This document shows, piece by piece, positions 1 through 28,794 of a stretch of DNA of 28,794 nt. The notes beneath the pieces are model-generated. The model had not been told where the DNA came from, did not search any database, and worked only from the letters and a program-made list of their open reading frames with translations. Source of the DNA: a virus; IMG/VR virus record IMGVR_UViG_3300025806_000010. One strand, given 5' to 3'. Position numbers and translations under genes: made by a program. The stretch's first letter is position 1. Each line of letters opens with the position of its first letter.

Positions 1-127
1 TTAGCCTACACAACAACTGGGTATAGCGTTAATCTGTTAGCCGTTGGAACATATTGCACAATAGTTGGTGCGTCTTCTTTAGCGGGAGTATGTGATACCC
101 CTGCAAATATGCCCGACATATCGCAAA
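1..127. repeat. Terminal direct repeat, left copy (circular-closure overlap of the contig)
   Basis: Compared base by base: 1..127 is identical to 28668..28794. The repeat lies inside an ORF that continues in frame across the junction. Confidence 0.95.
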
Positions 128-1863
128 AGGATTTCTTAACGGATATTATTGAAAGGTTTAATTTAGCAATTGTAGCTGATGAAACCAATAACAAGAATCT
201 TACGGTTATGCCGTGGAGCGATTACATAAGTTTAGGAGAAAGAAAAGATTGGACACAAAAATTAGACCTTTCACAAGAACGCATTATTTCCCCAACTACG
301 AAATTTAAAAAGCAGTTTATCAGGTTTTCGGATTTAGAGGATGATGATAATAGAAATCTATCGAACCAAAACACTTACGGTTCTGTATTCGGTAATTTCG
401 AGCAAAAAATTAACGGGGATTTCATTACGGGAAACTTAGAAAACAATCCTATCTTTTCACCCTTCCATGTTAACCCAGTACCAAGACAGGATAATTTCGG
501 CGCAACTTCTGATGCACCCAATTTAGTTATCCATCAAAGCTATTCTTACGGAACGGAAGGACCTTTGGCAAGTTGTAAACCAAAACTTTTCTATCATAAC
601 GGATTAGAAGCATTATCCCCTGACGATAGAATTTACATCGGTGCAACGATTACATATAGTTACCCCCTTTGTTTACCTTACTATAATGCAGGGGCGCAAA
701 TGGCAGAAGATTCCCCGATGTTATCGTGGCAGTTTCAAACTCCCAATTCATGGGGTGGGGTAATATATGGAACTACTCCAAGTTCTGAGGGGTATTTTAA
801 ACGGTACTGGCAGCAGTTCCTTGCTTCATACTATGATACCGATGCACGGGTGCTTGATTGTTCCTTATACCTTACCGCATCCGATATTCACAACTTCCAA
901 TTTAACGACGAAGTAGTAATAGAAGATACCGCATATAGGGTTCTAAAAATTCAAAACTACCAACCTAATACAAATGTGCCAACTAAGGTTCAACTACTAA
1001 AGAAAGTGTTTTCTATTGGAGCTTTGCAGATAGTAGATAATTTTTCTGATTGTGTAGCTTCTCCTGTCGCGTTATTATCAAGTGGGATAGTACAGTTTCA
1101 AAATGACCAAACGGGGGCAGTAGTACAAAGCGAAGTATGTTGTAACGACTACAATTACTTTTGGGATGGAACGGAATGCTTTTGGAACTACGGTGGAGGT
1201 GGAGGCGGCGGTGGTGATCCTACTACTGGACTTGGCGGCTGGAATCCACACGGCATTCCAAATGATGACACAATAGGAGGTGTAAGTGACTTGAAAGGAG
1301 TGGGCGGTTTTCATACCCGCAAACGTGGGGGAGTCGGAAATATTAACCCCGTCTTAGGGGAGCATTCTACACGTGGGCAAAATGTAGCAAGTATAGCGAA
1401 CTCGGTAAATAAAACCTTTGTTTACTATGCTCAAACAAATCACACCACGGTAAAGACTGCTACTCCAAATGGAATAGCGGGGGAAGCGTCAGCCTTACAA
1501 ATCCCTTTAGACACGATGGCTCGATTTATCGTTAGGGCGTTGACCGTTCAAACCCATGTCCTAAGTGGTGGAAGTGGGTCTTATGGTTCTTCGGCTTTTG
1601 ATGTTTGGATTTTCTTAGTCAAAAATGTAGGAGGAACAATTAGCGTAGTAGGTAGTTCTGAAGTAATACAATTCAGGCAAAGAGATACAGATTCAGGAAC
1701 GCGAACTTTGAGCATGGTAGGTTCAGCAGGTAAGACAGGATTTGCGGGAAATAGAGGTGTAGACATACAATGTACAGGACCTGCTAAAAGTGTTATCGCA
1801 TGGCACTTAGACTGCGAAGTTACGTATGTAGATTTTAGTTACACAAAAACGGTTACGGTATAA
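1..1863 (+). CDS. 3' part of a wrap-around gene (27441..28794 joined to 128..1863, about 1029 aa): large tail or baseplate structural protein with a Gly8 linker
   Basis: Frame 1 is open from base 1 (LAYTTTGYSVNLLAVGTYCTIVGASSLAGVCDTPANMPDISQK...). It is in phase with the ORF that starts at 27441 once the 127-bp overlap is removed. The ATG at 109 in the track ORF is internal. Large size, position among tail genes and GGGGGGGG at about 1195..1218 fit a structural protein. Confidence 0.6.
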   Translation, partial: LAYTTTGYSVNLLAVGTYCTIVGASSLAGVCDTPANMPDISQKDFLTDIIERFNLAIVADETNNKNLTVMPWSDYISLGERKDWTQKLDLSQERIISPTTKFKKQFIRFSDLEDDDNRNLSNQNTYGSVFGNFEQKINGDFITGNLENNPIFSPFHVNPVPRQDNFGATSDAPNLVIHQSYSYGTEGPLASCKPKLFYHNGLEALSPDDRIYIGATITYSYPLCLPYYNAGAQMAEDSPMLSWQFQTPNSWGGVIYGTTPSSEGYFKRYWQQFLASYYDTDARVLDCSLYLTASDIHNFQFNDEVVIEDTAYRVLKIQNYQPNTNVPTKVQLLKKVFSIGALQIVDNFSDCVASPVALLSSGIVQFQNDQTGAVVQSEVCCNDYNYFWDGTECFWNYGGGGGGGGDPTTGLGGWNPHGIPNDDTIGGVSDLKGVGGFHTRKRGGVGNINPVLGEHSTRGQNVASIANSVNKTFVYYAQTNHTTVKTATPNGIAGEASALQIPLDTMARFIVRALTVQTHVLSGGSGSYGSSAFDVWIFLVKNVGGTISVVGSSEVIQFRQRDTDSGTRTLSMVGSAGKTGFAGNRGVDIQCTGPAKSVIAWHLDCEVTYVDFSYTKTVTV

Positions 1864-1864
1864 A

Positions 1865-2044
1865 ATGAAACAATACATAGACAATGTAGGAAAGTCGATG
1901 CCCTACACTTTAAAACTTGCCCAACAAAGGGAGGTAATAGAAGATAACTACTCTTTAATCCTTTACGGGTATTATCAGTACACGGGATTGCGTGGTTTTT
2001 TTAAGAAGGTTAGACAAGGAATAAAAGCAAGGAACAATGGCTGA
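1865..2044 (+). CDS. Small hypothetical protein (59 aa)
   Basis: Hand-translated: ATG at 1865 (MKQYIDNVGKSMPYTLKLAQQREV...), TGA at 2042..2044. It fills an otherwise non-coding gap and overlaps the next start by 8 nt. Confidence 0.35.
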   Translation: MKQYIDNVGKSMPYTLKLAQQREVIEDNYSLILYGYYQYTGLRGFFKKVRQGIKARNNG

Positions 2045-3695
2045 GAAAATAGAAGTAGGAGTAACGATAAAAGGAACGGAGAAGGTTTCTTCTGACCTGA
2101 CAAAAATAGATGACAAAACCCAAGACATAAGCGGAAACGTTAATATGGCTTCGGGTGCATTAGATAAGATGACGGGTGGGGCGTTAACTGCCTTTACGGG
2201 AATATCGAATGGGGTAAAGTCTGCTATAGTAGGTATGAAGACCTTTAGGGGTGTAATGATTTCTACGGGTATTGGCGCTTTGGTTGTAGCGGTGGGTTCT
2301 TTGGTTGCTTACTTTACCCAAACCCAAAAGGGTGCAGAGAAGTTAGAGATTGCTATGGCAGGAGTGAAGATAGTCTTTGCCAAATTAACGGATGTAGCAT
2401 CTGATTTAGGTGAAAAGATTCTATGGGTATTTACCGAACCCGAACAAGCTATAAAGGATCTATGGGGTACGATTAAAACATACTTCGTAGATAAGTTTAA
2501 CGAGGTGATAAAGTCGGTGGGGTTATTGGGTTCTGCTTTTGTTAAGTTATTTGAAGGTGACTTTTCAGGTGCATTAACAGATGCCACGCAAGGGGCAAAG
2601 GGTTTATTTATGGAACTTACACCATTGGGGGTTGCCATTGAAACGGTAGGTGCTATTGTTGAAAATGTAGTTCCAGTACTCGGTGAATTTATTGATGGGG
2701 TGAATGAGGCAGTTGATTCAGCTACCAAACTCGCAGACCGTTCTATTAAATTAAGAGAGGCACAAAGGTCTTTGCAAATACAATTTGCCGAAGGTAGAGC
2801 AAAGATTAAAGAATATAATTTAATAGCAGAAGACACAAATGAAACACTTGAAAGAAGGTTAGAATTTGCACAAAAAGCAATAGACGAAGAAAGGCGTTTA
2901 ATGGCAGAACGTCAAAGGTTAGCTACTGAGGAAAGAGATATTGCAAAGGCTAATTTAGCACTAAGCAAGAATTTAGAAGAAGATACGCAAAAGCTCGTAG
3001 ACTTAGAAGTTGCTTTAATAAACATTAGAACAGAATCGGCTGAGATGCAAACGACTTTGAATAACAAGTTAAACATCATACGCCAACAAACCGCAGCAGA
3101 AAAAGCCGCAGAGATGAAAACCTTCTTGGATGGGTTGAATGAAATGGCTAAAGCGGAAGAAGTAGCTAAATTACAACGTCTAAAAGATTTAAAGATAATT
3201 AAAGATGCAGAAGAAGCTACTGCAAAAGCGGTACGTGCTGCAAGACTTGGGGTAGTAGCGGCAGGATTTGACGCTCTAAAATCTATGGCAAAAACCGAAG
3301 AAGGACAAAAGAGGTTGGCCATATCACAAATCTTAGTAAACCAAGCTATCGCAATGTCGGAGGCTATAAGAGGCGCACAAATAGCAGCAGCCGCAACTGG
3401 TCCTGCTGCCCCAGTTATGTCACCTTTATTAACTGCACAAATGTTAGCTATCGTCTTAGGTGGGTTTGCTTCAATAAAAGGGGTAATGAACCAAGCAGGT
3501 GCATCATCGGGTGCAGTAGGTACATCATCGGCAGGGGGTAGTAGTATGGGGATGCAATTAGGACTAACACCTAACATAGAAGGCGTAACCCAAGTTCAAG
3601 AAGCTATGCCGCCCGTTAAAGCCTTTGTAGTGCAAAGTCAGTTAGCCGACGAAAGTGCTTTAGCAGCTCAATTAAAAGCGATGGCATCTCTATAA
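2037..3695 (+). CDS. Tape-measure-like or internal virion protein (552 aa)
   Basis: N-terminal hydrophobic segments (ISTGIGALVVAVGSLVAYF), a long Ala/Glu/Lys-rich coiled-coil-like centre, and a C-terminal hydrophobic and Gly/Ser-rich region. Sits among structural genes. Confidence 0.45.
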   Translation: MAEKIEVGVTIKGTEKVSSDLTKIDDKTQDISGNVNMASGALDKMTGGALTAFTGISNGVKSAIVGMKTFRGVMISTGIGALVVAVGSLVAYFTQTQKGAEKLEIAMAGVKIVFAKLTDVASDLGEKILWVFTEPEQAIKDLWGTIKTYFVDKFNEVIKSVGLLGSAFVKLFEGDFSGALTDATQGAKGLFMELTPLGVAIETVGAIVENVVPVLGEFIDGVNEAVDSATKLADRSIKLREAQRSLQIQFAEGRAKIKEYNLIAEDTNETLERRLEFAQKAIDEERRLMAERQRLATEERDIAKANLALSKNLEEDTQKLVDLEVALINIRTESAEMQTTLNNKLNIIRQQTAAEKAAEMKTFLDGLNEMAKAEEVAKLQRLKDLKIIKDAEEATAKAVRAARLGVVAAGFDALKSMAKTEEGQKRLAISQILVNQAIAMSEAIRGAQIAAAATGPAAPVMSPLLTAQMLAIVLGGFASIKGVMNQAGASSGAVGTSSAGGSSMGMQLGLTPNIEGVTQVQEAMPPVKAFVVQSQLADESALAAQLKAMASL

Positions 3696-3728
3696 ATAAA
3701 CGCAAATAGAATTTACATTTTTACCATT

Positions 3729-4490
3729 ATGAGAAAACAAGTAGAGTTGTTAATTGACGAAGACGAGCTTACTGGAATCGAAGCCGTAAGCCTTGTAAGG
3801 TTTCCTGCTATTGAACAAAATTGGGTGTACCTAAGTGCAACCCAAGACAAGAAGATGCAGTTTGCTACCGATGATGAGAAGCGAATGCTGATTGGTCCTG
3901 CATTGATCCCTGACAAATTGATTATGCGGTTAGACGAAGACGATGAAGAATACGATGTGTTCTTTTCAAAGGAAACGGTACGCCATGCGATGGAGTTATT
4001 TATGCAAGAAGCACGAACCAACGAATCGACTTTAGAACACGAATCTAAAATAGATGGGGTAACGGTAGTGGAATCTTGGTTGATTGAAGACAAGAAGAAA
4101 GATAAGGCTGCTTTATATGGTTTTGAACTCCCTATCGGTACATGGATGCTATCCGTAAAAGTAAACAACGCAGATATTTGGGAAAAGGTAAAAGCAAAGG
4201 ACGTTCGGGGTTTCTCGGTGGAAGGATATTTTACGGATAGGTTAGTTGAGATGATGAAGGGAAAGCTATGTAAAAATTGCCCCGAAGACAAAGAGATTTT
4301 AGAGAAGTTAAAAGCAATAATCTTAGACGAGTTACAACCCAGTTCATTTTTAAACGATAAACCCCTTTTTGATAGCAAAAGAACGGCTGAACTATGGGGG
4401 CAGATGTTTCACGATGTATCGGGATATGAAGAAGTAAAACTCAACGGGGTTATGCTATACACCGCAAACTATAAATTAGAGAAGGTATAA
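3729..4490 (+). CDS. XkdF-like putative prohead (maturation) protease
   Basis: By eye the sequence resembles the PBSX XkdF-like family (VSLVRFPAIEQNWV..., GPALIPD, ...GFSVEGYF). It lies directly upstream of the scaffold and capsid genes. Confidence 0.6.
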   Translation: MRKQVELLIDEDELTGIEAVSLVRFPAIEQNWVYLSATQDKKMQFATDDEKRMLIGPALIPDKLIMRLDEDDEEYDVFFSKETVRHAMELFMQEARTNESTLEHESKIDGVTVVESWLIEDKKKDKAALYGFELPIGTWMLSVKVNNADIWEKVKAKDVRGFSVEGYFTDRLVEMMKGKLCKNCPEDKEILEKLKAIILDELQPSSFLNDKPLFDSKRTAELWGQMFHDVSGYEEVKLNGVMLYTANYKLEKV

Positions 4491-4540
4491 AATAAACGTA
4501 ATTCAAATAACTGTTTTTATCCTTGTAAAGCTATACACAA

Positions 4541-5233
4541 ATGAACACTATTCAAAAAATCCGTGAGATTATGGGATTACCAAAAACAAATCTCTACGCC
4601 GAAGTCAAAATTGACGATGGGCGTGTACTTGTAACTGAAGCCGATGCCTTTGAGCCTGGCGTAGATGTTCGTGTAATTGACGATAGCGGTAGTACCGTTG
4701 AACTCGATGCAGGAACTTACACTTTAGAAGATGGCCGTAAGGTTATCGTAAACGGGGATTCTCGTATGGAATCTTTCGAGGTAGAAGAAGAAGAAGAAAT
4801 TGAAGTGGAGGTAGAATTGGAAACGATCCCCGAAGCAGAAGAAGAAGGATACCGCGATGGAATAGACGATGAAAAGGAAGACGTTCGTGAAGATATGGAT
4901 TACGATAAAGTACGTGATGTATTAGCAGAGCGTTTCCCTGACCTTGATGAATCGGTAAGGGATGCTATCGCACAAGTTGTTTCTGATATTTACGCACCCG
5001 AAGTAGAGGTGGAATTGGAAGCAGAAGTGGAAGTAAAAGAAGACTTAAGCGAACTTTTAGAAGAAGCCTTCGCATCAATAAGCAAAAGACTTGAAGCATT
5101 AGAAAACGTACCTGCGGAATCAGGCGTTAATGTTTCACCAACTAACCTTTCGGCAAAGCACACGCAGAAAGACTTAACTAAATTATCAGGAGTAGACCGT
5201 GCGCTACACATTATTCAAAATTCTCATCGATGA
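4541..5233 (+). CDS. Scaffolding protein (highly acidic)
   Basis: Very Glu/Asp-rich with EVEVELE repeats. Lies between the protease and the capsid gene, with an ATGA overlap onto the capsid gene. Confidence 0.6.
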   Translation: MNTIQKIREIMGLPKTNLYAEVKIDDGRVLVTEADAFEPGVDVRVIDDSGSTVELDAGTYTLEDGRKVIVNGDSRMESFEVEEEEEIEVEVELETIPEAEEEGYRDGIDDEKEDVREDMDYDKVRDVLAERFPDLDESVRDAIAQVVSDIYAPEVEVELEAEVEVKEDLSELLEEAFASISKRLEALENVPAESGVNVSPTNLSAKHTQKDLTKLSGVDRALHIIQNSHR

Positions 5234-6198
5234 ATTTATCATTAAACAAGAAGTATAACTTCGATATTGACCCTTCTGTCAATACTTATGCAGGGGAGTT
5301 AGCCCTTCCTTATGTAACTGCTGCACTTCTCGGTGCAGAAACAATCGCTAAGGGGCGTTGCCGCTTTTTAGAAGGTATCGTAGGTAAGACCGTAATTTCA
5401 GGACTTGCAACAACGGACACAATTCAAGCAGCTAATTGCGACTTCGCAGACGGTTCTAACGTAGCACTAACTGAGCAGGTTTTAGACCCATCAGACTTAG
5501 CGGTTATGGAAGAAATTTGTAGAGGTACTATGTACCCTACTTGGATTGCTGCTAATGGAAGAATGGAGCGTAACGGACAACTACCCGTAGCGTGGTCAGA
5601 CTTCCTTCTTGGGGCGGTTGCTGAAAGAACTGGTTCAAACTTAGAATCTATAATTTGGTCAGGTGCTGCTCCTTTTGGAACGGGTTTCCTTTCTAACAAT
5701 GGAACTATAAACGAAGCAGGAATTGACGCTTCTGCTTGTGCAGACTTCGTTGAGGCTGACACTGGTGCTGCGTGGGATGCTACAAATATTCTTGCTAAGT
5801 TAGGTATTGTCTTTGATGCTGCTGCAGGAATACCAGGTATTCTTCAGAAGCCAGGATGTGGATTCTACGTTTCATACGAAGCGTATGCGTTCTTCTTACA
5901 AGCATTAGCTGCTCAGAATACAGGACCAGGTTACAACCAGTCTTTAGAAGGTGCTAACTACTTAGGCTACCCAGTTTACCCAACAGCAGGTATCCCGAAT
6001 ACGGTTGATGTTTGTGTATTTACTTATCCTGACAACTTGGTTGTAGGTGCTAACAGCTACACGGCTGACATTTCTGCACAATTGATTCCTACTTATATGT
6101 ATGATGGTTCGGACAACGTTCGCGCTTCTATGCGTTTCGCTGTTGGAGTTCAAACTGCTGTAGCAGGTGACGGTGTTGTAGGATTTAACTTTACTTAA
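5230..6198 (+). CDS. Major capsid protein (HK97-fold type)
   Basis: 322 aa with capsid-like composition and pattern (AGELALPYVTAALLGAETIAKG..., IWSGAAPFGTGFL). Follows the canonical protease, scaffold, capsid order. Confidence 0.8.
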   Translation: MNLSLNKKYNFDIDPSVNTYAGELALPYVTAALLGAETIAKGRCRFLEGIVGKTVISGLATTDTIQAANCDFADGSNVALTEQVLDPSDLAVMEEICRGTMYPTWIAANGRMERNGQLPVAWSDFLLGAVAERTGSNLESIIWSGAAPFGTGFLSNNGTINEAGIDASACADFVEADTGAAWDATNILAKLGIVFDAAAGIPGILQKPGCGFYVSYEAYAFFLQALAAQNTGPGYNQSLEGANYLGYPVYPTAGIPNTVDVCVFTYPDNLVVGANSYTADISAQLIPTYMYDGSDNVRASMRFAVGVQTAVAGDGVVGFNFT

Positions 6199-6211
6199 TA
6201 CTTAAATAAAA

Positions 6212-6811
6212 ATGGCTTGTAATATAACTGCCGCACGGGGTATAGATTGCCGTGACGCTATTGGTGGCTTAAAAGCTATTTATTTTTGTAGCTCTTATTG
6301 TTCTGATATTCTTGCAGAAGCAACCGTAACCGCATCTTCATATACTATAACTGACGCAGGTTTTGCGAATTGGGATATTGTAGATACAACGGTAACCGTT
6401 TTTAAGTATGACCTTGTAACTGACCTATCAACTTTTAAATCTGCGGTAGAAGCAGATAAAGCAACGGGATCAGTTATGTGGAATCAGACTTTAGATGTAG
6501 TACTTCAAAAAGTTGTAGCCGCTGATTTATACCAACTCGGACTAATTTCTAAGAACCGTGCGCAAATCTTTGTGCAAGATTCAAACGACAATGTGTACTT
6601 GATGGGTATAACTGACGGGTGTTATTTAACGGGTGGTGATTCTATCGCTACGGGTACAAATCGTTCTGATATGAATGGTTTAACGTTAAGCTTCACAGCT
6701 AAAGAACAAGCACCGTTATACATCCTTCCTGCTTCGGCAGGGGTTGCTACTGCTAAGTATCCTTTTGATGGATTAGCAGACGAAGCAGACTTAACTATTA
6801 CGGCAGCCTAA
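6212..6811 (+). CDS. Virion structural protein, possibly a major tail (tube) protein
   Basis: 199 aa. GGLKAIYF near the N-terminus and a D.N....LG...G.....G....TG....D.NG pattern are reminiscent of tail-tube proteins. Followed by a strong terminator. Confidence 0.4.
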   Translation: MACNITAARGIDCRDAIGGLKAIYFCSSYCSDILAEATVTASSYTITDAGFANWDIVDTTVTVFKYDLVTDLSTFKSAVEADKATGSVMWNQTLDVVLQKVVAADLYQLGLISKNRAQIFVQDSNDNVYLMGITDGCYLTGGDSIATGTNRSDMNGLTLSFTAKEQAPLYILPASAGVATAKYPFDGLADEADLTITAA

Positions 6812-6835
6812 AAGCTAACGTAACGAAACGAAACT

Positions 6836-6867
6836 GGGAGGGTGGCAAAAGCCGTCCTCCCTTTTTT
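6836..6867 (+). terminator. Rho-independent terminator after the head operon
   Basis: GGGAGGGTGGC-AAAA-GCCGTCCTCCC forms an 11-bp stem (two G-U pairs) with a 4-nt loop, followed by TTTTTT. Confidence 0.8.
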
Positions 6868-6904
6868 ATTATAAACGGATTTACACTTTCTATTCTTACC
6901 ATTG

Positions 6905-9900
6905 ATGCTACAAATAATATCCAACTCCAACGAAACTAAGACTGGTCCTGAATTGGTGCAGAATGGTGACTTCTCGCAGTTGGGTACTGACTTAGTAGAG
7001 AATGGTGAATTTGATGAATTAGGTACGGATGTAATAACTAACGGAGGTTTTACTGGTGTAACTGAATTAGTTGCGGATGGGGACTTTTCTTTAACTGGCA
7101 CACAAGCTGAAAGTACCACGGGAACTTATTGGACTACTGGAAGTAAGTGGGTAATTAATAGTAATTCTGCCTATACGGATGCAACTGCATACAGCAATTT
7201 ATCTACTTATTCAGTTTTTGAATCAGGAAAGACTTATACTATAACCGTTGAAGTTAGTGGTGGTAATTGTAGAGTGTATTTTGGGACTTCCGCAACTACT
7301 CTTCATCTTTTAACGGATGGGTTAAATACAATAACGGCAGTTGCTGAAGGCACTAAATTAACATTCAGAGCATACACAACTCCCACAACAATTTCTAACG
7401 TATCTGTCAAAGAAGAAGGTGAAGATTGGACACAAGGCATAGGATGGACGATTGGAGACAGCAAAGCAACAAGCACCCAAGCATTAGGAAGTGAGGAAGT
7501 AACGAACGGAGACTTTAGTGCTGCGGGTATCAACCTTGTAGACAATCCAAATTTTACGGATACAGGAAGTGAGTTAGTTACTAATGGAGATTTTGCTACA
7601 GATAGTGATTGGACTTTTAGTAATATAGGTGGAAGTAATGGTTGGAGAATAGCTGATGGTAGAGCGATATGTGATACAAGTGCTGCTACTAAAAATAGAA
7701 ACCTTACATCAAGTCTTAGTTTAGATGGTAGCAAAGATTACAAATTAACTATAGATATTTTACAGTCTGCTGATAACATAACCGTTTATGTAGGTGGTAC
7801 AGCGTTATCTCCAAAATTACCAACTGGCGAAAACTTAGGATATGAATATTATATATCTTCGTCAGACCATAGTGGAGGCGCACTTATGTTTTACGCTGGA
7901 AGTAGCGATTTACAAGAAATAGACAACGTATCCGTTAAAGAACTCGGTGCGGATTGGACTGTTTTAAATGCAGACGCTACTCACTACGTTGAATTTATAG
8001 AAACGGGAGCGAGATTTGTTTTTGCAACTACTTCCCCCGCTGTATATTTAAATCAGCCAACTACATTACTCGCAAATAAATCTTATAAATTAACGGTAGA
8101 TTTAACTCGTGTTAGTGGTGGGGTAAAACTTGAGGGAGGAGGGATAACTGAGATTTTTAATGCCACCACTTCAGGAACGAATAACACGAGGTATATTACA
8201 CCAACATCTAATATTTACCTTCAATTTCTTCGTTCAAGTTCAAATGTAGATTTAACTTTCCACAGCGTCTCAGTCCAAGAACTCGGAGAGGGGTGGACAC
8301 TTACTGCCGCAACAATAGGAGAAGATGAGGCAACTATTGTAAGTCCTGACGGTAGCTATGCAGGAATATCACAATCTAATGTAACTATCTCAGGAAAAAC
8401 ATATAAATATAGTTTAGAGATAAAATCTATAAGTGGTAATTTGGGTTTAGTTATTGGGGGAGTTTCAGATATTTTTTCAACTGTTGGAACAAAAACAGGT
8501 TACGTCACAGCAGCAGGGACTTATCTGGAAATTAAAAGAGGCGGAGGGGTTCTTAATGCTACTATCACAAACATCTCAGTCAAAGAGATAGCGACATCAT
8601 ACCTAACACAAGGCGTTTCCCTTTCCGCTAAAACGTGGAAGATAATATACAGCGTATCGGATTACATAGCGGGTTCGGTAAGTGCTACGGATTATGGTGT
8701 GGTGACTACGGCAAACGCAGTCGGGATAACTGAGTACGTACAAATCGGGGCAGTTTCTGATTTTCGCATGGTAAATATAGACGGATACTTTGAAGGGGCG
8801 GTAACGGGTATCTCTGCGGAACTTGTAGATCCGAACGGATATTGGACACTTAATGGTTGGGTATTTGGAGAAGATAAAGCTTCTAATGATGGAGTCAATA
8901 CGGGAAATTTAAACCAAGATGTTGGTTTACAACAAGATAAATCATATTTAATTAAAGGGACAATATCTAACTATAATAGTGGGACATTGCAAGTAAGACT
9001 TGGTTTAGGTGCTACTATTGATGTGGGAAGTTCAGATGGTACATTTAGTATCTATTTAAAAAGCACAAGCACAAATAGTGTATTAAGATTTTATCCAAAA
9101 GTAGGCAGTCTATTTAATGGTTCTGTAACAAACATCTCAGTTGAACAAGTTGACCCGAACGATTACTGGACATTAGGAACGGGTTGGTCGATAGGTACGG
9201 ATAAAGCTATTTCTACCGTTACGGGTTCAAATTCAGACATAACGCAAAGCATACTTACCGCAGGGAAAACATACCGCACGGTTTACGAAATCGTTGACTA
9301 TGATGCGGGAACGGCTCAAGCCGTAGTAACAGGTTCTGCGGGTGCGGATGCCGTAGCTATAGAAACATACACCGAAGACTTAACTACAACGGGAACGGAT
9401 TTCTCTATACGTAGTAAACTTGGAACTTTTGATGGGGCGGTTTCTTCGGTATCAGCAAAACTTTTAGGGTCATACGAAGACCAAAGTATTTACGTTACCG
9501 CCGCAGACGTTCAAACTCTTCCACAAGCGAGTGTGTATTACTTGGTAGAATTAACTTCTATGGCTTCGAAGAATAGCATATATTTCATTCCATCTTCGGT
9601 AGTACCCAATAATGGACGTTATACTAAATTGAATTTTACGGTAGTAAGTAAAGATGCACTCACACAACCAACGGTAGGAATAATATCTTTCTACGATTCG
9701 GCGGGTGGGTTTGATACCTACCCTATGGGTTTTTATGAGTTTAAAATATACGAGCAAACATCCTCCACAAACTTAGACCCGTTGTTAGCTACTGGACTTT
9801 TAGAGAAGGGGTTTGCCTTCGTTCGTGATTTTAGTGGTAATATGCAAGAACTTACTGACGGGTTTAAAGAATATAACCCTACGCTTACTCAATACGTTTA

Positions 9901-9910
9901 CTCAAAATGA
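6905..9910 (+). CDS. Repeat-modular tail fibre or receptor-binding protein (about 1001 aa)
   Basis: About 7 diverged modules, each closing with a (I/V)(S/T)N(V/I)SV(K/E/Q)E(L/E)G..W or ...VDPN.YW strand. Multiple ELV.NGDF motifs are typical of the first strand of CBM or jelly-roll domains. The track start at 6902 is TTG; the ATG at 6905 is more likely. Confidence 0.7.
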   Translation: MLQIISNSNETKTGPELVQNGDFSQLGTDLVENGEFDELGTDVITNGGFTGVTELVADGDFSLTGTQAESTTGTYWTTGSKWVINSNSAYTDATAYSNLSTYSVFESGKTYTITVEVSGGNCRVYFGTSATTLHLLTDGLNTITAVAEGTKLTFRAYTTPTTISNVSVKEEGEDWTQGIGWTIGDSKATSTQALGSEEVTNGDFSAAGINLVDNPNFTDTGSELVTNGDFATDSDWTFSNIGGSNGWRIADGRAICDTSAATKNRNLTSSLSLDGSKDYKLTIDILQSADNITVYVGGTALSPKLPTGENLGYEYYISSSDHSGGALMFYAGSSDLQEIDNVSVKELGADWTVLNADATHYVEFIETGARFVFATTSPAVYLNQPTTLLANKSYKLTVDLTRVSGGVKLEGGGITEIFNATTSGTNNTRYITPTSNIYLQFLRSSSNVDLTFHSVSVQELGEGWTLTAATIGEDEATIVSPDGSYAGISQSNVTISGKTYKYSLEIKSISGNLGLVIGGVSDIFSTVGTKTGYVTAAGTYLEIKRGGGVLNATITNISVKEIATSYLTQGVSLSAKTWKIIYSVSDYIAGSVSATDYGVVTTANAVGITEYVQIGAVSDFRMVNIDGYFEGAVTGISAELVDPNGYWTLNGWVFGEDKASNDGVNTGNLNQDVGLQQDKSYLIKGTISNYNSGTLQVRLGLGATIDVGSSDGTFSIYLKSTSTNSVLRFYPKVGSLFNGSVTNISVEQVDPNDYWTLGTGWSIGTDKAISTVTGSNSDITQSILTAGKTYRTVYEIVDYDAGTAQAVVTGSAGADAVAIETYTEDLTTTGTDFSIRSKLGTFDGAVSSVSAKLLGSYEDQSIYVTAADVQTLPQASVYYLVELTSMASKNSIYFIPSSVVPNNGRYTKLNFTVVSKDALTQPTVGIISFYDSAGGFDTYPMGFYEFKIYEQTSSTNLDPLLATGLLEKGFAFVRDFSGNMQELTDGFKEYNPTLTQYVYSK

Positions 9911-11955
9911 AGAAACAAAACTTTTCCGTATTAAATTACGGCTCAACCGAGATACCGTTATTTGCTGAAAAGCAAGGACAAGAATGGGTTGATTATGGCA
10001 TAGATAATTTATACGGTGATTACTTACGGGATCTATTCCTTTCATCCAGTACTCACGGGGCAATCGTAAACGGGGTTGCCGATATGATTTACGGAGGCGG
10101 TTTAGACGCTACCGATAGGGAAGATAACGACCAAAAGAAAGAACAATGGATACGCCTTCAAGAACTGCTTAACAATAGCGATGATGGACTACTTCAAAAG
10201 ATAGCTTTCGACATCAAGTTGTACGGTATGGTTTACTTGAATGTTATTTGGAATCGGGCAAGAACTCGCATAGGTGCAATAAAGCACTTACCCGTTCACA
10301 CGATGCGTAGCGGTGTCGCTGATTCTGATGGGTACGTAAGCCATTATTATTACAAATACGACTGGAAGGATAGCAGAGAGTTAGAACGTCCCTTAAACGC
10401 CTTCTCTATGGATGACAGAACGGAGGCTTCTACATGCTATCAAATCAAACGTTACTCAGTCGCACAACATTACTACGCTGTACCTGATTATGTAGGGGGA
10501 ACAAATTACATTGAATTGGATCGTGAGGTATCTACTTTCCATTTGAACAATATCCGCAGGGGATTCTTTCCTTCTATGTTATTGTCGTTTAAAAATGGAG
10601 TGCCAACGGAACAAGAAAGGGTAAACATAGAACGTAAAGTAATAGAGAAATTTACGGGAGCAGATAATGCAGGGCGTATCTTAATTACGTTTAATGACGG
10701 TGATGATACTGCACCTGAGTTTACACCTATCGACACTAACGGGGCAGACACTATGTATGAGTTCCTTTCTAAAACGGTAAGCGAAAAGATACTTACTTCA
10801 CATCGTGTCGTTAGTCCTTTAATGTTTGGTGTAAGGTCTGAGGGTGGAGGTTTTGGGAATAACGCAGACGAGTTACGCGATTCATACAGCCTATTTAACA
10901 ACACGGTCATAGCACCCTTCCAAGATATTCTATTAAAGGCTTTAGGGGGCTTGTTTGCTATTAACGACATTGAGTTAGATATTTACTTTATTACGGCAAA
11001 ACCTGCCGACTTCTTAGACTTGGACGTTATAGAAACTTTAGACGAAGGCGAACAAGAAAAAGAGGGGATAGAAAACCCACAAGAAGAAGGTGAAGTAGTA
11101 GTAGATGAACCAATAGAAGAAGGGATGCCAGTAATATCAGCCGATAACGAAGCGTCTTACAATGGCGCACAAATTTCTTCCGCACTGGATATTATCGTTA
11201 AAGTAGGTGAAGGTTTATTAACCCCTGAACAAGCGATAGTGTTCCTTATTCAGATGTTACAATTCGAACCATCGGTAGCGGAAGCGTTATTTACTGAGGG
11301 GCAAGATGCTATCGAGAAAGTCGAAGCGTCAAAGTTTTCTAAGCTACCGAAAAAGATTCAATTAAAGGTAGCAAAAGAGTTGATAGAATTAGGGGAAGAA
11401 GAAAAGGATTTACTTAGTGATTATGCTCTAATAGATTCAAGGAAAGTAGATTACGATGAAGAAGAAAAGTTAGATGCTATGTGGACTTTTGCAACCGTTC
11501 CCAGTTCACAACCAACATCAAAAAGCGACAACCCAAAACACGGTCAAGATACCGAATTAATAAAGGTGCGTTATGTTTATAAGCAAGGTAACTTTAAAAA
11601 CATCGGGAAGTCAAGGGAGTTTTGCGATAAGATGATGGCAGCAGGTAAGGTCTATCGAAAAGAAGACATTATGTTTGCAGGGGATAGGGCGGTGAATCCA
11701 GGTTGGGGGGAATACGGTGCTAACAAATACTCTATATGGCTTTTCAAAGGTGGTGCATTGTGCCGTCATTGGTGGGAACGTCAAACATATTTGAAGAAGA
11801 ACAATAAAAGAATAACCGTAAACGAAGCTAAAAGGATTATCCGAACTAATAGCGGAACGGATTTAGAAATTAACGACACAAGGGTAGCACAAGCACCAAG
11901 AACGTGGAAAGATAAGGGATTCGTAAACCCTAAATTAATAGAAGAATACAAATGA
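9907..11955 (+). CDS. Portal protein with a C-terminal MuF/SPP1 gp7-like extension
   Basis: 682 aa. The N-terminal 365 aa or so are portal-like (YG.DNLY..YL..L...S..H.AI), followed by an acidic linker. The C-terminus SREFCDKMMAAGKVYRKEDI...GGALCRHWWE resembles the Cys/His motif of head-morphogenesis (Mu F) proteins. Confidence 0.6.
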   Translation: MKKQNFSVLNYGSTEIPLFAEKQGQEWVDYGIDNLYGDYLRDLFLSSSTHGAIVNGVADMIYGGGLDATDREDNDQKKEQWIRLQELLNNSDDGLLQKIAFDIKLYGMVYLNVIWNRARTRIGAIKHLPVHTMRSGVADSDGYVSHYYYKYDWKDSRELERPLNAFSMDDRTEASTCYQIKRYSVAQHYYAVPDYVGGTNYIELDREVSTFHLNNIRRGFFPSMLLSFKNGVPTEQERVNIERKVIEKFTGADNAGRILITFNDGDDTAPEFTPIDTNGADTMYEFLSKTVSEKILTSHRVVSPLMFGVRSEGGGFGNNADELRDSYSLFNNTVIAPFQDILLKALGGLFAINDIELDIYFITAKPADFLDLDVIETLDEGEQEKEGIENPQEEGEVVVDEPIEEGMPVISADNEASYNGAQISSALDIIVKVGEGLLTPEQAIVFLIQMLQFEPSVAEALFTEGQDAIEKVEASKFSKLPKKIQLKVAKELIELGEEEKDLLSDYALIDSRKVDYDEEEKLDAMWTFATVPSSQPTSKSDNPKHGQDTELIKVRYVYKQGNFKNIGKSREFCDKMMAAGKVYRKEDIMFAGDRAVNPGWGEYGANKYSIWLFKGGALCRHWWERQTYLKKNNKRITVNEAKRIIRTNSGTDLEINDTRVAQAPRTWKDKGFVNPKLIEEYK

Positions 11956-12512
11956 GCCAAGCACTTTTCGTTTCAGCAAATAGATTAAAACGTGATACCG
12001 CAATAGGTGGTAGCGTAGATGATGATTTAATACGCCCGTATGTTTATATGGCGCAGCAACGTTGGATACTTCCCGTATTGGGAACAAAGTTGTACGATAA
12101 AATTTCTGCCGACATAGATGCAGGAACGGTAACGGGGGATTATGAAACACTCTTAAACGACTACATAATACCTTCTACGGTTCAGTATTCCTTCGTTCAG
12201 TTAGTGCCTTTCCTACGTCTTAGATTCGTTAATAATGCGGTAGTAGTTATGAACTCAGAACAAAGCTCTGCTGCTACCTATGACGATTTAAAACCGTTAA
12301 TGGATCAAGCGTTAGATATGGCTACTTTCTACCGTGAAAGGTTGATAGATTACATCTGCAATAACTCAACTTTGTTTCCTGAATATAACACGAATACGGG
12401 TGCAGACCTTTCACCTACACAAAACAACTATACGCAGGGTATGAATTTAGACTATGGAGGTTTAGATTTACGATACGAAGCGTTCTTAACGGGTGCAGGA
12501 ATTAGATGGTAA
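11952..12512 (+). CDS. Putative head-tail connector or adaptor protein
   Basis: 186 aa, coupled to the portal gene by an ATGA overlap. The LIRPYVYMAQQRWILPVLGTKLY pattern resembles gp6-like connectors. This is a weak assignment. Confidence 0.35.
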   Translation: MSQALFVSANRLKRDTAIGGSVDDDLIRPYVYMAQQRWILPVLGTKLYDKISADIDAGTVTGDYETLLNDYIIPSTVQYSFVQLVPFLRLRFVNNAVVVMNSEQSSAATYDDLKPLMDQALDMATFYRERLIDYICNNSTLFPEYNTNTGADLSPTQNNYTQGMNLDYGGLDLRYEAFLTGAGIRW

Positions 12513-12658
12513 ATAGAAAACGATATGCTCCGAGTTTACAAAACGAAGAGAAATTAAAAAACTTTATTAGCAAACAAGAAAACAACCGAACGAATCTTTA
12601 CCGCAAGGGGTGTCCAAATAACTGCGGATGCGGTGGGTGCAAGAAAGACGGAACTTAG
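12506..12658 (+). CDS. Small basic Cys-rich protein (50 aa)
   Basis: Hand-translated: ATG at 12506 overlaps the upstream stop, TAG at 12656..12658. The C-terminus is GCPNNCGCGGCKKDGT. Confidence 0.3.
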   Translation: MVNRKRYAPSLQNEEKLKNFISKQENNRTNLYRKGCPNNCGCGGCKKDGT

Positions 12659-12667
12659 AATAGTAAA

Positions 12668-12829
12668 ATGGAAAACGGAAAACTTTGGAGTATAAACTTT
12701 TTATGGACGGGATGGGCTTACGGAATGATTAGCGAGAATTTAACTTTAACACTTGGAATAATAGGTGGTATTACTTTAATATGGCTTAATATAGAAGGGA
12801 TCATTACTCACCGAAAGAATAGAAAATGA
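12668..12829 (+). CDS. Small membrane protein, holin candidate (53 aa)
   Basis: Hand-translated: MENGKLWSINFLWTGWAYGMISENLTLTLGIIGGITLIWLNIEGIITHRKNRK. It has hydrophobic segments and a basic tail. ATGA overlap with the endolysin gene. Confidence 0.5.
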   Translation: MENGKLWSINFLWTGWAYGMISENLTLTLGIIGGITLIWLNIEGIITHRKNRK

Positions 12830-13293
12830 GAGAAATCAAATCAGTAATTCTACATTGTACCGCTACCCCTGCCGATAGGGTTTTAACGGTTAAAGAGATC
12901 CGCAAATGGCACGTACAAGAAAGGGGATGGGCAGACATTGGATACCATTTTATAATCCATCAAGACGGCACAATAGAGCGTGGAAGACATATCGGCAAAG
13001 TCGGGGCGCATACTTGGGGAAATAACTACGGAAGTGTTGGTGTGGCATATTGCGGAGGGGTAGCAAAAAAAGTTAAGAAATCTTTAGATAAAGAAAAACC
13101 AAAGTCAAAGACTACGATAGTATCAAAGGACACTATGACGAAAGAACAAGAATCTTCGTTTAGGAATCTCTTTGAGATGTTGGAAGTGATGTTTGGTGAA
13201 TTGAAATTAAGCGGTCATAACGACCATAACAAAGCTAAGGATTGTCCTGCGTTTAATATGCGGGATAAGTTTGGCGATTTAATAAATAGATAA
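12826..13293 (+). CDS. N-acetylmuramoyl-L-alanine amidase (Amidase_2/PGRP, T7-lysozyme type) endolysin
   Basis: Has ILHCTAT, WADIGYHF, GAHTWGNNYGSVGV and GHNDH...KDCP, which match the zinc-ligand and catalytic motifs of Amidase_2. Contains a Lys-rich insertion. Confidence 0.85.
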   Translation: MREIKSVILHCTATPADRVLTVKEIRKWHVQERGWADIGYHFIIHQDGTIERGRHIGKVGAHTWGNNYGSVGVAYCGGVAKKVKKSLDKEKPKSKTTIVSKDTMTKEQESSFRNLFEMLEVMFGELKLSGHNDHNKAKDCPAFNMRDKFGDLINR

Positions 13294-13448
13294 TGGAATT
13301 TTTTACAACTAACTGGGTAGAGTTACTACTCGCAGCGATTACATTTTTAGGTACGTATACAGCTTTAACGGAAACCACGAAGGATGATAAACTACTGGAT
13401 ATTGTTAGACGAATACTCAATGCTGTTATTCTTGGAAGAAATCGATGA
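13293..13448 (+). CDS. Small membrane protein (51 aa), lysis-associated candidate
   Basis: Hand-translated: MEFFTTNWVELLLAAITFLGTYTALTETTKDDK.... TAATG overlap upstream and ATGA overlap downstream. Confidence 0.4.
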   Translation: MEFFTTNWVELLLAAITFLGTYTALTETTKDDKLLDIVRRILNAVILGRNR

Positions 13449-13660
13449 AAACGGTCTTAGCACTTTTATCGAAGTTAGACCTGACGGAAGTATTTCGTGA
13501 CAAAGGAAAGCTCAGGAAGTGGTCAGCTAAAAGAACCATCGGGGGTTTAATCGTAGCCTATGCTCTAACATCAATGGACGGGGAGATAGAATGGAAGGGG
13601 GTGGTGTTGTGTGTCGTGGGTATTGTTCCACTATGCCTATCATTTTTTGAAAGACGTTAG
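13445..13660 (+). CDS. Small membrane protein (71 aa), lysis-associated candidate
   Basis: Two hydrophobic segments (IGGLIVAYALTS and VVLCVVGIVPLCLSFF), next to the endolysin. Confidence 0.45.
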   Translation: MKTVLALLSKLDLTEVFRDKGKLRKWSAKRTIGGLIVAYALTSMDGEIEWKGVVLCVVGIVPLCLSFFERR

Positions 13661-14405
13661 ACCAAGACTAAAAGGGAATAAGCTAAAAGCGTTCCAACAC
13701 CTCACTAAAAAGGAGAGGCGTATTCTTGTCGTTGGTGATTTGCATTGCCCGTTTGATTTAGATGGGTATTTAAAGTTCCTTTTAGACACTTATGCGAAGT
13801 GGAATTGTAACCAAATTTTGATGATTGGCGATGCCATCGATAACCATTATTCGAGCTTTCATCAGACGGATGCAGATGGTTATGGAGGGGGTAAAGAACT
13901 TGATATGGCAATTAAACGACTATCAAAATACCGCGATGCATTTGCAGAAATATGCGATAAAAAAATAGATATTTGCACGGGCAATCACGATAGAATAATA
14001 ATGCGCAGGGCGTTCGATTCGGATATTCCTGCCAGGTGGATTAAATCATATAACGAAGTTCTCGGTACGGATTGGAACTGGGTAGAAAGTATCGTTTATG
14101 ACGATGTGCTTTATGAACACGGGGAAGGTGGTCAGGCTAAGACTAAAGCAAAGAATAATATGATGTCAAGTGTTTGCGGTCACACTCATACAGCTTGTGG
14201 CGTTGAGTGGTTCGTGGGTAAAAAATATCGGGTGTTTGGGATGCAGGTGGGATGCGGTGTTGATGCTTCAACTTACGCTGCTGCCTATGCTAAGAACTTT
14301 AAGAAACAAGCAATAGGATGTGGGATTGTACTCGGAGGACATACAGCCATAAACGTGCTGATGCCTTTGGGTAAACCTAAGCCAAAGAAGGGGACGGTTT
14401 TATAA
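13611..14405 (+). CDS. Calcineurin-like metallophosphoesterase
   Basis: Has the VVGDLHCPFD, GDAIDN, GNHD and GHTH motifs. The start is uncertain: GTG at 13611 or a downstream TTG, with no ATG before the first motif. Confidence 0.75.
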   Translation: MSWVLFHYAYHFLKDVRPRLKGNKLKAFQHLTKKERRILVVGDLHCPFDLDGYLKFLLDTYAKWNCNQILMIGDAIDNHYSSFHQTDADGYGGGKELDMAIKRLSKYRDAFAEICDKKIDICTGNHDRIIMRRAFDSDIPARWIKSYNEVLGTDWNWVESIVYDDVLYEHGEGGQAKTKAKNNMMSSVCGHTHTACGVEWFVGKKYRVFGMQVGCGVDASTYAAAYAKNFKKQAIGCGIVLGGHTAINVLMPLGKPKPKKGTVL

Positions 14406-14521
14406 CTTTCTTTTTAAAAGTTTCACGTTCTTTCATTACCTTTCACGTTTTTTGCAATAGAAAACCCCCTACTTCCCTATGAGAAAAAGCGAGGGGCGTT
14501 CACCAAATATAAACAACGTTG

Positions 14522-15337
14522 CTAAGGTACAAAAGTATCTTCCATTTTCTGAATAGCTTTGAAGATTTCGTGTGCGACTTGTGGAACTATCGCGTTTCCG
14601 TATGCTTTGATGCTTTCTTTTCGCCACTTTGAAAAGGTAATGCCGTCCAGTTCTTTGGGAATCCCATCATTTCCTCCACAAAGAGGGGGTTGAGTTGGGA
14701 AGTTTTCCCAGTCGTTTGATTCGCTAATGGTGTCGGGAGCATCCCCATCGCTGCAAAGTGGTCGAGGTACAAAGCTCTCTTTTCTCCCCCGTATTTCTTC
14801 TGACGATCCTGACATTCTTCTAACGTCCGTTCCCGTACTTGGCTCGTTACGGTAGGCAACAAACCAAATTCTATCCCTTCGGTGGGGTGCGTTTTTACCG
14901 CAAGCTGGAAGTAAATACGGTGTGACTTCGTAGCCTTCATTTTCCAAGTCAGCGCACACCTGCTCGAACTGAACTCCCCCTGACCAATTAAGTAAGCCGC
15001 GAACGTTTTCGCCCACAACGTAGCGCGGGGAAACTTCCCGAATGACTCTAAGCATCTCGCCCCATAAGTTGCGTTCGTCTTCCGTTCCTTTTCTAAGTCC
15101 TGCGTTTGAAAAAGGTTGACATGGGAATCCTCCTGAGATAATATCAATTCTTCCAGCGTAGTTTGATGCGTTAAAGGTTTTGACATCTTTGTATAGTTTT
15201 GAATTTGGAAAGTGGTGTTTAAGAATCTTTTGGCAGAATGGATCGTACTCACAATGAAAGACGTTTTCCCACCCCATCCATTCGGCTGCCAGGTCAAACC
15301 CACCTATTCCGCTAAATAGTGATCCGTGCCTAAGCAT
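14522..15337 (-). CDS. dcm: DNA (cytosine-5)-methyltransferase, short form (271 aa)
   Basis: Has motif I LFSGIGGF, motif IV GGFPCQPFS, motif VI GENVRGLL, motif VIII HRRDRIWFVAY and motif X YGNAIVPQVA. I confirmed the frame-0 translation by reverse-complementing the sequence myself. Confidence 0.85.
   Translation of the reverse strand: MLRHGSLFSGIGGFDLAAEWMGWENVFHCEYDPFCQKILKHHFPNSKLYKDVKTFNASNYAGRIDIISGGFPCQPFSNAGLRKGTEDERNLWGEMLRVIREVSPRYVVGENVRGLLNWSGGVQFEQVCADLENEGYEVTPYLLPACGKNAPHRRDRIWFVAYRNEPSTGTDVRRMSGSSEEIRGRKESFVPRPLCSDGDAPDTISESNDWENFPTQPPLCGGNDGIPKELDGITFSKWRKESIKAYGNAIVPQVAHEIFKAIQKMEDTFVP
14587..15186 (-). CDS. Nested +1-frame ORF inside dcm (199 aa from the first ATG; the frame is open from 15303)
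   Basis: 238 stop-free codons lie wholly inside dcm on the same strand. The ATG at 15186 has an A-rich context (aaaactatacaaagATG) like other starts here. The product has a protein-like pattern: SQEDSHVNLF, CALTWKMK, GLLPTVT, GMLPTPLA, QLNPLFVEEMMGFPKNWT. Confidence 0.45.
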   Translation of the reverse strand: MSKPLTHQTTLEELILSQEDSHVNLFQTQDLEKERKTNATYGARCLESFGKFPRATLWAKTFAAYLIGQGEFSSSRCALTWKMKATKSHRIYFQLAVKTHPTEGIEFGLLPTVTSQVRERTLEECQDRQKKYGGEKRALYLDHFAAMGMLPTPLANQTTGKTSQLNPLFVEEMMGFPKNWTALPFQSGEKKASKHTETR

Positions 15338-15689
15338 TAGATAGTTGTTTTATTAATGCCGACTTAACGCTACTAATTGAGTTGATGCGCTCAGATAAAG
15401 AAAGTATGTAGCTTTCTACTTCGTCTTTGTTAGTGGCTATGTAGTAACCTTTAGACGTAGCGATAAGCAAAGGCACAAGGTGTTGTGTGCGTATGTGATG
15501 CACAATCTTTCTTAGCCTGGTATCGGTTATCTTACACCCTCCTTCTTTTAGAGCTTTACAAATATCCTTATTAGTGATGGCTTTGCCTTTGCCTAATTTG
15601 GTAGATAAACCATGCACGACAATAGGCAACAGCGTATGTAGTTCGTAGTGGTTTAGTTCGTGGGTTTCCCTTTCGAAGTTTGTTATCAT
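15330..15689 (-). CDS. Hypothetical protein, probable winged-helix DNA-binding fold
   Basis: 119 aa with an 8-nt overlap onto the dcm start. The RLRKIVHHIRTQHLVPLLIATSKGYYIA pattern looks wHTH-like. Confidence 0.35.
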   Translation of the reverse strand: MITNFERETHELNHYELHTLLPIVVHGLSTKLGKGKAITNKDICKALKEGGCKITDTRLRKIVHHIRTQHLVPLLIATSKGYYIATNKDEVESYILSLSERINSISSVKSALIKQLSNA

Positions 15690-15782
15690 TGTTTTAAGAT
15701 TTAATTAGAAAAAAAAGACACAAAGCGAGTAACCAAATTAATATAGTTATTCGTTTGTGCTTTAGTGAAGATGGATTGTACA

Positions 15783-15893
15783 TCATTCTTCTTCGGTAAT
15801 AAATTCGCAATGCTCTAAGCAGTCGGGGCATATTCCGTATTCAGTCATAAAGCAAGAAGCCCCACAACAATCGCTTACTAATTCGTCTTCCAT
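15783..15893 (-). CDS. Small acidic Cys-rich protein (36 aa), zinc-binding candidate
   Basis: Hand-translated: MEDELVSDCCGASCFMTEYGICPDCLEHCEFITEEE, with 6 Cys plus one His. Confidence 0.35.
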   Translation of the reverse strand: MEDELVSDCCGASCFMTEYGICPDCLEHCEFITEEE

Positions 15894-15926
15894 TTTTATC
15901 TCGTTTTATGATATGTTTTTAAAGTA

Positions 15927-15957
15927 TTGCAGGACACCCCCTTTGAGCATCCTGCAA
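15927..15957 (-). promoter_or_regulatory. Stem-loop between the ParB-like gene and the Cys-rich ORF
   Basis: TTGCAGGA (15927..15934) pairs with TCCTGCAA (15950..15957) around a 15-nt loop. There is no U-tract on the minus strand, so it is not a classic terminator. Confidence 0.3.
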
Positions 15958-15962
15958 CCTTA

Positions 15963-16706
15963 TTAGTATCTTAGATTAACTTTTAACCTTCTTCGGTAGT
16001 TGTAAATTTCTTCAATCAAAGAAAGATACTGGTCAGTATTCGCACAATCTACTAATGCAGTCGGTTGGTTTTTTAACTTCTGCAAAAACTCGGTAAACTC
16101 AAAGTTGTCATTTTTAAAGAGTTTTAGCATCGCAAAAACAAAACCGTTGCGCTTATTGCCTTCGTAATACTGCCCTATAATTTCAATCTTTTCTGCAAGA
16201 CCACAAGCCTTTTTAAAATCCTTAAGGACAAATTCCCCTTTGTGAAATTCTTTTATTTGATTTGCGCCTGGACCGCATGATGTTCCTCCAAGTATAGCCA
16301 TACATAATTTATGCCCCATTTGATAGCGATTCTTAAATACGTTATAGTTTACATAATGGGGATAGTTTAGGTTGCAGTATGCTTCTAAATAATCGTCAGA
16401 TTTCCAAGTCTTAGAATTTTGATTTAAAACGTGGACTTCATTCAACCCGTACCCTTCGCAAATAATATAATGCATCGGTAGATTTAGTTCTTTGATTACT
16501 TCGAACCTATGTTGGCCGTCTATAATCTCATAGTTCTCGTTTACGATGATGATGGTAAAAAGATAATTTTCATTCATCGAATCTCTCAGCCTATTTATGT
16601 GCATAAGGTTTTTGTTTCGGTTTCCTTCTATGGATCTAAATAGAAAGTAGTCCGTTGTTGTGTGAACTTGGTGTTTTACCATTGGTTCTTTTGTATTATT
16701 AAACAT
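15963..16706 (-). CDS. ParB N-terminal domain (ParB/Srx fold, DGQHR-type) protein
   Basis: Has EGNRNKN...IIDGQHRFEVIKEL, the signature of ParB-like nuclease or DGQHR domains. Confidence 0.6.
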   Translation of the reverse strand: MFNNTKEPMVKHQVHTTTDYFLFRSIEGNRNKNLMHINRLRDSMNENYLFTIIIVNENYEIIDGQHRFEVIKELNLPMHYIICEGYGLNEVHVLNQNSKTWKSDDYLEAYCNLNYPHYVNYNVFKNRYQMGHKLCMAILGGTSCGPGANQIKEFHKGEFVLKDFKKACGLAEKIEIIGQYYEGNKRNGFVFAMLKLFKNDNFEFTEFLQKLKNQPTALVDCANTDQYLSLIEEIYNYRRRLKVNLRY

Positions 16707-16750
16707 TTGATTGTGGGTTTTATAACTCCTCCCAGAAGTTTTTGATTTAT

Positions 16751-17182
16751 TTATCGGTATAAAAATTTAAACTGGACTTCATGTGTTTTAGATTTAGGCA
16801 ACCAAGTTCCACGATAGCGTGTGAAATATGTTAGGTTTTGTTCCTTAGTTAGTCTATCGGTGTAAAATTCTTCTTTATCTATTCCACCACACGCAATAAG
16901 AAGCATACAATGGTAGCGGCAAAATTCACCAGTACTTCTTTCATTCCAGTATGTTATTTCTTCTATAACCATTTTATCTTCTCGGTTCTTTTTAAAGTGT
17001 ATAAATGAGGGGCTATCACCCCACCCAACATACTTGCCATCGACCTTAGCCGTTACCATCTTGTTATACGTCCTTGCGAGGTCTTCTGCGGTACTATCTT
17101 TGAAAGTTAATGCTGTACTACTTCTATCAAAAGATAAGCCCGTATAAACGACCTCACGCCCGTTACCGTCTATTGTCTTCAT
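16751..17182 (-). CDS. Hypothetical protein (143 aa)
   Basis: Long ORF coupled to the upstream small ORF by an ATGA overlap. No family recognised. Confidence 0.5.
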   Translation of the reverse strand: MKTIDGNGREVVYTGLSFDRSSTALTFKDSTAEDLARTYNKMVTAKVDGKYVGWGDSPSFIHFKKNREDKMVIEEITYWNERSTGEFCRYHCMLLIACGGIDKEEFYTDRLTKEQNLTYFTRYRGTWLPKSKTHEVQFKFLYR

Positions 17183-17337
17183 TTGGTTCTTGCTTTAATT
17201 ACTGAATCTTTAAACTTCGTCCATGCCTTCATAAATTCTGCTTCGAAGATTTCTTCGGGTGTCATAACTTCGGAAGCGATAAACTTCCTCCACTCGTTAT
17301 AGTCTTTGATTGGTTCGGTAGGTAGTGTTGTTTTCAT
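17179..17337 (-). CDS. Small hypothetical protein (52 aa)
   Basis: Hand-translated: MKTTLPTEPIKDYNEWRKFIASEVMTPEEIFEAEFMKAWTKFKDSVIKARTK. ATGA overlaps at both ends. Confidence 0.4.
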   Translation of the reverse strand: MKTTLPTEPIKDYNEWRKFIASEVMTPEEIFEAEFMKAWTKFKDSVIKARTK

Positions 17338-17471
17338 TTGTTGTAAGGATTATCGGCTTTGGTATCACGTGCGATGTAAAACGCATCTAACTTTGTTTCT
17401 GCTTCTCTTAAACGGTCTTGATAATACTTTACGTCTATTATCGCTTTCTCTATTAAGTTGTCTAAATTCAT
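17334..17471 (-). CDS. Small hypothetical protein (45 aa), first gene of the minus-strand block
   Basis: Hand-translated: MNLDNLIEKAIIDVKYYQDRLREAETKLDAFYIARDTKADNPYNK. ATGA overlap with the next ORF. Confidence 0.4.
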   Translation of the reverse strand: MNLDNLIEKAIIDVKYYQDRLREAETKLDAFYIARDTKADNPYNK

Positions 17472-17609
17472 TTTGTTTTGGTTTTTAATTATAGCGCAAT
17501 ATACAAACTTCTTTTTATAACCACCAAATAAAAAGCAACTTTTTTTTATTTTTTTTTATAGTTTATTTGTATTACCTTCGCGGCACTATTAATTCCAAAA
17601 CATTATATT
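17472..17609. promoter_or_regulatory. AT-rich divergent intergenic control region
   Basis: This 138-bp gap separates the divergent gene blocks. It contains T8 (17540..17547) and T9 (17549..17557) runs. I found no exact TAnnTTTG match, so the promoters are inferred from position only. Confidence 0.4.
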
Positions 17610-18074
17610 ATGGAAAACCAAACAAAAAAAGTCGCTTCTATACAAGGCGCAGGAACGTATGAAGGGCAACACGGTATCCTTTATTCTTTCGATTATAGTT
17701 TCGATGATGAAACTACTATACGTGCAAACCACAAAACAACCGCACCACCCTTTAGTGTAGGTGATGAAGTGGACGTTATTATAAGGGGGTCGCGTGATGG
17801 GTTTAGTTGGGGGCAAGTTAAACGCCCTGAAAACCTGGCCTATTCTTCTAAGCCTACAAGCGTAGATAAGTTTCAAGACCGTCAAGACATTATCTTAAAC
17901 GAGTGGTCTATAGGTAGGGCGTTAGAATGGGAGATGAATAAGTCACACCCACACGAAGCGAGTATTAAAGAAGCTATTGCTTTAGCGAAGCAGTTAAAGA
18001 AATATGCTTTAGATTTAGACAATATTTCTTTTGAAAAAACTTTAGAAGAAAGTAACACTAATTCAACATTCTAA
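17610..18074 (+). CDS. Hypothetical protein (154 aa), first gene of the rightward early block
   Basis: Long ORF with ordinary composition. No family recognised. Confidence 0.55.
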   Translation: MENQTKKVASIQGAGTYEGQHGILYSFDYSFDDETTIRANHKTTAPPFSVGDEVDVIIRGSRDGFSWGQVKRPENLAYSSKPTSVDKFQDRQDIILNEWSIGRALEWEMNKSHPHEASIKEAIALAKQLKKYALDLDNISFEKTLEESNTNSTF

Positions 18075-18283
18075 TGAGGCAGTTTATTAAAAAGCATTAT
18101 GGTTCACAATTAAGGATGTCTGAGAAGTTAGGCATATCAAATCAGACCATAACAAATTGGATGAAAACAAACCCACGTGGGATGCTTAAATACCTTCCCG
18201 AAATAGTGTCTTCCGCAGACACAACCGAACGCGAAGTGGTTTGGGAAGTTATGTTTCACGAAAAAGAAATTTGTCGTGATTGA
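18074..18283 (+). CDS. Small helix-turn-helix DNA-binding protein
   Basis: RMSEKLGISNQTITNWMK is a typical HTH segment. 69 aa. Confidence 0.5.
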   Translation: MRQFIKKHYGSQLRMSEKLGISNQTITNWMKTNPRGMLKYLPEIVSSADTTEREVVWEVMFHEKEICRD

Positions 18284-18965
18284 GTACTTTTGTTTCTCTA
18301 AAGACGATGCAGAACAATACGGAGTGGATGGGGCAGTAATGCTTCACCACATCCGCTATTGGGTAGCTAAGAACGAAGCCAACGAAAACAACTACCACGA
18401 AGACAAGTACTGGACTTATAATAGCACAAAAGCCTTTGCCCAGTTGTTTCCGTTTTACTCAGCGAGAAAAATTGGTAGAATTCTTACCAAATTAGAAGAC
18501 GATGGTGCTATAATATCGGGTAATTTTAACGGTAAAAGATATGACCGTACTAAGTGGTTTACTTTGGTAAATGCAATTACCGAATCGGGTAACATCCATT
18601 TGACAAAAACGGTAAATGGAGTTACCGAAATTGTCGAACCTATACCAAAACACAACCAAAGTACTACTCAGAATACACCCATAAAGGTAATTTTGCCATT
18701 TGAAGGATCTAAATTTTCAGAAGCGTGGCAGATGTGGAAGCAATACAAGAAGGTAGAAAAAGGTTTTATGTACAAATCTTCAATATCTGAACAAGCAGCT
18801 TTATTAAATTTACAAAAAATATCTAACCAAAATGAACAAGAAGCCATTACAATCATCCACAATGCCATCGCACAAGGGTGGTCAGGACTTTACGCAGATA
18901 AAAAAGCTAAAGCAAAAAAGGGATTTGATAACGACAAGTATCTCGCGCATCTCGACACGCTTTGA
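18276..18965 (+). CDS. Replication initiator or replisome-organiser-like protein (winged helix)
   Basis: GAVMLHHIRYWV...WTYNSTKAFAQLFPFYSARKIGRILTKLEDDGAI...DRTKWF resembles phage replication O or DnaD-type N-terminal domains. A GTG start is inferred. Confidence 0.4.
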   Translation: MIEYFCFSKDDAEQYGVDGAVMLHHIRYWVAKNEANENNYHEDKYWTYNSTKAFAQLFPFYSARKIGRILTKLEDDGAIISGNFNGKRYDRTKWFTLVNAITESGNIHLTKTVNGVTEIVEPIPKHNQSTTQNTPIKVILPFEGSKFSEAWQMWKQYKKVEKGFMYKSSISEQAALLNLQKISNQNEQEAITIIHNAIAQGWSGLYADKKAKAKKGFDNDKYLAHLDTL

Positions 18966-18966
18966 A

Positions 18967-19449
18967 ATGACACCTGCTCAAGCGTGGGAATATGGAAGCA
19001 ACGTAAGGGAGGCGTTCAAGTACGAACCTAAGATGGTTCACGTTTCTCTTATGGCTATATTAAAGGATGCGGTAGAATACTTAGATTTTAACAAGTCGTT
19101 CCGTCACGAAGGCGATTACATCGAAGCTATCGACTATCTGATAAAAGAGTTTCCAGTTATGAAGATAGAAGAATGGAGAATTATCTGCATAAATCTAAAG
19201 GCAGGTAAATACGGCAAGATGTACGAACGCTTAAAGCTACCCGAACTAATAGAGATATTTCAACAATATGAAGGTGAACGTGCTGAAATGCGTGAGAAAC
19301 AAATGCGAAGGGATAAGGACGTACCACCATTACCAAATATAGATCCCGAACTTTTAAAGAAGTTATCTAAAGACTTGGCTTTACCTGAACCCGACACCGA
19401 TGCAAAAGGACGTTGGGAGTTTATACCACACCCAAACACACCCGAATGA
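18967..19449 (+). CDS. Hypothetical protein (160 aa)
   Basis: I trimmed the track ORF 18832..19449 to the in-frame ATG at 18967, which lies just after the upstream stop. Confidence 0.5.
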   Translation: MTPAQAWEYGSNVREAFKYEPKMVHVSLMAILKDAVEYLDFNKSFRHEGDYIEAIDYLIKEFPVMKIEEWRIICINLKAGKYGKMYERLKLPELIEIFQQYEGERAEMREKQMRRDKDVPPLPNIDPELLKKLSKDLALPEPDTDAKGRWEFIPHPNTPE

Positions 19450-20093
19450 TAACTTTAACGAATGAGGACAACATGAAGTTAATGGGTCGCTACCCTGACA
19501 ACTACTTTGATTTAGCGATTGTTGACCCTCCTTATGGAATGATTAAAAACACTTATGGAAGTGAAAGCAAGGCTAAGGCTAAATTTAGATGTGATAAACA
19601 CAACCATAGAGAATGGGATGTTGCACCAAATAAAGAATATTTTACAGAGTTAAAAAGGGTAAGCATTAATCAAATTATATGGGGAGCAAATCACTTTATT
19701 GAAAACATAGCAAATGCAAATAGTTCTTGCTGGGTTGTTTGGGATAAAGACAATACGGGAGATTTTGCTGATAGTGAATTAGCTTATGCAAGTTTTAAGA
19801 CTGCTGTAAGAAATTTCAAGTGGAGATGGAACGGAATGCTGCAAGGAGATATGAAAAACAAAGAAATACGCATACACCCAACACAAAAACCAGTTAAGCT
19901 TTATGAATGGCTATTAATGAACTACGCCAAAGAAGGAGACAAGATACTTGACACACACTTAGGGAGTGGTTCAATAGCTTTAGCGTGTCATAATTTAGGC
20001 TTTGAATTAACGGGGTGTGAATTAGATAAAGAGTACTACGAAGCAGCTTGTAAGAGATTAAAAAGACACCAAGCACAACTGACAATGTTTTAG
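19446..20093 (+). CDS. DNA methyltransferase, N6-adenine/N4-cytosine class (beta-type, DPPY)
   Basis: Has IVDPPYG near the N-terminus and HPTQKPVKLYEWLL...ILDTHLGSGS near the C-terminus. The start was trimmed to ATG 19446 (ATGA overlap). Confidence 0.8.
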   Translation: MITLTNEDNMKLMGRYPDNYFDLAIVDPPYGMIKNTYGSESKAKAKFRCDKHNHREWDVAPNKEYFTELKRVSINQIIWGANHFIENIANANSSCWVVWDKDNTGDFADSELAYASFKTAVRNFKWRWNGMLQGDMKNKEIRIHPTQKPVKLYEWLLMNYAKEGDKILDTHLGSGSIALACHNLGFELTGCELDKEYYEAACKRLKRHQAQLTMF

Positions 20094-20262
20094 TGATTTG
20101 GTAAATTAATTTTATTGTCGTAAATAGCGGAATGGCTGCACCGTTTTTTGTTTCCGTTATAGTAATTTCTTTTTTTGACATAGGGGTAGAGTATTTTGTA
20201 AACTCACAAATACGAGTGTACCCGATTATGTCTATCGTCTTTTCTCTTTTAGGTATGTTTCT

Positions 20263-20649
20263 ATGAAGCGAAGCACCTTAGTAAAGAAGCTCGATAAGAT
20301 ATTTAGTATATGGATCAGGTCTAAAGATGCAGACCATGCAGGGATGGTCGATTGTTTTACATGCGGAGTAACTAAGAATTGGAAGTACGAAATAGACGCA
20401 GGGCATTTTCAATCGCGTGGTAAGTACGAAACCCGATGGAATGAACAAAATGTAAAGCCCCAATGTAAACGGTGTAATGGGTTTAGAGGGGGTGAACAGT
20501 ATAGGTTTGCAAAAAACTTAAACGCCTTATATGGTGAAGGAACTGCTGAATGGTTAGAGTTTGAAAGCAATCAATCCGCACGATTTACGAACGATGAGTT
20601 GTTAGTAAAAATAAAACACTATACTGAGTTAGTGAAATCTTTGAAATAG
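20263..20649 (+). CDS. ninG: NinG-like recombination or endonuclease protein
   Basis: KLDKIFSIWIRSKD...CFTCG...DAGHF.SRG...NV.PQCKRCN matches the NinG-like Cys/His pattern. Confidence 0.55.
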   Translation: MKRSTLVKKLDKIFSIWIRSKDADHAGMVDCFTCGVTKNWKYEIDAGHFQSRGKYETRWNEQNVKPQCKRCNGFRGGEQYRFAKNLNALYGEGTAEWLEFESNQSARFTNDELLVKIKHYTELVKSLK

Positions 20650-20674
20650 ATTCCGCAAATACGTTCTTACCTAT

Positions 20675-21217
20675 ATGATTCAAAGGTACATACGCGATAA
20701 CTACGAATCTATCCTTGAGATAGCTAAAGTAATCACGAAAGGAAGGAAGCCCGACTACGAAGATTTAGCACACGAGATTATGGTTATCTTATTAACGGGC
20801 AACCGTGAGAAGATGAACAGCTTAGTAAAAAATAAGAAGATAAAATTTTACATAGTTCGTGCAACTATAAACCAGTACCGCAGTTCTTCAAGCCGATACT
20901 TTAAAAAATACCGAAAAGAATCTACCGCAATTCGCAAACAAACATCTTCACTAACGGAACACTTAACGCACCTAAAGAATTTAGATTTAACCTATAGTAA
21001 GAACCACAACGAAGAAGTGTTACAGTTTATAGACGAGAAGTTAAACGATGTGGAGTGGTTCGAAAAGAATTGCTTTGCAATTTACTACGGGGATGAATTA
21101 ACTTTGGATTCTATGAGTGAACTAACTGGGATAAGTCGCAACACTTTATACCGTGCGATCCGTGACACAAGAAACTACATACAAGATGAAATCGAAAGCT
21201 CAAGGTTTAGGCGATAA
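20675..21217 (+). CDS. Sigma-70/ECF-like transcription factor candidate
   Basis: Has a region-2-like DLAHEIMVILL...FYIVRATINQYRS and a C-terminal HTH LTLDSMSELTGISRNTLYRAIR. Confidence 0.45.
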   Translation: MIQRYIRDNYESILEIAKVITKGRKPDYEDLAHEIMVILLTGNREKMNSLVKNKKIKFYIVRATINQYRSSSSRYFKKYRKESTAIRKQTSSLTEHLTHLKNLDLTYSKNHNEEVLQFIDEKLNDVEWFEKNCFAIYYGDELTLDSMSELTGISRNTLYRAIRDTRNYIQDEIESSRFRR

Positions 21218-21551
21218 AGTTGCAGCCGTAACAAAGGCAACGGGGATCGAGAAGATAGTAAAGACTTTCTTCGGGGAAGATTGCGGATGCGATGAAAGGC
21301 GCGAACGCTTAAATAAGATGTTTAGCCGACCCGTAAAAATGATGGACGAAGAACAACGGAAATTCTTTGAAGACGAAATAATGACACGCTACAAAAGCGG
21401 TCAAAACTTAACCAAGCATATCGGGGATGAGTTCTACAAACTCTATGAAGAATTATTGAACAAGAAGAAAAAAAGAACTACATGCACATCTTGTAATAAA
21501 AATATGTACATTGAACTTTTAAAAATCTATGAATCAAGTTGCGATGAATAA
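21186..21551 (+). CDS. Hypothetical protein (121 aa)
   Basis: Track ORF trimmed to the ATG at 21186. Has N-terminal GLGDKVAAVTKATGIEKIVKTFFGEDCGCDERRERLN and a C-terminal CTSCN motif. Confidence 0.5.
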   Translation: MKSKAQGLGDKVAAVTKATGIEKIVKTFFGEDCGCDERRERLNKMFSRPVKMMDEEQRKFFEDEIMTRYKSGQNLTKHIGDEFYKLYEELLNKKKKRTTCTSCNKNMYIELLKIYESSCDE

Positions 21552-21879
21552 TGTATATGAATGGATGTTGGAAAGGGAAACCCCTGCCATCAAAATCAAA
21601 TCCCCAAAGGTTAAAGCCTTAATCTTTTGCCAAGAATCGGTTGAGAAAATCGGATGCACGTGGGAAGAAATAAAATCTAAAGACCGTAAAAGGAGGTTAT
21701 CCGATGCGCGAAAGTGTGTTACGAAATATTTAGTTGCTCACGGGTGGACTACGGAAGCAGCAGGGGAACAAATGAATAGACACTATTCTACGGTGGTGTA
21801 TCAGAAACAAAAGTGTAAAACGCTACTCGAATACGATGCAGACTTTCGTCATACGTGGCAAGAATTTACAAGGGTATGA
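21529..21879 (+). CDS. DnaA domain IV-like helix-turn-helix protein
   Basis: KDRKRRLSDARKCVTKYLVAHGWTTEAAGEQMNRHYSTVVYQ resembles the DnaA C-terminal DNA-binding domain. Confidence 0.45.
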   Translation: MNQVAMNNVYEWMLERETPAIKIKSPKVKALIFCQESVEKIGCTWEEIKSKDRKRRLSDARKCVTKYLVAHGWTTEAAGEQMNRHYSTVVYQKQKCKTLLEYDADFRHTWQEFTRV

Positions 21880-22106
21880 GTAATAGAAAAGATATGCGCG
21901 AAGCAAAGAAGCATTTAACCAATGCGCAAGACTACCTAATTTTCACGGTAGTAAAAGATAAGATATTTGTGGACTACCAAAACAATTCGTCTTTGAATAT
22001 CATAGGAGATTTAGCAGTAGCGAATAAAGACTTCGCCAACTACCTCGAAGAAGTTTTACGTGCCATTAAAAACCAAGAAGATGAAGACGCAAAAGGTTCA
22101 GATTGA
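21876..22106 (+). CDS. Hypothetical protein (76 aa)
   Basis: Track ORF trimmed to the ATG at 21876 (ATGA overlap with the upstream stop). Confidence 0.4.
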   Translation: MSNRKDMREAKKHLTNAQDYLIFTVVKDKIFVDYQNNSSLNIIGDLAVANKDFANYLEEVLRAIKNQEDEDAKGSD

Positions 22107-22614
22107 AACCATAAAGTTAGATCCAAGCAACCCACGTTCTATAACGAAGGAAGCCTTTGAAAGACTAAAGAAAAGCATAACGGACTTTCCCGAAATGCAA
22201 TCGGTTAAACCTTTGGTGGTAGCTGATGGATATGCCCTTGCAGGTAATATGCGGTTACTGGCTTATAAAGATTTGGGATACCGTGAGCTTCATGTTTTAG
22301 ATGTGTCAGAATGGTCACAAGCGAAGCGCGATGAGTTTATGATTAAAGATAACACGCACTACGGAACTTGGGATTACGATGCCTTAGCAAACGAATGGGA
22401 AACGTTACCTCTTACCGATTGGGGTTTGGATGTATGGGAACCCGAAATAGAAGAATTAAAAGAAGAAGCACCCCCCACTTTTTTAAGGGGAATTAATATC
22501 GACTTTATTATGGAAGATTATGATGTTGCTAAAGAGCTTTTAGAATCCTTAAAGAAATCAGATACTTACATAGGCGCAATAGTATTAGAGGCACTAAGAA
22601 AGCAGTTTAAATAA
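22081..22614 (+). CDS. ParB-like nuclease domain protein
   Basis: Has IETIKLDPSNPRS...VKPLVVADGYALAGNMRLLAYKDLG. The start was trimmed to the ATG at 22081. Confidence 0.6.
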   Translation: MKTQKVQIETIKLDPSNPRSITKEAFERLKKSITDFPEMQSVKPLVVADGYALAGNMRLLAYKDLGYRELHVLDVSEWSQAKRDEFMIKDNTHYGTWDYDALANEWETLPLTDWGLDVWEPEIEELKEEAPPTFLRGINIDFIMEDYDVAKELLESLKKSDTYIGAIVLEALRKQFK

Positions 22615-22633
22615 CTTTACAAAACTTGACAAA

Positions 22634-22978
22634 ATGAAAGTATCGGATGCAGAGTTTTGGAGTGAACTAAGAAAGAATAAAGCACTTTATTCAAGGACGG
22701 CAAGGGCGTTAGAATTAAAGTACAATATTACGTACACAAGACAAGCGGTAAAGCATAGGGCAGAAAAAGACTTAGACCAATTAAACGACATAGTAGAAGA
22801 AAACTTAGACGTAGCCGAAGAAGTACATCATAATCTAATGATGAGCCAGGACGAAAAGATTCAGATTAAGGCTTCGCAGTTCTATTTGAAGAATAAAGGA
22901 AAAGGGAGGGGCTATGTAGAGAAACAACAAATAGAGATAAACGAACCGAAGCCGTTTAAGTGGTTCGATGACGAGTGA
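22634..22978 (+). CDS. Terminase small subunit candidate
   Basis: 114 aa with an N-terminal HTH-like segment, lying immediately upstream of TerL and overlapping it. Confidence 0.45.
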   Translation: MKVSDAEFWSELRKNKALYSRTARALELKYNITYTRQAVKHRAEKDLDQLNDIVEENLDVAEEVHHNLMMSQDEKIQIKASQFYLKNKGKGRGYVEKQQIEINEPKPFKWFDDE

Positions 22979-24129
22979 AGCAACCTACGACATACTACCA
23001 AGCTAAAAAGTCTAAGGCTAAAATACAAGTCCATCAAGGGGGTTCGCGTAGCGGAAAGACCTTCTCACTTTGTCAGGTGATAATTCAGCTTTGTTTTAGG
23101 AATAGGGGTGCAGGTATTGTCATTACAATAGTACGTAAAACCTTCCCTGCTTTACGTTCATCGGTTATGCGTGACTTTATGCAGATACTTACCGAAGGGG
23201 GGAACTACTATGAAGAACACCACAATAAAAGCAATGCTACCTATAACCTATTTGGAAACCTTATCGAATTCATTTCTTGCGACCAGCCTTCCAAATTGAG
23301 AGGCCGTAAAAGAAATCTTTTGTACGTAAACGAGTGTAACGAAATCAGCCTGGAGGATTGGAGGCAATTACTACTTAGAACAACGGGAAGGATATTTATA
23401 GACTACAATCCATCGGACGAGCATCATTGGATCTATGACCATATCTTAGAACGCGAAGACGTAGACTTCTTTCAAACCACATACTTAGATAACCCTTTTT
23501 TAGAACAATCCGTTATAGACGAGATAGAACGCTTTAAAGAAACGGATGAGAACTTTTGGCGCATATACGGTCTTGGTGAACGAGGGGTAAACGTGTCAGC
23601 TATATTCCCACAATGGCAAGTCGCTGATGCTATCCCTGAACGTGCCAAGCTCGTAGCATACGGATGCGACTGGGGGTTTACCAACGATCCTACCGCTATC
23701 GTTTCGGTATGGCGTGAGGACTATTCTTTATACATTCAAGAACACCTTTACAAGACGGGATTAACGAACCGAGATATTAGTTTAGAGTTAGACAAATTAT
23801 ACTTAGAAAGAACGCCCATCATTTGCGATAGTGCCGAACCTAAAAGTATTGAAGAACTGCACCGCTTAGGGCATAACGTTAAACCGTCCAAGAAAGGACC
23901 TGATTCAATTCGGTTAGGTATTGACATAATGAAACGTCACAAGATATTTGTATTGAAGGATTCCTTAAACGCACAAAAGGAGTTCCGCAATTACCGATGG
24001 GAGGTAGACCGAAATGGGGTGCAGTTAAATAAACCAATAGACCACAACAACCATATTATCGATGCAGTCAGGTATGTATGTATCAACCGCATCGGAACTT
24101 CTTACTCAGGCAAATACTTTATCGCATAA
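22975..24129 (+). CDS. terL: Terminase large subunit (PBSX/XtmB-like, short form)
   Basis: Has Walker A GGSRSGKT, a Walker B-like LLYVNECNE, and a nuclease region GCDWGFTNDPTA...CDSAEP...DHNNHIIDAVRY. GTG start. Confidence 0.85.
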   Translation: MKQPTTYYQAKKSKAKIQVHQGGSRSGKTFSLCQVIIQLCFRNRGAGIVITIVRKTFPALRSSVMRDFMQILTEGGNYYEEHHNKSNATYNLFGNLIEFISCDQPSKLRGRKRNLLYVNECNEISLEDWRQLLLRTTGRIFIDYNPSDEHHWIYDHILEREDVDFFQTTYLDNPFLEQSVIDEIERFKETDENFWRIYGLGERGVNVSAIFPQWQVADAIPERAKLVAYGCDWGFTNDPTAIVSVWREDYSLYIQEHLYKTGLTNRDISLELDKLYLERTPIICDSAEPKSIEELHRLGHNVKPSKKGPDSIRLGIDIMKRHKIFVLKDSLNAQKEFRNYRWEVDRNGVQLNKPIDHNNHIIDAVRYVCINRIGTSYSGKYFIA

Positions 24130-24185
24130 CCAGTGTTTACTGACAACCCCGTAAAACCCGTAAATACCACCTTAAAAACCGCAAA

Positions 24186-24746
24186 ATGAAAATAACCGTA
24201 CCCGATTCACTTGCCGACATAACCGTTAAGCAATACAAACTTTTAGCCGAACTTAACTTGGATGAGAAATCTACCGAGTGGATAGTAGAGGCGATTTGTA
24301 TAATGTGCAACCTATCCAAAGAAGAAACCAACCAACTGACTATTCCTGAAATGGAAAAGATAAGCAGCATCATAAGCCGCATAAATGACGCAGACGGGCA
24401 AGACGAAAAGTTAGTATCGAAATTAGATTACAAAGGGAAGCGGTATGGCTTTCACCCGAACCTTTCTAAGCTCACGGTAGGAGAGTTTGCAGATTTAGAA
24501 ACGTATTGCTCACAAGGTTTATTTGAGAACTTAGGTTACATAATAAGCATCCTTTACCGACCTATTAAAACCGAAGCAGGGGATTTCTACACGATAGAAG
24601 ACTACAAAGGTGACGGCAACCCCACCTACTGGGATGATTTAAAGATGGATGTAGTAATGGGTGCAATCAATTTTTTTTTGTCTATAGGCGTGATATTAAC
24701 GAAAGATTTAGCCAACTCTTTAGTGGAGGAGGAGAAGGTAATTTGA
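24186..24746 (+). CDS. Tail assembly chaperone-like protein (gpG analogue), frame-0 product
   Basis: 186 aa, acidic. The TVGEFADLE...IISILYRPI...GAINFF pattern is reminiscent of chaperone families, and a T9 slippery run lies near the 3' end. Confidence 0.4.
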   Translation: MKITVPDSLADITVKQYKLLAELNLDEKSTEWIVEAICIMCNLSKEETNQLTIPEMEKISSIISRINDADGQDEKLVSKLDYKGKRYGFHPNLSKLTVGEFADLETYCSQGLFENLGYIISILYRPIKTEAGDFYTIEDYKGDGNPTYWDDLKMDVVMGAINFFLSIGVILTKDLANSLVEEEKVI

Positions 24747-24916
24747 TTGCTGAGAAGTGGGGGTGGTATTCTACGATCCATTTTCTTGCAGGGGGTGACC
24801 CGTTGAAAATAGAGGCGGCAACTGAAATTGAAATAGAATCGGCTTTTACGTTTTTATCTTATGAACAAGATAACAGTCGTAAAGACAAAGCACCTGACGT
24901 AAGCCAATACCGATGA
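24677..24916 (+). CDS. -1-frame extension (gpGT-like) of the preceding gene, or a 57-aa TTG-initiated ORF
   Basis: The -1 frame is open from 24635 to the TGA at 24914..24916 and has no ATG. It looks protein-like (EKWGWYSTIHFLAGGDPLKIEAATEIEIESAFTFLSYEQ). Its stop overlaps the next ATG (ATGA). Confidence 0.5.
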   Translation, partial: FVYRRDINERFSQLFSGGGEGNLIAEKWGWYSTIHFLAGGDPLKIEAATEIEIESAFTFLSYEQDNSRKDKAPDVSQYR

Positions 24917-25374
24917 AATCATACAAACAGATAGTAGAACTTTTAGAAAACATAGAAGAGAAGCACTTAATCCTTCAATCGTTTCATGCAGGACCTTTAG
25001 ACCAGGTTGATATTGCAAAACTCGGACAACCCGATTATCCACTTTTGTACTGCGAGATAATGGGGGTAACGATAGATAACGGAACGCTTACATACGACCT
25101 TGAATTGTTGGTGGCGGATATGATCCTACCCGACCTAAAGAATAGAACGCAAGTGTATTCAGATACCCTTCAACTACTTCACGATGTCTTAGACCAGTTT
25201 ATTCAATCTTTAGCGAATAGCAACACAACGGTAGATAACGACTACAAGTTTGACTTACCTGCTTCGTGTACACCTTTTACGGCACGATTCGATAACGAGC
25301 TTACGGGATGGAGTGGTTCTTTTTCTATTGAGGTGTCTAATTCTAACGACTTATGCATAGCACCATATGTCTAA
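24913..25374 (+). CDS. Virion structural protein (neck or tail-completion candidate)
   Basis: 153-aa ORF within the structural operon. No firm family. Confidence 0.35.
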   Translation: MKSYKQIVELLENIEEKHLILQSFHAGPLDQVDIAKLGQPDYPLLYCEIMGVTIDNGTLTYDLELLVADMILPDLKNRTQVYSDTLQLLHDVLDQFIQSLANSNTTVDNDYKFDLPASCTPFTARFDNELTGWSGSFSIEVSNSNDLCIAPYV

Positions 25375-25954
25375 ACCTACGATAGAAATAGGGGGTAAGA
25401 CATACCCAATGACTAATCTAAACAAGACACTTGAAAAGATAGGTAAGATGTGGCGCAAGAACGCGCGTATCTCTTTACGTATGCAAGGCAAAGTAAACAC
25501 GGGTGCTTTGTATGAATCTATCCCCGTTATTGTAGGGGAAGATGCAAATGAATATTATGTAAACATAACCCCTCAAGTTGATTACTGGGAGTTTGTAGAT
25601 AAGGGAGTACAAGGGGCAAGTAGAAATATCTTTGCAAGGCAGTCTGAATCGCCTTTTAAATTTGGTGCAAATAAAACGCGAGGCTTACGAGGTGGGATTG
25701 ATAAGTGGGTTATCCAAAAGGGCATACAAGGAACACGCGATGCACAAGGTAGATTTACCCCACGTAAGTCCTTAGTGTACGCTATTTCGAACGCAATATG
25801 GCATAGAGGGTTAAAGCCTTCTTTCTTTATTTCGGATACCTTAAAACGGCTTAAACCGAAAGCGATGCAATGGTTAGGGTTAGCGTTAGGTCAAGACATA
25901 GCCAACGCGATTAAAGAAAGTTTAACACTCAATAAAAATATAGAAGCGAAATGA
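25367..25954 (+). CDS. HK97 gp10-like head-tail joining or tail-completion protein
   Basis: GKVNTGALYESI...VDYWEFVDKGVQG resembles the gp10-family pattern (TG.L..SI ... YA..VE.G). Confidence 0.4.
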   Translation: MSKPTIEIGGKTYPMTNLNKTLEKIGKMWRKNARISLRMQGKVNTGALYESIPVIVGEDANEYYVNITPQVDYWEFVDKGVQGASRNIFARQSESPFKFGANKTRGLRGGIDKWVIQKGIQGTRDAQGRFTPRKSLVYAISNAIWHRGLKPSFFISDTLKRLKPKAMQWLGLALGQDIANAIKESLTLNKNIEAK

Positions 25955-27444
25955 GTATGACAAAAGAATATGGACCAAGTACGGGTTATGTACATGGTGC
26001 ATTTGAACCGATAACTTTTGTAGTAACATCTACGGAACAAGCAGGGGGAACTTTTTTTAAGTTTAAATACATAGCGGATATTTACGTAGAGAATACATCC
26101 TCACCCTATGCCTATACTTTACAAGCACGTATTAAAATCGAACCAAATGGAGCGGGGGCGGGAGTGTTTAGAGTAGATAAAATCATAGCGGATTACGTTG
26201 CTATAACTACGGGTGATTCTTCTACTTCGGCAGCAGGGTTTGTGAACGATACGATCCATACTGTAGGTTCTAACTCAACGACTAAAATTTGGGTAAATAA
26301 TGACGGTACAAACTACCGAAAAATTAAAGTAAACTTCGGGCAAGAATATTCCACTACTGCCACTACCGCACCAACTGAATATCTTGATGTTATCACTAAT
26401 GAGTATGTTAGTTGTGTTATGAGTGCAGGGATGCAAATGATTCCTACTTGGGATGAAGGTGGTAACTATACTTCTACGGGTAGCGATTACCTATCGGACT
26501 TTTGCCCTACCGCTTCCACTAAAAAAGCTTTAAGCGATAGACCAATATCTACCGAATACACATCTACTTCAGCATCTGATGTTAGTGTAATAAATCAAGA
26601 CGTAACGAATTTTGAGTGGCGCACTTTAGGGGTTCTTATGGACGACACTTCCCCAGTAGCTTCGGATGCGGTTAATTGCTTTGTATCGTTATTTGATTCA
26701 AGCGATTCAGTCCTCGATGCTAATTGGTTTATTGCAGGAACAAGCGGGGGAACTGCTCCTGCTGATTCAGACCAAGACTTTGAAAGGTTGCAATACGTAG
26801 GAATAGGACCAAGAAACTTAACCGCTCAAACAATAGATGCAGGATTTGCCACACACTTTAACGCGGGAACCGTAGCATACTACGAAGTGTTTTTTATGGA
26901 TAGTAGTGTTCTACCTGCAAATGCAACGACTGCTAATATGGCTTCGCTATGCTATCGCTTTACGGTTAAACCCGCTTCATGTATTTATAGAAACCTTAAC
27001 GGATCAAACAAATACAACTATGTAACTTTAGCATGGCAGAACTCTTTGGGTGCTTGGGATTACCAGGCGTTCGCTTTAAAGCATCAGAGAAGCACAAGCA
27101 ATATAGAACGCAAGACCTTTGACCAAGTAGCAGGGAATTGGGAAACAGCAAATACAAGCGTTCAATTTGCTTATCGTGGTGATGAAGGTGGGGTAACTAC
27201 AACTCAGATAGAAGCACGGCAAACGATGGTAGCTAATACGGATTTGTTTAACGAAGACGAAGTTGCTTTTTTAGAGAACCTTTGGCTATCCCCAAAAGTG
27301 CAACTGCTTAACTATGACGGGTCAGCTATCCCGATAACTTTAACGGATAAAAATTGGATACGTAAAAATAACCTGAACGAAGGGGGAGCGTTTACATACC
27401 AAGTATCTTTTGAATATGGTAAACAAAGACCAACGGTACGATGA
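25951..27444 (+). CDS. Tail or baseplate structural protein (497 aa, Dit-like candidate)
   Basis: Large Ser/Thr-rich ORF, coupled by ATGA overlaps at both ends and adjacent to the 1029-aa tail protein. Confidence 0.4.
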   Translation: MSMTKEYGPSTGYVHGAFEPITFVVTSTEQAGGTFFKFKYIADIYVENTSSPYAYTLQARIKIEPNGAGAGVFRVDKIIADYVAITTGDSSTSAAGFVNDTIHTVGSNSTTKIWVNNDGTNYRKIKVNFGQEYSTTATTAPTEYLDVITNEYVSCVMSAGMQMIPTWDEGGNYTSTGSDYLSDFCPTASTKKALSDRPISTEYTSTSASDVSVINQDVTNFEWRTLGVLMDDTSPVASDAVNCFVSLFDSSDSVLDANWFIAGTSGGTAPADSDQDFERLQYVGIGPRNLTAQTIDAGFATHFNAGTVAYYEVFFMDSSVLPANATTANMASLCYRFTVKPASCIYRNLNGSNKYNYVTLAWQNSLGAWDYQAFALKHQRSTSNIERKTFDQVAGNWETANTSVQFAYRGDEGGVTTTQIEARQTMVANTDLFNEDEVAFLENLWLSPKVQLLNYDGSAIPITLTDKNWIRKNNLNEGGAFTYQVSFEYGKQRPTVR

Positions 27445-28794
27445 TAGAACTATTTGCCTACGACCAAAGAAACAATAAACAATACCTTTTAGATATTGAA
27501 AACGCGGGGTCGGTTTCTTTAAATTACGAAGTAGGAAAAGCGGGTGATTTAGTTGGAAGGAATAGCCCTTATTCACAATCTTTCAATCTTCCTTTTTCTT
27601 CTTCTAACAATAAGTTCTTTCGTCAGTTTTACAATATCAATGTCCAAACGGATGTAGCTTTAGGTGCATCTTCCCAATCGGGATTTGATGCTGACATCAA
27701 AACAAACTGCGGTATTCACGTTGACGGCGTTCCTGTTATTAGCGGGACACTTCAGCTTATTAGTTGCTCCTTAGAACAACAGATTTATCAGATAGCCGTC
27801 TTAGGGAATGAGGCGAGTTTATTTCGTGCGATACAAGAGAAGAAACTAATAGACGCTTTTAATGATGGAGGTGTATTAGATACGTCTTATAACGTAAATG
27901 TCAGTGATGCTAACGTTATCGACTCTTGGACATTATCGAATGACGTAACACAAGGGGGCGTGGGTAATGGTATCATAATCTTTCCTATTATAGACTATGG
28001 AAATGTCGGTGATTACAACTTCATTTGGTTAGAAAATAACGGGTTTTTAAATCAAGGGTTAGCTGAAAGTAACTTTCTACAACCCCAAGACTTAAAACCC
28101 GCTATCCAATTGAAGGCGTTATTTGAGAAGATAATAAACGTAGCAGGGTTTACGCTAACTTCTAACGCCTTCCTAACAAGTGATGCTTTTACAAAAGCTT
28201 ATATGACGTTAGGAACGGATCGGGAAAGTATGGCTACAACAACCTTACACCAAAGCCAAGTAGCCAACACCGCATCTACAAACATCCAAACGTGGGGAGG
28301 TTTAGGGGTAGGCTTAAATACATGGCAATCTATTCTATTTCCTACTCAATCGGGTGCGGGGGCTTCAAGCAACCCGCCTTCTTTATATGATGTCAACGAT
28401 GATTGGAATGTCACGGGAACTTTTGTCTTTCCATATACGGGCGTTTATAACGGTGTATTTACCGCGACCTTTGATACTGGTCCTGCTTCCCTAACCAATG
28501 GAGCAACGGTTAAATTAGCTGTAGAAGGTTCTTTAGGGTCTGCTTCAACCTTTCTTTCCCCTAATATTGATTTAGCGGGAAACAATGGAGGGTCTGCGAT
28601 TATCTCTACCCACACTTTACTCTTTAACGTTACAGGTGTCGCGGGAGAAACGCTTGACGTTAAGGCTTTAGCCTACACAACAACTGGGTATAGCGTTAAT
28701 CTGTTAGCCGTTGGAACATATTGCACAATAGTTGGTGCGTCTTCTTTAGCGGGAGTATGTGATACCCCTGCAAATATGCCCGACATATCGCAAA
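27441..28794 (+). CDS. 5' part of the wrap-around 1029-aa tail or baseplate protein (continues at base 128)
   Basis: ATG at 27441 (ATGA overlap). I translated the frame through to 28794 and found no stop. It is in phase with 1..1863. N-terminus: MIELFAYDQRNNKQYLLDIENAGSVSLNYEVGKAGDLVGRNSPYSQSFNLPFSSSNNKFF. Confidence 0.6.
   Translation, partial: MIELFAYDQRNNKQYLLDIENAGSVSLNYEVGKAGDLVGRNSPYSQSFNLPFSSSNNKFFRQFYNINVQTDVALGASSQSGFDADIKTNCGIHVDGVPVISGTLQLISCSLEQQIYQIAVLGNEASLFRAIQEKKLIDAFNDGGVLDTSYNVNVSDANVIDSWTLSNDVTQGGVGNGIIIFPIIDYGNVGDYNFIWLENNGFLNQGLAESNFLQPQDLKPAIQLKALFEKIINVAGFTLTSNAFLTSDAFTKAYMTLGTDRESMATTTLHQSQVANTASTNIQTWGGLGVGLNTWQSILFPTQSGAGASSNPPSLYDVNDDWNVTGTFVFPYTGVYNGVFTATFDTGPASLTNGATVKLAVEGSLGSASTFLSPNIDLAGNNGGSAIISTHTLLFNVTGVAGETLDVKALAYTTTGYSVNLLAVGTYCTIVGASSLAGVCDTPANMPDISQ
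28668..28794. repeat. Terminal direct repeat, right copy (identical to 1..127)
   Basis: Exact 127-bp identity with the window start. Confidence 0.95.

What the first reader, a model, noticed from the sequence alone, without database searches (positions are those of the whole stretch)
14587..15337. Two protein-like reading frames on the same strand of the C5-methyltransferase gene
Frame 0 (15337..14522, 271 aa) carries m5C-MTase motifs I, IV, VI, VIII and X.

The +1 frame stays open for 238 codons (15303..14587) entirely inside this gene. Under a uniform-codon null, (61/64)^238 is about 1e-5.

The +1 product does not look like frame-shift noise:
- From the ATG at 15186, in an A-rich start context like other genes here, it reads MSKPLTHQTTLEELILSQEDSHVNLF...CALTWKMKATKSHRIYFQLAVKTHPTEGIEFGLLPTVTSQ...GMLPTPLANQTTGKTSQLNPLFVEEMMGFPKNWT.
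- The ...E.MMGFP..W element looks like canonical motif IX (...RLQGFPD..), which frame 0 appears to lack.
- It sits just upstream of the frame-0 motif X.
- Where +1 looks structured, frame 0 is hydrophilic and low-complexity (NEPSTGTDVRRMSGSSEEIRGRKES).

I see two explanations. One is an overprinted second gene. The other is recoding, with a shift from frame 0 to +1 after motif VIII and back to frame 0 before motif X, giving a canonical MTase alongside a short form.
Basis: partly seen in the sequence, partly recalled or inferred. Interest (0 to 1): 0.85.

Follow-up and report, generated by a model that had tools for sequence, protein, structure and literature searches.

The report
Two-frame, two-subunit phage cytosine methyltransferase gene
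This phage DNA cytosine methyltransferase gene is read in two frames, the main frame making the catalytic core and the +1 frame inside it making a second protein with the DNA-recognition part and motif IX; the layout is known from one E. coli enzyme (M.EcoHK31I) but here is conserved in phage and plasmid genes from several bacterial phyla and is unmodelled by Pfam and NCBIfam.

Summary
On the minus strand, frame 0 (15337..14522, 271 aa) is an intact C5-MTase with motifs I-VIII and X. The +1 frame is open for 238 codons (15303..14587), with an ATG at 15186 giving 199 aa.

This is real dual coding, not chance. In 130 of 131 distinct related genes the +1 frame stays open with motif IX. Shuffles that keep the MTase protein give about 96 open codons against 231 observed, and +2 behaves as null.

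The frame under purifying selection switches along the gene (dN/dS, frame 0 / +1):
- Motifs IV-VIII: 0.18 / 1.05
- Variable region: 2.08 / 0.17
- Motif IX block: 0.62 / 0.18
- Motif X: frame 0 only

The +1 motif aligns to Pfam PF00145 motif IX, which frame 0 lacks. Each frame is also kept stop-free where it is unconstrained, and an ATG precedes the +1 ORF in 70 of 70 loci. That fits two polypeptides (alpha core, beta TRD + motif IX) and not double frameshifting.

The closest known case is M.EcoHK31I. It differs in that the conserved TRD-like modules sit in beta. Rare relatives (L174/L175) have duplicated the overlap block so that each copy keeps one reading.

No expression or activity was tested. 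Verdict: new variant of a known kind, interest 0.6.

The parts
14522..15337 (-). alpha gene (frame 0): 271-aa C5-cytosine MTase core with motifs I-VIII and X, without a conserved TRD or motif IX
   Evidence: ORF. PF00145 E = 9e-48 and phrog_363 residues 1-268. TIGR00675 dcm. The AF2 model shows the large domain only, with pTM 0.61, and superposes on M.HhaI and M.HaeIII over about 164 columns.
14587..15186 (-). beta ORF (+1 frame), 199 aa from the ATG at 15186 to the TAG at 14589..14587. The stop-free +1 stretch extends upstream to 15303.
   Evidence: ORF. phrog_1008 E = 4e-16. 2157 database relatives. +1 is open in 130 of 131 distinct relatives. An ATG is present in 70 of 70 loci. The leader is A-rich, in the top 2% of internal ATGs.
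15116..15133 (-). alpha motif IV (GGFPCQ, catalytic Cys). The +1 reading here (EDSHVN) is an unconstrained passenger.
   Evidence: Sequence. Over alpha codons 64-90, pN/pS is 0.17 for alpha and 1.9-2.5 for +1, which equals the non-coding baseline.
14879..15013 (-). First doubly constrained stretch: alpha codons about 109-153 (motif VI to motif VIII) over beta 'RCALTWKxKATKSHRIYFQL...HPTEG'
   Evidence: Sliding pN/pS is 0.27-0.62 for alpha and 0.53-0.84 for beta, against a non-coding +1 baseline of 1.8-2.4. Beta has invariant or near-invariant W81, K82, F93, Q94, L95. AF2 predicts a hairpin at residues 78-98 with pLDDT 72-78.
14855..14884 (-). alpha motif VIII (HRRDRIWFVA). The same bases read HPTEGIEFGLLPT in +1, where beta's first LLPT module begins.
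   Evidence: Sequence. Alignments.
14698..14865 (-). beta TRD-like region (GLLPTVTSQ...KKYGGEKRALYLDHFAAMGMLPTPLANQTTGKTS), constrained in +1 only. Frame 0 here is an unconserved hydrophilic linker that is merely kept open.
   Evidence: dN/dS is 0.17 for beta and 2.08 for alpha. Sliding values are 0.18-0.30 for beta and 1.6-3.0 for alpha. Frame-0 consensus is only 0.26-0.37. Alpha pLDDT is 27-34 here. Beta pLDDT is 77-87 at residues 121-150. Frame 0 has 0 stops where beta-synonymous shuffles give 3.2 per locus.
14644..14697 (-). beta motif IX (QLNPLFVEEMMGFPKNWT), encoded by the same bases as alpha 'FPTQPPLCGGNDGIPKELD'
   Evidence: PF00145 positions 270-295 are matched only when this +1 segment is present. 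It aligns to M.HhaI 268-288 'GKTRKLHPRECARVMGYPDSY' (weak score). The +1 alignment shows 87% consensus with H(pos1) < H(pos2) < H(pos3).
14609..14716 (-). Second doubly constrained stretch (alpha codons 208-243: NDWENFPTQPPLCGGNDGIPKELDGITFSKWRKESI), overlapping beta motif IX and its tail
   Evidence: pN/pS is 0.45-0.89 for alpha and 0.25-0.47 for beta. Frame-0 position 3 is less variable than position 1. In L174/L175 this block is duplicated, and each copy keeps one reading while the other reading has decayed.
14576..14602 (-). alpha motif X (YGNAIVPQV). The beta stop (TAG, 14589..14587) falls inside it.
   Evidence: PF00145 positions 296-324. Over alpha codons 244-261, pN/pS is 0.11 for alpha and 1.99 for +1.

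Best explanation
The locus encodes a two-polypeptide DNA (cytosine-5) methyltransferase from one stretch of DNA read in two frames.

Alpha (frame 0, 271 aa) supplies the AdoMet-binding and catalytic large domain, motifs I-VIII plus X. A roughly 45-residue unconserved linker joins them where a normal enzyme has its small domain.

Beta (+1 frame, 199 aa from the ATG at 15186) supplies the missing small domain: one to three (rarely four) 'LLPTP' TRD-like modules and motif IX. Ahead of them is an N-terminal stretch whose first ~45-60 residues are free to vary, with constraint rising further on.

The two chains are inferred to assemble non-covalently into an active, sequence-specific enzyme that methylates phage DNA, as shown experimentally for M.EcoHK31I.

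Shown here:
- Both frames are conserved and open.
- The frame under purifying selection switches 0 to +1 to 0 along the gene.
- Motif IX is in +1.
- A start codon is conserved.

Inferred, not shown:
- Independent initiation of beta.
- Physical association of alpha and beta.
- A requirement of beta for activity or specificity.
- The biological role.

Likely origin (inference): a single-chain enzyme suffered frame-shifting indels around its small domain and was rescued by internal initiation and fragment complementation. Each frame then acquired about 35 codons of new constraint over the other.
For: (1) In 80 viral loci chosen by alpha (50-75% identical), +1 is open for a mean of 231 of 296 codons. 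Alpha-synonymous shuffles give 96, most loci have 0 of 300 shuffles reaching the observed value, and +2 equals its null (43 against 47).

(2) In 80 loci chosen only by beta motif IX patterns, 80 of 80 have an intact alpha frame with 0 stops, and beta is always alpha+1. Pooled, 130 of 131 distinct genes have the +1 ORF with motif IX.

(3) dN/dS on the same bases: motifs IV-VIII alpha 0.18, beta 1.05; TRD alpha 2.08, beta 0.17; motif IX block alpha 0.62, beta 0.18. The non-coding +1 baseline is 1.8-2.4.

(4) Passenger stretches are kept open. +1 over motifs IV-VIII has 0 stops in 70 loci against 3.0 per locus expected. Frame 0 over the TRD has 0 stops against 3.2 per locus expected.

(5) An ATG lies in +1 upstream of the motif IV overlap in 70 of 70 loci. 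The window's ATG has an A-rich leader like the real starts here.

(6) The +1 segment restores the PF00145 motif IX match, 24.3 against 11.8 bits, and lines up with M.HhaI motif IX.

(7) The alpha AF2 model shows the large domain only, with residues 167-226 disordered.

(8) In L174/L175 the alpha frame ends after motif VIII and the beta frame continues through TRD, IX, the alpha-type block and X. The overlap block is duplicated and each copy keeps one reading. So all these pieces belong to one enzyme and both readings are functional.

(9) The same layout occurs in Bacteroides, Porphyromonas, Lacticaseibacillus and Microcystis phages and in Bacillus, Leptospira and Nostoc plasmids.

(10) Precedent: M.EcoHK31I beta is encoded entirely in another frame within alpha, carries motif IX, is needed for activity, and its N-terminal ~42 residues are dispensable (PMC2836561; PMC3404938).
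Against: - No expression, interaction or activity data exist for any member examined here.
- No Shine-Dalgarno sequence was found ahead of the beta start in Bacillus or Lacticaseibacillus relatives, where one would be expected, so how beta is initiated is open.
- AF2 of beta alone is weak (pLDDT 61, pTM 0.28), and no alpha+beta complex could be modelled.
- The HhaI motif IX alignment is weak on its own (6.2 bits).
- L050/L051 carry one +1 stop just before the first LLPT module.
- A close relative (L002) has the frames swapped and lacks the catalytic PCQ.
- Direct sequence comparison with M.EcoHK31I was not possible.
Confidence: 0.78

Rival explanations
1. Recoding: ribosomes shift from frame 0 to +1 after motif VIII and back to frame 0 before motif X. 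This would make a single-chain canonical MTase (I-VIII, TRD, IX, X), possibly alongside the short frame-0 form.
For: The path of purifying selection along the DNA is exactly 0 to +1 to 0. A 0/+1/0 chimera scores better against PF00145 than frame 0 alone (171.2 against 163.8 bits, and the C-terminal part 24.3 against 11.8 bits). In L174/L175 a single +1 shift after motif VIII would give a complete single chain.
Against: - It does not explain why +1 is kept stop-free for about 90 codons upstream of the needed shift point, or why frame 0 is kept stop-free through 37-152 codons of TRD.
- It does not explain the conserved +1 ATG with stops just upstream of it.
- No frame-0 stop or rare-codon pause lies at the junction, and the junction sequences differ between distant relatives.
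- Two efficient shifts in one gene have no precedent that I know of (own knowledge).
- The experimentally studied analogue makes two separate chains.
Confidence: 0.07
2. Beta is a real overlapping gene whose product has a job unrelated to methylation, for example a regulator or anti-defence factor. Alpha alone would then be the complete methyltransferase.
For: Alpha keeps a constrained block of its own between the linker and motif X (pN/pS 0.45-0.89). Alpha's phrog_363 family is aligned full length. The beta N-terminal half shows some constraint of unknown purpose.
Against: - Beta's most conserved part is a recognisable C5-MTase motif IX in the correct position relative to motif X.
- Alpha has no conserved or foldable TRD.
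- In L174/L175 the beta TRD and motif IX are fused in-frame to motif X.
- The number of LPTP modules varies as a specificity domain would.
Confidence: 0.08
3. Shadow ORF: the +1 frame is open and looks conserved only because of the amino-acid and codon composition of a conserved MTase, and it is not translated.
For: The +1 frame of this gene family is stop-poor by composition: shuffles give about 9 stops in +1 against about 21 in +2. The conservation of beta's N-terminal ~60 residues is indeed a by-product of alpha.
Against: - Shuffles that keep protein and codon usage rarely reach the observed open length.
- Stops are normal outside the ORF and absent inside it.
- In the TRD and motif IX region the codon-position pattern and dN/dS are those of +1 coding (0.17-0.18), while frame 0 exceeds 1.
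- Insertions of whole LPTP modules preserve both frames.
Confidence: 0.02
4. Artefact or decay: two compensating indels from sequencing or assembly, or a pseudogene of a single-chain MTase.
For: Some relatives do show extra frame breaks (L002, L087, L088).
Against: - The identical alpha protein is on six independent contigs (P0239).
- The same frame relationship holds in about 130 distinct genes from many samples, and in finished phage and plasmid genomes.
- Both frames are under purifying selection.
Confidence: 0.01

Closest known systems
M.EcoHK31I (E. coli; Lee, Kam & Shaw 1995; as described in PMC2836561 and PMC3404938)
   Same: - Heterodimeric C5-MTase.
- The small chain is encoded entirely inside the large chain's gene in another reading frame on the same strand.
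[quoted passage not shown]
- The N-terminal part of the small chain is dispensable or only affinity-modulating, which matches the unconstrained N-terminus of beta here.
   Different: - For M.EcoHK31I the predicted TRD is assigned to alpha. Here alpha's variable region is unconserved, has dN/dS above 1 and is predicted disordered, and the conserved TRD-like modules are in beta.
- Here beta covers 73% of alpha.
- Two ~35-codon stretches are constrained in both frames.
- The arrangement is shared by a large phage and plasmid family.
- Direct sequence homology to M.EcoHK31I could not be tested.
M.AquI (Agmenellum quadruplicatum; as described in PMC3404938)
   Same: A natural two-subunit C5-MTase split within the variable region. 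The rare relatives L174/L175 have this division: alpha carries I-VIII, and beta carries TRD, IX and X.
   Different: In the window motif X stays in alpha, so the split is not a simple N/C bisection. As summarised in the paper read here, the M.AquI subunits divide the enzyme in the variable region rather than one gene being nested inside the other.
Single-chain C5-MTases (PF00145; M.HhaI, M.HaeIII)
   Same: The alpha core is a standard member (35% identity to M.HhaI over the large domain). Beta motif IX aligns to HhaI motif IX.
   Different: The small domain (TRD and motif IX) is not in the same reading frame as the rest.
Long same-strand overlapping (overprinted) genes of viruses
   Same: About 600 nt of same-strand overlap, with segments where a second frame has acquired constraint over an older one.
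   Different: The two products are parts of one enzyme rather than unrelated proteins. Much of the 'second' frame is probably ancestral coding sequence displaced by frameshifts, not de novo.

Membership tests
C5-cytosine DNA methyltransferase (PF00145 / TIGR00675) | Profile match above the curated cut-off, with motifs I, IV (PCQ), VI (ENV), VIII and X | tested here: met
   Alpha scores 163.8 bits against PF00145 (cut-off 22) and 141.6 bits against TIGR00675 (cut-off 100.65). The motifs are read.
C5-cytosine DNA methyltransferase (PF00145 / TIGR00675) | Motif IX and a TRD in the same polypeptide, between motifs VIII and X | tested here: not met
   The frame-0 C-terminal part matches only profile positions 296-324. 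Frame-0 residues 163-207 are unconserved, have dN/dS 1.6-3.0 and pLDDT below 35.
M.EcoHK31I-type heterodimeric MTase | Small-subunit ORF lies entirely within the large-subunit gene, on the same strand, in a different frame | tested here: met
   Beta 15186..14587 lies inside alpha 15337..14522 in the +1 frame. The arrangement is conserved in 130 of 131 relatives.
M.EcoHK31I-type heterodimeric MTase | Large subunit has motifs I-VIII and X; small subunit has motif IX | tested here: met
M.EcoHK31I-type heterodimeric MTase | TRD resides in the large subunit (as described in PMC2836561 and PMC3404938) | tested here: not met
   The conserved TRD-like LLPTP modules are in beta (dN/dS 0.17). Alpha is unconstrained there (2.08).
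M.EcoHK31I-type heterodimeric MTase | Both polypeptides are made and both are required for methylation | not testable with these tools
   This needs expression and activity assays.
M.EcoHK31I-type heterodimeric MTase | Sequence homology to M.EcoHK31I alpha and beta | not testable with these tools
   The 1995 paper is not held, no supplement text is held, and the sequence is not in any searchable collection used.
M.AquI-type split MTase | Large subunit has I-VIII plus proximal TRD; small subunit has distal TRD plus IX and X | tested here: not met
   In the window motif X is in alpha. The relatives L174/L175 do fit this division.
Programmed ribosomal frameshift genes | A defined shift site with the zero frame closing soon after it, and no need for the alternative frame to be open far upstream | tested here: not met
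   Frame 0 never closes. +1 is open 90 or more codons upstream of any useful shift point in 70 of 70 loci. No conserved junction sequence is seen across lineages.

The most novel reading that the evidence does not exclude
A very large, multi-phylum family of phage and prophage C5-methyltransferases may be obligately two-frame enzymes. More than 8000 alpha relatives and more than 2000 called beta ORFs were seen here. In these genes the DNA-recognition domain would be delivered in trans from a +1 ORF spanning most of the catalytic gene. The two frames carry reciprocal overprinted segments, insertions of whole LLPTP modules (which must keep both frames open) may retune specificity, and occasional duplication resolves the overlap. 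This family-wide architecture appears to be unrecognised: Pfam and NCBIfam have no model for beta, and annotators call one frame or the other. It would be one of the clearest long same-strand overlapping gene pairs outside small viruses.
Probability: 0.45. Interest if true: 0.75.

Novelty: new variant of a known kind. Interest (0 to 1): 0.6.

Why it matters
- **Annotation.** Gene callers allow only one same-strand product per locus. Databases therefore hold thousands of 'hypothetical' beta proteins and short 'dcm' genes that look complete but lack a recognition domain. In one deposited Porphyromonas phage the MTase frame itself was missed.
- **Specificity prediction.** Any attempt to infer target sequences of phage MTases from the annotated protein would look at the wrong polypeptide.
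- **Evolution.** The locus gives a clean, statistically strong example of long (about 600 nt) same-strand dual coding in phages of cellular hosts. It shows a reciprocal switch of the selected frame, two doubly constrained segments, and natural 'unfolded' derivatives that show how such overlaps are resolved.
- **Engineering.** Natural heterodimeric C5-MTases have been used as platforms for targeted methylation. A large natural repertoire of alpha/beta pairs could be useful there.

Tried and rejected
- **Megablast of the region against phage genomes:** no match.
- **Shine-Dalgarno ahead of the beta start** in Lacticaseibacillus and Bacillus relatives: nothing convincing, so the initiation mechanism is unresolved.
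- **Promoter and terminator scan of 14300-15800:** counts no different from shuffles.
- **AF2 of beta alone:** low confidence overall, so not used for fold search.
- **PDB sequence search with the beta TRD/IX + motif X segment:** no hits.
- **Pfam and NCBIfam on four beta proteins** from distant lineages: no family.
- **Reading the 1995 M.EcoHK31I paper or the 2009 supplement** for sequences: not held.
- **Literature searches** for motif strings and for 'motif IX' plus 'alternative reading frame': nothing relevant.
- **High-coverage hits to my artificial chimera:** P0184 and P0128 sit on contigs with several extra frame breaks (L087, L088). I treated them as unreliable. P0122's contig was not on record.
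- **Genome-contig scan with single-sequence beta patterns:** only five loci, not analysed further.
Full report
**Observation.** On the minus strand the window has a 271-aa ORF (15337..14522) and, one base out of phase, a 238-codon stop-free stretch (15303..14587). Its only ATG is at 15186, giving 199 aa. Frame 0 is an unmistakable C5-cytosine methyltransferase: PF00145 E = 9e-48, phrog_363 matched over residues 1-268, and TIGR00675. The +1 product has no Pfam or NCBIfam match. It does match phrog_1008, an automatically built family labelled 'DNA methyltransferase', at E = 4e-16. It also has 2157 relatives among predicted proteins, nearly all without any Pfam domain. With shuffles that keep the MTase protein and its codon usage, 1 of 300 reach 238 open codons.

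**Conservation of the second frame.** Eighty viral-contig loci were chosen by similarity to the frame-0 protein (50-75% identity), and all have that frame intact. In them the +1 frame is open for a mean of 231 of 296 codons, against 96 in shuffles. Most loci have 0 of 300 shuffles reaching the observed length. The +2 frame equals its null, 43 against 47. To avoid ascertainment through alpha, a second set of 80 loci was collected using only patterns from the +1 motif block, EMMGFP and WTxLPFxxG. All 80 have an intact MTase frame with no stop, and the second ORF is always in the MTase +1 frame. Pooling both sets, 130 of 131 distinct genes have the long +1 ORF with the MG[FYWL]P motif. The exception, L050/L051, has one +1 stop over an altered motif VIII.

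**Which frame is selected where.** Nei-Gojobori dN/dS was computed on the same nucleotides in each frame.

| Region | alpha (frame 0) | beta (+1) |
|---|---|---|
| Motifs IV-VIII | 0.18 | 1.05 |
| Variable region | 2.08 | 0.17 |
| Motif IX block | 0.62 | 0.18 |
| Motif X (alpha codons 244-261) | 0.11 | 1.99 |

The baseline for a non-coding +1 frame, taken upstream of the +1 start and after its stop, is 1.8-2.4. A sliding window refines this picture:
- The first ~45-60 residues of the +1 protein, over motif IV, are at baseline (1.9-2.5), so they are unconstrained.
- Over alpha codons ~109-153 both frames are constrained (0.27-0.62 and 0.53-0.84).
- Over codons 163-216 only +1 is constrained (0.18-0.30, against 1.6-3.0 for alpha).
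- Over codons 208-243 both frames are constrained again.

Codon-position entropies tell the same story. Each frame is also kept stop-free where it is not the constrained one. The +1 frame has 0 stops over motifs IV-VIII in 70 loci, against 3.0 per locus expected. Frame 0 has 0 stops over the variable region, against 3.2 per locus expected under shuffles synonymous in +1.

**What the +1 frame encodes.** Its best-conserved block, QLNPxFVEEMMGFPxNWT, is C5-MTase motif IX. The frame-0 C-terminus alone matches PF00145 positions 296-324 (11.8 bits). With the +1 segment in front, the match extends to 270-324 (24.3 bits, above the cut-off). In a PDB search the block lines up with M.HhaI 268-288, 'GKTRKLHPRECARVMGYPDSY', followed by motif X, although that stretch alone scores weakly. 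Upstream of motif IX lie one to three (rarely four) 'LLPTP' modules. Gain of these modules lengthens both ORFs, and both stay open; Bacteroides phage BKO1-TP3 has four. An AF2 model of alpha shows only the large domain (pTM 0.61) and superposes on M.HhaI and M.HaeIII over about 164 columns. Residues 167-226 are at pLDDT 27-47. Beta alone models poorly (pLDDT 61). Its best part is the TRD module (77-87).

**Mechanism.** The genetic information runs 0 to +1 to 0, which either double frameshifting or two polypeptides could read. Several points favour two polypeptides:
- The +1 frame is held open for about 90 codons upstream of the point where a shift would be needed.
- Frame 0 is held open across 37-152 unconstrained codons.
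- An in-frame ATG lies just upstream of the motif IV overlap in 70 of 70 loci, with +1 stops immediately before it in many.
- In the window that ATG has a 60% A leader, in the top 2% of internal ATGs and typical of real starts in this Shine-Dalgarno-less genome.
- No zero-frame stop or conserved slippery site is present.

No ribosome-binding site could be recognised in Bacillus or Lacticaseibacillus relatives, so how beta is initiated remains open.

**Natural variants.** In two short contigs, L174 and L175, the alpha frame ends about 25 codons after motif VIII. The beta frame continues through TRD, motif IX, an alpha-type block (WENFPTQSPV...ITFSKWRNESIKAYGNAIVPQV) and motif X. The overlap block is present twice. 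The first copy keeps the beta reading, and its alpha reading has decayed to 'RWKNFKIESRILGGNDGIP'. The second copy keeps the alpha reading, and its beta reading has decayed to 'TSQLNPQYLKKMIVMLKNW'. This is what resolution of a truly dual-coding segment by duplication should look like. It also places beta's TRD and motif IX in the same enzyme as motif X.

**Breadth.** The same layout is present in the following:
- Bacteroides phage BKO1-TP3 and BS-TP4.
- A Porphyromonas phage, where the depositors annotated the +1 ORF as hypothetical and missed the MTase frame.
- Lacticaseibacillus phages R9.1 and R23.9.
- Microcystis phage Mwe-JY08 and Synechococcus phage S-H1.
- RefSeq 'dcm' genes on Bacillus, Leptospira, Nostoc and Lacticaseibacillus plasmids.

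The window itself is a tailed-phage genome with portal, large terminase, ParB-like and metallophosphoesterase genes. An identical alpha protein occurs on six metagenome contigs from JGI and ENA samples.

[quoted passage not shown] In that description alpha carries motifs I-VIII, X and the predicted TRD, and beta carries motif IX. Beta's first ~42 residues are dispensable, and further N-terminal deletions weaken association with alpha (PMC2836561; PMC3404938). M.AquI is split in the variable region, with IX-X in the small subunit. The window matches the M.EcoHK31I architecture on every testable point except TRD location, which here is in beta. L174/L175 match the M.AquI division. I found no paper in the held library that extends this architecture beyond those two enzymes, and curated profile libraries have no beta model. 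Homology to M.EcoHK31I itself could not be tested.

**Verdict.** The finding is real, and the 'second gene' reading is right, in the specific form of a beta subunit of the same enzyme. It is a new variant of a known but very rarely documented kind. The family-wide conservation, the reciprocal selection pattern and the resolved derivatives are, as far as I could check, undescribed. Translation of beta and its requirement for activity remain to be shown.

Noticed in passing
L002 5001-5906 (ENA ERZ2485795 contig_7436, 54.7 kb; close relative of the window): The homologous gene is a single 301-aa ORF (P0016) that starts in the alpha frame (motif I), runs through the beta reading, and returns to the alpha frame before motif X. 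The catalytic PCQ is gone ('GIPLPT' in the other frame), and motifs VI-VIII and beta motif IX sit in separate short ORFs. It may be a decayed gene, a frame-swapped variant, or assembly indels.
   Followed up: partly
L084 843-1799 and 1102-1716 (Porphyromonas phage phage018a_AFR5B1, BK068099.1): The deposited annotation calls the +1 (beta) ORF a 'hypothetical protein' and does not annotate the intact 319-codon C5-MTase frame that contains it. The neighbouring annotated 'methyltransferase' is a different enzyme with a DPPH motif.
   Followed up: partly
L178 526-1341 (Leptospira interrogans plasmid p2, NZ_CP043879.1): The beta-frame ATG lies 4 nt after the annotated TTG start of the dcm gene and has a better upstream purine-rich stretch. 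The +1 ORF therefore spans 262 of 271 codons, and the first ATG on the mRNA is in the beta frame.
   Followed up: no
L050 / L051 (IMG/VR 3300005662_000940 and 3300017766_001126): These are the only alpha-intact loci with a stop inside the +1 ORF. The stop coincides with an unusual motif VIII (APHRIERIW instead of APHRRDRIW). The downstream beta TRD and motif IX are still intact.
   Followed up: partly
window 22060-24129 (+): The large-terminase ORF (22975..24129, GTG start, 384 aa) matches only the C-terminal part of the phrog_2 profile (positions 267-591 of 807). The two ORFs just upstream (22060..22614 and 22634..22978) might hold the N-terminal part, so the terminase gene may be split or interrupted.
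   Followed up: no
window 15330-15689 (-): A 119-aa ORF of unknown function (phrog_2113) overlaps the alpha start by 8 nt. It is syntenic upstream of the MTase in L001 and L002, so it is probably co-transcribed with it.
   Followed up: no
L089 (MEHH01000174.1, Candidatus Heimdallarchaeota MAG AB_125, 6 kb contig): A beta-type TRD and motif IX match (47% identity) lies at the edge of a short contig binned into an Asgard archaeon MAG. This is probably a viral or contaminant contig rather than archaeal sequence.
   Followed up: no
window 14461-14500 (-), just downstream of the alpha stop: By eye, CCCCT ... AGGGG followed by TTTT could form a terminator-like hairpin with a long loop. The pattern scan did not call it, since its loop limit is 8 nt.
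   Followed up: no
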